Source of the DNA: a bacterium
GTDB lineage: Bacteria; Hydrothermota; 32-111
DNA length: 52,328 nucleotides
NCBI GenBank assembly: GCA_050239825.1
Contig: JBFXGO010000003.1
Span: forward strand, 21,277-73,604
Direction: 5' to 3'
Shown: positions 1 through 52,328 of the stretch, one piece after another
How positions within the stretch are numbered: the stretch's first letter is position 1
How the letters are laid out: the number at the start of each line of letters is the position of its first letter
Made by a program: the position numbers and the translations under genes
The notes under the pieces: model-generated
Seen by the model: only the letters and a program-made list of their open reading frames with translations
What the model was told of the DNA's origin: nothing
The model's database searches: none

Positions 1-272
1 AAAGCACGGTTTTTTATTTTGGGAGCGGGATTCGAACTAAACGCGAAGCGTTTAGAAACCACAGGTTTCACCCAGAAGGGGTTCGTTGTTCATTCTGATG
101 AACCATGAAATCATCCCTGCTCCAAAGGAAAATATAGACCGTGCGAAAGCACGGTTTTTTATTTTGGGAGCGGGATTCGAACTAAACGCGAAGCGTTTAG
201 AAACCACAGGTTTCACCCAGAAGGGGTTCGTTGTTCATTCTGATGAACCATGAAATCATCCCTGCTCCAAAG
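1..272. repeat. Tandem ~145-bp structured repeat (about 2 units; begins before the window)
   Basis: 1-127 is repeated at 146-272 with one T-run difference. Units contain the hairpins GACCGTGC-GAAA-GCACGGTT and TAAACGC-GAA-GCGTTTA, and GGGATTCGAAC (antisense of a tRNA T-arm). Confidence 0.9.
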
Positions 273-416
273 TCAATTGGAAAAAGAGGAAGCTGGCAAA
301 CCCTCTGCGAGGGCTCGCCAGCCTATTTTCAACGCACATGTGACTTTTTTGTCTTTATTCTGCGAAGCAGAATGCCAGAAGCGGGCTTTTCCTCATTTTA
401 AATATGTAAAATTTGC

Positions 417-444
417 TTGACTTCATTATATTTATTAGTATAAT
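417..444 (+). promoter_or_regulatory. sigma70-type promoter of the HTH-mod operon
   Basis: TTGACT (417-422), 16-bp spacer, TATAAT (439-444), upstream of ATG 486. Confidence 0.6.
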
Positions 445-485
445 AATGTAAATGATATTTGTCATCAACATAATGATATCAAAAT

Positions 486-698
486 ATGGAAAATAGTCAA
501 TGGAATAAGTTAGGTAAAAAGATCAAAGGTTTGCGGATGCAGCTCGAGCTTTCGCAAGACGAATTTGCAAGAAAAGCAGATATTCCTTATACAACATTAA
601 CTAAAATCGAAACGGGTGTAATAAAAAAGCCATCAGTATTTGTCGTGGCTAAAATTGCCAAAGGTCTCAATATCAGCATTGACGAGTTAATAAAATAA
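486..698 (+). CDS. XRE-family HTH regulator, likely controller (C) protein of the R-M operon
   Basis: 70 aa with the HTH_3 pattern IKGLRMQLELSQDEFARKADIPYTTLTKIETG; directly upstream of mod. Confidence 0.8.
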   Translation: MENSQWNKLGKKIKGLRMQLELSQDEFARKADIPYTTLTKIETGVIKKPSVFVVAKIAKGLNISIDELIK

Positions 699-711
699 AT
701 AGGTTTTCAAT

Positions 712-3700
712 ATGACTAAAGAACAAAAATTTTATAAAGCCCTGCAAGATGTATTTATCGGCGCCAAAATTGAAGGAAAAGGTGGCTTTGTTAATTTGAT
801 GAGAATAAAATCAAATTACTACTGCAAAATTGAAGATATTCTCAAAAAAGATATTGAGGCGGCTTTAAAGAGCCACCCTAAATTTAGAGATGAACTTTTT
901 GACAAACTCTATTCCTTTTTTAACCGCTATTTTACGGAAAGCGGATCAATCTATTTCAATTCAACACCATTTCATAACAATATCTACGAAAAGGTTTATA
1001 CTGATGAAAAGGATGTCATTCTCTTCTGGAAAACACAAATGCTCTACTATGTCAAAACTGACCGGATTTTCAGAAGTTTGCCGGTTGAGTTCCCTTCTGA
1101 TAGAGGGGTGGACGCCAAAGGCGGACAGGGTGTTTTTAAGTTTTACTTTGATGTTTCAAAAATAGAAGGCAAAAAAGCAAATGAAAAACGATCTTTGATT
1201 TTTGAGTTAAATAAAATCCATGAAGACGGCACAATTGTTCTTGACGTTCAATACTCCGAAAAAGGTACAAAAACAAAACAAGACGAGATACTAAAAGCTA
1301 TCAAGAAAAAAGACATTGCTATTACTGAAGAACAATTAGAACGCGCCTTTAGAGTTTTTGAAAAGCAAAGTGAAGTTGATTTCTTTATCAATAAAAACGC
1401 TAAAGCATTCTTGCAGGAGCAATTTAAACTCTGGAGCTATCAGTATTTTTGGGAAGGAGCAGGAACACCCCTGACCCCTCTACAAGAGGGGAATGCGTGG
1501 AGTGCTGATAGAGTCAATCAACTGCAAATACTTAAAGATATTGCTTTCAAGATTATTGATTTTATTAGTCAGTTTGAAGATGAGCTGGTAAAACTCTGGA
1601 ACAAGCCGAAGTTTGTCAAAAACTCAAATTATGTAATTACGCTGGATAGAATTATGAACACCCTGCCTGCTATCGCAGACACCCCTCTAGAAGAGGGGAA
1701 TAATTCCCCTTCTTTGAAGGGGTGGCAGACGAAGCCTGACGGGGTAGTCTTGATTACAAAGATACTCAATCATCCTAATATAAATGAACAAATAAAAGAA
1801 TGGCAGGAGCTTGGAATAGTAGATGAAAACTTTAAAGTAACTGATGTTTTTGAAAATTCCCCTTCTTTGAAGGGGTGGCAGGCGAAGCCTGACGGGGTAG
1901 TTAAATGGAATGAATTACCATTCGATACAAAACTTAAAGAAAGAGCAAAAGAATTACGAAAAGCAGGGAATCTATCCGAGGTTTTATTTTGGAATCAGGT
2001 TAAAAACAAACAATTTTTAGGTCTTGATTTTGACAGACAGAAAATTATTGGAAATTATATTGTTGATTTTTACTGTAAAAATTTAGGAGTTGTTGTTGAG
2101 ATTGATGGAGTAAGTCATGATGGTAAGGTAGAACGTGATAAGCAAAGAGATGACTATTTTAAAAATCTTGGGTTGAAAGTTATCCATATACTTGATACTG
2201 ATGTAAAGAATAATTTGTCAGGAGTAATGGAGTTTCTGGAACGGGAATTTAAACACCCCGTCCCTTTGGGACACCCCTCTACAAGAGGGGAATTTAACCC
2301 CGTCCTTTCGGGACACCCCTCTATAAGAGGGGAATTTAAGCACCTGCCCATTGATACCAAGTATTTCAAAGATTTAGAGCTTGAAATTTTGAGTCAGTTT
2401 GACGATTTAGATAAATCTTTAGACGGTTGGCTGATAAAGAGCGAAAACTATCAGGCATTAAATACAATTCTGCCGAAATTCAAAGAAAAAGTACAGACAA
2501 TCTACATTGACCCGCCGTTTAATTTAGATTCTTCCGACCAGTTTTTATACCGCACAAATTACAAAGATGCTAACTGGGCAACATTACTTGAAAACCGCCT
2601 GAAACTTGCCAAAGATTGGCTGAATAAAAAGGGAAGTATTTTTGTGAGATGTGATTACAACGGGAATTGGATTGTGAGATGCTTGATGGATGAAATTTTA
2701 CCAACTGAAAATAAGAGAGAAATAATTTTAAGGAAAGCAAATAGTCAAGGAGCATTGGGTAATTTTAATCCTGCGAATGAATCACTTTTTTTCTATCAAA
2801 AAGATGAAAGTTTATATTATTTTAAACCAATATTTAAGACGAGAAATAGAGAAATTAGGTGGGTAAATGCAGTTTCCCCAAAAGAAAATAAAGATGCAAA
2901 TAAAATTGTAATTAATGGTAAAGAATATATTGCTCCAAAAGGTAACCATTGGCGTTTTTCACAAGAGAAATTTAATAAATTACTATCAGAAAACCGAATT
3001 AGAATTAGTCCTGATACCGGCTTACCGCAGTATTTAGAATCCGAAGAAGTACCACTTGATACAAACTGGACAGATATGCAAGGATATTCTTTTAGTCATG
3101 GCTTTTCAACCGAAAACGCTGAAGTAATTTTACAAAGGGTTATTGACTGTTCTTCAGAAAAAAATTTTATTATTTTTGACTTCTTCCTCGGCTCTGGCAC
3201 AACAACAGCAGTAGCACATAAACTTGGCAGAAAATGGATTGGGGTAGAAATGGGTGAGCATTTTTATACTGTAGTTTTACCAAGAATGAAAAAAGTTTTG
3301 GCTTATGATAAATCAGGAATTTCAAAAGAATTGAAAACACCCCGTCAGACTTCGTCTGACACCCCTCTAAAAGAGGGGAATTATGAAGGCGGCGGGTTTT
3401 TCAAATATTACGAACTTGAGCAATACGAGGAAGCACTGGCTAATTGCAAATATGAAGAAAGCGATTTATTTAATTCGCCTTCAAAAACTCCGTATCAGGA
3501 ATATGTCTTTATGAAAGACGAAAAAATGCTCAAAGCGTTGGAAATTGATTATGAAAATAACAAAGTTAAAGTTGATTTAACAAAACTTTACCTTAACACC
3601 CCGTCATCTAACGATGCCACCCCTCTTAAAGAGGGGAATATAGACATTGCCGAAACATTGTCTAATTTAACAGGTAAATGGATAAAGAAAATAACACCCC

Positions 3701-3810
3701 TACCCCCTCTACAAGAGGGGAATTATGAGGTGGAATTTGAAGATGGAACTAAAATTAATACAAAAAATTTAGATTATAAATTAATAAAACCATTAATTTG
3801 GTGGGAGTAA
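712..3810 (+). CDS. mod: Type III R-M DNA methyltransferase (Mod, beta class) with in-frame DUF559 domain and 10 hairpin-repeat insertions
   Basis: Catalytic motif IYIDPPFN precedes SAM-binding FDFFLGSGTT; AHKLGRKWIGVEMG; co-oriented with a Res-type gene. Confidence 0.85.
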   Translation: MTKEQKFYKALQDVFIGAKIEGKGGFVNLMRIKSNYYCKIEDILKKDIEAALKSHPKFRDELFDKLYSFFNRYFTESGSIYFNSTPFHNNIYEKVYTDEKDVILFWKTQMLYYVKTDRIFRSLPVEFPSDRGVDAKGGQGVFKFYFDVSKIEGKKANEKRSLIFELNKIHEDGTIVLDVQYSEKGTKTKQDEILKAIKKKDIAITEEQLERAFRVFEKQSEVDFFINKNAKAFLQEQFKLWSYQYFWEGAGTPLTPLQEGNAWSADRVNQLQILKDIAFKIIDFISQFEDELVKLWNKPKFVKNSNYVITLDRIMNTLPAIADTPLEEGNNSPSLKGWQTKPDGVVLITKILNHPNINEQIKEWQELGIVDENFKVTDVFENSPSLKGWQAKPDGVVKWNELPFDTKLKERAKELRKAGNLSEVLFWNQVKNKQFLGLDFDRQKIIGNYIVDFYCKNLGVVVEIDGVSHDGKVERDKQRDDYFKNLGLKVIHILDTDVKNNLSGVMEFLEREFKHPVPLGHPSTRGEFNPVLSGHPSIRGEFKHLPIDTKYFKDLELEILSQFDDLDKSLDGWLIKSENYQALNTILPKFKEKVQTIYIDPPFNLDSSDQFLYRTNYKDANWATLLENRLKLAKDWLNKKGSIFVRCDYNGNWIVRCLMDEILPTENKREIILRKANSQGALGNFNPANESLFFYQKDESLYYFKPIFKTRNREIRWVNAVSPKENKDANKIVINGKEYIAPKGNHWRFSQEKFNKLLSENRIRISPDTGLPQYLESEEVPLDTNWTDMQGYSFSHGFSTENAEVILQRVIDCSSEKNFIIFDFFLGSGTTTAVAHKLGRKWIGVEMGEHFYTVVLPRMKKVLAYDKSGISKELKTPRQTSSDTPLKEGNYEGGGFFKYYELEQYEEALANCKYEESDLFNSPSKTPYQEYVFMKDEKMLKALEIDYENNKVKVDLTKLYLNTPSSNDATPLKEGNIDIAETLSNLTGKWIKKITPLPPLQEGNYEVEFEDGTKINTKNLDYKLIKPLIWWE
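1088..1134 (-). repeat. In-frame double-hairpin element, reverse orientation (peptide FPSDRGVDAKGGQGV)
   Basis: Reverse complement AACACCCTGTCCGCCTTTGGCGTCCACCCCTCTATCAGAAGGGAACT fits the consensus AACACCCC-hairpin-CACCCCTCTnnnAGAGGGGAATT. Confidence 0.8.
1464..1494 (+). repeat. In-frame hairpin element, short form (TPLTPLQEGN)
   Basis: AACACCCCTGACCCCTCTACAAGAGGGGAAT. Confidence 0.85.
1657..1748. repeat. Two tail-to-tail in-frame hairpin elements (1657-1701 +, 1702-1748 -)
   Basis: AACACCCTGCCTGCTATCGCAGACACCCCTCTAGAAGAGGGGAAT followed by AATTCCCCTTCTTTGAAGGGGTGGCAGACGAAGCCTGACGGGGTAGT. Confidence 0.85.
1855..2336 (+). mobile_element. Putative autonomous element: DUF559/Vsr-like endonuclease domain flanked by inverted hairpin repeats, in frame within mod
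   Basis: 1903-2251 encodes LKERAKELRK...SEVLFW...RQKIIGNYIVDFYC...VVEIDGVSH...DKQRDDYF...GLKVIHI (DUF559 pattern). Left repeat 1855-1902 is reverse; right repeats 2252-2294 and 2296-2336 are forward. Confidence 0.7.
3336..3382 (+). repeat. In-frame double-hairpin element (TPRQTSSDTPLKEGN)
   Basis: AACACCCCGTCAGACTTCGTCTGACACCCCTCTAAAAGAGGGGAATT. Confidence 0.9.
3595..3639 (+). repeat. In-frame double-hairpin element (NTPSSNDATPLKEGN)
   Basis: AACACCCCGTCATCTAACGATGCCACCCCTCTTAAAGAGGGGAAT; absent from the duplicated mod tail at ~7280. Confidence 0.9.
3693..3724 (+). repeat. In-frame hairpin element, short form (TPLPPLQEGN)
   Basis: AACACCCCTACCCCCTCTACAAGAGGGGAATT; identical copy at 7341-7372. 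Confidence 0.9.
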
Positions 3811-3820
3811 AGATAAATTT

Positions 3821-5167
3821 ATGAGAAAAAATTATATGAATAATAAGATTGATTTTACAAAATCAAATATTTTGTTCATCTCAAATGAACAAATTGACAT
3901 TGAAGCTGAAGAATTCAAAAAGAATGGTGAATTTAATAAACAGAAAATTAGAGAAAAAGTCGAGCCGTGGCTAACAGCTGTATTTCAAAGTGAACATCTT
4001 TCTTTACTTATAGGTAGTGGATTGTCAATTGCCTTGTCTGGAAATAGCTCAATGATGAAAAGAATAGAATTTAGTGGAAATTACAAAGATAAAATCAAGC
4101 AAAAAGCAGAAGATGAAGCTAAAAAGATGGAGAGAGGTGTAGCCAATTTCGAAGATGATTTGAGGATTGCCATTGAACTTTTAAAAGGGTATGAAATTAT
4201 TGGGAATAATGATGAAGAAAAAAAATTGAAAATTGAAATTAACGAAGAGATAATAAAATTATTAAAGTCGATATTAGAAAATGAAAAAAAATTTTTAAAT
4301 ACTGATTCTAATAAAAGTCAAAACAATGAAAATGATAATCAAACAAACAATGATAGGGATCTTTTAAGATTACTTGAAAATTTTTTACTTAGTTTTTCTA
4401 CAAGAACTGCCACCAGAGATAGGTTAAATATTTTCACTACAAACTATGATAGATTTATAGAGTTGGGTTTAGACGAGGCTGGCATTCTTACTTTAGATAG
4501 ATTCATTGGAAAACTCAAGCCCATTATGCGCTTTCATCAAATTGAACTTGACTATCATTATAATCCCCCGGGAATCAGAGGAGAACCAAGGTATGTGGAA
4601 GGCGTTGTTCGATACACTAAATTACATGGTTCTGTTGATTGGCAATTTAAAGATGGGCAGATTATTAAAATTCCCCTGCCATTTGGTGCTGATGTTAATA
4701 ATGATTTCTTTAACGACCCTTACAATAAAGTAGTTATTTATCCAAACTCGGGCAAAGCCATAGAGACGGCATTTTTCCCATATTCAGAGCTTTTTCGTGA
4801 TTTTTCAACTGCTATCTGCCGAACAAATTCTGTTCTGGTTACCTATGGCTACGGTTTTGGTGATTCTCACATCAATAGAATTATAAAAGATATGCTAACC
4901 ATACCTTCAACACATCTTGTTATTATTTCTTATGATTCGGCTCAGGACAGAATTTCTAAATTTATTGAAAAATGCAATGAATCCCAGCTAACTTTGCTTA
5001 TTGGAAAAGAATTAGGGAACTTTGAAAACTTAGCAAATTATTATTTACCCAAACCAGCCATTGATAGAATTACCGACAGACAGGCACGGTTATTAGAAAA
5101 ACGAAAAGTTGTGTCACAAAAAGATTCACAAGATAAAGATTCTAAAAATGAAGAAGACAATGAATAA
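3821..5167 (+). CDS. SIR2-like NADase of a Sir2-HerA antiphage system
   Basis: SLLIGSGLS, IFTTNYD, KLHGSVDW and GYGFGDSHIN motifs; its stop overlaps the herA start. Confidence 0.85.
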   Translation: MRKNYMNNKIDFTKSNILFISNEQIDIEAEEFKKNGEFNKQKIREKVEPWLTAVFQSEHLSLLIGSGLSIALSGNSSMMKRIEFSGNYKDKIKQKAEDEAKKMERGVANFEDDLRIAIELLKGYEIIGNNDEEKKLKIEINEEIIKLLKSILENEKKFLNTDSNKSQNNENDNQTNNDRDLLRLLENFLLSFSTRTATRDRLNIFTTNYDRFIELGLDEAGILTLDRFIGKLKPIMRFHQIELDYHYNPPGIRGEPRYVEGVVRYTKLHGSVDWQFKDGQIIKIPLPFGADVNNDFFNDPYNKVVIYPNSGKAIETAFFPYSELFRDFSTAICRTNSVLVTYGYGFGDSHINRIIKDMLTIPSTHLVIISYDSAQDRISKFIEKCNESQLTLLIGKELGNFENLANYYLPKPAIDRITDRQARLLEKRKVVSQKDSQDKDSKNEEDNE

Positions 5168-7262
5168 GAATTTTGATAACATAAGACATAGATCAATAGG
5201 TACTGTTGAATTTGTCTCTCCAAAAGAGGTTAAAGTACTTCTCGAAACCGATGCTCCATTAAGTACCTCACTTAATACAGGAGCCCCACAACAGTTTCCA
5301 CGAATCAATGGCATTTTACTTATCCCAAATGAATCCGGAGCTTTAATAGGTATAATAACATGGATAGGTATCGAATATTCACCATATCCTAAGCGTAAGG
5401 GGTACAAGGACTTTGATTTGATTGATTTGCCTTTTCCATTGAGAAAACTTTCTCTTTCCCCTTTAGGTACATTAAAAGAAAAAGAAAATGGCTACGAAAT
5501 AGAGCGAGGGGTTTATAGTTATCCATCAGTGGGTGATATTGTCATAATTCCAAGTGAGGAACAATTAAAAGCCATAGTTCAAAACAAAGACGAAAACGCA
5601 CGAATTAAAATTGGTCTCTCACCACTGGCAGCAAATGCTTCTATATTTGTGGATCCGGATAAATTATTTGGCCGGCATCTGGCAGTACTCGGAAATACCG
5701 GAAGTGGAAAATCATGCTCAGTAGCGGGTCTTATCAGGTGGTCTATTGAATCCGCTAAAAGTAAAATTGATGAAGATGCTAAAGGGCAAAATCAAGATAC
5801 TGAAAAGCAAAATTATAAAAGCGTAAATGCGCGATTTATTATTTTTGATCCAAATGGTGAATATGGAACCTGTTTTGAAGGTCTTGGAAATGTAAAAAAA
5901 TATGAAGTAAAAATCAAAGACGGTGGCGCTGATCAACTACTAAAAGCACCTTCCTGGATGTGGAATAGCTGGGAATGGGCTTCTATTGCTCAAGCAAGTG
6001 CAAAAACACAAAGACCTATACTACGAAGAGCATTGAGAGAAATTAAGAATGCTGATATCAAAAAAGATGATGATACTTATATCCAATTTAGAAATTATCT
6101 TGTGAGTTTGAAAATAAGTTTGCTTAATCGTCAAAAAAATGGAGCAAAACTTTCGGAATTTCCTGATAAGCAAAATTATGGTGAATTCTTAGAAGGCACC
6201 AAAAGATCTTTAAATACATTTGATAACATAGAAAATCAAGATTATAAGGACATTAAACAAAATTTAATTGATAAGTTAGACGAAATATTAAAAGAACATC
6301 CGAAAAATGATAAGGGATATTACCCTGCATTTTCATTAAATGAAGTAAATCCATTATTAGAGATTTTAAATGCTACTGAAAGTTCTATAGGTAAATTAAA
6401 TCCCTACGAAGGTCCAGATGAAGATTCCCCAGTATTTTTTAAAAATGAAGAATTTTTAGCTCATATAGAAAGATTATCCCAAGAAGCCAATCAACAACAA
6501 TATCTTGATTTCTTTTTAATGAGAGTTAGAAGTTTATTTACTGACAAAAGAATTTCCTCAGTGATAAATACAGAAACCGAAGAGGAAATAACACTTGGAA
6601 ATTGGCTAAATGAATATATTGGTGACAATAGCAATAATCCATCTATTAGCATAATTGATTTATCACTTTTACCATCAGAAATACTTTATTTAATCGTCTC
6701 TGTTATGGCTCGTATTATTTTTGAAGCGCATCATCGTTATAAAAAGCATACAGGACAAACCCTCCCAACAGTTTTAGTAGTAGATGAAGCACATAATTTA
6801 ATTAAACACTACGAAATAGAAGATGATAATATTTCTGCACAGCGGTTATGCACTCAAATATTTGAAAAAATAGCAAAAGAAGGAAGGAAATTTGGAGTAG
6901 GTTTGGTTTTAGCTTCCCAGCGACCGTCTGAACTTTCACAAACAGTATTGTCTCAATGTAATACCTTTTTATTGCATAGGATTGTAAGTGATCGCGACCA
7001 GGAAATGGTAAAAAAATTAGTCCCCGATACAATGGGAAGTATCCTAAATGAATTATCTGTATTGCCTTCGCGCAAAGCAATTTTATTAGGCTGGTCAACA
7101 CCTATTCCCGTGCTTGTAGAAATGAGCGAATTACCTGAAGCCCAAAGACCAAAATCCAAAGATCCTGAATTTTGGGATGTATGGACGAACAAAGAAACAA
7201 GGAAAATAAATTGGAAAGAAATTGCTAATGAATGGCAACAAAAAAAAGACGAAAATAATTAG
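5160..7262 (+). CDS. herA: HerA/FtsK-family ATPase (Sir2-HerA partner)
   Basis: HLAVLGNTGSGKS (Walker A), FDPNGEY, VVDEAH (Walker B), AKEGRKFGVGLVLASQRPSELS. Start placed at ATG 5160, overlapping the SIR2 stop. Confidence 0.88.
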   Translation: MNKNFDNIRHRSIGTVEFVSPKEVKVLLETDAPLSTSLNTGAPQQFPRINGILLIPNESGALIGIITWIGIEYSPYPKRKGYKDFDLIDLPFPLRKLSLSPLGTLKEKENGYEIERGVYSYPSVGDIVIIPSEEQLKAIVQNKDENARIKIGLSPLAANASIFVDPDKLFGRHLAVLGNTGSGKSCSVAGLIRWSIESAKSKIDEDAKGQNQDTEKQNYKSVNARFIIFDPNGEYGTCFEGLGNVKKYEVKIKDGGADQLLKAPSWMWNSWEWASIAQASAKTQRPILRRALREIKNADIKKDDDTYIQFRNYLVSLKISLLNRQKNGAKLSEFPDKQNYGEFLEGTKRSLNTFDNIENQDYKDIKQNLIDKLDEILKEHPKNDKGYYPAFSLNEVNPLLEILNATESSIGKLNPYEGPDEDSPVFFKNEEFLAHIERLSQEANQQQYLDFFLMRVRSLFTDKRISSVINTETEEEITLGNWLNEYIGDNSNNPSISIIDLSLLPSEILYLIVSVMARIIFEAHHRYKKHTGQTLPTVLVVDEAHNLIKHYEIEDDNISAQRLCTQIFEKIAKEGRKFGVGLVLASQRPSELSQTVLSQCNTFLLHRIVSDRDQEMVKKLVPDTMGSILNELSVLPSRKAILLGWSTPIPVLVEMSELPEAQRPKSKDPEFWDVWTNKETRKINWKEIANEWQQKKDENN

Positions 7263-7274
7263 TAACGTGAGCGA

Positions 7275-7470
7275 GCTTTACCCAAGCATAGACATTGCCG
7301 AAACCTTGTCTAACTTAACCGGCAAATGGATAAAGAAAATAACACCCCTACCCCCTCTACAAGAGGGGAATTATGAGGTGGAATTTGAAGACGGAACTAA
7401 AATTAATACAAAAAATTTAGATTATAAATTAATAAAACCATTAGTTTGGTGGGAAAGGTCGAATAAATAA
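7275..7470 (+). pseudogene. Duplicated 3' end of mod (second allele fragment)
   Basis: 7288-7454 matches 3640-3806 with 6 mismatches in 167 bp; encodes LYPSIDIAETLSNLTGKW...KPLVWWE. Confidence 0.9.
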
Positions 7471-7493
7471 AATTTAATTTAGGAGGATTAACT

Positions 7494-7916
7494 ATGAAAA
7501 AAAGAATATTTATAAGTTTCGATTATGAACATGACAAAAATTACAGATATTTGCTAACTGCTTTAGCTAAAAACCCGCGATCTGATGTTGAGTTTACTGA
7601 TGTGACGCCGGAAGAAATTCAAAGTTATGATGTTAGCCGGATTAAGGCTGTTTTGACGAAGAAAATAAAAGAAGCCACGCACACATTAGTAATTGTTGGG
7701 AAATATGCAAATAGTTATCATCCGGATAGGGATGAAATTGGCGAACGTAACTGGCAATGGTGGGAAATCAATAAGAGTGATGAGGAAGGGAAAGGATTTA
7801 TTGCTGTAAAAATAGAATCGTCTAACGAACCCCCAGAACCCTTATATGGGAAAGGCGCAACTTGGGCTAATAGCTTTACCGTTGACGCGATTGTAAATGC
7901 AATTGACAGAGCTTAA
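7494..7916 (+). CDS. Stand-alone TIR-domain protein (ThsB/MTH538-like)
   Basis: KRIFISFDYEHD at the N-terminus, TLVIVGK, and NWQWWEI with the putative catalytic Glu; RBS AGGAGG upstream. Confidence 0.8.
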   Translation: MKKRIFISFDYEHDKNYRYLLTALAKNPRSDVEFTDVTPEEIQSYDVSRIKAVLTKKIKEATHTLVIVGKYANSYHPDRDEIGERNWQWWEINKSDEEGKGFIAVKIESSNEPPEPLYGKGATWANSFTVDAIVNAIDRA

Positions 7917-7918
7917 TT

Positions 7919-8569
7919 ATGTCAATAGACGATAATACAAAACTTGAGGTTTTACACGATCACTACAAAGAAAGTTTTTTGCATATTCGCGAACGAGAAA
8001 AACAGCGCGACCGGCTGTTTATGTTTGTAATTGCTCTAATTGGTGCTTTATTTCTTGAAATACAATATTCCGATGTTTTTTCGAATATCTTGGGGAATAT
8101 TAAATTAGAATTCGTAGAGTTGGATATAAGCATAATGCCCATTTCAATCTTCCTAAGCGTAACTTGGACTTATCTATTTGTTATTGTATTAAAGTATTGT
8201 CAATCCTCGATTCTTATTGAAAGGCAATATGACTATCTGCATTGTTTGGAGGATCAAATATCCAAACTTTTTGACGACCAGAATATTTATTGTCGAGAAG
8301 GCAAAGCTTACCTTAATAAATATCCTCTTTTTTCTGATTTAGTTTGGATTTTTTATATACTTTTATTTCCAACTATAGTAATACTTTCGGTTGGGCTAAT
8401 TATTTATCTCGAAGGGTATAAAATTGAAGCACCATTATATCATTTAATTTATGATTCAATTTTAACAATAGGGATAAGCATATCATTTATATTGTATAGG
8501 TTTCATCCTTTAGTGAAGAATATACTATTGAAAATCAAAAATAAAATAGTGAAAAATCGAAATGTCTAA
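7919..8569 (+). CDS. Uncharacterised ~4-TM membrane protein, candidate TIR-linked effector
   Basis: Four hydrophobic segments separated by a charged loop; starts 2 bp after the TIR stop and overlaps the res start. Confidence 0.7.
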   Translation: MSIDDNTKLEVLHDHYKESFLHIREREKQRDRLFMFVIALIGALFLEIQYSDVFSNILGNIKLEFVELDISIMPISIFLSVTWTYLFVIVLKYCQSSILIERQYDYLHCLEDQISKLFDDQNIYCREGKAYLNKYPLFSDLVWIFYILLFPTIVILSVGLIIYLEGYKIEAPLYHLIYDSILTIGISISFILYRFHPLVKNILLKIKNKIVKNRNV

Positions 8570-8732
8570 ATTATATTTACAAGACATCGTAAAAGACATT
8601 TCTTTGGAAAACTTGCCGGCGAAGTGGCAAGGGTTTGATTTTGAGCAGTTTTCAAAAGACAAAACACTCTTTGACTTTCAGCAGGATGCGCTTAAAAATG
8701 CTTTGCGTGGACTATGGCTTTATTTCAAAGGA

Positions 8733-8774
8733 AACACCCCGTCCCTTCGGGACACCCCTCTACAAGATGGGAAT
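8733..8774 (+). repeat. In-frame double-hairpin element in res (NTPSLRDTPLQDGN)
   Basis: AACACCCCGTCCCTTCGGGACACCCCTCTACAAGATGGGAAT. Confidence 0.85.
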
Positions 8775-10308
8775 GAATTGAAGCAAAGCTTGTTTAATCA
8801 CTATAAATTAAATGGATTTGAAGAAAACTTTGACTACGATTTGAAAAAGAAACAAGACAGCAAAACCGCAAAATATCTTTTAGAATACGACAAAGATTAT
8901 CCAGTGGAAGATAATAAGATTTCTTTTGCACATTTTATCAATCGAATGAGTTTTTGGATGGCAACTGGTTCCGGTAAAACGCTGATTATTGTTAAATTGA
9001 TTGAGCTTTTAGGACTGCTTATTTCAAAAGGTGAAATTCCCCCAAACGATATTCTATTTTTAGCACACAAGCACACAGAGATGACCTTTTGGACCAATTC
9101 AAAAATCATGTTGATGAATTTAACAGCTTTAATTTTGACACAAAGATAAATCTCAGAAATTTGAGGGATTATGAGAGCGTAAAGCGCGAAAATGCCCTGC
9201 CATTTGCCAAAAACGAGATTACTGTTTTTTATTATCGTTCCGATTTGATTTCTGATGAGCAGAAAGAAAAAATCGTCAATTTCAGAAATTACGATAATAG
9301 TGGCAAGTGGTACATTCTTTTGGACGAAGCCCACAAAGGCGATAAAGAAGACAGCAAACGACAGATTTTATACTCCATACTATCAAGAAACGGATTTTTA
9401 TTTAATTTCTCTGCTACCTTTACCGACCCGAGGGACTTTGCGACCTGCGCCTTTAACTTCAATCTTTCAAGGTTCGTTGAAGAAGGATACGGCAAGCATA
9501 TTTATGTATCCTCTGCCGAAATTGGCGCCTTTCGCGGACGAGGCGATTTTTCTCCGATTGAAAAACAAAAAATCGTTTTAAAATCGCTTTTGCTTTTAAC
9601 TTACATCAACAAGTATTTTGAAAAAATCAGGAAAGTTAATAACGCTTTATATCACCACCCCCTGCTTCTAACGCTGGTTAATTCCGTAGATGTGGAAGAA
9701 TCTGATTTGGAGTTATTTTTTAGAGAGTTAGAAAAAGTAGCGAAGAACGAAATTAGGGCAGATTTGCTCAATAAAGCAAAACACGAACTTGTTCAAGAAT
9801 TTAGCGACTATCCATCATTTGAGTTTGAGGAGTTGGAATGTGTAGTAAATGCCGATTTAATTTCAAAGTTAGATTACAAAGATATTTTGAAATATGTTTT
9901 GAATGCCAAAACTTCGGGCAACATTGAAGTTCTAAAAATCCCCGGCAATAGGAATGAATTGATTTTTAGGTTAATGACGGCTGATAAACCGTTTGCGTTA
10001 ATCAAAATCGGCGATATTTCCGGCTGGCTGAAAGATAAACTTGAGGGATATGAAATAAACGAAAGTTTTGAAAACGAAAGTTATTTCAGACGAATAAATC
10101 ACGATGATTCCGACATAAATATTTTAATGGGTTCACGCTCTTTTTATGAGGGCTGGGATTCTAACAGGCCAAACATACTTTTGTTTGTAAATATTGGAGT
10201 TGGAAGCGACGCCAAAAAATTCGTTCTGCAATCGGTCGGCAGAGGCGTAAGAATAGAGCCAAAGAAACACCAAAGAAAGCGGCTTCAAAATTTGTTCAAC
10301 GCAGTAAA

Positions 10309-10397
10309 AACACCCCGTCAGAATTCCCCTTCTATGAAGGGGTGTCAGGCGAAGCCTGACGGGGTAGTTTCTGACACCCCTCTAAAAGAGGGGAATT
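10309..10397. repeat. Nested pair of in-frame hairpin elements in res
   Basis: Forward copy AACACCCCGTCAG...TCTGACACCCCTCTAAAAGAGGGGAATT, with a reverse copy (10322-10369) in place of its inner loop. Confidence 0.85.
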
Positions 10398-11793
10398 TAG
10401 AGCAGTTGTTTGAAAAGGTTAAAAATCTGATTTTGCCTCTTGAGAGCTTGTTTATTTTTGGGACTAACGCAGAAAATTTGAAAGAGATAATGGCAACTCT
10501 AAAAGCAGAAAAGCAAGATAAAAATTTGGGCGAAGCTTTTATCCTTAATCCTGAAGTACAAAATCGTTTACTTTTAATACCGGTATATAAAACTACTGAA
10601 AGGATTTTTGCCGAAGAAAAAGACCCGCAAAAATATCCTATTAGCACTGATGATTTTAATATAACATCTCAATTCTACGACTTTATAGGTGATAAAATCA
10701 CTTTGGCTAAATATGATTGTGAAGTGAAAGTTTTAAAGAAAGCAAAAGAAAGTTTTTCTGTGAAAAATAAAAATAGATATTATACGCTTGGCAAAGATGA
10801 ACCATCGCTTTTTGAACCGGAATTAATTCTGGACCGGATTTTTGATTATCTTGGAGTTAAAAGCAAAGAGTTTGAGAAGTTCAAGGAGTTGGAAAATGAA
10901 ATCGTGCATTTTAGAAAGGTTAGATTTAGCAATGCTGAAAAATACGAAGAAATAAGAAAGAAAATTGATTTCATGAAGCAATATCCTGAAAAGAAAAAAG
11001 AGTTAGACGAAAATTATGGCAAAATATCCGCAGATAAATATGCTGAGCAGTTGAAGCTATTTGAAGAAACAGGAAAGTATGAAGTCAAAAACCAAAAAAT
11101 CAAAATCAAGTATTTGGCTAACCATTATTATATTCCAGTGATCGTTTCAGAAACCGAAAAAATTGATTATCTCAATCATATTATCAATGTTGATAGCGAG
11201 GTAAGATTTATTGAGCAACTGGAAGAATATCTGGCCAAACCAAATAATGTATTTACGCAATTTGATTGGTGGATGTTTTCAAAGCTTGACCAAACGCTGG
11301 ACGAAGTATTTATCCCTTATTACAATCCAAAAGAAAATAGAATTGATAATTATCACCCTGACTTTATTTTTTGGATGCAGAAAGGGAAGGAATACCTAAT
11401 TCTGTTTGCGGATCCAAAAGGTACAAGCTTCGCCACTTATCAGCATAAAGTAGATGGTTACAAAAGAATTTTCGAAAGTAAGATGTTTTCGTACAACGGA
11501 TATGTAATTTCAACCAATTTGCTTCTGTATACAAAAAGCATAGCCGAAGTTGGAGAAGGATACAGAAAGTACTGGTTTGATAACTTCGTTGATTTTGCAG
11601 ATAAACTACTAATAAGAAAGAATTTGCCGCCAAGCTCGGCAAAGCCGAGCAATCCGCCGAAGGCGGATTAAAAACTTGGAATCGTCCTTTCCGTTTCCGT
11701 TTAAAGGCGAGGCGGGCGGAAGGGGGATTTGGGGGGAATTCCGCCCGCCGAGACCGTTAATGAAATCGGTTCGAATTTTTTCAAATACGTCCA

Positions 11794-11842
11794 GAAAATA
11801 TAGACCGTGCGAAAGCACGGTTTTTTATTTTGGGAGCGGGAT
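11794..11842. repeat. Right-hand remainder of the 145-bp repeat unit interrupted by the island
   Basis: 49 bp identical to 128-176. Confidence 0.9.
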
Positions 11843-11896
11843 ATGGCTGAAACAAGTTCAGCCGCTTAAGATTAAGTACAGGAAGAATGCACAAAC

Positions 11897-12460
11897 AAAG
11901 CGGCGAAGCGGAGTGTGTGAGCTGACGCTATGCCCGCGTGTAGCCCCAGCTCAATCTTCAATTATCAATAATCAATCAACAATAACAATAAACTGATAGA
12001 CCCTTCACGATAGTCATAACCATAGAGGCGTTCAGGGTGACACTATTGATTAAGATTTTGTCTTTACAGTAATCTTCACAAAGTTCTGGTGCAACCCGAT
12101 ACCTCTATCATGTGCGTTCGCGCACATTACACCCGCGCCAATGCTTTGTGAAGATTCAATCAATTAAATAACTTATTGAAAATGTAAGCTACAAGTCGGC
12201 GAGGACGCTCCGCGCAGACGCCCATCAAGTGGTTCTCTCCTTGCTCCGCTAACCCATCTTGATAAAGCGGCGAAGCGGAGTGTGTGAGCCGGCGCTTGTC
12301 TTACCTGCCGCCACCAAACAATCTTTAATAATCAATAAACAATAAACTGATAGACCCTTCACGATAGTCATAACCATAGAGGCGTTCAGGGTGACACAGT
12401 TGAGTAGGATTTTGTCTTTACTGACTACTGAGTGTGTGAGCCGGCGCTACACCTGCCAGC
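11897..12460. repeat. Intergenic direct repeats (11897-12067, 12264-12421, partial ~12430-12448) with REP-like palindromes
   Basis: Shared AAAGCGGCGAAGCGGAGTGTGTGAGC and AACAATAAACTGATAGACCCTTCACGATAGTCATAACCATAGAGGCGTTCAGGGTGACAC. Confidence 0.8.
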
Positions 12461-12564
12461 GGCCAGTAAAAAATGCAGCTTTTTGAAACCACCGTCCCTT
12501 TATAAAGCATATGTATCTTGTTGAATCATTGACATTTGATTATTTATATGATATTTTATATATT

Positions 12565-13341
12565 ATGAAAAATGTTATTTTTACAGTCAGTTTGTTCATT
12601 ATATTCCTATACATTGCAAGTGATGAATGTCCGTTTGGCTTAAAAGACGACCCTTATCCGGGCAAGTGCGGAAGGTATGTTGATGAAGACAACAATGATG
12701 TGTGCGACCTTTCGGAGAATGCTATTGTTGATTCTTTTGAAGCAAAGGATTCTACTTATGAGTCAGAAGAAGTGAAAGAGAATGTAATTCTTGCTGACAA
12801 TGAAGGTGAAGGAGAAAAAAACAGGCACGGCAAGAATAACGATAATCACGATGAAGAGCAGAGTAAAGATGCAACCGCAGAATCATTGATTGTTCCTGAA
12901 ATAACCGATATACAGCTTAGTAAAAACAGCAATTCGGACAAAGAGAAAACGCAGATAAAAGACCTCTTCGGCGGTAAAAAGAAAAAACAAGCAAAAACAT
13001 TTTCTGACAAATACTTTTTATCGGTTCTTCTCCCGCTGTTTATATTTGCCATGATTTTCTCATATTTATCAAAGAAGAAAAGAATATCTGTAGACATATA
13101 CAGTATAAATAGGTGGACAAACTTAGCCATTCTTATTGCATTTGCAGTAACGGCTTTTACTTCAATAATGCTTGTACTGGCTGAATACAAACTAATTCAA
13201 GTGAAGAATCTTTCAACACTTATTTTCATTCACAGTTTTACGGGAATTATATTCCTGCTTTTGTCGCTTCTGCACATTTATCTGAAATGGGAGTTCTATG
13301 TGACTTTTTTCAATTGTTACATTAAAAAGGACTACAAATGA
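12565..13341 (+). CDS. Membrane protein: signal/TM segment, Cys-rich motif, acidic linker, 3 C-terminal TM helices (DUF4405-like)
   Basis: CPFGLKDDPYPGKCGRYVDEDNNDVCDLS; C-terminal TMs with His residues (IHSFTG, LHIYLKW). Start moved to ATG 12565 because a TTGACA/TATTTT promoter lies at 12529-12557. Confidence 0.6.
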   Translation: MKNVIFTVSLFIIFLYIASDECPFGLKDDPYPGKCGRYVDEDNNDVCDLSENAIVDSFEAKDSTYESEEVKENVILADNEGEGEKNRHGKNNDNHDEEQSKDATAESLIVPEITDIQLSKNSNSDKEKTQIKDLFGGKKKKQAKTFSDKYFLSVLLPLFIFAMIFSYLSKKKRISVDIYSINRWTNLAILIAFAVTAFTSIMLVLAEYKLIQVKNLSTLIFIHSFTGIIFLLLSLLHIYLKWEFYVTFFNCYIKKDYK

Positions 13342-15896
13342 AAGCTCAGAATCTGAGAGAGAGTTATCTGAATTTTTTTAAAGACCGCGGACACAGAGTT
13401 TATGAATCATCATCTCTAATTCCCGAGAATGACCCCACGCTTCTGTTTACAGTTGCAGGAATGGTCCAATTCAAGCCAATGTTCGCAGGCCTTGTCTCTC
13501 TCGACTGTAGACGCGCCACATCAATTCAGAAATGTCTCCGCGTTGTAGATATTGAAGAGGTCGGAAAATCTCCTTTTCATGACACATTTTTCGAGATGCT
13601 TGGAAATTTCTCATTTGGCGACTATTTTCAGAAGGAGTCAATAAATTGGGCGTGGGAATATCTCACAAAAAATCTGGCTATTGACAAAAACCGCCTTTAT
13701 GTGACTGTACATAAGGATGATTCCGCCGCGTATGATATTTGGAGCAGAGATATAGGTTTATCAAAGGATAGAATTATTATAATGGACGACAAAACGAATT
13801 TCTGGGGTCCGGCCGGCGGCACAGGAGCATGCGGTCCTTCAAGCGAGATTTTTTATGATTTCGGACCGGGGACGGAAGACCGTTCTCCATGCACAATTGA
13901 GAATGACTGTAAAAGGTTTGTTGAGGTGTGGAATATAGTGTTTCCTCAATTCAATCAGGATATGGAGGGTAAAAGGCACCCACTGAAAAACAGGGGAGTC
14001 GATACAGGCATGGGTCTTGAGCGCCTCGCCTGTGTGATGCAGGAGAAGAAGACGATTTTTGAAACCGACCTGTTCATGCCTGTAATTGATAAGCTCTGTA
14101 ATGACCATTCCATAGATTATGAGAAGAACAGGCACATTGTGAATTCAATAGCAGACCATGTGAGAGCTCTGACATTTACAATAAGCGACGGAATTATACC
14201 CGAAAATGACGGAAGGGGATATGTGATAAGAAGAATACTGAGGCGGGCTCTGCGGCTTGGCTATAAGATGGGCATAGAAAAGCCATTTCTATTCGAACTT
14301 ACCAATTCGATTGTAGATAACATGTCCTCTCAATATAAAAACTTATCTACGGAGCATGCAAAGGTTAGAAAGATAATAGAATCAGAAGAGACAAGATTCC
14401 TCAAAACAATAGCTCAGGGTGTGGAACTCTATGAATTTCATAAATCAAAATCTGCTGACGGAATAATTAAGGGCGAAATTCTGTTCCAGCTTTATGACAC
14501 ATTCGGATTTCCCATTGACCTTGTTAAACAGATGGCTGAGGAGGATTCTCTTGCAGTAGATGAAAAAAAATTTGAAAATCTCCTTGAAGAGGCAAAGACG
14601 AAATCCCGCTCTTCTAAAAAATTTCAGGAAAAGAGCTCATCTGATTATACAATATACAATGATTCAGTGAGCGAATTTACCGGTTACGAGAGAGTTTCAG
14701 ACAAATCAAAACTGCTTATGTTTAGAACGATAGGGAATGAAAAAATCGAGGCATTGTTTGAAAAAACGCCTTTCTACGCGGAATCAGGCGGCCAGATAGG
14801 AGATTCAGGTGTAATAACCGGAGAAAATTTTGAGATGATTGTCGAAAACACAATCAAATCACCTCTTGGAAACATGCATTCAGGCAGAATTAAAAAGGGG
14901 ACATTTACAAAAGAAGCAATATATGAACTTAATGTTGATGAAATGAAGAGAAGACGCATTGAGAGAAACCACACGGCTACGCATCTTCTGCAGGATGCCC
15001 TCAGAAATGTGCTTGGAAATCATGTAAAGCAGGAGGGTTCCTTTGTATCCGATGAGAGACTCCGATTTGACTTCACGCACTTCTCGCAGATGTCTTCGGA
15101 AGAGATGAAACTGGTTGAAGAGAGAGTTAATGAAACAATTGAGAGGGATATCGCCGTTGAATGGGAAAACAAAAATTATGATGAAGCTGTAAAAAACGGC
15201 GCGACAGCTCTCTTCAAGGAAAAGTATGGAGACAAGGTAAGGGTTGTCACAGTAGGAAATGTGTCTATGGAGCTCTGCGGAGGCACACATGTGAGAAGAA
15301 CTTCACAGATAGGACTCTTCAGAATAGTTTCGGAGCAGTCTGTGGCGGCGGGAATAAGACGACTTGAGTGCATGACTTCTAAAGAGGCATTGAAACTCTA
15401 TCAGGAAGAGAGAGAATCTTTAAAAGAGATGATGATGCTTCTTCAGACAATTGATGGGAAAGATGCTTCGGATAAGTTAAAAAAACTTATTTCGGATAAA
15501 AAGGAATTTGATAGGATAAGAGAGGAAAGCGCAAAAGAGTCGTCTAAAATTCTCTCTGAAAAGACAATAGAGGGTGGGCGCAAGATAAATAGCACCTTCT
15601 ATGTGTATGAAGTATTTGAAGAATTGAATGTTGACATGCTTCGTCTTATAATGGATAATATAAAATCAACTGAGAAATCAGTTGTCGGAATTCTCAGCTC
15701 CGTAAATAAAGGCGGAATGAGCTATGTTGTCTTCTCGCAGAATTCAGAAAAGGATGCTCGGGAAATAATAAAAAGATTAAATCTGGAGCTTGGAGGCAAA
15801 GGCGGCGGAAGAGCAGATTTCTGCTCCGGAAGTTCGAAAGAATCTATTAAGAAAATTGAAGTTTTGGAAATTGTAAAAAAATGCATAACGGAGTAA
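13338..15896 (+). CDS. alaS: Alanine--tRNA ligase
   Basis: DPTLLFTVAGMVQFKP, FFEMLGNFSFGDYF, DTGMGLERL, TPFYAESGGQ, editing motifs NHTATHLL and ELCGGTH. Confidence 0.98.
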   Translation: MKAQNLRESYLNFFKDRGHRVYESSSLIPENDPTLLFTVAGMVQFKPMFAGLVSLDCRRATSIQKCLRVVDIEEVGKSPFHDTFFEMLGNFSFGDYFQKESINWAWEYLTKNLAIDKNRLYVTVHKDDSAAYDIWSRDIGLSKDRIIIMDDKTNFWGPAGGTGACGPSSEIFYDFGPGTEDRSPCTIENDCKRFVEVWNIVFPQFNQDMEGKRHPLKNRGVDTGMGLERLACVMQEKKTIFETDLFMPVIDKLCNDHSIDYEKNRHIVNSIADHVRALTFTISDGIIPENDGRGYVIRRILRRALRLGYKMGIEKPFLFELTNSIVDNMSSQYKNLSTEHAKVRKIIESEETRFLKTIAQGVELYEFHKSKSADGIIKGEILFQLYDTFGFPIDLVKQMAEEDSLAVDEKKFENLLEEAKTKSRSSKKFQEKSSSDYTIYNDSVSEFTGYERVSDKSKLLMFRTIGNEKIEALFEKTPFYAESGGQIGDSGVITGENFEMIVENTIKSPLGNMHSGRIKKGTFTKEAIYELNVDEMKRRRIERNHTATHLLQDALRNVLGNHVKQEGSFVSDERLRFDFTHFSQMSSEEMKLVEERVNETIERDIAVEWENKNYDEAVKNGATALFKEKYGDKVRVVTVGNVSMELCGGTHVRRTSQIGLFRIVSEQSVAAGIRRLECMTSKEALKLYQEERESLKEMMMLLQTIDGKDASDKLKKLISDKKEFDRIREESAKESSKILSEKTIEGGRKINSTFYVYEVFEELNVDMLRLIMDNIKSTEKSVVGILSSVNKGGMSYVVFSQNSEKDAREIIKRLNLELGGKGGGRADFCSGSSKESIKKIEVLEIVKKCITE

Positions 15897-15898
15897 TT

Positions 15899-16075
15899 AT
15901 GGATTACATCGAAACAGACAAAGAAAAGTGCTCTCTCTGCGGAGGGTGCGTGGCTGTGTGTCCTATGAAGGTTATACTCATGCACAAGGATTTTCTCGAA
16001 TTCAAAGAAGGCTGCATTAAGTGCGACAAATGCATTACAGTGTGTCCTTCGGGAGCGTTAAGCAAAAATGAATAA
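15899..16075 (+). CDS. 2x[4Fe-4S] ferredoxin
   Basis: CSLCGGCVAVCP and CIKCDKCITVCP. Confidence 0.9.
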   Translation: MDYIETDKEKCSLCGGCVAVCPMKVILMHKDFLEFKEGCIKCDKCITVCPSGALSKNE

Positions 16076-17273
16076 ATACGATGTCATAGTCATAGGAGGA
16101 GGTCCTGCGGGGCTTCATGCGGCGAGAAATATTGCAGAGGACTACAAAGTTCTCGTGATTGAGAAGGACAGTGAAATTGGGGAACCGGTCTTATGCGCGG
16201 AAGGAATCTCGAATAACACACTCAAAACATTTTTCAAAGAAGAGAATCTTCCCTTCATCAGGAACAGGTTCAACAAAATTACAATCAAATACAAAGATTT
16301 GAAGGCTTCAATAGAAATACCTGACATGGGGCTTCTCGTCGACAGGTCCAAATTCGACAAATACATTGCAGAAGCGGCGGCAAAGAGGGGAGTCGAAATC
16401 AAGCTTGATACCCTTGTGACAGATGCCATTCTAAAGGAAGACCATGTTCTTGTAAAAACCGAAGCCGGCGAGTATGAGGCGAGGATGGTCATAGTCGCTG
16501 ATGGAGTAGAATCATACATCGGCCACAAACTCGGTCTTGAGACAGTGTGTCAGCTTAATGATATGTACTCATGCCATCAATATATAATCTCTGACGAAAA
16601 TATAAATGATGATGAGATAATCTTTGATTTTTCTCCGGAATATGCTCCGGGAGGATATGTGTGGGCATTTCCGAGAGGCGAGAAACAGGCGAATTTCGGG
16701 CTTGGAATAAATGCAGAAATGATGAAGAACAGGCCAGTTGAATCTTTAAAAAATTACAAAGAAAAAAACTATCCGAATGCAAAAATTCTGCGCTCTTTCA
16801 GCGGATGCGTTTCTGTAAATCCGCTCTCAAGATTATACGGAGAGAGAATGCTTATTGTGGGTGATGCCGCAAGATACGCGGATCCGATAACAGGCGGAGG
16901 AATAGACAATGCTCTCCGCACAGCGGGATTCGCAGGACAGGTCGCAAATATTGTGCTCAAGGAAGACAACTTTTCTCTCAAAAAGATGTCTATGTATAAT
17001 GAATTTGTTGAGAAGGACAACTGGTACTCCATAAAGCGGCAGCTTCAGCTTAAAAAGATGATGGCTGAAATGACTGAGGAGGAGCTTGATAAGTTTTTTG
17101 CTTCTTCTTTAGGTTTGTTCGACGGGAAAAAAGTATTCTCATCGGATTTCTACTCGACAATCTATTCACTCAAATCAACGATTAAGACCGCCGGACTTTT
17201 ATACAACCTGCTCGGTTCGCTGACGAAAGACAAGTATCTTCTCAAAATCATCATGAGGCTTCTGTGGCAGTAA
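16068..17273 (+). CDS. Geranylgeranyl reductase family flavoprotein (archaeal DGGGPL reductase-like)
   Basis: GGGPAG FAD motif, PVLCAEG, ADGVES, APGGYVWAFP (PxxYxWxFP), GDAA...PITGGGI. Confidence 0.85.
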   Translation: MNKYDVIVIGGGPAGLHAARNIAEDYKVLVIEKDSEIGEPVLCAEGISNNTLKTFFKEENLPFIRNRFNKITIKYKDLKASIEIPDMGLLVDRSKFDKYIAEAAAKRGVEIKLDTLVTDAILKEDHVLVKTEAGEYEARMVIVADGVESYIGHKLGLETVCQLNDMYSCHQYIISDENINDDEIIFDFSPEYAPGGYVWAFPRGEKQANFGLGINAEMMKNRPVESLKNYKEKNYPNAKILRSFSGCVSVNPLSRLYGERMLIVGDAARYADPITGGGIDNALRTAGFAGQVANIVLKEDNFSLKKMSMYNEFVEKDNWYSIKRQLQLKKMMAEMTEEELDKFFASSLGLFDGKKVFSSDFYSTIYSLKSTIKTAGLLYNLLGSLTKDKYLLKIIMRLLWQ

Positions 17274-17992
17274 TTGACATTTTAAATAAAAGATTTAAAA
17301 ATAAGAAGAAGGGTTATCTGGTGCTTGTCGATCCCGAAAAAAAATCAATTGACATTGACAGAATAGTGAAAAATGTCAATAAATCCTATGTTGATGCTCT
17401 TCTCGTCGGGGGAAGCAAGTGCAAAAGAGCAGGATTCAATTCTTTCATAAAAAAACTGAAAGAGAAAACGGATGTGCCGCTTGTCTTGTTTCCCGGCTCC
17501 CACGACCAACTTTCAAAAGAAGCGGACGCAATACTTCTTCTCTCCCTCATTAACAGCCTTTCTATCAAACATATCATAGGTGAACATATAGACGGAGCTG
17601 AAAAAATTGTTGAAAGCGGAATAGAAATTATTCCGACTGCTTATATCGTTATGGACAGCATGGGCACTACAAGTGTGTCAAAGACGGCTCAGATTCTTAA
17701 ACTCAAGAATGAAAAGGATGTCAGGAAATACCTATATGCATCCTCAATGATGTCATACAGTGTTGTGTATCTTGAAGCCGGAAGCGGAGCTGAACATACA
17801 ATCAAAGAGTCTGTCATAAAAACAGCGAGAGGCATAATCGATAAGCCTATAATAGTCGGAGGAGGAATTAAAGAGAAAAGAACTGCGCAGAGGATTCTCT
17901 CCGCAGGGGCTGATTTCATAGTAACAGGCAATGCAATTGAAAAGAATCCCGACCTTATTCTTGATTTCGGATCTATTGTAAAGGGATTTTGA
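17264..17992 (+). CDS. Geranylgeranylglyceryl/heptaprenylglyceryl phosphate synthase (group II-like)
   Basis: LVDPEK, LVGGS, LFPG, PTAYI, YLEAGSGA, IVGGGI, AGADFIVTGN motifs; GTG start. Confidence 0.88.
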   Translation: MAVIDILNKRFKNKKKGYLVLVDPEKKSIDIDRIVKNVNKSYVDALLVGGSKCKRAGFNSFIKKLKEKTDVPLVLFPGSHDQLSKEADAILLLSLINSLSIKHIIGEHIDGAEKIVESGIEIIPTAYIVMDSMGTTSVSKTAQILKLKNEKDVRKYLYASSMMSYSVVYLEAGSGAEHTIKESVIKTARGIIDKPIIVGGGIKEKRTAQRILSAGADFIVTGNAIEKNPDLILDFGSIVKGF

Positions 17993-17993
17993 G

Positions 17994-18887
17994 ATGCATC
18001 TCGTCAGAGCATTCTGCAAAATAAATCTTTTTTTGGACATTTTGGGCAAAAGAACGGACGGCTATCATGACATTCGCACAATTTTCCAGTCCGTTGACCT
18101 TTATGACGAGATGATTTTCAAGGAGAGTGAAGAGACGCTTTTACAGATATCTGACAAAACAATCTCCTTAGACATGTCAAATACTGTCATGAAGGCATTT
18201 ACACTCTTTTCGGATGAAATGACAAAGAGAAGAGAAAAAACTCAAAATTTCAGCATTATGATTGAAAAACATACGCCGGTAGGGTCCGGCATGGGAGGCG
18301 GCAGTGCTGACGGTGCGGCAACACTGAGATTTCTAAATGTGTATCACGGTCATTGCTTCTCTCAGGCCAAACTTGAGGAAATGGCATTAAAGATAGGAGC
18401 AGATACTGTTTTTCTGCTGAGAGGCGGACTTGCCTTGGGTGAGAATCTCGGCGAGAAGCTTGAGTATTTTGATATGTCGCAGATGGAAAAACTTCATCTG
18501 GCTATTGTTTATCCGAATATCCATATTTCAACAAAATGGGCTTATGACAACTATTCTAAGCACTTGACAAACAGTAAAAAATATTATAATATAAATAACT
18601 TAAAAAAAGATTTTGATGAGTTCAAAGGTTCTCTGAAATTTTCATACAATGTTTTCGAAGAGCTTGTTTATTCAAACTATCCGCGTCTTAGAGAGATAAA
18701 GGAAAAGCTTGATGCAAAAAGACCCATTCTCTCAATGATGACGGGAAGCGGATCAGCTGTATATGCTCTTTTCGAAAACAATGATATGTTTGAGTCGATA
18801 AGAAAAGAGTTCGGTGGTAACAAGCTGATTCTCACTACCCCGGTAACTCAACAACATATAAATGATGAATTTCTAACCAAACTCTAG
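17994..18887 (+). CDS. ispE: 4-(cytidine 5'-diphospho)-2-C-methyl-D-erythritol kinase
   Basis: KINLFLDILGKRTDGYHDI, PVGSGMGGGSAD, MTGSGS; ispE-spoVG-tRNA-Gln-prs context. Confidence 0.95.
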   Translation: MHLVRAFCKINLFLDILGKRTDGYHDIRTIFQSVDLYDEMIFKESEETLLQISDKTISLDMSNTVMKAFTLFSDEMTKRREKTQNFSIMIEKHTPVGSGMGGGSADGAATLRFLNVYHGHCFSQAKLEEMALKIGADTVFLLRGGLALGENLGEKLEYFDMSQMEKLHLAIVYPNIHISTKWAYDNYSKHLTNSKKYYNINNLKKDFDEFKGSLKFSYNVFEELVYSNYPRLREIKEKLDAKRPILSMMTGSGSAVYALFENNDMFESIRKEFGGNKLILTTPVTQQHINDEFLTKL

Positions 18888-18895
18888 GAGGAACG

Positions 18896-19162
18896 ATGGA
18901 GATTACAGAAGTCAGAATCACATTAAGAGACGAACCCAAACTGAAGGCATTCGCAAATGTGACCTTTGATAATGCATTCGTAATAAGAGGGCTGAAGATT
19001 ATTGACGGCCAAAAAGGTTTATTTATATCAATGCCGTCCAGAAGAGCAAAAGACGGAACATACAGAGATATAGCCCATCCGATAAACAATGATATGAGGC
19101 AGTCTATAGAAAAAGCAGTTCTTGAGAAGTATCAGGAAGAAGTTAAAAAGCCGACAGAATAA
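18896..19162 (+). CDS. spoVG: SpoVG family protein
   Basis: MEITEVRI...GLFISMPSRR...YRDIAHPIN. Confidence 0.95.
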   Translation: MEITEVRITLRDEPKLKAFANVTFDNAFVIRGLKIIDGQKGLFISMPSRRAKDGTYRDIAHPINNDMRQSIEKAVLEKYQEEVKKPTE

Positions 19163-19171
19163 AAATTTAAT

Positions 19172-19244
19172 TGGGGTGTCGGCAAGCTGGCAAGCCACGG
19201 GATTTTGGTTCCCGCATTCGCAGGTTCGAATCCTGCCGCCCCAG
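19172..19244 (+). tRNA. tRNA-Gln(TTG)
   Basis: Acceptor TGGGGTG/CGCCCCA, anticodon arm CGGGA-TTTTGGT-TCCCG, T-arm GCAGGTTCGAATCCTGC; CCA not encoded. Confidence 0.95.
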
Positions 19245-19254
19245 AAAAAAAGCT

Positions 19255-20196
19255 ATGGAAGAAAAAATGAAAATAATCGCAGGCAACTCCAACATAGGAA
19301 TTGCCAAAGACATTTCCGTTAAGCTTGGAATACCGCTTCTGGATTCAATCATTTCCCGTTTTTCCGACGGTGAAATAAGAGTTCAGATAAACGAGTCAGT
19401 GAGGGGTAACCATGTATTTGTAATACAATCCACTAACCCTCCTGCTGAGAATCTGCTTGAGATGATTTTCCTCATTGATGCATTGAAAAGGGCGTCTGCG
19501 GATATGATAACGGCTGTCTTGCCATATTACGGATATGCCAGACAAGACAAAAAAGACGCGCCGAGGGTTCCGATTACAGCGAGGGCCGTGGCTAATTTGC
19601 TTACAACTGCAGGAGTTTCGAGAGTCATGGTAATGGAGCTTCATGCAGAGCAGATTCAGGGCTTCTTCAATGTGCCGGTTGACCATCTATATTCTACACC
19701 GGTCTTTGTTGATTTTTTAAAGTCAAAAATAGACCTTGCCAACACTGTAGTTGTCTCGCCGGATGCAGGAAGGGTCAACAGAGCCCGTTCTTTCGCAAAA
19801 CGGCTGAACAATCTCCCGATAGCAATAATTGATAAGAGGCGTTCAACTCCGAACCAATCTGATGTAATGCATGTCGTGGGAGATGTTGAAGGCAAAAATG
19901 TTCTGATGGTAGATGATATAATCGACACTGCCGGAACGATAACAAAAGCGGCTCATGCTTTGAAATTTAACGGAGCAAAGCAGATTATAGCTGCAGTAAC
20001 GCACGGGCTTCTATCGGGAAACGCGATTGCGAACATCAAGGAATCTCCGATAGAGAAGCTTTACATTACAAACAGCGTAATAATTCCCGAAGAGAAAAAA
20101 ATAGACAAAATAGAGATACTCTCAGTGGCAGACCTTTTGGCAGATGCCATAAGAAGAGTTTATTGCAAAGATTCAATCAGTGTACTTTTTGATTAG
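19255..20196 (+). CDS. prs: Ribose-phosphate pyrophosphokinase
   Basis: FSDGEI, PYYGYARQD, VSPDAG, VDDIIDTAGT; start placed downstream of tRNA-Gln. Confidence 0.97.
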   Translation: MEEKMKIIAGNSNIGIAKDISVKLGIPLLDSIISRFSDGEIRVQINESVRGNHVFVIQSTNPPAENLLEMIFLIDALKRASADMITAVLPYYGYARQDKKDAPRVPITARAVANLLTTAGVSRVMVMELHAEQIQGFFNVPVDHLYSTPVFVDFLKSKIDLANTVVVSPDAGRVNRARSFAKRLNNLPIAIIDKRRSTPNQSDVMHVVGDVEGKNVLMVDDIIDTAGTITKAAHALKFNGAKQIIAAVTHGLLSGNAIANIKESPIEKLYITNSVIIPEEKKIDKIEILSVADLLADAIRRVYCKDSISVLFD

Positions 20197-20204
20197 GAGG
20201 AGCA

Positions 20205-20909
20205 ATGCTACAATACGATTTACAAGTTGAAAAAAGAGAGAAGACAAACAGGCACGGGCTTAGAACGTTGCGCAACAGCGAGATGATCCCATGCGTTGCT
20301 TACGGGCACAAAGAAACCAACAGAATCTTCTCAATCAACAGTCTGGAACTGTCAAAACTGTTTCACGTAATGGGCCGTGAAAAGGCGCTTCTGAATATTT
20401 CCATTGACAAAGACAAATTCACTGCAGTCATAAAGGAGATCAAAAGAAGTCCAAGAACAAACAAGATTATACATATGGATTTTCAGATAATCCACATGGA
20501 TGAGAAGATTAAGGTGGATGTGCCTGTCCTTCTTAAGGGTTCTGCAATAGGAGTGAAGGAGGGAGGCATACTTGAACAGATTTTGAGAAAAATTGAATTG
20601 AAGTGTCTGCCGGCAAAAATTCCTTCACACATAGAAATTGACATAACCAATTTCAAAATAGGCGACTCTGTCCATGTAAAAGAGATAAAAGTTGAAGGCG
20701 CTGAAATACTAACTCATGCAGAGGAAGTCATTGTTGTTATTCTTGCGCCTAAGGTAGTGGTTGAAGAGGTCGCAAAACCCGCAGAGGAAGAGGGCAAAGA
20801 GCCTGAAGTCATCACAGAGAAGAAGCCGACTGAAGAAGAGGCCGCAGCAGAAGCAGGCAAGGGTAAGGATGACAAGAAAAAAGACGATAAGAAGAAAGAG
20901 AAAAAATAA
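20205..20909 (+). CDS. rplY: 50S ribosomal protein L25/Ctc
   Basis: IPCVAYGH, IIHMDF, GVKEGG, IGDSVHV; acidic/Lys-rich tail; located between prs and pth. Confidence 0.95.
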   Translation: MLQYDLQVEKREKTNRHGLRTLRNSEMIPCVAYGHKETNRIFSINSLELSKLFHVMGREKALLNISIDKDKFTAVIKEIKRSPRTNKIIHMDFQIIHMDEKIKVDVPVLLKGSAIGVKEGGILEQILRKIELKCLPAKIPSHIEIDITNFKIGDSVHVKEIKVEGAEILTHAEEVIVVILAPKVVVEEVAKPAEEEGKEPEVITEKKPTEEEAAAEAGKGKDDKKKDDKKKEKK

Positions 20910-21495
20910 TGGTTGTATTTGTCGGGCTCGGCAATATAGGAAAGGAGTATTCAGAGACGCGGCATAATGTCGGTTTCATGCTTCTTGATGTATATGCCGG
21001 GAAACACAATGTTTCCTTCAGACCCGGCAAAGGCGAATTTTTTTTTGCTTCGGTTCTTTGAAAGAGAGTTTTTTGCTTATAAAACCCTCGACTTATATGA
21101 ACAACAGCGGAATTGCTGTTTTACAGGCAATGAAGCAGTTTTCATTTGAAATCGGGGATTTGATTGCTGTAGTGGACGACTTCAACATTCCTGCCGGGAC
21201 CATGCGCCTCAGGGAGAAGGGCTCCGCCGGAGGCCATAATGGCCTCAAATCCATTATTTATCATTTGGAGACGGACAACTTCGCAAGACTGAGAGTGGGA
21301 ATTGGAACCGAGAATGCTTCAAAAGACAGGGAGTTTGTGCTCTCATGCTTTGATGACCCGGCTTTGCTGAACAAAATCATTGCTGACGGTGTGGATGCAA
21401 TGGAGCGGATAGTTGAAATCGGAGTCCCAAGGGCAATGAATTTTGTCAATAAAAAAAACAGTGATACTGTAAAACAGGAGGAACAAGTTGACTAA
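20909..21495 (+). CDS. pth: Peptidyl-tRNA hydrolase, apparent frameshift at T9 run 21038-21046
   Basis: MVVFVGLGNIGKEYSETRHNVGF from ATG 20909; KPSTYMNNSG, GSAGGHNGLKS and RLRVGIG lie in the -1 frame. Confidence 0.9.
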
Positions 21496-21772
21496 TTACG
21501 AAATTCTAATGATTGTTGATCCCTCATTGGACGACAAAGCAGTTTCCGACAAAATCGGAGTCATTAAAAAATGGATTGAAGAACTCGGCGGAGAGGTCAA
21601 ACAGGCAGACGATAAGGGTATAGATCGCCTGGCATATGAGATAAAGAAGTCCATGCAGGGCAGGTTCATCATTGCGCTTTTCTCTCTCGAACCGATAAAG
21701 GTTGACATGCTGAGAAAAGAGATAAGGCTTGATGAGCAGGTGTGGCGCTACAATATAAAGAAGCTGGCGTAA
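21488..21772 (+). CDS. rpsF: 30S ribosomal protein S6
   Basis: YEILMIVDP...RLAYEIKK; rpsF-ssb-rpsR-rplI order; TTG start with RBS. Confidence 0.93.
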   Translation: MTNYEILMIVDPSLDDKAVSDKIGVIKKWIEELGGEVKQADDKGIDRLAYEIKKSMQGRFIIALFSLEPIKVDMLRKEIRLDEQVWRYNIKKLA

Positions 21773-21776
21773 AAAG

Positions 21777-22259
21777 ATGAGCGAGAAAATAGTAGTACCT
21801 TCGCTTAACAAGATAATCATTGCCGGACGGCTTGTAAGAGATGCTGAAAAGCGTTTTACAAGCGATAACACCGGAGTGATTTCTTTTCGTCTTGTTTCAA
21901 ACAGAAAGTATAAAGACAAAGCAGGCGAGTGGCAGGAAAATGTGCTTTTCATAAATGTTTCATATTTTGAAAAGTATTCGGACGGACTGGAGAGACGGCT
22001 GAAACAGGGAACTCCCGTAATAATAGACGGGTCTCTTGAACTTAACTCTTATGAGGATAAAAAGACTCACGAAAAAATCTCAAAGCATCAGATAAGAGCG
22101 ATGAAAATATTTGTGATATCAAGAGAGGCTGGAGATGAGACAGAGCAACCGCAGACAAAGTATGCGGATGCAAGTCAGGTTATAGACGAGGTCGACAAAG
22201 ATTTTGAGAACATAGAGGAAAATGAAAACACTGGAGGTTCAGATGGCATACCGTTCTAG
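21777..22259 (+). CDS. ssb: Single-stranded DNA-binding protein
   Basis: LNKIIIAGRLVRDAE OB-fold start; acidic tail ending DGIPF. Confidence 0.93.
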   Translation: MSEKIVVPSLNKIIIAGRLVRDAEKRFTSDNTGVISFRLVSNRKYKDKAGEWQENVLFINVSYFEKYSDGLERRLKQGTPVIIDGSLELNSYEDKKTHEKISKHQIRAMKIFVISREAGDETEQPQTKYADASQVIDEVDKDFENIEENENTGGSDGIPF

Positions 22260-22500
22260 AGAAGAGCAAAAAGATCAAAGAGAAGTCAAGAGAGAAAAAA
22301 AATGCAGAATATGCATAAAGAGTGATACAGTTGATTATAAAGATGTGCAATCCCTGTCAAGGTTTATGAATGACAGAGGCAAGATTCTTCCAAGAAGAGT
22401 CACAGGTCTCTGCGCCAAACATCAGAAGCTTGTCTCTGAAGGAATAAAGACAGCCCGTCAGATGTCTCTGCTTTCAAACATTGATGAAAACATAAGATAG
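22243..22500 (+). CDS. rpsR: 30S ribosomal protein S18
   Basis: CRIC...VDYKDV...RGKILPRRVTGLCAKHQ; GGAGG precedes ATG 22243. Confidence 0.95.
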   Translation: MAYRSREEQKDQREVKREKKCRICIKSDTVDYKDVQSLSRFMNDRGKILPRRVTGLCAKHQKLVSEGIKTARQMSLLSNIDENIR

Positions 22501-22508
22501 GGGATAAT

Positions 22509-22955
22509 ATGAAAGTAATACTTAGAGAAGAAATCGCTGGAGTGGGAAAGAAGGGAGAGGTCATCAATGTGAAGACCGGTTTTGCAAGGAACTATCTTAT
22601 TCCCTCCAAGAAGGCTTATGAATCAACAGCGGGGAATCTAAAGAGGTACGAGCTTGACAAAAAACTTGATGAAGTCAGAGAAGTGAAGAACAAGCAACTG
22701 GCTGAGGAGATGGTCAAGACTCTTGCCGGAATATCCATTACCATATCTCAAAAGGCGCATGATGACGAAATGCTTTACGGTTCAGTCACTGGAGTTATGA
22801 TTGCTCACGAGCTTGAAAAATCAAATGTGAAAGTTGACAAGAGCTCCGTACTTCTCGATGAGCCTATAAAAAAACTCGGTTTTTACACTGTGAGTGTAAG
22901 GTTACACCCGGAAGTTACCGGCGAGGTAAAGGTCTGGGTTGTAAAAGATGAATAG
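22509..22955 (+). CDS. rplI: 50S ribosomal protein L9
   Basis: MKVIL...GKKGEVINVKTGFARNYLIP, LYGSVT, PIKKLG. Confidence 0.97.
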   Translation: MKVILREEIAGVGKKGEVINVKTGFARNYLIPSKKAYESTAGNLKRYELDKKLDEVREVKNKQLAEEMVKTLAGISITISQKAHDDEMLYGSVTGVMIAHELEKSNVKVDKSSVLLDEPIKKLGFYTVSVRLHPEVTGEVKVWVVKDE

Positions 22956-23766
22956 TCTTTTCCCTGACAAGAATCTTATTATAATTCTCCTATTAGGCCA
23001 CCTAATAGGAGATTTTATTTTTCAGACCAATAACGTATTTAAATTCAAAATCAAAGGGACTGCAGGAATACTATGGCACTCATTTCTTGTCGGAGTAGCT
23101 ACATTTACAGCTCTATTTACTTTTTCTGAAAGTTTTCTTCTGATATTTTCAGCCTCTATCATACTGTTTGTTTTTCATTTTCTTATAGACATTGCCAAAT
23201 ACAAAAGCAGGATAGAGGAGGCGGTCACATTCATGCTTGATCAGCTGGCGCATATAATTTCAATACTTATATGCTCTATAGTGCTGAAAAATGCAGTCAG
23301 TGCAAGCTTTAGAAATACTGTTCACATAAGATATGCAGTCTATCTTATAGCAATGATTGTCATACTCTATTTCCTCAAATATTTCATAAAGAGTCTCTAC
23401 AGAATTCTTGACATAAAAGACGCTGCCTCTAAATGGTATTCGTTTATGGAGAGCGCAGAGAGGTTCATAATATTTTACTTTTCATATATGCATGGATTTT
23501 ATTTTCTTTTGATAGCATTTGCGGTTATTCCAAGAAGTCTCTACGCGATCAACACAAACAAACAGCATATCTTCTATGATATCATAATCTCAATGCTTAT
23601 CTCATCAGGAGCTGGCATAGTTTTCAGGAAAGCAACAATTCTTGAGCCATTCACAGGTATTCAGTTTCTTTTTCTGTCGATTGTTTTCTTTGCATCCGCC
23701 TTCATTATTGAAAAGGCGGTTGACCTTCTGACTCTGCCATTGAACAAGCACTCTCATATCTCTTGA
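22948..23766 (+). CDS. DUF3307-like multi-pass membrane protein
   Basis: HLIGDFIFQT, HFLID and DQLAH motifs; multiple TM segments. Confidence 0.75.
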   Translation: MNSLFPDKNLIIILLLGHLIGDFIFQTNNVFKFKIKGTAGILWHSFLVGVATFTALFTFSESFLLIFSASIILFVFHFLIDIAKYKSRIEEAVTFMLDQLAHIISILICSIVLKNAVSASFRNTVHIRYAVYLIAMIVILYFLKYFIKSLYRILDIKDAASKWYSFMESAERFIIFYFSYMHGFYFLLIAFAVIPRSLYAINTNKQHIFYDIIISMLISSGAGIVFRKATILEPFTGIQFLFLSIVFFASAFIIEKAVDLLTLPLNKHSHIS

Positions 23767-23824
23767 CTTTAATTTTTAATATGATATTTTATTGACTGAA
23801 CTTTAAAACAAGGAGTCTTAATCT

Positions 23825-25033
23825 ATGAAAAAATCAAATAAATTCTATGCTGTTGAAAAAAAGTACGGCGCAAACAATTATCATCCCCTTGATGTCTGCC
23901 TCTCAAAAGGAAAGGGTATTTGGGTATGGGACGCAGACGGCAAAAAGTATCTTGATTTTCTAAGCTCATACTCGGCTGTCAATCAGGGTCACTGCCATCC
24001 TAAAATAGCCGCTGCGGCAGTAAAACAAATGAAGAATCTCACCCTTACTTCGCGCGCATTTCACAATGACCAGCTTCCCATCTTCTATGAAAAACTCTGT
24101 AAGATGGCGAAGATGGAGAAGGTGCTCCCGATGAATTCAGGAGCTGAGGCGGTTGAGACAGCTCTGAAAGCTATTAGGAAGTGGGGATACAAGGTGAAGG
24201 GAGTCGAAAAGAACAAGGCTGAGATAATAGTGTCAGGGAATAATTTCCACGGAAGGACGATTACAATTATATCCTTCTCTTCGGACGCACAGTACAAGGA
24301 CGGATTCGGACCCCTCACGCCAGGTTTTGTTGAGATACCATTCGGAGATTTTGACGCTCTAAAGAAAGCTATAAATAAGAATACCGTTGCTTTTCTTACT
24401 GAGCCTATTCAGGGGGAAGGCGGAATCATAATACCTCCTGCAGGATTTTTAAAGAAGGCTCAGGACCTCTGCAAAGCGAACAATGTACTCTTCATTCTTG
24501 ACGAGATACAGACGGGACTATGCAGGACAGGGAAGTTTTTTGCTCATCAGCATGAAGCAGGAGTCAAACCTGACGGAGTTATAGTGGGAAAAGCCCTTTC
24601 CGGAGGATTCTATCCTATAAGCGCATTTCTGTCAAAGAAAGAGATAATGGATGTCTTTAATCCGGGAGACCATGGCTCTACATTCGGCGGAAATCCGCTT
24701 GCATCTGCAATCGCCGTAGCGTCGCTTGAAGTTCTTGAAAAAGAAAAACTCTCGGAGAATGCAGACAAAGTGGGAAAATATTTCCTTTCAAGATTAAAGG
24801 CAATGAAGTCCGGCTACATCAAAGAGGCAAGAGGAAAAGGGCTCCTTATAGGAGTAGAGCTTAATGAGAATGCCGGAGGAGCAAGGAGATTCTGCGAAGC
24901 TTTGATGAAAGAAGGATTGCTCTGCAAAGAGACTCATGACAACATAATCAGATTCGCTCCGCCGCTCGTCATAAAGAAGAATGAGATTGACTGGGCGATG
25001 AAGAAGATTGAAAAAGTCTTTGCGGAAATATAA
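23825..25033 (+). CDS. rocD: Ornithine--oxo-acid aminotransferase
   Basis: GANNYHPL, YSAVNQGHCHP, PMNSGAEAVETA, EPIQGEGG, DEIQTGL, GKALSGG, HGSTFGGNPL. Confidence 0.95.
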   Translation: MKKSNKFYAVEKKYGANNYHPLDVCLSKGKGIWVWDADGKKYLDFLSSYSAVNQGHCHPKIAAAAVKQMKNLTLTSRAFHNDQLPIFYEKLCKMAKMEKVLPMNSGAEAVETALKAIRKWGYKVKGVEKNKAEIIVSGNNFHGRTITIISFSSDAQYKDGFGPLTPGFVEIPFGDFDALKKAINKNTVAFLTEPIQGEGGIIIPPAGFLKKAQDLCKANNVLFILDEIQTGLCRTGKFFAHQHEAGVKPDGVIVGKALSGGFYPISAFLSKKEIMDVFNPGDHGSTFGGNPLASAIAVASLEVLEKEKLSENADKVGKYFLSRLKAMKSGYIKEARGKGLLIGVELNENAGGARRFCEALMKEGLLCKETHDNIIRFAPPLVIKKNEIDWAMKKIEKVFAEI

Positions 25034-25085
25034 AAGAACAGTGTTGACATTTTACGGATTTTCTGTATAAATATTACTGCAACGA

Positions 25086-25161
25086 GCGGGAATAGCTCAG
25101 TTGGTAGAGCGTTACCTTGCCAAGGTAAGTGTCGCGGGTTCGAGTCCCGTTTCCCGCTCCA
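25086..25161 (+). tRNA. tRNA-Gly(GCC)
   Basis: GCGGGAA/TTCCCGC acceptor, TTACC-TTGCCAA-GGTAA anticodon arm, CCA encoded. Confidence 0.97.
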
Positions 25162-25173
25162 TTTTCTTTTTAT

Positions 25174-25245
25174 GGCGGCATAGCCAAGTGGTAAGGCGAC
25201 GGTCTGCAAAATCGTTATGCTCCAGTTCAAATCTGGATGCCGCCT
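25174..25245 (+). tRNA. tRNA-Cys(GCA)
   Basis: GGCGGCA/TGCCGCC acceptor, loop CTGCAAA, T-arm TCCAGTTCAAATCTGGA. Confidence 0.95.
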
Positions 25246-25250
25246 TGTTA

Positions 25251-25339
25251 GCCGGAGTGATGGAATTGGTAGACGTAGCGGACTTAAAATCCGCTGGGAT
25301 GTAAGTCCCGTGCCGGTTCGATTCCGGCCTCCGGCACCA
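25251..25339 (+). tRNA. tRNA-Leu(TAA)
   Basis: GCCGGAG/CTCCGGC acceptor, GCGGA-CTTAAAA-TCCGC anticodon arm, long variable arm, CCA encoded. Confidence 0.97.
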
Positions 25340-25483
25340 AATTACTGCGAGCAATTTCTCCATAAAATAAATATGATCACTTTTCCTAATGTCTTTCATA
25401 AGGTGCAGAGACCGTCGAAGCATTTTGAAGTGCATACAATGTACATTTTAAATTATGTTGTGAAGTTTATTCCCGACACCTAT

Positions 25484-25752
25484 TAATGGCCTCTTGAAAT
25501 AGGACACGTTTTAGTGGTAGAATGTGTTAAAAAAGGAGGCAGAAACGGACTACAAGAGACACAAATCAGGATTCAAGGTGAGAGTGGCGCTGTAGGCAAT
25601 AAGTGAGGTTGATATTAAAAAATATAAAAGAGGGTCTAAATCATAAAAATACAAAACTCCATCTGAAGTTTATGGAGGTATCACGAATGTTCAAACAGCT
25701 TAACAATAAACACAATTTATCAAAATCTTGTGTCTTGACAAGAGAGCCATTG
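25484..25752 (+). mobile_element. Internally deleted IS3-family remnant
   Basis: Imperfect terminal IRs TAATGGCCTCTTGAAATAGGACAC / GTGTCTTGACAAGAGAGCCATTG; residual peptides KRHKSGFKVRVAL*AI (OrfA-like) and YKTPSEVY (OrfB C-terminus-like). Confidence 0.6.
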
Positions 25753-25833
25753 TCTAGTTATAATATTAAATATTAAAGAACGTTACTCTAATTATGCTAT
25801 TAAAAATTGGAGATAATGTTAAGAGTAAAAAAT

Positions 25834-26007
25834 ATGATTGGCGATAATGTAAAGAAATTTAGAAAGAAGAAAGGCCTTATACAAGATGGTCTTGCAAGAA
25901 AAGCCGATATTCCTTATACTATTTTAATAAAGTTAGAATCCAATGTTGTTAAAAAACCTTCTGTTCAGACCGTTGCAAAGATAGCAAAAGGATGCTTATA
26001 CATGTGA
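25834..26007 (+). pseudogene. 3'-truncated XRE HTH regulator, paralog of 486-698
   Basis: ARKADIPYTILIKLESNVVKKPSVQTVAKIAKG versus ARKADIPYTTLTKIETGVIKKPSVFVVAKIAKG; runs directly into integrase sequence. Confidence 0.75.
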
Positions 26008-26393
26008 AAGATGCAAAAGGGAGAAAGGATAGATACACATTGCTTTCGGAGAAGGCATTAGAAATTCAAATAAAATACTGGAGAAAATATAAGCCTGAAA
26101 AATGGCTATTCGGTGGAGCAAAAGAAAGCGGATACCTTTCAACAAGGACAGTTCAAGCGATATTTGAACAGGCAAAAGAAAAGGCGGGAATCAAGAAAGA
26201 CATATCGGTGCATGGACTAAGACATAGTTTTGCAACACATCTTTTAGAAGGCGGCACGGACCTTAGATATATTCAAGAACTGCTTGGTCATACAAGTTCT
26301 AAGATTACAGAAATATATACGCATGTAAGCCAGAAGTCATTGGGAAAGATAAAGAGTCCATTAGACACTTTAAATTTGAAGAAAGGAGGTTGA
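25980..26393 (+). pseudogene. C-terminal fragment of an integron-integrase-related tyrosine recombinase
   Basis: DSKRMLIHVKDAKGRKDR, HGLRHSFATHLLE, IQELLGH, EIYTHV and C-terminal KSPLD; N-terminal half including the first catalytic Arg is missing. Confidence 0.85.
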
Positions 26394-26484
26394 AGCTGAC
26401 AATATTTGTTAATAAAGAGGGGAAATCTGGGTTTTCGCCAATAGTAAAAATATCCGCATTGCGTCTACACCACCAAATGAGGGA

Positions 26485-26533
26485 TATATACGCAGTAATT
26501 GCGGATACAAACGAGTTATACGCCATTTGGTTT
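26485..26533 (+). other. attI-like recombination site
   Basis: CGCAGTAATTGCG palindrome followed by AAACGAG|TTATACGCC (GTT at 26515), downstream of the recombinase, with no upstream inverse core. Confidence 0.5.
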
Positions 26534-26555
26534 ATACACCTAAGGGAGGATAAAA

Positions 26556-27428
26556 ATGAATATCCTTAGCAGACTAATACGCAAACTTTATGTAGCTACA
26601 ATAGGGAAATTAATAACAAGGAGAGAAAAATCACGCCTTCAAAGTGAAGATGATGAGGTTCTAAAGTCGCTTGCAAATGTCCTCGATGCTGTCATGCAAA
26701 ATAGGTATTCCTATGAAGAAAAAGATTGGATTGAGAAAATTGAAACGCTAAGAAATAACCTAAACACATCCTCCATTAGGATATCAATAACAGATTATGG
26801 AGCAGGATCCCAGGATCTCAACTTGACAGCAGAGGAGATGTCTCAAGGGAGAGTTGTGGTCAGAACTATTGGAGAAGTTTGTCAAAGTGCCTCGAAACCA
26901 TATAAATGGGATTTTCTGTTGTTCAAGTTGGTAAGAGTGTTCCGTCCTTCAGTTTGTCTAGAGTTGGGAACTGCTTTAGGCATTTCAGCTGCATACCAAG
27001 CAGCAGCTTGTGAACTGAACCGCCATGGGAGAATCGTGACCTTAGACGGTGCGGAATCCCTAGTTTCATTAGCTAGGGAAAATTTTGAAAGGCTTGGTAT
27101 TGAAAGGGGCGATGTAGTTCTTGGTCGATTTCAGGATACATTACAAGACGTTTTAGATGAAAATGCACCCATTGATTTTGTTTTCATTGATGGACATCAT
27201 GATGAAAATGCGACTTTGACCTATTTTAGACAGATATTGCCGCACTTGTCAGATGGTGCGATTCTCATCTTTGACGATATCTCTTGGTCCCGTGGAATGG
27301 AAAGGGCTTGGAATACCATACAAAAGGATAGAAATTTAAAAGTCTCAGTAGATTTGTTCAGCGTTGGTGTCTGTTTTTTTACAAAGTCAACGGTAGAAAA
27401 AAAGAAGTATTTCAAGATAGCAATCTAA
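26556..27428 (+). CDS. Class I SAM-dependent methyltransferase (cassette gene)
   Basis: LELGTALGIS, DFVFIDGHH, IFDDISWS; RBS GGAGGA; flanked by complementary core sites. Confidence 0.85.
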   Translation: MNILSRLIRKLYVATIGKLITRREKSRLQSEDDEVLKSLANVLDAVMQNRYSYEEKDWIEKIETLRNNLNTSSIRISITDYGAGSQDLNLTAEEMSQGRVVVRTIGEVCQSASKPYKWDFLLFKLVRVFRPSVCLELGTALGISAAYQAAACELNRHGRIVTLDGAESLVSLARENFERLGIERGDVVLGRFQDTLQDVLDENAPIDFVFIDGHHDENATLTYFRQILPHLSDGAILIFDDISWSRGMERAWNTIQKDRNLKVSVDLFSVGVCFFTKSTVEKKKYFKIAI

Positions 27429-27434
27429 GAAATG

Positions 27435-27530
27435 ACCAAACGGCGTATAACAGACGCATATCTGGCTACGGGCTAACGCCCTTCGCCCAAATTGCCTTTG
27501 GCAACTTCTTTTATTCGCAAAACGTTATAT
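27435..27530 (+). other. attC-like cassette recombination site
   Basis: ACCAAACGGCGTATAAC is complementary to the cassette start GTTATACGCCATTTGGT at 16/17 positions; internal hairpins; ends AAAACG|TTATATG (GTT at 27524). Confidence 0.7.
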
Positions 27531-27574
27531 GAAATTGGGAGCAAAGAATTTAAAGGACAAAGCCTAATAAAAAT

Positions 27575-27838
27575 GTGGATATTATGATAATAACAATACA
27601 AATCCTAATTTACCTTTGCATAGGACTTTTCGCAGGTTTTATGAGCGGTATGTTTGGAATTGACGGAGGAACTGTAAGAATACCTTTGCTTAATCTTGCA
27701 GGTTTGCCTTTATTAAGTGCCTTCGGAATTAATTTTTTTGTTATCCCTTTTTCATCATTAGTAGGTGCAATGAGTCAGAGAAAGAATATCGCGAAAAAGG
27801 TAGTAACTTATGCGATTGGCGGAGGTAATATAATTTAG
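27575..27838 (+). pseudogene. TSUP (TauE/SafE) transporter N-terminal fragment; second cassette, truncated
   Basis: GLFAGFMSGMFGIDGG...IP motif; ends at IS256-like sequence. Confidence 0.7.
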
Positions 27839-27839
27839 C

Positions 27840-28260
27840 AATGATTTTAGGGTAACCGTTTTTCCGTAAACATCTTTTCTGCCGTTGAAGTCCATACCAA
27901 TTGCCGTAAAAGTGCTTGTATTTTTTACTTCTCCGTCATATCCCACAGGTGATTCATAAGCGTCTATATAGAGTGCTATAAGATCGTGGGGTATCGGCCG
28001 CTTATTCTATATATCTATCCGCTCATCAATGTCTCTCTTGTATCTATCCGGCAAAACCTGCGAACGAAACTCTCCTGTCCGAGTTCTCGGAGATGACAAT
28101 GAAAGTTTTCCAAGAGGTGTTCCAAGTCCCCGCTCAATATACCCATTAGCATAATCATCATTACTTGACAGATATATCTCTCGCTCACTCTTCATTATTC
28201 GGTTCAATATCTCCTCCAATAACAACCGCAAAGAACTGTTGCTTAATTCATTAATGTCAG
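27840..28260 (-). mobile_element. IS256-family transposase remnant
   Basis: RLLLEEILNRIMKSEREIYL...YANGYIERGLGTPLGKLSLSSPRTRTGEF and DGEVKNTSTFTAIGMDFNGRKDVYG, in broken frames. Confidence 0.75.
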
Positions 28261-28349
28261 CTATTTGTCAGGGATGGGAGAAAGCCGTGAGCCGATAGTA
28301 AAAACCCTTGAGCCGTGCGCCGTGAGCCTTGAGCTTGGGGAAAGTACTT

Positions 28350-28566
28350 GTACTGTCCCCACAATCAAGAACCAATACATAATATGGAATACAAATACAG
28401 AAGCAACATTAACAGTTTACGACATATCAGGCAGAGAGGTAATCAGAGAGGAATCAGAGACAATAGGCGAACACAAAACAGACATCAGAGCATTAAAGAA
28501 TGTGATATACTTTATAAAACTCAGTACAATCAATCAATCATAGAAAAAATGGTTAGGATAAAATAG
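28350..28566 (+). pseudogene. Orphan T9SS-like C-terminal sorting domain fragment
   Basis: TLTVYDISGREV...VIYFIKL, then after a frameshift in an (AATC)n run EKMVRIK*; similar to the tail of 45414-49496. Confidence 0.6.
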
Positions 28567-28642
28567 CATTGAGCATCCGATGATTTGAATGGTTTAAGCT
28601 TTTCCTCTTGATTATATCCATCAATGCAATATAATAATCCTA

Positions 28643-29686
28643 ATGAGCAAAGTATATTTTATTGATTTTGCAAAGACTCCGATGAATCTCGAACTTCTCA
28701 AGAAACCGCTGTTAAAAGCCGGAGCTGAAAAAATTGTTTCAAAATCTTCACTTATTGCCTTAAAAATGCATTTTGGAGAGATGGGCAACACCGCATATAT
28801 AAAACCCGCATACATTAATTACATCTGCAGTTTCATCCAGAATCTCGGGGGAAAGCCCTTTATCACAGATTCAAATACGCTCTACAAAGGAATGCGCTCC
28901 AATTCAGTGGACCACCTCAACAATGCCTTCTTTAACGGATTCGGAAGTTTTCCCATTATAATCGCAGACGGTATGAGGGGAGAGAGCTTTGTAGAAACAG
29001 GATCGAAAGGAGAGATATTCAAGAAACTCTACATAGCATCCGATATCTACTACTCGGATGCGATATTCTGCGTCAGCCATTTTAAAGGGCATGAACTTAC
29101 CGGATTCGGAGGCGCAATAAAGAATATGGGAATGGGCTGTGCCGCGAAGAAGGGAAAACTTGCGATGCATTCAAACATTGGACCGACTATAAGCAGAGAA
29201 AAATGTATAGGGTGTATGGAGTGCGTTTCCTGGTGCGCTTCTGATGCAATTGAGAGGTCTGAAAAAAAAGCGTATATAAATCCGAAAAAGTGCATCGGAT
29301 GTGGTCTCTGTATCGATATATGCAAACAGAGAGCAATTAGGATTAACTGGACATCCGAGAGTTCCGAAATGCAAAAGAAAATGGCGGAGTATGCCTCCGG
29401 AGCAATAAAAAAGAATAAAACCCTGTATATCAATATTGTAAATGATGTCTCTCCTGCATGCGATTGCTACTCATACAATGGCCCGTATCTTGTTGATGAT
29501 ATTGGTGTGCTCATTTCCGACGACATTGTTGCAATAGACAACGCATCATATGAGCTGATAAATCAGAGGGCTGGGAAAAATGTATTCAAAACAGCGCACA
29601 GGAATGTCAATCCGGAGGTGCAGCTTGAATATGCTGAAAAAATCGGATTAGGAAAGAGGAAATACAAGCTTGTTTTTGTTTCATGA
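28643..29686 (+). CDS. DUF362 domain protein with 2x[4Fe-4S] domain
   Basis: KMHFGEMGN, TDSNTLY, IIADG, SHFKGH...GGAIKNMGMG, two CxxCxxCxxxC motifs, SPACDC. Confidence 0.88.
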   Translation: MSKVYFIDFAKTPMNLELLKKPLLKAGAEKIVSKSSLIALKMHFGEMGNTAYIKPAYINYICSFIQNLGGKPFITDSNTLYKGMRSNSVDHLNNAFFNGFGSFPIIIADGMRGESFVETGSKGEIFKKLYIASDIYYSDAIFCVSHFKGHELTGFGGAIKNMGMGCAAKKGKLAMHSNIGPTISREKCIGCMECVSWCASDAIERSEKKAYINPKKCIGCGLCIDICKQRAIRINWTSESSEMQKKMAEYASGAIKKNKTLYINIVNDVSPACDCYSYNGPYLVDDIGVLISDDIVAIDNASYELINQRAGKNVFKTAHRNVNPEVQLEYAEKIGLGKRKYKLVFVS

Positions 29687-29698
29687 CAGAAATTCAAA

Positions 29699-31732
29699 AT
29701 GAACAAATTCCCAGTACTCTTATTCATACTGCTGATGTCACTTATTATATTTCCTTATGATGAAGGAATGTTTGACTCCTCGACTGAGATTGATTCATTC
29801 ATCATGGATAAGAATATAAAGGATGCAGTTAGTGTAAAAGATTTTATTTCAGAGGCGAGATTTTTCAATACTTTTATGGAGAATCTTAATGAATCATACT
29901 CTCTCTATGCATCTGACGCTCCTAAAAGTAAAATCAGATCTTTATACGAGAGTGGGAACTTTGAAGAAGCAGTTCGTTGCATTTCTGAAAACTATGTCGA
30001 ATCATTCATCAAATCTCTTGCATTTGCAAAACTTGGTCTATGGCAGGAAGCAATAGCAGAACTTGATAAAACAAGCAGATTAAAGGTTGTTGAGGTGGAT
30101 TCAATCTGCTCAATAGTAAGGGCGGCTTGTTACTTCGGTTTAAAAGAATATGACTCTGCTTTTTTATCAGTCAAGGATTATAACGATGATTATTCATCTC
30201 TAATAAAAGCGCTGATTTATAAATCAAAACATCTTGATGACTCTTTGATAAAGACTCTTTTGTCGGTTGAGAGCGAGAGAATAGAACCGGAAAGGTCATA
30301 TCTTCTTTTAAATGCATACTACAGGAAAAAAGATTATTCAAACACTATAGCTATGATTGAGAGATTTGAAATTAAATTTCCTTATTTCACCGAAATCATA
30401 GAGTTAAAATACATTAAGGGTCAGATACTATACAAAAGAGGATACTTCAAGCGGTCTATAATGGCTATGCAGGATGTGATTCTTGGAAGCGATTCAAACA
30501 GCACAATAGTGGGAAATGCCTATTACATTATAGGCAAAAATTATTTCATGCTCGGGGATTATGACAAGATGGAGGAGTATCTCTATTTCGTCAAACTTGA
30601 CGCTTCCCGGTCGGATTTCAAGAAGAATGCGGAATTTCTCGACGGCAAAGGATTCTTTCTTAAGAAAGATTACAGGAAAGCGGCTGAGAAGCTGACACTC
30701 TTCATAGAAAAATATCCTGAGGACGAACTGACTCAATATGCCCTTCAGCTTTTATCTCAGGCTCACTTCTATCTCAAGAATTACAAAAAATCATCAGAGT
30801 TTATGGATCGTCTTAAATCAGCATCTTTTTTTGCAGACAAGCTGGTGATGATGAAATATTTTATTGATTACAAAAACAAGATATATCCCGACAGTATTTC
30901 CGCATACCTTTCTTTCTTGTCTAAAGAGATACAGAATCCTATGAGGAGAGAAGCTTATGAACTGATAATAAAAGAGTCATCCTCCGATTCTCTCAAAATA
31001 TGGTCATTTGAAAATCTCAACAGAGAGTTTCCGGAAAGCGAGAACCTTTATGTTTATGCTGTTTCATTGTGTCCTCTTATTATTGATAAATGCTCATCCG
31101 AGCATATAATGAAATTGCTGGACAATTTGCGAAAATACAGAGAGGAGAAATTTGAAGAAGTAATGCTTCTTTATTTAAGAGAATTATACGGGAATCACTG
31201 TTATTCATTTATTGTTGAGATCTATTCAAAATATTCCAGAGACATCAAGAACGGAAAAAAGGAAGCATCCTATCTTACAGCTCTCTCCCTAAATGAAATG
31301 AAAAATACTGACGGGGCTCTTTTCATGCTTGAAGCTCTCTCAACCGGTGAAGGGGAGTATGCAGACAGTTCGGCTTTAATGAGAGCGAGGATCTATTATG
31401 AAATTCATGATGCTTCTTTCCTGAAAGATTACATTGAACAAATTAAAGAAACAAAGAATCCGTTTGTAGAGGGGGAGCTTTACAGAATATACGGACGGAA
31501 GCTTTTTGTTCAAAAGAGGTACAGTGAAGCCAGAGATGCATTTCTGATGTCCGCTGAATTATTCAAGGACAACAGAAATATGGCGGCTCTTGCGCTTCTT
31601 GAATGTTCCGATGCATCCAGAGAGCTGGGAGAATTGAATGAGTCCGTAATATTCGCCGAAAAAGCCCTGCTTCTGGCAACTGACATAGAGATTCAGAATA
31701 AAATAAAACTGCACATGGAAAACTTAAAATGA
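29699..31732 (+). CDS. Exported tetratricopeptide-repeat protein
   Basis: Signal-like N-terminus; TPR-like helices (AYYIIGKNYF, KAAEKLTLFIEKYP). Confidence 0.65.
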   Translation: MNKFPVLLFILLMSLIIFPYDEGMFDSSTEIDSFIMDKNIKDAVSVKDFISEARFFNTFMENLNESYSLYASDAPKSKIRSLYESGNFEEAVRCISENYVESFIKSLAFAKLGLWQEAIAELDKTSRLKVVEVDSICSIVRAACYFGLKEYDSAFLSVKDYNDDYSSLIKALIYKSKHLDDSLIKTLLSVESERIEPERSYLLLNAYYRKKDYSNTIAMIERFEIKFPYFTEIIELKYIKGQILYKRGYFKRSIMAMQDVILGSDSNSTIVGNAYYIIGKNYFMLGDYDKMEEYLYFVKLDASRSDFKKNAEFLDGKGFFLKKDYRKAAEKLTLFIEKYPEDELTQYALQLLSQAHFYLKNYKKSSEFMDRLKSASFFADKLVMMKYFIDYKNKIYPDSISAYLSFLSKEIQNPMRREAYELIIKESSSDSLKIWSFENLNREFPESENLYVYAVSLCPLIIDKCSSEHIMKLLDNLRKYREEKFEEVMLLYLRELYGNHCYSFIVEIYSKYSRDIKNGKKEASYLTALSLNEMKNTDGALFMLEALSTGEGEYADSSALMRARIYYEIHDASFLKDYIEQIKETKNPFVEGELYRIYGRKLFVQKRYSEARDAFLMSAELFKDNRNMAALALLECSDASRELGELNESVIFAEKALLLATDIEIQNKIKLHMENLK

Positions 31733-33000
31733 AAAAAATATTGCCGATATCGTTGGGATGCGTCAAAAATCAGGTTGACTTAGAGTATCTACTCGGCAGA
31801 TTAAGCAGTGAGGGCTACTCTTTCTCAAATGATTTTAAGGAGTGTGATTATATACTAATCAACACATGCTCTTTCATAGAGGATGCTAGAATCGAGACGG
31901 AAGAGCTTATTGAAAGACATATCAATAGCGGAAAACTCATAGTCACAGGTTGCTACCCTCAGCTTGAGAATAAATCATTTAATGACAAATACAGAGATGT
32001 CAAATGGGTTCTCGGCACCGAACCTCATATAAATGCTTCTAAGCTTGTGAAATCACTGGAAGCAGAGACGCCGCTGTTTCTACTGAATCCCAACAAGAGT
32101 GTTTATAAAGAATGCTCCCAAAGGGTTACAGTAAGCAGGTTCCATACATACATAAAGCTTTCAGAAGGCTGTTCGAGAAGATGCGCATACTGCTCAATTC
32201 CTAATATCAGGGGAGCGCTTCGTTCAAGGAGTCGAGTCGCGGTCAAACAGGAAATATCTTCACTCGCTCAAGTTGGATTTTCCGAGTTCAATCTTATCTC
32301 TGAGGATTCATCAATGTACGGAAGGGATATTTACAGGAAGTATTCGCTTTCAAATCTTGTTAAAGAGATTTCGAACGAATATGAAAATTTTTATTTCAGG
32401 CTTCTCTATGTATATCCCGATAAGAGTGTGTATGATGTTATTGAAGCTGTCGCATCAGCCAAATCTTTTGTAAAATACATAGATATACCGTTTCAACATT
32501 CATCAGAAAGACTGCTCAAAAAAATGGGGCGGAGCGGTGAAGATGTAAGAAACGTAGCTCGATTTGCAAAGGAGAGAGGACTGATTCTCCGCTCTACCGT
32601 GATGGTGGGCTTCCCGGGAGAGACTGACTCTGATTTTAAAAATCTGCTTGAATTTATAAGTGAAGGGTATGTAGACAAACTCGGTGTCTTTGTTTACTCT
32701 GATGAAAAAAATACGCCTGCATTCAAAATGAAGGAAAAGGTGCAGGAGAAAAGGAAGAGAGAGAGGTTCAACGAAGTCATCAAAACATACAGAAAGCTTG
32801 CATTTGAGAATATGAAGAAAAATGTAGGAAGCATCAAGCAAGCCGTATTTTACAGCTTCAAAGGCGAATACTATGTTGGCAGATTGATGGAGGATGCTCC
32901 GGAGATTGATTCTGCTCTTCTCTGCAAAAACAAGGTTGATTTGAACAAGGTCGTTGAAGTGAAAATCCGGGGTGTGAAGAATTACACCTACTACTCATGA
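31729..33000 (+). CDS. rimO: Ribosomal protein S12 methylthiotransferase
   Basis: SLGCVKNQVD, INTCSFI, YIKLSEGCSRRCAYCSIP, RLLYVYP, DAPEID. Confidence 0.9.
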   Translation: MKKILPISLGCVKNQVDLEYLLGRLSSEGYSFSNDFKECDYILINTCSFIEDARIETEELIERHINSGKLIVTGCYPQLENKSFNDKYRDVKWVLGTEPHINASKLVKSLEAETPLFLLNPNKSVYKECSQRVTVSRFHTYIKLSEGCSRRCAYCSIPNIRGALRSRSRVAVKQEISSLAQVGFSEFNLISEDSSMYGRDIYRKYSLSNLVKEISNEYENFYFRLLYVYPDKSVYDVIEAVASAKSFVKYIDIPFQHSSERLLKKMGRSGEDVRNVARFAKERGLILRSTVMVGFPGETDSDFKNLLEFISEGYVDKLGVFVYSDEKNTPAFKMKEKVQEKRKRERFNEVIKTYRKLAFENMKKNVGSIKQAVFYSFKGEYYVGRLMEDAPEIDSALLCKNKVDLNKVVEVKIRGVKNYTYYS

Positions 33001-33054
33001 AATCTATTGACAAAAAGACTAATTTTAACATAATAATAATATCTATGAGGATTA

Positions 33055-34887
33055 ATGGCTTTTATAAATTATGATCTTATAATAGTATCCGAAAGAAAGG
33101 ACAGGATAAAGAAGTACAAAAAGTACAATAATTCCGTTGTCAAACTCAACAACAACAGTTTCAAAATACGCATCAATCTGAAATTCAAATATTCTGAGGC
33201 ATATCTTGACGAGACTCTCTATGACGGTGTAATAATTGATACAAAGCAGTATGAGATGGATATTGTAAATACAATCCTGTTTTACAACAATCAGAGTGAA
33301 ATTTTCATATATAATAATCCCGAGAAGCCGAATATTGACCACAAAAACTGCAAATATTTCACGGAATTTGACGAACTTGACAGAGTCATTATTGAATTCT
33401 TTCATGCAAGAAGATTCAATACTCCATTTTTCAGCCAGATGAAAAAATTGGCAAGGAGCAAAAAAGAGAGATGGCACACTCCGGGTCATGTGGGAGGCGC
33501 CGGTTTTGAAAAATTCGCTTCAGTGCGCGACTTCAAGAGGTTTTACAAAAATAATATTTTTCTGACCGACACTTCAGTCTCTGACCCTTCGTTCGGGTCA
33601 CTCCTTTCACACACAGGCGCATTTAAAGAGGCTGAAAAGCTTATGTCGAATGCTTACGGCACAATTGCTTCTTTCATAAATGTGCACGGCACATCAACTT
33701 CAAATAAAATCGTGTATATGACAATTCTCAATAAAGGGGACAAAGTAATTGTCGATAGGAATATGCACAAATCGACCATCCATTCAATAATCGTTTCTGG
33801 GGCAAATCCGATTTTTTTAAAAGCGAATTATCATCCTGATTTTGGTATAATACTGCCGACCAGAAAAGAAATACTATTAAAGCAGATAGAGGAGAACAGA
33901 GACGCCAAACTTCTCTCTCTCACCGTTCCAACTTACGACGGGCTGAGATACTATCTTCCGGATATAATTGATGTTGCCCACTCTTTCAAAATGAAGGTAT
34001 TTGTGGATGAGGCTTGGGGAGCTCATATGCATTTTCACACTGATTTTTATCCTGATGCTCTTCAGTCAGGAGCCGACTATGTGGTTCAATCGACTCACAA
34101 AACAATGGGCGGCTTCTCACAGTCATCCGTTATTCATGTAAATGACAAAGATTTCAATGAAAAAAAGAAAGATTTTTATGAAAATTATATGTTTTTTTCT
34201 TCCACCTCGCCTTTCTATCCAATAGTTGCGTCAATAGATGTTTCAAGAAAGATGATGTCAATTGAGGGCAAACAGGTTCTTGAAAGATTGAAGAAGTATT
34301 ATAACATTCTTGTAGAAGAGATAGATAAAATGGAAGAGTTTAAAGTGCTGAAAAGGTCATATCTGAAAAACTATTTTACCGACATGAATGAAATTCTTAT
34401 AGATTATTCTAGAATAGTGGTCAATTTCTCGTTTGCCGGAATAACAAAAAAACAGATATGGAATTATCTTGTAAAGAATAACATCATCGTTGAAAAAATA
34501 AATTACAAGAGCTTTACTCTTCTTTTGGGAGTAGGCACAACGAGCACTATGGTCAACCATCTTTTAAGGGTGCTAAAAAACTTCAAATATGAAAAGCTTG
34601 AGACATTTGACCAAAGTCATTTTTTTCTTTGGGATGACCTTGAAGTGAAAATTCCTCCATTTGAAGCCTATCAGTCGGAAGGTGAGTGGCTTGATCTGAA
34701 AAACTGCGCGAACAGGATATCTTCAAATATGATTGTGCCATACCCTCCCGGAATACCACTTATTATTCCGGGACAGATTGTGACAACCAAGCACATTGAA
34801 AATTTAATAACATTTACTCCATCTGATGACATAGAAATTCATGGAATAGCGAAAGGCAAGATTAAAGTAGTAAAGGAAAAAAGATGA
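33055..34887 (+). CDS. Orn/Lys/Arg decarboxylase (PLP-dependent) with N-terminal extension
   Basis: WHTPGH, GTSTSN, DRNMHKS, PTYDG, DEAWGAH, QSTHK, STSPFY, PYPPGIP. Confidence 0.9.
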   Translation: MAFINYDLIIVSERKDRIKKYKKYNNSVVKLNNNSFKIRINLKFKYSEAYLDETLYDGVIIDTKQYEMDIVNTILFYNNQSEIFIYNNPEKPNIDHKNCKYFTEFDELDRVIIEFFHARRFNTPFFSQMKKLARSKKERWHTPGHVGGAGFEKFASVRDFKRFYKNNIFLTDTSVSDPSFGSLLSHTGAFKEAEKLMSNAYGTIASFINVHGTSTSNKIVYMTILNKGDKVIVDRNMHKSTIHSIIVSGANPIFLKANYHPDFGIILPTRKEILLKQIEENRDAKLLSLTVPTYDGLRYYLPDIIDVAHSFKMKVFVDEAWGAHMHFHTDFYPDALQSGADYVVQSTHKTMGGFSQSSVIHVNDKDFNEKKKDFYENYMFFSSTSPFYPIVASIDVSRKMMSIEGKQVLERLKKYYNILVEEIDKMEEFKVLKRSYLKNYFTDMNEILIDYSRIVVNFSFAGITKKQIWNYLVKNNIIVEKINYKSFTLLLGVGTTSTMVNHLLRVLKNFKYEKLETFDQSHFFLWDDLEVKIPPFEAYQSEGEWLDLKNCANRISSNMIVPYPPGIPLIIPGQIVTTKHIENLITFTPSDDIEIHGIAKGKIKVVKEKR

Positions 34888-35144
34888 ACAAAAAAGAAAT
34901 TTTAAGAGAGCTTGAAGAGGCGCTGCAGAATGTAGGCGTAACCGTCAAATATGAGACCATATCAGGAGACGGTGGATACTGCAAATATAAGGATAAGGAG
35001 TTTGTCATACTTAACAAAGTGCTTCCCGTATCATCAAGGGTGGCTCTTCTTAAGGGAGTATTGAACGAACTTCTGCAGAAAAAAGAGGATGTATTTGTAA
35101 AACCGGTTCTCAGAGAGTTTTTGGAAGAGGGCAAAGATGCTTAA
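34884..35144 (+). CDS. Hypothetical protein
   Basis: 86-aa ORF overlapping both neighbours; GGYC motif. Confidence 0.65.
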   Translation: MNKKEILRELEEALQNVGVTVKYETISGDGGYCKYKDKEFVILNKVLPVSSRVALLKGVLNELLQKKEDVFVKPVLREFLEEGKDA

Positions 35145-35919
35145 GATTTTAGAGGATTTTTTCATAAACAGAAAGCTGTCCACACTAAAAAAAACAAATA
35201 AGACCTTAAATATTCAAAAGAATCTCGAGAATCCTGCAAGAATCCTCGTAATGTACAATGAAAATCTGCGGGCGTCAAAAGATGTTTTCTCGGTAAGTGA
35301 GACCCTGAAAGCAAGGTACCCTCAAGCGAAGGTTGAATTTCTGTTTTTCAGGTTCCATTCTTTTTACAGAGAAATTTTTTCTGTATGCGGAATTTTTATC
35401 GACATTCCTTCCTTAAGGCATTTTACTGAACTTGAGGAATTAAAGAAACATATAACTCAACACGGTCATTATGACATGCTTTTTGATATGTCCACGTTTG
35501 ATATTCGTATGAGGAAAATGGTGGTGCGCACAATAAACCCGGGAATCTCAATAGCATTGTTTGAAAATAATGCAGAAGAAGATTACAATATTCTTCTTAA
35601 AAATTCAAAACCTGACTGGATGTCCATCTATGAGACTCTCAACTACAAACTTGTAGAATCAACTTTTAAGGATAATCTTGCAGCCATAAAAGAGAAAAAT
35701 AAACCGGGGGAATTTGAAATTGTGATTCTTGGATCATCAAGAAGAATGAAGAATGAAATGAAAAAGGCTTTTAAAGAGCGGAAGAAGTTCCTCCTTGTGG
35801 AAAATCTCTCAAAGCAGTTAGATTTTTTCTCTTTCATGAGCATTAGAAATTGCAAAAACATAAAAAATGATTCCTCTCTTGATGAAGATATTAGATTCAT
35901 AAAGGGCATTGAAGTGTAA
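35137..35919 (+). CDS. Hypothetical protein
   Basis: 260-aa ORF coupled to the upstream gene; no confident family. Confidence 0.6.
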   Translation: MLKILEDFFINRKLSTLKKTNKTLNIQKNLENPARILVMYNENLRASKDVFSVSETLKARYPQAKVEFLFFRFHSFYREIFSVCGIFIDIPSLRHFTELEELKKHITQHGHYDMLFDMSTFDIRMRKMVVRTINPGISIALFENNAEEDYNILLKNSKPDWMSIYETLNYKLVESTFKDNLAAIKEKNKPGEFEIVILGSSRRMKNEMKKAFKERKKFLLVENLSKQLDFFSFMSIRNCKNIKNDSSLDEDIRFIKGIEV

Positions 35920-35992
35920 GAAACATATTGATTTATTCCCGGAAATTAGTAAAATATCTTAGCTGTTTTATAACTTTTAGGAGGCTATCTTT

Positions 35993-38212
35993 ATGAATTC
36001 AGGAATGATGTTTTTACTTGCTCCGCTCGGCTCTGTAACAGCTTTGCTTTTTGCATTCATTTTCCACAAAAAAATGGTATCAGCGTCAGAAGGCGACGAC
36101 TTGATGAAGGATATTGCAAAAAGTGTCCGCTCAGGTGCAATGGCATACCTTAAGGAACAATACAAGGCGGTCATAATATTTTTTCTCTGCGCTTTTGTCT
36201 TTATAGGGTTTTTATCCTTTGTCTTGAAAGTGCAGTCATACTGGACGCCGTTTGCCTTCATCACAGGAGGCTTCTTCAGCGGGCTTGCGGGATTTATAGG
36301 CATGAATACAGCAACAAGAGCAAACAGCAGAACTGCAAATGCCGCAAAGACATCTCTTGATGCCGCTTTGAAAGTCGCTTTCCGCTCAGGCGCTGTGATG
36401 GGGCTCACAGTTGTTGGCCTCGGTCTTCTTGATATTTCGATTTGGTTCATGATACTGAGAAAATTCTATGGAAACAATTTTCACATTATAACAACAACCA
36501 TGCTCTCTTTCGGCATGGGAGCTTCAGCGCAGGCATTGTTCGCCAGAGTTGGAGGTGGAATCTTTACTAAAGCCGCCGATGTCGGAGCCGACCTTGTCGG
36601 AAAAATTGAATCAAACATCCCAGAAGATGACCCGAGAAATCCTGCAGTTATAGCAGACAATGTGGGGGATAATGTGGGTGATGTAGCTGGAATGGGAGCT
36701 GATTTGTATGAAAGCTACTGCGGGTCTGTTCTTTCGGCAGCGGCTCTTGGAGCCGCCGCATCCGTCTCTTTATCATTATCTTCAGGCACATCCTTCAATC
36801 TGATAATTCTGCCGATGATGATTGCCGCAATCGGCATCTTTGCATCAATTATAGGCATCTATATGGTAAAAACAAAGGAGGGAGCTGATCAGATACATCT
36901 GATGGAGTCGCTAAACAAAGGAATAGACATATCCTCTCTCATAATTGCTGTTCTTTCATTTTTTGCTATAAAATTGCTTCTTAATAATACCGGAATCAAT
37001 TTTATCAATATTTGGGTGTCGATGATAGTGGGTCTCTTTGCCGGAATCCTAATAGGTAAGGTGACAGAGTACTATACATCCTTTGCATTCAAGCCAACGA
37101 GATTCATAGCCGAACAATCAAAGACCGGACCAGCGACAGTTATTTTGGCGGGATTGGGCGAGTCTATGACATCAACCGGACTTGTGGTCTTGATTGTTTC
37201 AACTGCAATAGTATTTTCGTATCTCTTTTCATCCGGGTTTGACATCTCCAACATTTCTCTGGGTTTGTACGGCATTGCAATTTCCGCTGTGGGCATGCTC
37301 TCGACTTTGGGTATCACACTTGCCACGGATGCATACGGCCCGATTGCCGACAATGCCGGAGGCAATGCTCAGATGAGCCATCAGCCTGAGGATGTCAGAG
37401 AGAGAACAGATGCTCTTGATGCTCTTGGAAATACTACCGCCGCCACAGGCAAGGGATTCGCGATAGGTTCCGCCGCCCTGACAGCTCTCGCTCTTCTTGC
37501 TTCATATATTGAAGAGATAAGAGTGGCTCTAATGCGCATGGCTGAAAACAACAATGGAATAATTATAATCGAAAAAGAGACTTACAGAATGACCGCGGAA
37601 GAGATTGCCAAGCTTGACATTGTTTCTTTGATGAACATGTATTCAATACATCTTTTAAACTTCAGAGTGCTTGTGGGAATATTTATTGGCGCAATGATGC
37701 CGTTTCTTTTTTCCGGATTGACAATCAAAGCTGTTGGCAGAGCGGCTGGAAAGATGGTCGAGGAGGTCAGAAGGCAATTCAGAGAAATTCCGGGAATAAT
37801 GGAGGGCAAAGTCAAACCAGACTATGCAAAATGTGTATCAATCTCGGCAAAGGCGGCAGAAAAAGAGATGGTTTTTCCCGCAGTTCTTGCCGTGATAACT
37901 CCGATAATCACAGGATTGGTGCTTGGTTTAAGCGGAGTGATGGGTATGTTAACAGGAGCGCTCGGCTCGGGTTTTGTCCTTGCTGTAATGATGGCAAATG
38001 CTGGCGGAGCATGGGATAATGCCAAGAAGTTTGTTGAGAGCGGAGAGCATGGCGGGAAAAACACCCCCAATCATGTCGCGGCGGTTATAGGGGATACTGT
38101 TGGAGACCCGTTGAAGGATACTGCGGGACCCTCCCTCAACATACTTATAAAACTTATGAGTATGGTTGCAATAGTTACTGCTGGTCTTATAGCTTCATTC
38201 AGTTTGTTCTGA
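35993..38212 (+). CDS. hppA: Membrane-bound ion-translocating pyrophosphatase, K+-dependent type
   Basis: [35 protein letters not shown] (Ala = K+-dependent), [15 protein letters not shown]. Confidence 0.96.
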
Positions 38213-38268
38213 TTTCTATTGACATTATTGTAAATAGAAATATTATATACGAAAGCGTTATTTGAAAT

Positions 38269-38354
38269 GGAGAGATGTCCGAGCTGGTCGAAGGAGCACG
38301 ATTGGAGATCGTGTAAGGGGAAACTCTTCCTGGGTTCGAATCCCAGTCTCTCCG
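38269..38354 (+). tRNA. tRNA-Ser(GGA)
   Basis: GGAGAGA/TCTCTCC acceptor, CACGA-TTGGAGA-TCGTG anticodon arm, long variable arm; promoter TTGACA/TATTAT at 38219-38246. Confidence 0.95.
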
Positions 38355-38565
38355 TTTTTTAGTGGGGACACACCGAAGGAATGTCCCCAGGGATTCGAAC
38401 GCTGACAGCCGCGCTCACCTGCGTGAGAATAAGCGGCGGAAGCGCGGAGTCGAGAGTTTTGTCTGCATTGCGGAGTAATGCAGGAACAAAACCGATGACT
38501 GAATCCCAGTCTCTCCGTTTTTTAGTGGGGACACACCGAAGGAATGTCCCCAGGGATTCGAACGC
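38338..38565 (+). repeat. tRNA-Ser 3'-end repeat (65 bp identical at 38338-38402 and 38501-38565)
   Basis: GAATCCCAGTCTCTCCG...GGGGACA-hairpin-TGTCCCC-AGGGATTCGAACGC occurs twice, period 163 bp. Confidence 0.92.
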
Positions 38566-38607
38566 GTGTTTGTAATTTGCATTTTTTGAAATAAAAAAGG
38601 AGGCAGT

Positions 38608-39162
38608 ATGTCGGCTCTCTTTATCATTCTCGGAATCATCTTGCTGATTGGTTTTGCGGTTGCAGGAGTATACAATTCTCTTGTCAGAGAGAGAAATAGA
38701 GTAAAAAATGCATGGTCGCAGATAGATGTGCAACTTAAAAGAAGGTATGACCTTATACCCAATCTTGTTGAAGTAGTCAAGGATTATATGTCCTATGAGC
38801 AGGAGACTCTCACTAAGGTAATTGAAGCGAGGAATTTTGCAATGGGGGCAAAGGGAGTTAAACAGCAGGCTGAAGCGGAGAATGCGCTTTCGGGGACTCT
38901 CAAATCTCTCTTCGCGGTGATGGAAAATTACCCTCAGCTTAAAGCCAACGAGAATGTTATGAAACTGCAGGAAGAACTCACTTCAACTGAAAACAAAATA
39001 TCATATTCAAGACAGTTCTATAATGATTCAGTGATGCAGTTCAACACAATGGTCGAGACCTTTCCAAACAATATAATTGCAGGAATGTTCAAATTCAAAC
39101 AGTTTGATTTCTTTGCAATACCTGAAGCCGAGAAGCAGAATGTAAAAGTCGATTTGAGGTAA
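38608..39162 (+). CDS. lemA: LemA family protein
   Basis: N-terminal [38 protein letters not shown]. Confidence 0.95.
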
Positions 39163-39163
39163 A

Positions 39164-40168
39164 ATGGCGGCAAAGGTGTGCCCGCGCTGCGGGTTTTACA
39201 ACAGCACTTTCAGAAAGAACTGCTCTTTATGCTCGACACCTTTGGAAGGTGAGTTTCCAAAAGAGGTTGCATTCAAGACCAGTTTTTATAAAGTTCAGTC
39301 TGAAAATAAGGCGAATTCATTTTTACTTGTTTTTATTCTTTTTGCATTTTTGATAGGACTCGGATTTTTATTCGGTAATATTTTTAATTACGGATATTAC
39401 GGACCTATTGCCGCTCTGGCAATCTCAATAATTACAACTCTTATTGCTTATGGCGGAGGAAAGGCAATAGTTATGTCAATTTCAGGAGCAAAGAAGGTTA
39501 CTGAAAAAGAGGAGCCTGAATTCGTGCATATTGTTCAGGAAATGGCTATTGCCTCAGGAGTTAAAATGCCGGAGACCTACATCATAGAAACGGATGCGAT
39601 GAATGCCTTTGCTACAGGCAGAGACGCAAATGACGGAGCGGTCGCAATAACGAGGGGTTTGCTAAACAATCTGACGAGAGATGAGATATCCGGAGTTATG
39701 GCTCATGAAATGGCGCATATAGCCCACCTTGACATAAGGTTTTCAATGCTTGTAGGAGTTCTTGTGGGAACCATAGTAATGATATCTGACTGGCTGTTTA
39801 GATATATGTTCTACGGCAGAAGAAATTCAAGGGAAAAAAAGGGAAACGGAAATGTGATTCTTCTGGCAGTTGCGATAGTACTTGCAATAATCGCCCCGAT
39901 ATTTGCAAAACTTATACAGATGGCTGTTTCCAGAAAAAGAGAGCTTATGGCTGATGCGAGAGCCGCAGAGTATACAAGAAATCCGGAATGCTTAGCATCT
40001 GCTCTTGAAAAGATAGGCGCTTCCTCAATAAAATTGGAGACTGCCACGAGAGCTACAGCTCACATGTTCATTTCAAATCCATTCAAAGATTTCTCAAAAA
40101 AATCTTCCTCTCTATTTTCAACACATCCTCCCATTGAATCAAGAATTCGCCTTCTGAGAAGCATGTAA
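39164..40168 (+). CDS. htpX: HtpX-like M48 zinc metalloprotease with N-terminal zinc ribbon
   Basis: NAFATG, AHEMAH, SRKRELMAD, FSTHPP; CPRC/CSLC at the N-terminus; follows lemA. Confidence 0.9.
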   Translation: MAAKVCPRCGFYNSTFRKNCSLCSTPLEGEFPKEVAFKTSFYKVQSENKANSFLLVFILFAFLIGLGFLFGNIFNYGYYGPIAALAISIITTLIAYGGGKAIVMSISGAKKVTEKEEPEFVHIVQEMAIASGVKMPETYIIETDAMNAFATGRDANDGAVAITRGLLNNLTRDEISGVMAHEMAHIAHLDIRFSMLVGVLVGTIVMISDWLFRYMFYGRRNSREKKGNGNVILLAVAIVLAIIAPIFAKLIQMAVSRKRELMADARAAEYTRNPECLASALEKIGASSIKLETATRATAHMFISNPFKDFSKKSSSLFSTHPPIESRIRLLRSM

Positions 40169-40169
40169 G

Positions 40170-41129
40170 ATGGAAGAGAAGAAAGTTCTTGCCGTTGTGC
40201 TGAATTACAACGGCATTTTATTTACAGGGGATCTGCTGTTTAAGGCTCTTGAATCTCTCTTAAAGCAGGATTACAAAAAAACCGAAATAATAGTAATTGA
40301 CAACCACTCAACGGATGAGAGTGTCAGAAGGATAAGAAAAGAATTTCCTCAGATTAGAATCATTGTCTTGAAAAAAAATACTGCGACAATGGGTTATAAT
40401 GCTGGGATTGATGTATTTCTAAAAGAAAAGCATGACTATCTGCTACTCTGCAACAATGATATAATTTTCCGGAATGATTTTATCAGTTCAATGGTCGATT
40501 TCGCCGAAAGAATACCTGAGGCAGGTCTTTTGACTCCCAGAATGATGATGCTTTCAGACAGGAATGTTTATAATTCAACAGGGATAATTATAAATTTGAG
40601 CGGGTTTGCCTGGGACAGGAATTTTGGGGATACAGAGAGCGGAATAGGAATACCCAAAAGCGATGAAGTTATCGCTGGGTCAGGCGGCGCGATGTTCTGC
40701 AGAAGAGAGGCAATTGAAAAGACAGGGAAATTTGATTCCATATACAGGGCTTACTATGAGGATGTCGATTTATCTGTGAGGATGAAAAGAAAAACAGATT
40801 TAAAAATTTTTTACAATTCAAAGGCGGTATGTTTTCATGCTTTTTCAAAATCATGGGGAAAGAACCCCTTGAAAGAGTTTTATATGATAAGAAACAGGTA
40901 CATTTTTGTATTAACACACTTTAATTGGAAACTGCTTTCACACTCTATCCGATTTATGCTTTTTAATGTAAGACACGAAGATACTAAAATAAACAGGAGA
41001 ATATTTTTTTCACTCACAATTCTTATTCCAATGATTATTTTCAGGAGAATCAAGTACACCTTTTACAAACCTTTGGATGAAAGAGAACTGGAAAATTTTG
41101 CAGGATTTCCAAGATTGTCAATTAGGTAA
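40170..41129 (+). CDS. Glycosyltransferase family 2
   Basis: VLNYNG, IDNHSTD, LCNND, YYEDVDL. Confidence 0.88.
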   Translation: MEEKKVLAVVLNYNGILFTGDLLFKALESLLKQDYKKTEIIVIDNHSTDESVRRIRKEFPQIRIIVLKKNTATMGYNAGIDVFLKEKHDYLLLCNNDIIFRNDFISSMVDFAERIPEAGLLTPRMMMLSDRNVYNSTGIIINLSGFAWDRNFGDTESGIGIPKSDEVIAGSGGAMFCRREAIEKTGKFDSIYRAYYEDVDLSVRMKRKTDLKIFYNSKAVCFHAFSKSWGKNPLKEFYMIRNRYIFVLTHFNWKLLSHSIRFMLFNVRHEDTKINRRIFFSLTILIPMIIFRRIKYTFYKPLDERELENFAGFPRLSIR

Positions 41130-41265
41130 TGTGCAAATAATGCAGTGAATTGTAATAATTTCAATAATAATAATCATAAATTAAATAATATAAATACTTA
41201 TAATATATATTTGGTATATTTGTTGCTCAATTATTGTCAAATTAAAAAAATTAAACGGAGGTATT

Positions 41266-44200
41266 ATGTTTAAAAAAGCAATTTCTCTCACTCTGCTTTT
41301 TGTCATGTGCATCATGATAGGCGCGAGTGATTCGAGCATGCTTCTTTTCAAGATGAAAGAATTTTCAACAGATTTTGAAGCTCCTGATTTTTCAGGCATG
41401 GGATTGTCAAAAGAGAGCGCAAAATCAGAGTTTGATTATTATATTGTGCAGTTTTCATCTGTTGTAATGCCTTCTCACAGGCGGGAGATTGAAAAGCTGG
41501 GCGGAAAGGTCTTTGACTATATACCTAACAATGCATATATAGTTAAAATGCCGACAGCGCAGTTCAATTCAATGAGCTCTCTTAAATCGGTTAAATTTGT
41601 TCAGCTTTACCAACCGGCTTACAGAGTCTCTCCTGATTTGATAAACAATGAGCAGGTATCACATGAAAAAGAGAAGAGCGGATACATTCGTATGCTTGTC
41701 TCGGCATTTTTCGGAGAAGACCCAATAGCATTTAAAGAAAAACTTTCACAAATACCGAATGTAACTCTTATTGAAGGTTTTATGCCTATAAGAATTGAAA
41801 TTCCTCAGGACAAGGCAAAAGAAGTCGCAACAGCAATAGCAAACATTACTGAAACATACTGGGTAGAAAGAGAGTATCCTGTTGAGCTTCACAATGCTTG
41901 GTCAAGGTGGATAATGGACACATTTGACACATTATATTATAAAAATGGCACTTTGGATTCATGGAAATCGGCGCTCACAATTTCAAGCGCAAATGATTCT
42001 ACCCGTTTGCAGATGTATGCGCACGGAATATATGGACAAAACATGATTGTCGGTGATGATGATACAGGGTGCGACTGGGACAATATATATTTCAGAGACC
42101 CCTTGGGGACAAAACCGGTTTATGATAAGGACAAAGACAGAGACTGTGAAACAACAGGCACACACAGAAAAATAGTTGCGTACAATGTTCTTGCTGATAC
42201 TTTTGATTTAGCAAGTTCAGGACATGGTTCGCACACCACAGGTTCAGTTGCCGCAGATTCAATGGGTTCTGGTCTTCCATCCGTTACTGCTTTTGCAAGA
42301 GTGATGGGAATGGCACCTTTGGCCCGTCTTGCATTTACTGATATCGGAAATGCGAGCGACGCTCTTGTGCTTCCTACAAATTATAATGATATTTATGACT
42401 GGGCTTACGATGCTGGTGCAAGAATACACACTTCATCTTGGGGATATTCTTCAGGTGGAACTAGTGCTTACACAACAAATTGCCAACAGCTTGATTCATG
42501 CGCATGGAGAAATAAAGATTATATGATGTTCCGTTCCGCGGGAAATTCAAATCTTGACAGGGACTCGGTAAATACTCCAGCAACAGCAAAAAATATTGTG
42601 TGCGTGGGAGCTACAGAATCAGGATTTGGTTCTGCAACAACAACATGGGCGACAGTAGGCGGAGCAACAAGAAATGAGCTTAATGATGTCGCAGAGTTTT
42701 CATCTCATGGACCCACTAAAGAGGGTATGATGAGACCCGATGTCTGCGGTTCGGGCGGATGGTATATTTGGTCTGTCGATTCTGACGGAGATCTTGGTTC
42801 AGGCAATGCAGGCATATATTATATGGGCGGCACTTCAATGTCAACACCCACAACTGCTGGCTTCGGCGCCCTTGTTCGTCAGTATTTTACTGAAGGATGG
42901 TATCCTTCAGGAGCAAAGAATGCAGGTGATGCGATAAATCCTTCAGGTGCTCTCATAAAAGCTATGATAATTAATTCAACACGCAATTCTAATGGAGCTT
43001 ATTCAATAAGCACAATCAACAGTAACCTTACCCAGAGCGCACCTTCACAGGGGCAGGGATGGGGCAGGGTTACTATGGCTGATGCAATATTCTTTTCAGG
43101 AGATGTCAGGGATTTGAAGGTATGGGATGTAACAAGCGGATTCACATCTGCAGGCCAGTACACTGAATATACAATTACAACAGGTCCTTCGACAACTGAA
43201 TACACAAAGATAGTTCTTACATGGGTTGACTATCCTGCAAATACTGGAGTTACAAGTTTGGTTGTCAATGACCTTAATTTAACAGTCACAGTAAATGGCA
43301 ACACATACCTCGGAAATGTATTCGGAACAACAGCCCGCTCAATCACAGGCGGTTCTGCAGACACCGAGAATGTAACCGAGGTGGTTTGGCTTAATGCAAC
43401 TCCCGGTCAGACGATTACAATAAGAGTGACGGCAGCGGCTGTTCCTTACGGTCCTCAGCCGTATGCTCTTGTTGCATCGGGAGATTTTATTACCGCCGCT
43501 AAAATAAACTATAAAAAATCAGTAATACTTGATTCTCCGACTCCTGTTCTTGTCGATGCAAAGTTAAATAACGGCGAGACCTCGGACATGAATATCTGGA
43601 TAACCAACAACACTGGCGCTAGCCAAACAATATCCGCGGCTAAACTTCGCGAGGGTTCTGCTTACATATCTAATCTTGATTCATTGGGCTCGTACGAACC
43701 CGTGCCCGACAATGATTCTGCATACTCGGTTTACAGATTTTCAGTAGCAAGCAATACACCTGATGGAACATCAATACCTTGCACGCTCTTTGTTTCGTAT
43801 GGCACAAAGGTTGACACATCCGCATTTGCTCTAATTGTTTCTGGAGTCAAAGTTGCCACTTTAAGTACATCATCTCTTACATTTGATTTCAGTACTAAAC
43901 AAACATCAAGTTCTATAATGTCATCTTTATCAGTTAATAGTAATATGGATACTAAAATAAAGGGTACTTATTTTGCTGAACTGCAAAATAAAGAGCTAAG
44001 TGAATTTAGTTCCCCTAAAGCAGTATGGGATACATTAATGTGGGATGATGCAATAAATGAAGGCGTTGTAGGCTGGACAGGTTTTACCTATTCGGCAAAC
44101 AAGTTCACTGTTGCTGCTCCATGCACGGTTCGCGCCATACAATGGGGAAGAATGATAAATAATTTCAGCAGAACTGATACTCTCTATGTTTGGAGTGATA

Positions 44201-45312
44201 ATGCAGGAGTGCCGGGCACTGTTCTTGGTAAATGGGTAGCATCAGGTCTTAACTCCAGCGGCATTGCAACAATTTACAGGTCTACAATAACATCAGGCCC
44301 ATCAGTGAATGGAGCTTTTTGGGTAGGAGTTTATACAGTATTATCTACTCAAACAAACAGGCCGTCATATATGTTATCCGATACAATTGGAGGGTCCAAC
44401 TCTATCTATTCAAGTTCGTCATCAGGTCCATGGACCACCAATTCTCCAGATGGGGATTGGGTTATTAGAGTTGAAGTTGAACCATCAGTTTTACCTGCAG
44501 ATTCTGGAATTTTCTATGTTAAGAATACAGATGTTCAGTCAGTTGCCTCTTTTGATGTAACCGGTATAACTAAAGCAAAAGGTTCATCATGGATCGCGTC
44601 CATTTCACCGACAACTGGAACTATAGCAGACGGAGATTCATTGGCTGTAAAACTGATAATAGACACAACCGGCCTGTCTCCATATACAACTTACTATGAT
44701 ACCCTTTTGATTGCCACGACTGCAGATCTGACAAAAGCAGTTACTGTAAGATTGCCTGTGACTTTGATAATGGGCAGCATGACATCAATAATGTCAGTTA
44801 ATCTGGCATATTCTGTTGAAAACAGTAATGTCAATCTTGAATGGAATTCAACCGAGGAAGGTGCATGGATAATTTATAGAGACAATCAAATGATAGGCGA
44901 AAAATCAGGAGTAGGAATGCTTAAGTTTACAGATAGAGATGTCAGTTCAGGCATTCACTCATACAGAATTTCTCTTAATGTAAATGGAAGAGAGATACTC
45001 TCCTCTGATATTGTGAAGGTCAATATAAAAAAATACATCGCCTCCATTTCGAGACCGACACCCGATCCTTTCTCGACTTATACAATAGTTGAATTTTTAA
45101 ATGATATTCTGCAGAATGTTGATGTTTCAGTTTACGATGCGACAGGAAGAGAAGTAAAAAATATCTTCTCAGGTAATCTTGAAAAAGGTTCATACAACTA
45201 TAAGTGGGATGGAACTGATGACAATCAAACCAGAGTTACTACGGGAGTATATTTCATTAAAATCAGGACTTCAACATCGGAATTTACAGAAAGATTGATG
45301 TTCATTAAGTAA
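41266..45312 (+). CDS. Secreted S8 (subtilisin/KP-43-like) serine peptidase with FlgD/T9SS-like C-terminal domain
   Basis: Signal peptide; triad DDTG / HGSH / GTSMSTP; SAGN oxyanion motif; tail VYDATGREVK...WDGTDD...GVYFIKI. Confidence 0.9.
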   Translation: MFKKAISLTLLFVMCIMIGASDSSMLLFKMKEFSTDFEAPDFSGMGLSKESAKSEFDYYIVQFSSVVMPSHRREIEKLGGKVFDYIPNNAYIVKMPTAQFNSMSSLKSVKFVQLYQPAYRVSPDLINNEQVSHEKEKSGYIRMLVSAFFGEDPIAFKEKLSQIPNVTLIEGFMPIRIEIPQDKAKEVATAIANITETYWVEREYPVELHNAWSRWIMDTFDTLYYKNGTLDSWKSALTISSANDSTRLQMYAHGIYGQNMIVGDDDTGCDWDNIYFRDPLGTKPVYDKDKDRDCETTGTHRKIVAYNVLADTFDLASSGHGSHTTGSVAADSMGSGLPSVTAFARVMGMAPLARLAFTDIGNASDALVLPTNYNDIYDWAYDAGARIHTSSWGYSSGGTSAYTTNCQQLDSCAWRNKDYMMFRSAGNSNLDRDSVNTPATAKNIVCVGATESGFGSATTTWATVGGATRNELNDVAEFSSHGPTKEGMMRPDVCGSGGWYIWSVDSDGDLGSGNAGIYYMGGTSMSTPTTAGFGALVRQYFTEGWYPSGAKNAGDAINPSGALIKAMIINSTRNSNGAYSISTINSNLTQSAPSQGQGWGRVTMADAIFFSGDVRDLKVWDVTSGFTSAGQYTEYTITTGPSTTEYTKIVLTWVDYPANTGVTSLVVNDLNLTVTVNGNTYLGNVFGTTARSITGGSADTENVTEVVWLNATPGQTITIRVTAAAVPYGPQPYALVASGDFITAAKINYKKSVILDSPTPVLVDAKLNNGETSDMNIWITNNTGASQTISAAKLREGSAYISNLDSLGSYEPVPDNDSAYSVYRFSVASNTPDGTSIPCTLFVSYGTKVDTSAFALIVSGVKVATLSTSSLTFDFSTKQTSSSIMSSLSVNSNMDTKIKGTYFAELQNKELSEFSSPKAVWDTLMWDDAINEGVVGWTGFTYSANKFTVAAPCTVRAIQWGRMINNFSRTDTLYVWSDNAGVPGTVLGKWVASGLNSSGIATIYRSTITSGPSVNGAFWVGVYTVLSTQTNRPSYMLSDTIGGSNSIYSSSSSGPWTTNSPDGDWVIRVEVEPSVLPADSGIFYVKNTDVQSVASFDVTGITKAKGSSWIASISPTTGTIADGDSLAVKLIIDTTGLSPYTTYYDTLLIATTADLTKAVTVRLPVTLIMGSMTSIMSVNLAYSVENSNVNLEWNSTEEGAWIIYRDNQMIGEKSGVGMLKFTDRDVSSGIHSYRISLNVNGREILSSDIVKVNIKKYIASISRPTPDPFSTYTIVEFLNDILQNVDVSVYDATGREVKNIFSGNLEKGSYNYKWDGTDDNQTRVTTGVYFIKIRTSTSEFTERLMFIK

Positions 45313-45324
45313 GTATTGGATTTG

Positions 45325-45357
45325 AAAAAAAGGGGGGCAAAAGCCCCCCTTTTTTTT
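45325..45357. terminator. Bidirectional intrinsic terminator
   Basis: AAAAAAAGGGGGGC-AAAA-GCCCCCCTTTTTTTT. Confidence 0.9.
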
Positions 45358-45413
45358 GCCATACCCCCTTTACTTTACAAAAATATGGATTTATAATATA
45401 AAAAAAAGGAGGC

Positions 45414-48400
45414 GTGATGAAAGCAAGATATCTTATAATTATTCTACTAATTGTTTGTTCTGTTTCTCTATTTTCAGCTTCTGACAGATTGTATCTTAAA
45501 ATCAACGAAATATCAACAAAGTATGGAGCTCCTGATTATTCCTCATACAATCTGCAAAGAAATTCCATTGACGGTTATGATTACTTTGTAGTCCAATTCA
45601 ATGACATAATAAGACCGAATTTTAAGAATGAGATAAAAAAGAACGGTGGAGAGGTATTTGACTATATTCCGGACAATGCTTACATAGTCAAGATGGATGC
45701 AAAATCATTTGCCAAAGTCAAAGAAATGAAGAGCGTGCAGTTTGTACAGATTTGGCAGCCTGCATATAGAATTGACCCAAAGCTTCTGAATGAAGATATT
45801 GTCTCAGTATCAGGAAAAGACCTTCCCGGGAAAATTCAGTTAAAGGTGACTATGTTTGAAAAAGAAAATAAGAATAATTTCTATACCGCGGTTTCAAAGG
45901 TAAGGGGAGTAAAAATTCTTCAAGGTGAGCATGTGCTTCTTGTTGAAGTGAATGAAGCGGAAGCGCGGGAAAAAACGATAGAGCTTGCATCAATAAGAGA
46001 GGTATATTGGGTTTCAAGATTTCTTCCGTTTGAACTTCACAATGCCTGGTCAAGATGGATAATGGATACTTTTGATACTCTGAACATGAAAGCGGCGGCT
46101 GATTCATGGAAATCTCAGCTTTCAATGTCAACTGCGGCAGATTCTGCGAGAATGCAGTTATATGCCCACGGATTATATGGCCAAAACCAGATTGTCGGAG
46201 TTGATGATACAGGGTGCGATTGGGATAATATCTATTTTAGAGACCCCTTGGGAACTAAACCTGTCTATGACAAGGACGATGACACAATTTGCGAGGCAGT
46301 GGGCACTCACAGAAAGATTGTCTGCTACAATGCATATCAGGATACATTTGACCTTTCAAGCTCCGGACACGGTTCTCACACATCAGGGTCAGTGCTTGCA
46401 GATTCAATGAATTCAGGTTTGCCGAGTATTACTGCTTTCCCGAGAGTGATGGGAATGGCTCCTATGGCAAAATTAGCTTTTTATGATATAGGCGGGACGG
46501 GGGATGTACTTTACACTCCGACCGACATTGGCGAAATATACATTTGGCAATATAATGCTGGAGCAAGAATCACAACATCATCTTGGGGTTACTCTGCCGG
46601 AGGCAGTTCCGGTTATGACACTGAAGCAAGAAATGTCGACATAGCCGGCTGGAACCATAAGGATATGTGCATGTTTCGCTCATCTGGAAATGACAACACA
46701 AGCAATGATTCCACTAATACTCCTGCAACCGCTAAAAACATTGTTACTGTGGGAGCAACTGAGAGCGGCTTCGGCGCCGGTTCCACAACATGGGCTGTGA
46801 ATGGTACATCTGACAGAAATGAACTTTTGGATGTGGCTGAATTTTCGTCCCACGGTCCGACTTATGAAGGACAGAGAAAACCTGAAGTTTTAGGCTGTGG
46901 AGGGTTGTATATTTGGTCGGTAGATTCAGACGGAAATCTTGCATCCAATAATTCAGGTATAATGACGATGGGCGGAACATCAATGTCAACACCGACTACA
47001 GCAGGGTTCGCGGCATTGATAAGGCAGTATTTTACAGCAGGATGGTATCCTTCAGGTGCTCCGGATGCAGGCGATGCAATTACTCCGTCAGGAGCATTGA
47101 TAAAGGCAATGCTTGTCAATTCAACAAGGAACTCTCCCGGAGCTTATTCTACAGATGCAATAAATAACACAGGAACACAGAATGCTCCTTCAATGGGGCA
47201 GGGCTGGGGAAGGGTGACAATGGCGGATGTGATATATTTTGAAGGTGATGAAAGGGATTTGTGGGTTGTCGATGAAACAACAGGTTTCACTGCAGTTGCA
47301 CAGTATAATGAATATACAATAAATCTCGGTTCATCAACATCCGAGTATGTCAAAGTTGTTCTCACTTGGACAGATTATCCTGCAAATACAGGTGTCACAA
47401 ATGCTCTTGTCAATGACCTTAATCTTACTGTGACTCTTGATGGAAATACTTATTTGGGAAATGTGTTTGGAACATCATCGCGTTCAATAACCGGAGGCTC
47501 TGCTGATAACAGAAATGTGACGGAAGTCGTCTGGCTGAATGCTGTTGCCGGAGGAACATTGACAATCAGGGTGACTGCGGCAAACATCCCTAATGGACCT
47601 CAGCCGTATGCCGTTGTGGCAACGGGCGATTTTGTTTCAATAACAGGGCATAAGCCGTCTGTTCCTTCTCTTTATAAATTGTATGATTGCGCAAGAGTGC
47701 CTGTTTTAACTCCTGCAATATCATTTATGTCAACAGATGAAGACGGAGATGCAATTAATTACAGGATTATGTACTCGACTGACCCGCTCTTTTCATCCGC
47801 AGACAGTTTTACTACATCAACCTATGCGAGCGGAGTGACTGCCGAGGTTGTCTATCCTTCAAATCTGATTGATAATACAACATATTATTACAAAGTCAAA
47901 GCGCAGGATCCTTCAGGAAGCGGTTATTGGAGCTCTTATTCGGAAGTGAGGAGTTTCTCAGTTTTCACTCTTTTGGGAGCCGGAAACTATTCATGGTATC
48001 AGGCAAAGAATGCTCAATTTACAAAAGACAATCTGTCCGGAACAATCCTTGTCGGAGATACATTGAAGCTGAATGCTACAAATGGATTTGACACAGATAC
48101 TCTTTTGTTCTCAAACTTTGAAACCGGAACAACGGGTTGGACGGTAGTTGATGCGGGAGGCACAGGTACATGGGCAAGAGTTGCTACAGGGCAGGCGGAT
48201 ATAAGCACATACTATCCAACAACTCCGGGCTCATACTACTACTATTATTCGGATGATGACGCAGGGAGCGGAGATACTACTGCTGAGGAGTATCTATATT
48301 CACCTGTAATAGCGGTTATTGATGCCGATTCATTGATTTTGAAATATGGATACGGATTCAAGTACTACTCGGCCTTAGAATTTTTAAGAGTTTCATACAG

Positions 48401-49496
48401 GGTCTTCAAAACAGGTTCATGGCAGTCATGGACGCAGTTGGCTCAGTATTCCGGAACCAGCGCGAATGGTGAAGCGTCTTTTAATATTTCAAGTCAGCTT
48501 CCGTGCGACTCCGTGCAGATGCTCTTTTTATATGACGACGGAGCAAATTGGAACTGGGCTGTGGCGATTGACAATGTGTGCTTCTACACTCTCACAGTTA
48601 TAGAGAATAACACCGGAAGCTTGACAACAACACCAGTAAGCTATGCTGAGATGTCAGCCGTGGCATCAAGGTCTAATTGGGGTTATGTCAATTGGCGCCA
48701 GTCTGCTGACGGCGATTCAATACTGGTTCAGATTGAATACAATGATGGCGGCGTGTGGAATCTCATTCCTGATGGCGACCTTCCCGGCAATTCAGCGGGT
48801 TTGTTCGGCGACTCGATACTCAATTCATTTAGCTTGCAGTCTCTCAATACATCTGTTTATGATTCATTGCGGGCGAAGGTGTCACTATACAGAAAGGCAT
48901 TTAAATCAACAACAGAGCCTATGCTTCTTGAGTTGGAGGTCGGAAGAAATAATATTACCTCTATTCAGGAATCAAATGTCATTGCAGTGATGACTAAAGC
49001 AGGTGTTTTAATCAAATGGACTGCTCCGGATGAAGTATATGCATCATACATGATAGACAAAAAGATTGATGGAGGCAGTTATGTTAATGTTGCTGTGACA
49101 AAAGTGTCCGGAAGCTATACTGATATTAAATTCAAAGAGAACAGCAAATACACTTACAGAATATCGGGAATTAAAGCAAACGGAAAGAACACCATACTCG
49201 GTTCAACCACTGTTTTCACCAGTGTCGCTCCGAAGAGCTTCAATCTCAATAATCCGAATCCGAGCATAACAAACAAGTATTTTACAGTGTCTTATGATGT
49301 GCCATACAAATCATTTGTCTCTATAAATATAGTTGATATTTCAGGAAGAGTCTGTATTAGCATAGCTGATGAAGTTCTTGAAAGCGGCGTGTATAGAAAA
49401 ACCATCGACACTGATATACTTGCTGACGGAACATATTTTATCATCATGAAGGGCGGAGACTACTCTTCGGTCAAAAAGATTGTCAGAATAAAGTGA
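45414..49496 (+). CDS. Secreted S8 serine peptidase paralog with FnIII-like/beta-sandwich domains and T9SS-like tail
   Basis: Same triad motifs (DDTG, HGSH, GTSMSTP); C-terminal half differs from 41266-45312; tail PNPS...VDISGR...GTYFI...KKIVRIK. Confidence 0.9.
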   Translation: MMKARYLIIILLIVCSVSLFSASDRLYLKINEISTKYGAPDYSSYNLQRNSIDGYDYFVVQFNDIIRPNFKNEIKKNGGEVFDYIPDNAYIVKMDAKSFAKVKEMKSVQFVQIWQPAYRIDPKLLNEDIVSVSGKDLPGKIQLKVTMFEKENKNNFYTAVSKVRGVKILQGEHVLLVEVNEAEAREKTIELASIREVYWVSRFLPFELHNAWSRWIMDTFDTLNMKAAADSWKSQLSMSTAADSARMQLYAHGLYGQNQIVGVDDTGCDWDNIYFRDPLGTKPVYDKDDDTICEAVGTHRKIVCYNAYQDTFDLSSSGHGSHTSGSVLADSMNSGLPSITAFPRVMGMAPMAKLAFYDIGGTGDVLYTPTDIGEIYIWQYNAGARITTSSWGYSAGGSSGYDTEARNVDIAGWNHKDMCMFRSSGNDNTSNDSTNTPATAKNIVTVGATESGFGAGSTTWAVNGTSDRNELLDVAEFSSHGPTYEGQRKPEVLGCGGLYIWSVDSDGNLASNNSGIMTMGGTSMSTPTTAGFAALIRQYFTAGWYPSGAPDAGDAITPSGALIKAMLVNSTRNSPGAYSTDAINNTGTQNAPSMGQGWGRVTMADVIYFEGDERDLWVVDETTGFTAVAQYNEYTINLGSSTSEYVKVVLTWTDYPANTGVTNALVNDLNLTVTLDGNTYLGNVFGTSSRSITGGSADNRNVTEVVWLNAVAGGTLTIRVTAANIPNGPQPYAVVATGDFVSITGHKPSVPSLYKLYDCARVPVLTPAISFMSTDEDGDAINYRIMYSTDPLFSSADSFTTSTYASGVTAEVVYPSNLIDNTTYYYKVKAQDPSGSGYWSSYSEVRSFSVFTLLGAGNYSWYQAKNAQFTKDNLSGTILVGDTLKLNATNGFDTDTLLFSNFETGTTGWTVVDAGGTGTWARVATGQADISTYYPTTPGSYYYYYSDDDAGSGDTTAEEYLYSPVIAVIDADSLILKYGYGFKYYSALEFLRVSYRVFKTGSWQSWTQLAQYSGTSANGEASFNISSQLPCDSVQMLFLYDDGANWNWAVAIDNVCFYTLTVIENNTGSLTTTPVSYAEMSAVASRSNWGYVNWRQSADGDSILVQIEYNDGGVWNLIPDGDLPGNSAGLFGDSILNSFSLQSLNTSVYDSLRAKVSLYRKAFKSTTEPMLLELEVGRNNITSIQESNVIAVMTKAGVLIKWTAPDEVYASYMIDKKIDGGSYVNVAVTKVSGSYTDIKFKENSKYTYRISGIKANGKNTILGSTTVFTSVAPKSFNLNNPNPSITNKYFTVSYDVPYKSFVSINIVDISGRVCISIADEVLESGVYRKTIDTDILADGTYFIIMKGGDYSSVKKIVRIK

Positions 49497-49523
49497 GGGG
49501 AATCCCCTCACTTTCCTTTTTTT
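49490..49523 (+). terminator. Probable intrinsic terminator overlapping the protease stop
   Basis: AAAGTGAGGGG-AAT-CCCCTCACTTT followed by CCTTTTTTT. Confidence 0.7.
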
Positions 49524-49526
49524 GCT

Positions 49527-51137
49527 ATGAGGAATGAATGTATATTTTTATTTATACTCTTTTGTATCCGCTTAAATGGCGGTGTTGTAATAAATGAAGT
49601 GATGGCAAATGTCTCCGGGAGTGAATCTGATGCAGGTTCTCCGGGAGACAGAAATGAGTTTATAGAATTATATACATTTACAGATACAAATATCAACATT
49701 CTGCGTTACTCTGTTTCAGACGGAGATGCGAAGGATAATCTAAAACTCTTTCCAGATTCACTGCCTCATCCCGGCGGGATAACATCGGATTCGATTATAC
49801 CGCCGCATTCATATATTGTTATTTTTGACCCCGAATATTCGACTGTTGGTGATTCAATGTTTTTCATGCCTTACAAAATTCCTGATGATGCATATGTGTT
49901 CACAATATCTACGACAACTTTCGGAGAGAATGGACTATCTGCAAACGATATTCTGTATCTCCTTGATGAGAATGATTCAACAGTCGATATATTCGGCACT
50001 CCATTTATTGAAGACAATTTTCCTTATGATCCGGGAGACGGAATATCTCTTGAAAAGGTCAATTTTAGCTATCCTGACTCTCCAAATTCTTTTAAACCGT
50101 CAGTAGATTCATCTGGTAATACAATAGGAAAAGTCAATTCGGTTTTTGTGGAAGGGTCACTTATTGACTCAGTTGTTACAATTTGTAATGGGGACATATG
50201 CAATATCAGGGTTTTTCTCAGTTATCTAAAGGAGTATGATGACAATTTGATTGCCGAGTATGAAACCCGCACGGACACCATATTGATTGACTCATCAGTA
50301 GTTGAAATAACTGTTGAAAATGAGGAGATTATCAATCTGCATACCCAGTCATCAGAGAAGTTCTTTACGGTTTTGACAAAGAACGCATATAATCCGGGTT
50401 CCATTGTTCTCAATGAATTTATGGTAAAAGGGAATGAGTGGATTGAGCTCTATAATCCTCACAGCTTACCGTTTTATTTACACGGAGTTTCTATGGTTAA
50501 CTCCGAAGAGACCATTTCTATAGAAGATGGTAAAATAGAACCACTTAGTTTTATTATTGTTTCGGGCGACACTGCAGAAGTAAAGTCAGAGTATTACAAT
50601 ATTCATCTTAATCTTCTTGAGTGCGACCTTTTTTCTCTTCCTGATAGAGAGGATACGATTTTATTGTTTATGAATAAACTCCTTCTGGACTCTGTGATAA
50701 GAGGATATGAGAATCTTCCATATTCCATTGAGAGGATAGCTGTATCTGTTCCCGGCTTTCAAAGGGATAACTGGGATGAGTGTATAGATTTTATGGGAGC
50801 TACTCCATGTCTGACAAACTCAATTAAATTTGAATTGGAAAGAACAGGGGAGTCAATTTATGCAGTTCCTGATATAATTACGCCATCCTCTCCGAATCTG
50901 TTTTTAACTATAAAATTAGCCGAACACAAGGGTGTTGTAAATGTAAAAATCTATGATGACCTTGGATGTCTGATTGAACAGCCGGTGACTGACAGACAAA
51001 TAAAATCGGAAGAGACAATTTTCATAAAACGATTGGGAGGCGCGCTTGATGATGGTCTATACATGTTGTTCATTACCGTTGATACTGAAGAGAAGAGAGC
51101 AAAACATATCCTGAAATTCGCTGTCAGAAATAATTGA
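49527..51137 (+). CDS. Exported protein with two lamin-tail (LTD)-like domains
   Basis: VVINEVMAN...NEFIELY and IVLNEFM...EWIELYN; sorting-domain-like tail (KIYDDLG...GLYML). Confidence 0.75.
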   Translation: MRNECIFLFILFCIRLNGGVVINEVMANVSGSESDAGSPGDRNEFIELYTFTDTNINILRYSVSDGDAKDNLKLFPDSLPHPGGITSDSIIPPHSYIVIFDPEYSTVGDSMFFMPYKIPDDAYVFTISTTTFGENGLSANDILYLLDENDSTVDIFGTPFIEDNFPYDPGDGISLEKVNFSYPDSPNSFKPSVDSSGNTIGKVNSVFVEGSLIDSVVTICNGDICNIRVFLSYLKEYDDNLIAEYETRTDTILIDSSVVEITVENEEIINLHTQSSEKFFTVLTKNAYNPGSIVLNEFMVKGNEWIELYNPHSLPFYLHGVSMVNSEETISIEDGKIEPLSFIIVSGDTAEVKSEYYNIHLNLLECDLFSLPDREDTILLFMNKLLLDSVIRGYENLPYSIERIAVSVPGFQRDNWDECIDFMGATPCLTNSIKFELERTGESIYAVPDIITPSSPNLFLTIKLAEHKGVVNVKIYDDLGCLIEQPVTDRQIKSEETIFIKRLGGALDDGLYMLFITVDTEEKRAKHILKFAVRNN

Positions 51138-51182
51138 CATTTTTTTAAAAACCATTATACTAATATGGCACAAAGGAGTATT

Positions 51183-51863
51183 ATGAAAAAAAGTGTCAGA
51201 TTAGCAATCATCTCTCTGTTGGCATTGTCAATGCTGATTTTGAGCGGATGTCTCTATGGTACTTACCAAATAGCCGACCCTGTGGGGCAGAATAATCTTC
51301 ATTATGCCTATTATTACGCCTACGCGGGATACTTTTCATCTGCTGACAAGGCGCTTGCCGATTCAAATGATATTCCTACTAAAATAATGTCAGCGACAGT
51401 GATTTACGGACTTCTTGATCAGCTTGACCTTCAAGTTGGCTATATTGGCTCCTCTTTTGGAGCAGGATTGAAATACTCTCCTGATTTCAATATTCCATTA
51501 AGGTTTGCTATACTCGGCTCTATTTATACTGATATAAATACGATTCTGATTTACCCGAAAATCGGAGGTATCGCAAGTTACCATCTGAATAAGAATCTTA
51601 CCCTTTCTCTTGGTTCGCAGTTCTATTTAAAAACTGACAGCATAAGCAATTACAATGGTGAAGTCTTCGCATCTCTTGATATAAAGAGACCAAATGTTTT
51701 TAATTATAAAATACCTGATTTTTTTATTAATTTGTTTATACCAAAAGCATTTCAACTGAATATTTCTTATCCTATAAATGAACCAGAGAAGAGACTCTAC
51801 CTTGGTGTCTCTTTAAGACACGAACTTGATTTTAATTGGGATAAGAATAATAAGTCTATATAA
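51183..51863 (+). CDS. Putative lipoprotein
   Basis: MKKSVRLAIISLLALSMLILSGC lipobox; RBS AAGGAG; promoter TTGACA/TATACT at 51134-51161. Confidence 0.7.
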   Translation: MKKSVRLAIISLLALSMLILSGCLYGTYQIADPVGQNNLHYAYYYAYAGYFSSADKALADSNDIPTKIMSATVIYGLLDQLDLQVGYIGSSFGAGLKYSPDFNIPLRFAILGSIYTDINTILIYPKIGGIASYHLNKNLTLSLGSQFYLKTDSISNYNGEVFASLDIKRPNVFNYKIPDFFINLFIPKAFQLNISYPINEPEKRLYLGVSLRHELDFNWDKNNKSI

Positions 51864-51874
51864 TAAATATTAAT

Positions 51875-51948
51875 GCGCCCGTGGCTCAATTGGATAAAGC
51901 TCTTGACTACGGATCAAGCGATTAGGGGTTCGAGTCCCTTCGGGCGCA
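51875..51948 (+). tRNA. tRNA-Arg(ACG)
   Basis: GCGCCCG/CGGGCGC acceptor, CTTGA-CTACGGA-TCAAG anticodon arm, T-arm AGGGGTTCGAGTCCCTT. Confidence 0.95.
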
Positions 51949-52328
51949 TTTTCTTTGACATAGAGGGACTCGAAGCGGCTGAAAGCCGTGTGCGAAGCAC
52001 AACCCCGTAAGAAGGGGTTCGTTCACCGGGCAGGGACATGCTTCTATTCAAGAGAGGTGACGGAGTGTCCCTTCGGGCGCATTTTCTTTGACATAGAGGG
52101 ACTCGAAGCGGCTGAAAGCCGTGTGCGAAGCACAACCCCGTAGAAGGGGTTCGTTCACCGGGCAGGGACATGCTTCTATTCAAGAGAGGTGACGGAGTGT
52201 CCCTTCGGGAGCATTTTCTTTAACAAAGAGGGACTCGAAGCGGCTGAAAGCCGTGCGCGAAGCACAACCACGAAGAAGGGGTTCGTTCACCGGGCAGGGA
52301 CAGGCTTCTATTCAAGAGATGTGACGGA
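51934..52328 (+). repeat. tRNA-Arg 3'-end tandem repeat, ~132-bp units (starts 51934, 52067, 52199; runs off the window)
   Basis: Each unit is GTCCCTTCGGGCGCA (tRNA end) + AGGGACTCGAA (antisense T-arm) + several hairpins; the third unit is more diverged. Confidence 0.93.

Follow-up and report, generated by a model that had tools for sequence, protein, structure and literature searches.

The window, the whole 52,328-nucleotide stretch analysed here, carries a tRNA-Gln island with a Type III mod-res pair, a SIR2-HerA defence pair and a series of short hairpin repeats, one group of which encloses a DUF559 nuclease. The features are as follows; homolog rows were called empty where they lack the insert.

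712..3810, + strand: Type III mod, 1032 aa, with DPPF (aa 600-603) and FxGxG motifs intact
1088..1134, - strand: repeat copy, site S1; net +12 aa, replaces ~7 nt; 51/61 rows empty, and the empty allele was also seen in a separate search
1464..1494, + strand: short repeat copy without hairpin 1, site S2; net +10 aa; 65/68 rows empty
1657..1748, both strands: site S3, + copy 1657-1701 tail to tail with - copy 1702-1748; net +28 aa; 44/54 rows empty
1855..2336, + strand: DUF559 cassette, site S4; left repeat 1855-1901 (-), nuclease ~1903-2251, right repeats 2252-2294 and 2296-2336 (+)
1930..2238, + strand: DUF559 domain, Mod aa 407-509, Pfam E 6e-26
3336..3382, + strand: repeat copy, site S5; net +14 aa; 34/39 rows empty
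3595..3639, + strand: repeat copy, site S6; net +14 aa; AAYA flanks on both sides; 38/43 rows empty
3693..3724, + strand: short repeat copy, site S7; net +8 aa; 27/33 rows empty
3821..7262, + strand: SIR2-HerA defence pair, between the two copies of the mod 3' end
7288..7454, + strand: duplicate of the mod 3' end (167 nt, 96% identical to 3640-3806), holding copy 7341-7372; not an independent insertion
8562..11671, + strand: Type III res, in frames of 195 and 860 aa
8733..8774, + strand: repeat copy, site R1 in res; 50 nt replacing 14 nt, net +12 aa; 12/12 rows empty
10309..10397, both strands: site R2 in res, + copy with - copy 10322-10368 nested at the hairpin 1 apex; net +28 aa; 29/32 rows empty
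11791..11842, + strand: right boundary of the island, a 52-bp direct repeat of the tRNA-Gln 3' end sequence just upstream of the window

All 14 copies of the ~30-48 bp element reported by the first-pass annotation were found in place, in both orientations and four reading frames (+1 TP..EGN, +2 HP..RGEF, -1 NSPS.KG..DGVV and -2 FPSDRG), each stop-free in the frame of its host. They are not 14 separate insertions, as had been supposed, but mark nine insertion sites, seven in mod and two in res: 1657 and 1702 form one site; 1855, 2252 and 2296 delimit the cassette; 10322 sits within the loop of 10309; and 7341, in the duplicated mod 3' end, belongs to neither gene. The expectation that each copy would be an indel relative to close Mod and Res homologs held at 9/9 sites, all in frame against empty homologs, and the objection that the peptides might be ancestral fails because the homolog rows are mostly empty at every site. 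Judged from these alignments, the copies and the cassette are almost certainly insertions. Empty Mod homologs measure ~780-830 aa, and none of the inserts in mod touches the catalytic motifs or the variable recognition region; solved Mod structures match the catalytic core only. Intermediate alleles were also found: at S4 homolog L047 has identical junctions and no nuclease, at R2 homologs L208 and L225 have the outer copy only, and at S3 homologs hold a complete DUF559 cassette or Ssn-type repeats. The - copy at S3 (1702-1748) is identical to the left end of the window's cassette at 46/47 positions. Between 0 and ~33 target bases were replaced at the junctions, in most cases only a few, often with a short AAT/AAC overlap; a fixed-length target-site duplication was not found, S6 having a 4-base overlap and the other sites losing 5 to ~33 bases. 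An assembly artefact was considered for the tandem and nested copies and rejected, since an independent assembly, probably of the source sample, has the same sequence at 1868-2565 and 10275-10720.

Within the 2.1-Mb genome, the core motif (≤2 mismatches) occurs only at 1088-10397 of the window, apart from one 2-mismatch match on contig C14, and a reversed-pattern control gave 0 matches. The motif search likewise found no copies in the SIR2-HerA pair, as had been noted earlier. The repeats came with the tRNA-Gln island and did not spread in this genome, being confined to the island although the nuclease looks intact. The res frameshift stems from an 8-nt tandem duplication near 9062-9077, unrelated to the repeats.

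Preservation of the reading frame had been presented as a property of the element, and this view did not survive a wider survey: copies elsewhere are mostly intergenic; 11/86 of them lie in frames of at least 250 aa, and so does none of those in 20 stretches of genome G080. The in-frame copies are the ones that selection has let survive. Intrinsic frame-keeping was considered and rejected, because the units exceed random DNA only modestly in their share of stop-free frames (221/324 versus 53%); unit lengths are divisible by 3 in 30/54, with the boundary chosen arbitrarily. Genic copies in mod and res kept the frame in 58/58 cases. In Pedobacter icmF, an in-frame copy is decaying, yet its length is constant across 12 genomes.

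On the G-rich strand, the repeat runs from a pyrimidine arm through a 3-nt loop, a purine arm and a linker or free second hairpin to a G-tract with mirror symmetry to the purine arm. This is the pyrimidine arm, loop, purine arm and mirror third strand of BoxC/PIT/TM repeats, and the repeat is classed by this arm layout as a putative BoxC/PIT-type intrastrand-triplex motif. Hairpin 2 was predicted in 13/13 folded stretches, with z < -3 in 10/13; copies 1088, 1702 and 8733 were weak. The unpaired head co-varies with the purine strand of the hairpin: 170 of 190 distinct copies, which are related within four or five stem classes and so are not 190 independent events, were compatible at both variable triads, against a mean of 85 and a maximum of 102 in the shuffled control. 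Generally known triad rules underlie this scoring, and 35/225 rows were left out as tail-side readings. Copies with a changed stem had a matching third strand in 58/59 cases. The end of the G-tract varies with the stem (GTGT, GTAG, GTGG or GTAT), and three window copies owe their GTAG to the stem, not to a fixed tag; comparison of the G-tract ends gave no terminal GTAG/CGTC tag common to all copies. Longer-stem versions of the motif are found at other DUF559 loci. These observations suggest that the triplex is quite probably the fold recognised by DUF559, although footprinting in vivo showed Holder et al. 2015 (PMC4666352) little triplex and, in the accessible part of that paper, an oligonucleotide triplex (CD, NMR) is shown for TMECO only.

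The cassette at S4 agrees with the earlier description of inverted copies bracketing a complete DUF559 domain: a - copy on the left and + copies on the right, with outward-facing tails. It adds a net 149 aa in place of ~11 codons, and 12/17 homolog rows are empty. Assignment of DUF559 to the Vsr-like fold was likewise upheld, as the conserved E, D, E-x-D-G-x-x-H and D..R residues are intact and include EDxHD-type catalytic residues (acidic plus His). PDB matches are 3hrl and 3r3p, and Pfam gives DUF559 only, a GIY-YIG (cd10448) nuclease not being found. Five Mod-fused DUF559 copies compared with that of the window gave dN/dS of 0.05-0.10, with dS near saturation. Among 46 DUF559-bearing Mods, the cassette sits at S3 in 23 and at S4 in 23, and well-supported branches of the nuclease tree require at least four site changes; the host-gene tree, shaped by the variable recognition region and by ranked-hit bias, was not used to count events. 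A second nuclease clade (9 rows, support 100/100) pairs with a different repeat. Short copies are commoner in Mods with DUF559 (38/46) than in those without (21/74), a comparison confounded by shared ancestry and made with a regex that missed several copies of the family. Life as a fused domain, proposed earlier as the habit of the element, is a minority state (12/30 and 3/22 loci), and one Pedobacter intergenic site has empty, short-only and full-cassette alleles.

The predicted genome-wide link between repeat and DUF559 proved to be tight and to extend across phyla. DUF559 lies within 200 bp of the repeat in 15/80 pattern-selected loci (~11 independent contexts), against a background of 2-7 DUF559 matches per 5.5-6.7 Mb, and the flanking copies have their tails outward in 16/17. 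Conversely, among DUF559 loci chosen by Pfam alone, a sample with no Pseudomonadota, the triplex motif occurs within 300 bp in 28/30 and 18/22, as compared with 0/57 and 2/39 distant windows and 2/1422 in the own genome. The window's orientation layout recurs in 15/29 other DUF559 loci and is opposite in several, so it is not a universal rule across subfamilies. From this co-occurrence, repeat and nuclease are very probably a cognate pair. DUF559 was not found in G005 (50 pattern matches) or G083 (11), both incomplete assemblies. Genome G080 has 46 pattern matches, and its DUF559 has a different repeat, in a mixed repeat cluster, and so does not clearly explain them.

We favour, on comparative evidence and as a probable reading, a small selfish element that consists of the Vsr-fold nuclease DUF559 and its own repeat. 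That DUF559 drives the movement of the repeat is, we infer, slightly the better supposition. A unit exposed in single-stranded DNA, during replication or transfer, would fold into a hairpin with a third strand clamped onto it; the folded unit would be bound by DUF559, which would nick beside it, as SsnA does beside its own hairpin; and the free end would prime at a short A/T-rich microhomology, the element being copied in by template switching. Such copying is proposed to account for the imprecise replacement junctions and for nesting in existing copies. Recombination between copies could then remove the nuclease, leaving solo forms, or shift it between loops. Insertion would be blind to frame, mod and res retaining only in-frame copies in tolerant stretches, and the horizontally moving mod-res pair may be the vehicle that brought copies into an otherwise repeat-free genome. 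DUF559 is not known to have strand-transfer chemistry, which counts against this reading, as do the confinement of the repeat to the island, the pattern matches in G005 and G083, the exceptions to the orientation layout and the scarcity of triplex in vivo.

The element would work like Ssn/SRM or RAYT/REP systems and belongs to neither. Ssn (GIY-YIG) nucleases with NTS/SRM repeats are the closest tested analogue: as in the system described by Chenal et al. 2025 (PMC11893778), a small gene for a single-domain nuclease lies between oriented hairpin repeats of its own, which have a conserved unpaired flank and are dispersed, and the layout is IS-like. In homolog L018 an NTS-like repeat, matching the published consensus at 27/28 bases, sits in frame at mod site S3. 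The fold here is, however, Vsr-like and not GIY-YIG, the repeat is a triplex motif and not CGTC-tagged, and the nuclease is read through as a fused domain; the accessible part of PMC11893778 has 0 mentions of DUF559 or Vsr. BoxC/PIT/TMECO repeats (PMC4666352) share the pyrimidine arm, loop, purine arm and G-rich third strand and are dispersed, mostly intergenic and at variable loci, whereas the window repeat has a shorter 7-bp stem, an optional linker hairpin and in-frame genic copies; according to the same source, E. coli copies are always intergenic. REPtrons, intragenic REPs and Rickettsia RPEs (Di Nocera et al. 2013, PMC3733652) resemble it in having palindromic repeats on either side of a dedicated DNA-cutting gene, doublets and in-frame protein copies, and in-frame palindromic insertions absent from orthologs, as in RPEs, were found here. 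In contrast to REPtrons, the window element has no GTAG/CGTC tag or HUH tyrosine transposase, and the enzyme gene is itself inserted in frame. The EDxHD homing endonuclease I-Bth0305I (PMC3239194) is a Vsr-like nuclease acting as a selfish gene, but the window element has no intron, intein or N-terminal DNA-binding extension, is bounded by repeats and occupies many unrelated sites, not a single cognate target in an intron, intein or fractured gene. ShiLan (PMC11855218) is an unspliced nuclease insert inside a phage DNA methylase; its nuclease, however, is HNH and out of frame.

An alternative that we regard as unlikely is that DUF559 recognises the repeat and does not move it, serving as an ssDNA nuclease that the repeat guides in a protective or policing role, of the kind proposed for SsnA in transformation, while host recombination, slippage or gene conversion at a polymerase-stalling triplex spreads the copies. 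SsnA cuts near its own repeat and modulates transformation, its mobility being a hypothesis in the part of PMC11893778 available. Triplex motifs are barriers to polymerase in vitro and markers of unstable loci, host repair is compatible with imprecise junctions, and repeat-rich genomes with no detected DUF559 exist. Nevertheless, complete cassettes at unrelated targets have ends set by the repeats, and single-lineage bursts, such as the matches in G080 against 0-3 in 13 family-level relatives, look like active spread.

Less probable still is movement of the repeats by a transposase elsewhere, of RAYT or IS200 TnpA type, with DUF559 as cargo whose cutting of empty alleles would bias inheritance, in the manner of a homing endonuclease or TnpB. 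DUF559 is grouped with Vsr and I-Bth0305I (the 3r3p match has E 0.005), and G005 has REPIN-like inverted doublets ~99 bp apart. As the first-pass annotation had held, however, no transposase accompanies the element: RAYT (HUH Y1), GIY-YIG and DDE genes are absent from 132 neighbouring frames of 80 repeat loci, and no HUH Y1 transposase was found in the island. The cassette, moreover, has many unrelated targets and no extra DNA-binding domain, target bases are lost at junctions, and the nuclease clade follows the repeat type and not the target.

Removal of the inserts at the RNA or protein level, intron- or intein-like, would make their in-frame status incidental, and Vsr-like nucleases are known in introns and inteins; we consider it very improbable, as Rfam gave no match in 1-13000 and Pfam no intein domain, RNA splicing would not need the frame kept by every genic mod/res copy, and the icmF copy decays at constant length. 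The RNA runs yielded contigs of relatives only, with empty alleles (other letters between the joints), and runs with a small share were not counted as evidence. Frequent fusions with R-M proteins and purifying selection might suggest that DUF559 is a domesticated Vsr-like methylase partner and the peptides adaptive linkers, a notion already largely refuted by the 74/120 close Mods without the domain, the two different loops occupied, peptides read in four frames and the same cassette type in LeuS, MetH, acetyl-CoA synthetase and between genes.

Returning to the selfish element, DUF559 is the best candidate enzyme for the spread of a bacterial repeat class that has long gone unexplained. Since the 1990s BoxC/PIT repeats have been without a partner enzyme, the accessible part of PMC4666352 naming none ('nuclease', 0 matches), and a biological reader of bacterial intrastrand DNA triplexes is not established. 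A bolder form, which we hold only tentatively and from sequence comparison, would make DUF559 a triplex-reading, single-strand-specific mobilising enzyme and the missing BoxC/PIT enzyme, adding to HUH and GIY-YIG a third nuclease fold that operates a repeat family of its own, active while fused in Mod, seeding nearby mod/res loops and preferring the apex of existing copies. With a nuclease of 115 residues, a candidate cognate substrate of 30-47 nt and natural compensatory variants, both questions, the BoxC/PIT enzyme and the triplex reader, are open to oligonucleotide tests. If the reading is true, proteins have a route to gain loops and whole domains without splicing, mobile restriction-modification genes are vehicles and sinks for several repeat families, and DUF559 is a second family of sequence-specific ssDNA nucleases, with tool value as claimed for Ssn. 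No published description of a DUF559-repeat association was found in the literature searched, which lacked most subscription papers. As a separate observation, one table row of PMC9881135 gives an enrichment of DUF559 proteins at predicted programmed inversions; this is consistent with the inverted flanks and was not used as support.

All 14 copies of the repeat listed by the first-pass annotation were found at the positions it gave. They occur in both orientations, are read in four frames, and every copy is stop-free in the frame of its host. The host features are as follows.

712-3810: Type III mod gene, 1032 aa; DUF559 domain at aa 407-509
8562-11671: res gene, holding repeat copies
duplicated mod 3' end (167 nt), also carrying the repeat

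The annotation had also predicted indels on alignment of Mod and Res to homologs; 79 mod and 80 res loci were compared, counting only rows that matched the anchors, and the copies proved to be indels relative to empty alleles at all nine sites.

Insertion sites in mod (S1-S7) and res (R1-R2): empty rows among rows counted (n includes window rows, except at R1) and net gain
S1: 51/61; +12 residues; ~7 nt lost
S2: 65/68; +10 residues
S3: 44/54; +28 residues
S4: 12/17; +149 residues; ~11 codons replaced
S5: 34/39; +14 residues
S6: 38/43; +14 residues; 4-base overlap
S7: 27/33; +8 residues
R1: 12/12; +12 residues; 50 nt in place of 14 nt
R2: 29/32; +28 residues

Since the empty alleles were taken from diverged genes, the breakpoints are approximate. 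The junctions are replacements of target bases; a fixed-length target duplication was absent at the nine mod and res sites, and the repeat tail frequently overlaps AAT of the target. Copy 10322 (named, like the others, by start coordinate) is nested at the hairpin 1 apex of copy 10309, and same-apex nesting was seen in the homologous loci L023, L006, L031 and L047, in at least two distinct types. Catalytic motifs are spared by all inserts.

The repeat is a predicted triplex motif. Its head, the G-tract, is unpaired in fold predictions. By the rules for antiparallel triads, in which G pairs with G-C, and A or T with A-T, this head is a mirror image of the purine arm in hairpin 2. Among 460 distinct hairpins, 225 had a following G-run, and dropping 35 tail-side readings left 190. 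Purine AGA was accompanied by TGT in 106/131, AAG by TAG in 15/16, AGG by TGG or AGG in 23/24, and AAA by TAT, TAA or ATT in 19/19; both variable positions were compatible in 170/190 (mean 85, maximum 102 in 5000 shuffles). Since the stem classes are few and related, the test supports a handful of compensated switches rather than 190 separate ones. The window has two classes, AAG/TAG (1702, 1855 and 10322) and AGA/TGT (most other copies). We infer that neither simple duplication nor Watson-Crick pairing produces a mirror symmetry that tolerates A or T.

An association of the repeat with DUF559 genes, proposed earlier, was borne out from both sides. Among the matches listed, for which DNA came from 80 of 122 stretches, DUF559 lay within 200 bp of the repeat in 15/80 loci, the DUF559 baseline being 2-7 matches per 5.5-6.7 Mb, and flanking copies had tails outward in 16/17. 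In reverse, with best-scoring DUF559 loci only and a loose motif finder, the triplex motif lay within 300 bp in 28/30 Bacteroidota-centred loci (0/57 windows 1 kb away) and 18/22 Chloroflexota-centred loci (2/39). Against linkage, no DUF559 was found in the draft assemblies of two repeat-bearing genomes, and repeat orientation varies in other DUF559 subfamilies. One draft genome without a DUF559 match (G005, e.g. C9:5430-5547) carries REPIN-like inverted doublets ~99 bp apart. In genome G080 (L337, L340-L359), intergenic clusters combine the triplex repeat, Ssn-like hairpins and heptamer tandem repeats.

That DUF559 recognises the repeat without mobilising it is an unlikely, if the strongest, alternative. 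The cassette (window 1855-2336, at S4) appears to move as a unit. DUF559 occurs in 46/120 best Mod homologs, a ranking that favours its carriers (23 at S3, 23 at S4), and supported branches of the nuclease tree require at least four switches between these sites. A separate nuclease clade (9 members) pairs with a different repeat peptide, and locus L047 has kept the S4 junctions and lost the nuclease. At a Pedobacter intergenic site (18 parseable of 25 loci fetched), 10 loci were empty, 6 carried the full cassette and 2 had nothing but short copies. The 12 in-frame fusions scanned involved LeuS (3), HsdR (3), MetH (2), acetyl-CoA synthetase, HsdM, Type ISP and one host without assignment. The window DUF559 domain has the conserved residues; compared with 5 Mod-fused copies its dN/dS is 0.05-0.10, and a further comparison was saturated. 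A transposase encoded at a distance, with DUF559 as homing-like cargo, is more doubtful still; no other recurrent mobility gene was seen in 132 frames neighbouring repeat loci, among the matches listed.

We lean, with reserve, to a mechanism in which DUF559 would bind the folded single-strand repeat and nick beside it, the repeat or cassette would be inserted through microhomology-primed copying, and recombination between copies would remove or relocate the nuclease. Ssn/SRM (PMC11893778) and RAYT/REP (PMC3733652) work like the window element, yet it fails the defining enzyme test of each system; the window repeat has the layout of BoxC/PIT/TM (PMC4666352), and Vsr and I-Bth0305I are grouped with DUF559 (PMC3424549 and PMC3239194). 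No description of a DUF559-repeat element was found in the open-access papers searched. The observation of a nuclease with its own repeat is real, and the window adds two-site occupancy in one gene, apex nesting, replacement junctions and mod-res as a probable carrier into a repeat-free genome.

Frame-keeping, which the first-pass annotation noted for all its copies, is not a property of the element: elsewhere most copies are intergenic, with 11/86 in frames of at least 250 aa among the matches listed, and none in such a frame in G080 (20 stretches, of ~40 places). The in-frame state would rather be the result of survival. Mod loci held 48 copies within mod itself (162 kb), 8 within res (118 kb) and 9 in flanking DNA (572 kb), two of the last bordering the mod match; genic copies lay in long open frames in 58/58 cases, which share ancestry and come from loci picked by likeness to the query. 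Removal of the inserts by splicing is very improbable, as these genic copies all keep the frame, which RNA splicing would not require. Palindromes unrelated to this repeat also sit in the same mod loops, among them an NTS-like Ssn repeat at S3, so mod looks like a tolerant, mobile sink. At least three other palindrome families lie in frame there, one fitting the Ssn NTS consensus (S3: L018, L005, L037; S1: L015, L048; S6: L001, L013, L022).

Life as a fused domain, likewise claimed for DUF559, turned out to be a minority state (12/30 and 3/22 loci), and we give very little credence to DUF559 as a domesticated partner of the methylase. The upstream repeat is also read through in stand-alone DUF559 genes, which we infer pre-adapts the cassette to fusion. 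An in-frame copy in a Pedobacter icmF-type gene (L282-L293), of constant length in 12 genomes with decaying DNA symmetry, is a case of a repeat becoming an ordinary protein loop.

In this genome (2.1 Mb, 99% complete), the repeat core has one 2-mismatch match elsewhere, and the one strong DUF559 match is the mod-fused domain of the window. The island (GC 34%, genome 40%) is limited by a 52-bp direct repeat at a tRNA-Gln 3' end, and each of 13 relatives from the genus or family has 0-3 pattern matches; the repeats therefore came in with the tRNA-Gln island. In a congener, an att-like remnant and the host gene downstream are ~370 bp apart, and neither mod nor res stands between them. An 8-nt tandem duplication (window 9062-9077), absent in 60/60 homolog rows, frameshifts res, so that restriction is probably off; the duplication may represent simple decay or a switch that can revert.

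The duplicated mod 3' end (window 3640-3806 and 7288-7454) flanks SIR2-HerA, as if these had entered via recombination at the mod end; in some RNA-run contigs of relatives, mod is joined straight to res. A candidate TIR-effector defence pair (window 7494-8569) consists of a ThsB-like TIR gene and, next after it, a predicted membrane protein of 216 aa for which Pfam and PADLOC searches gave no match. A different palindrome makes up the final 14 codons of res (window 11628-11671), and a further G-rich hairpin cluster lies beyond its stop (window 11690-11770). Beside an assembly gap, a tRNA-Gln 3' remnant stands in tandem 145-nt copies (window 1-272), its T-loop interrupted by a short palindrome, as in a congener. 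Window 11895-12400 holds the host's own ~150-bp dispersed repeat, which has no relation to the triplex repeat; BLAST gave well over 100 matches to it on many contigs, and it is also present in congeners.

Follow-up and report, generated by a model that had tools for sequence, protein, structure and literature searches.

Remnant of a putative integron-like gene-capture platform with a tyrosine recombinase lacking the IntI insertion

Very probably, the region 25807-27838 of the window, i.e. of the whole 52-kb stretch of DNA analysed here, is what remains of an integron-like gene-capture platform that has been inactivated. This supports the interpretation of a first-pass annotation, in which a decayed recombinase followed by co-oriented cassettes had been read as a member of a distinct cassette-capturing system. 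The family behind this reading rests on comparative anatomy, and its integron-like function is proposed on that basis. The coordinates of all features are collected in Table 1.

The locus and its surroundings

The remnant lies in an island whose borders could be placed by comparison with same-genus genome G002. Here, similarity to the window extends up to ~25342 and resumes from ~28601, and both flanks are only 43 bp apart in contig C137 of G002. At the corresponding position, genome G001 carries ~3.9 kb of different DNA. A perfect promoter-like site (TTGACA-18-TATAAT, 25735-25764, 12/12 in the promoter scan) overlaps the 3' end of repeat A, reaches 4 bp beyond it and is directed at the HTH gene. 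The HTH remnant is joined in frame to out-of-frame recombinase DNA, with a stop at 26007. In locus L017, from another phylum, a peptide stretch 77% identical to this remnant stands directly 5' of the recombinase gene. The IS256 remnant has many partial copies in the genome of the window (G000). Repeat B overlaps an open reading frame with a Por_Secre_tail match. The island may well have entered at a tRNA hot spot, which is compatible with the cassette reading.

In the case of the recombinase, the remnant corresponds to residues 234-370 of an intact 372-aa relative (P0002), with 85% identity in tblastn, and to positions 56-170 of 172 in Pfam PF00589. A tblastn search with P0002 detected no piece of the first 233 codons elsewhere in the window. 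Box II (HGLRH) and the region of the catalytic Tyr are kept. The IntI-like KSPLD end described in the first-pass annotation is found in the reading frame 25992-26393, which ends in ...GKIKSPLDTL; the integron-integrase model TIGR02249 aligns with residues 48-127 of this frame only, reaching the last position of the model. The XerA and XerD models align unbroken over residues 3-118, the XerA model NF040815 with 110.6 bits (cut-off 220).

Table 1. Features of the locus, in window coordinates
Feature	Position	Strand	Evidence or remark
tRNA-Gly(GCC), tRNA-Cys(GCA), tRNA-Leu(TAA) cluster	25086..25339	+	ARAGORN; left island border
3.3-kb island, decayed mobile DNA	25343..28600		Absent from G002
Repeat A, multi-copy in G000	25484..25760	+	At least 9 other copies, 89-95% identity
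HTH_3 (XRE-type) regulator gene, 3' end missing	25807..25979	+	Pfam PF01381, E 5.8e-8
Tyrosine recombinase 3' remnant, last 137 codons, IntI-related, without IntI insertion	25980..26393	+	tblastn, Pfam, NCBIfam
attI-like site	26394..26515	+	Two imperfect palindromes, ~26453-26466 and ~26486-26508; crossover at G26515
Cassette 1, 1009 bp: SAM-dependent methyltransferase gene and attC	26516..27524	+	Start pairs with 27435-27451; G|TT boundaries
Methyltransferase ORF, 290 aa	26556..27428	+	Methyltransf_24 PF13578, E 1.1e-19; PF01596, E 1.7e-9 (O-methyltransferase-like)
attC site, 91 nt	27441..27531	+	Covariance model R1: 67.9 bits, E 6e-17
attC, R'' (GTATAAC)	27445-27451		
attC, hairpin 1	27470-27481		
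attC, hairpin 2	27492-27504		
attC, R' (GTTATAT)	27524-27530		
Cassette 2, truncated	27525..27838	+	ORF 27575-27838, first 87 codons, TauE/SafE-family membrane protein
IS256-family (Transposase_mut) remnant	27758..28231	-	Pfam PF00872; cuts cassette 2
Repeat B, multi-copy; right part of island	28313..28567	+	Copies on at least 6 G000 contigs, 85-90% identity

Cassette boundaries, attC sites and the attI-like site

The claim that the methyltransferase gene is bounded by a complementary pair held up. Of the 17 positions of GTTATACGCCATTTGGT (26515-26531) and ACCAAACGGCGTATAAC (27435-27451), 16 are complementary, and the two arms bracket the Methyltransf_24 reading frame; the cassette itself starts with TTATACGCCATTTGGT. 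At two mismatches or fewer, this pair is the sole match in the window, where 0.01 would be expected according to 100 shuffles, and each arm occurs once in the 2.1-Mb genome. The hairpin-rich segment that had been noticed after the methyltransferase gene was likewise recovered, with two hairpins and an end at the R' box. In cassette 2, the reading frame covers positions 2-72 of 237 in Pfam PF01925. A marine-metagenome contig equals 27521-27661 with one difference (~99%) and is dissimilar 5' of that stretch, so that the break falls at the R' site. This TauE cassette in another context is consistent with movement. In the contigs of sequencing runs, no joint of an excised cassette was seen; the contigs of the best-matching run, which may stem from the source sample, leave 26554-27465 uncovered, to which no weight was given.

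The attC of the window is one member of a type that, as judged from the model matches, is widespread. When metagenome loci were fetched by a core pattern, 69 of 80 had a model match at the pattern site, and 141 matches at E<=0.01 were obtained, often in arrays of 2-5 copies. The exact core pattern occurred in 0 of 60 related genomes, although the pattern is strict and no absence is inferred from this. In an alignment of 56 sequences with 30 pairs, 87.8% of cells were paired, compared to 20-42% with the partners slid, and 188 cells had compensatory changes; none of 500 shuffles came up to this. Members carry the imperfect R''-L''...L'-R' repeats, the AAC...GTT ends and the single-strand folding of attC sites, with boxes of the form RYYYAAC ... 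GTTRRRY (e.g. GCCTAAC/GTTAGGC). In most copies, the R stem is additionally set off from the L stem by an asymmetric loop with 1 nt on one side and 4-5 nt (GGAAC-like) on the other. This loop is a possible counterpart of the extrahelical bases which, along with an unpaired central spacer, designate the recombined (bottom) strand in integron attCs. A well-kept copy folds with -26 kcal/mol (top strand) and -30 kcal/mol (bottom strand), at z scores of -5.9 and -6.7. In the window, the L stem is eroded, with the conserved CTTCGCCCAAAT kept at 27481-27492. Taken alone, this attC folds into the inner hairpins only. Minimum free energy folding of this site and of its counterpart on contig C46 of the same genome did not recover the outer stems, and neither folds well in its present state (z -0.7 to -2.0). 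Together with the 5'-truncated recombinase and the IS remnant that cuts cassette 2, this bears out the view of the locus as decayed.

Contig C46 carries a second platform remnant. Window positions 26239-26519 and C46 positions 30960-31240, which comprise the end of the recombinase gene and the attI-like site, are 96% identical, and this identity is lost directly after GTTAT. The first cassette on C46 differs, encoding an Mrr-type endonuclease, and has an attC of the same type; read by eye, 15 of 19 positions at its start are complementary to the flank of its own attC. The attI-like site of the window consists of the two palindromes separated by CCACCAAAT, followed by AAACGAG|TTAT. Of 80 loci from many phyla, most have a conserved site of the same architecture behind the stop codon of the recombinase gene, ending in GTTA/GTTR. 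As in an attI, this site adjoins the integrase gene and has cassette insertion at G|TT; its position is 3' of the gene, not 5'. No motif shared between attI and the attC L box, which would have pointed to a single protein reading both, could be made out, as the score was 6.0/8 with the own attI and 6.18/8 with the attIs of other loci.

It had further been proposed that the circular form of a cassette restores a paired attC. Seventy consecutive attC pairs from other loci were evaluated. Between the start of a cassette and the R'' flank of its own attC, 5.97 of 9 positions were complementary, compared to 4.17/9 with the R' present in that site and 3.99/9 in random pairs. The upstream R' pairs better than the own-site R' in 57 of the 70 cassettes, worse in 7 and equally in 6. 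In this family, the R' after an attC consequently belongs to the next cassette, as in circular units, and the 17-mer pair of the window is an instance of this rule.

The recombinase family and its linkage to arrays

Intact relatives of the recombinase were found across many phyla. Where the integron integrase VchIntIA has 72 residues they have 30, i.e. they are 42 residues shorter at this place. TIGR02249 matches them in two separate stretches at 214-236 bits, below the cut-off of 265, whereas all six intact relatives scored (6/6) exceed the cut-off of the XerA model NF040815 (238-248 vs 220 bits). Thus, the absence of the IntI insertion, which had been deduced from the truncated gene, also holds for full-length homologs, and these do have downstream arrays; both points had been named beforehand as those on which the interpretation would stand or fall. 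The best solved relative is VchIntIA with 157 bits, the commonest plasmid match is IntI1 with 34% identity, and the NCBIfam name is 'site-specific tyrosine recombinase/integron integrase'. Among relatives of the integron integrases, the recombinase is of the closest kind, minus the I2 insertion.

Many intact members have an N-terminal HARP-like domain of ~50 residues; about 12 reading frames of the family, counted by eye, are without it, and it is missing from the remnant in the window. The N-terminal profile of the family matches PDB entry 4o66 (SMARCAL1 HARP) with an E value of 1.6e-4. Against Pfam HARP (PF07443), P0077 reaches 24.9 bits (cut-off 25) and P0002 12.1 bits. In Foldseek, 4o66 was the first match of the predicted N-terminal model (E 0.09). 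No Foldseek match was obtained at E<=0.001, so that the HARP assignment is weak when judged by structure only; its main support is the sequence profile. Such a domain may help the recombinase to recognise folded or branched DNA.

To describe the linkage between recombinase and arrays, 80 loci were fetched by the recombinase alone, and 591 kb of upstream and 336 kb of downstream DNA were searched. Of 32 attC matches, 24 were downstream and co-oriented (15 loci), 6 downstream in opposite direction and 2 upstream. This agrees with the array placement claimed for the window, 3' of the recombinase and on the same strand, which was confirmed there as well. It is important to add that model R1 found downstream arrays in only 15 of the 80 loci, 45 of which have at least 1.5 kb of downstream DNA. 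In 28 further loci with attC types not seen by the model, a looser test looked downstream for an R'' with complementarity to the junction sequence and detected one in 24; with shuffled targets, the mean was 6.6 and the maximum 14 of 28.

Canonical integrases were also searched for. No TIGR02249 match above cut-off was present in G000 or in any of five array-bearing genomes (0/5), one of them a complete chromosome. G000 holds two other full-length Xer-like genes, and in locus L139 a different short recombinase is divergent from an array. All six opposite-direction attCs come from a single locus, L013, and in the same genome a fragment of 53 aa matches TIGR02249 in its IntI-specific part. Therefore, a canonical IntI acting in trans is possible at some loci.

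Proposed working, alternatives and known systems

An intact platform would combine genes for an HTH regulator and a tyrosine recombinase with an attI-like site, which begins directly after the recombinase stop codon, and with co-oriented single-gene cassettes, each ending in a ~90-nt attC. As single-stranded DNA, the attC would form a three-way junction in addition to its R and L stems. The cassettes would be circular units inserted at the attI G|TT, and therefore the first bases of a cassette would be the missing partner of its own attC, a relation shown statistically above. We infer that attI x attC as well as attC x attC exchange is catalysed by the insertion-less recombinase rather than by a canonical IntI. 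In the window, a deletion would have joined codon 234 of the recombinase to the HTH gene, cassette 2 would have been cut by an IS256 element, and the attC would have lost most of its L stem. The system is dead in G000, and the methyltransferase cassette would now be a fixed passenger.

Other explanations have to be weighed against this model. The cassettes could be ordinary ones moved by a canonical IntI, i.e. a CALIN-type orphan array, with the insertion-less recombinase merely nearby, for instance as the integrase of another element. The classical look of the attC boxes, the recombination of archaeal attCs by IntI1 as given in the available part of Ghaly et al. 2022 (PMC9668308) and the IntI-specific fragment in one array-bearing genome speak for this. 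We nevertheless hold it to be unlikely, as the recombinase gene, the conserved post-stop site and the first cassette junction are contiguous in both G000 loci and in most of 80 loci, downstream co-oriented arrays are far commoner than other placements, and the integron-integrase model stays below cut-off in G000 and all five array-bearing genomes. CALIN elements comprise two or more neighbouring attC sites without an integron integrase; the window and C46 hold a single attC each and fall outside this definition.

Still less probable is that the recombinase is the integrase of a tRNA-Leu-adjacent island, the structured elements being terminators or RNA elements and the 17-mer pair incidental. 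The 3.3-kb island, absent in G002, does begin 3 bp past tRNA-Leu, and hairpin 2 with its T run scores as a terminator-like site. This view, however, leaves unexplained the circular-permutation rule, the loss of similarity between the two G000 loci exactly at GTTAT and those arrays elsewhere that are not beside tRNA genes, and the 17-mer pair is far above chance. The tRNA-Leu 3' end was not seen as a direct repeat at the right border of the island, and no relatives excising the whole island were seen. That the 17-bp arms are terminal inverted repeats of a non-autonomous, MITE-like transposon carrying the methyltransferase gene appears very improbable. An inverted repeat does surround one gene in a genome rich in IS256 remnants and other repeats, yet the arms are single-copy, target-site duplications are absent, and the right arm belongs to a 91-nt element of conserved structure that is present in more than 100 other places. 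Moreover, the arm sequence varies between cassettes while the pairing is kept.

Returning to the integron-like platform, a broader reading is somewhat favoured by us, with less assurance than the reading of the window itself. It holds that this is a second, very widespread integron class, whose recombinase is an IntI relative that never had or has lost I2, carries an N-terminal HARP-like branched-DNA-binding domain instead, and has its attI after the stop codon. The same reading places the class in phyla regarded as having few or no integrons, namely Bacillota (including Paenibacillus and Desulfitobacterium), Bacteroidota, WOR-3, Atribacterota, Nitrospirota and archaea. In the open-access papers searched, we came across no account of integrases without the insertion, or fused to HARP, at the head of cassette arrays, and the platform kind is apparently undescribed. 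In integron biology, the IntI insertion is viewed as what enables the use of folded single-stranded attC. If insertion-less, HARP-fused relatives run arrays across many phyla, this structural requirement has a second solution. Cassette-based exchange would then reach much wider, including between bacteria and archaea, and censuses keyed to the IntI insertion would greatly under-count integron-type gene capture. As stated in the methods of PMC9668308, the integrase profile of IntegronFinder is built on the IntI-specific domain, and in the available part of the IntegronFinder 2.0 census integrons are almost absent from Firmicutes. Paenibacillus species and Desulfitobacterium sp. Sab5 are cultured hosts for direct tests. 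For G000, the methyltransferase and the TauE fragment would be horizontally acquired cargo of a dead platform at a variable tRNA-Leu site.

Regarding known systems, XerA, XerC and XerD have the same length from the beta-hairpin lysine to HxLRH, whereas members of the family occur in multiple copies, are often truncated, have spread horizontally and are linked to attI and arrays, a context that speaks against a dimer-resolution role. The HARP domain of SMARCAL1 resembles the family N-terminus by the profile match and the first Foldseek rank; there it sits on an annealing helicase, here it is fused to a recombinase. TIRYT/TIRtron was considered too; in the available part of its description it involves HUH-type transposases of REP-like repeats, unrelated to the recombinase. 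Smyshlyaev et al. 2021 (PMC8138268) describe an 'Integron-like' subgroup of simple tyrosine recombinases, which may include relatives of the family. In the available part of that paper, the insertion is treated as essential for integron function, and no cassette arrays are given for members without it.

The archaeal integrons in the available part of PMC9668308 have the attI directly downstream of the integrase gene, most arrays are without a called IntI, and the hosts include Methanoperedens and Aenigmarchaeota; L008 and L040 are family members from those host groups. The archaeal IntIs are stated there to have the IntI-specific domain, with 3 of 6 not fully spanning it. By that description, the family, which clearly lacks this domain, is set apart from the archaeal IntIs. 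With canonical integrons (IntI1; VchIntIA, PDB 2a3v) it shares the attI by the gene, AAC/GTT attCs with R and L stems, the G|TT crossover and permuted single-gene cassettes. It differs from them by lacking the I2 or additional domain (30 vs 72 residues), by the HARP-like domain of many members, by an attI after the stop codon with a co-oriented array, and by an attC that contains a three-way junction and, separating the R stem from the L stem, an asymmetric loop of 1 x 4-5 nt.

The island at the tRNA cluster

The locus lies on an island that is missing in G002, a genome of the same genus, where the flanks stand 43 bp apart; in G001, another genome, about 3.9 kb of other DNA occupies this position. 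The features of the island are collected in the table.

Features of the island and of the DNA directly before it
Feature	Position	Strand	Basis or remark
tRNA genes Gly, Cys, Leu	25086-25339	+	directly before island
Island, 3.3 kb	25343-28600		comparison with G002, G001
Multi-copy repeat A	25484-25760	+	copies in the genome of the window
Perfect sigma-70-like promoter, TTGACA-18-TATAAT	25735-25764		promoter scan; overlaps repeat A 3' end
HTH_3 gene, 3' end lost	25807-25979	+	Pfam
Tyrosine recombinase, last 137 codons	25980-26393	+	85% identity to P0002 residues 234-370
Non-coding DNA, 122 bp	between recombinase piece and cassette 1		
Methyltransferase gene (Methyltransf_24)	26556-27428	+	Pfam
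Structured element (attC), 91 nt	27441-27531	+	covariance model
TauE-family gene, first 87 codons	27575-27838	+	Pfam
IS256-family remnant	27758-28231	-	Pfam
Multi-copy repeat B	28313-28567	+	copies in the genome of the window

P0002, the intact relative in the table, has 372 residues, and no other part of the recombinase gene was found in the window in any frame. A paralog of the HTH_3 gene before it (59% identity) lies at about 504-665 of the window (contig C7:21780-21941). The remnant is flanked by repeats A and B. In the genome of the window (G000), nine or more further copies of repeat A (89-95% identity) and six or more of repeat B (85-90% identity) are present, and repeat B overlaps an open reading frame with a T9SS sorting-tail match. 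IS256 fragments are found near several repeat copies. Of the IS256-family transposase genes of G000, only short pieces remain (37-75 residues, 71-99% identity), spread over more than 10 contigs, and the family therefore looks either extinct or badly assembled.

A second remnant is found on contig C46 of the same genome, where the gene for this recombinase is reduced to its final 50 codons and followed by the same non-coding stretch. It matches window positions 26239-26519 at 96% identity, ends this match at GAGTTAT and is unrelated beyond. The next gene there encodes a Mrr-type restriction endonuclease and is followed by an attC-like element (78 bits, covariance model), to whose 5' flank the bases right after GTTAT are complementary at 15 of 19 positions, as judged by eye. 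An attI site behaves in just this way: the platform is conserved, and the first cassette differs between the two loci. Within the 99%-complete G000, the attC-like element occurs in two copies only, in the window and on C46. After the endonuclease cassette comes a second cassette-like gene of 390 aa (L002, 1607-2779), which has no Pfam match and after which no attC was found; the contig then ends in a transposase-type HTH ORF.

Altogether, the window locus appears to be the dead remnant of an integron-like platform, with four marks of decay. One deletion has fused the HTH gene to the recombinase gene at codon 234 of the latter, whose 5' part is gone; an IS256 element has removed the rest of the array, cutting cassette 2 (TauE); the attC has lost most of its L stem; and in the sole other platform copy in G000, on C46, the truncation lies elsewhere. 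The first-pass annotation had proposed a decayed member, and this reading holds. The window is a decayed, rather poor specimen of its kind of system.

The attC element and the cassette rule

A scan of metagenome contigs for the conserved core gave at least 118 stretches. Of 80 fetched metagenome loci, 69 gave a covariance-model match where the pattern lies; 11 are chance matches in GC-rich coding DNA. The metagenome loci contain 141 model matches at E<=0.01, often as 2-5 co-oriented copies with a spacing of 0.5-1.5 kb.

For the alignment, 56 attC sequences were used, namely those of the window, C46 and the Dehalococcoidia locus L013 together with 53 of 57 distinct filtered copies, the four long outliers L110, L111, L130 and L144 being left out. 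The consensus begins with R'' (for example GCCTAAC, GTATAAC, AGATAAC), a single A, an L'' some 11 nt long and GGCTwCG, continues with two variable hairpins, which are separated by CTTCGCCCAAAT and followed by ACTT, and ends with L', a GGAAC-like spacer and R' (GTTAGGC, GTTATAC and similar). In the 30-pair structure, 87.8% of the cells are paired, compared with 20-42% when partners are slid, and compensatory changes are seen in 188 cells; the observed values were reached by none of 500 shuffles. When a well-kept copy is folded as single-stranded DNA, the consensus shape is recovered for the top strand (-26.3 kcal/mol, z -5.9) as well as for the bottom strand (-30.1 kcal/mol, z -6.7), the fold suggested earlier as a check. 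In both G000 copies, the window's own included, the inner hairpins alone fold (z -0.7 to -2.0). The window element belongs to a widespread attC type.

The methyltransferase gene had been described as a cassette whose circular form restores a paired attC, bounded by 17-mers at 26515 and 27435. These indeed pair at 16 of 17 positions, and they are the sole match at no more than two mismatches in the whole window (chance expectation 0.01). The pair is one case of a rule seen in 70 cassettes. Here, 163 model matches were entered, 152 with recognisable AAC and GTT ends, giving 70 consecutive attC pairs at most 3.5 kb apart. On average, the cassette start (9 bases past GTT) complements the bases before AAC in the attC of its cassette at 5.97 positions, compared with 4.17 for the R' standing in the same attC and 3.99 for random pairs; it pairs better than the in-site R' 57 times, less well 7 times and equally well 6 times. 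Such a pattern is the mark of cassettes that are circular and recombine at G|TT. A marine-metagenome contig differs from window 27521-27661 at one position and is dissimilar before 27521 (contigs only), so that the TauE cassette sits behind something else there, possibly a further trace of mobility.

Linkage of recombinase, attI-like site and arrays

By the recombinase fragment alone, 80 loci were fetched from one-genome-per-species contigs. Their hosts include Nitrospirota, Desulfobacterota, Bacteroidota, Ignavibacteriota, Atribacterota, Cloacimonadota, Methanoperedens and others, with Paenibacillus, Desulfitobacterium, Clostridium and Alkaliphilus among the Bacillota. After the stop codon, most show two imperfect palindromes, a CCCAAAT-like spacer and AAAC(G/A)AGTTA, past which the loci of close relatives diverge; several contigs stop at or just beyond this point. 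Of the attC model matches, 24 (in 15 loci) follow the recombinase gene in its own direction, 6 (all in L013) follow it on the opposite strand and 2 (L068) lie upstream, and the downstream excess holds even though 591 kb were searched upstream and 336 kb downstream. Gathering full-length homologs yielded enzymes without the IntI insertion and arrays mostly downstream and co-oriented, as anticipated.

In 28 more loci, whose attCs are of other types, the region 150-4000 bp downstream was searched for a 12-mer that ends in AAC and is complementary to the junction sequence. It was found in 24 (shuffled targets: mean 6.6, maximum 14, 200 trials), and stem-loop elements ending GGAAC-GTTA-like follow these matches. 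Co-oriented attCs also lie downstream of the family 3' end in the metagenome loci L103, L109 and L144. On a complete plasmid of a cultured Chryseobacterium, an intact member is followed by five co-oriented small genes, the pairing rule being kept at three junctions by eye. What the comparisons show is the pairing rule of the cassettes, the structure of the attC and the constant succession of recombinase, attI and array; we infer that the insertion-less enzyme would be the catalyst of recombination.

The Chryseobacterium array ends with IS110 transposase and group II intron maturase genes (L213, NZ_CP041688.1, 11248-14990). Targeting of attC sites by group II introns is known. In L068, the family recombinase is truncated and contains an internal stop, and attC matches (8532-9102 and 11609) lie on both sides of it, as though the gene were inside an array. 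In an Atribacterota locus, the recombinase gene is directly preceded by a peptide stretch 77% identical to that of the HTH gene, which thus seems to be part of the platform.

The recombinase family and known integron integrases

Relatives of the window fragment number in the thousands, all 8000 scored candidates lying at E<=0.001; the best 120 of these show 52-86% identity, nearly all above 70%. Many members start with a conserved domain of 50-70 residues (consensus ...V.F.Y....V.K.K.I.G..W.P..K.W..P...), recognised by a strict pattern in 29 of 81 reading frames, with further variants by eye. A profile of the 29 domains matched the SMARCAL1 HARP domain (4o66) at E 1.6e-4, one member reached 24.9 bits on Pfam HARP (cut-off 25), and 4o66 was the first Foldseek hit for an AlphaFold model of the domain (pLDDT 80.8), at only E 0.09. 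This HARP-like domain may participate in the recognition of folded DNA. In L139 (4884-5714), a short recombinase of ~270 aa stands divergently from a three-attC array; it lacks both the insertion and the HARP-like domain and shares only 44% identity with the family.

The integron-integrase model TIGR02249 had no match over its cut-off in G000, nor in five genomes with recombinase and array, one of them a complete chromosome. In these five, all strong matches skip model positions ~180-235; the one exception, an open frame of 53 aa in the genome of L013 (G064 contig C66:4849-5007), matches positions 200-252. In this Dehalococcoidia genome, six attCs of the same type run in the direction opposite to that of the nearby family recombinase (L013, 7032-10361), and two integrase kinds may share one attC type there.

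In the literature searched, no account was found of integrases that lack the insertion or carry a HARP fusion and stand at the head of arrays. In Smyshlyaev 2021 (PMC8138268), the insertion is ‘not fully conserved’ in an integron-like subgroup, yet termed essential. Ghaly 2022 (PMC9668308) places archaeal attIs just downstream of intI and lists six archaeal IntIs, three not spanning the full domain, with arrays mostly integrase-less. IntegronFinder 2.0 gives one complete integron for all Firmicutes.

Against TIGR02249, the window piece aligns only from residue 48 on, up to the model's last position and with the KSPLD-TL end that had been called IntI-like; against the XerA and XerD models its alignment is unbroken. 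All six intact relatives examined contain PF13495 and PF00589, pass the XerA model NF040815 (238-248 bits, cut-off 220) and, with a match split into two pieces, stay under the TIGR02249 cut-off of 265 bits (214-236 bits). The best solved-structure match is the Vibrio cholerae integrase VchIntIA (2a3v), in two stretches, with 30 residues of the query opposite 72 of IntI, which agrees with the earlier claim of a missing insertion; two XerA structures align without a break. The commonest plasmid match is IntI1 (34% identity, 271 query against 314 IntI1 residues). From these model, structure and plasmid matches it follows that the family, compared with VchIntIA and IntI1, resembles IntI at both ends and lacks the insertion.
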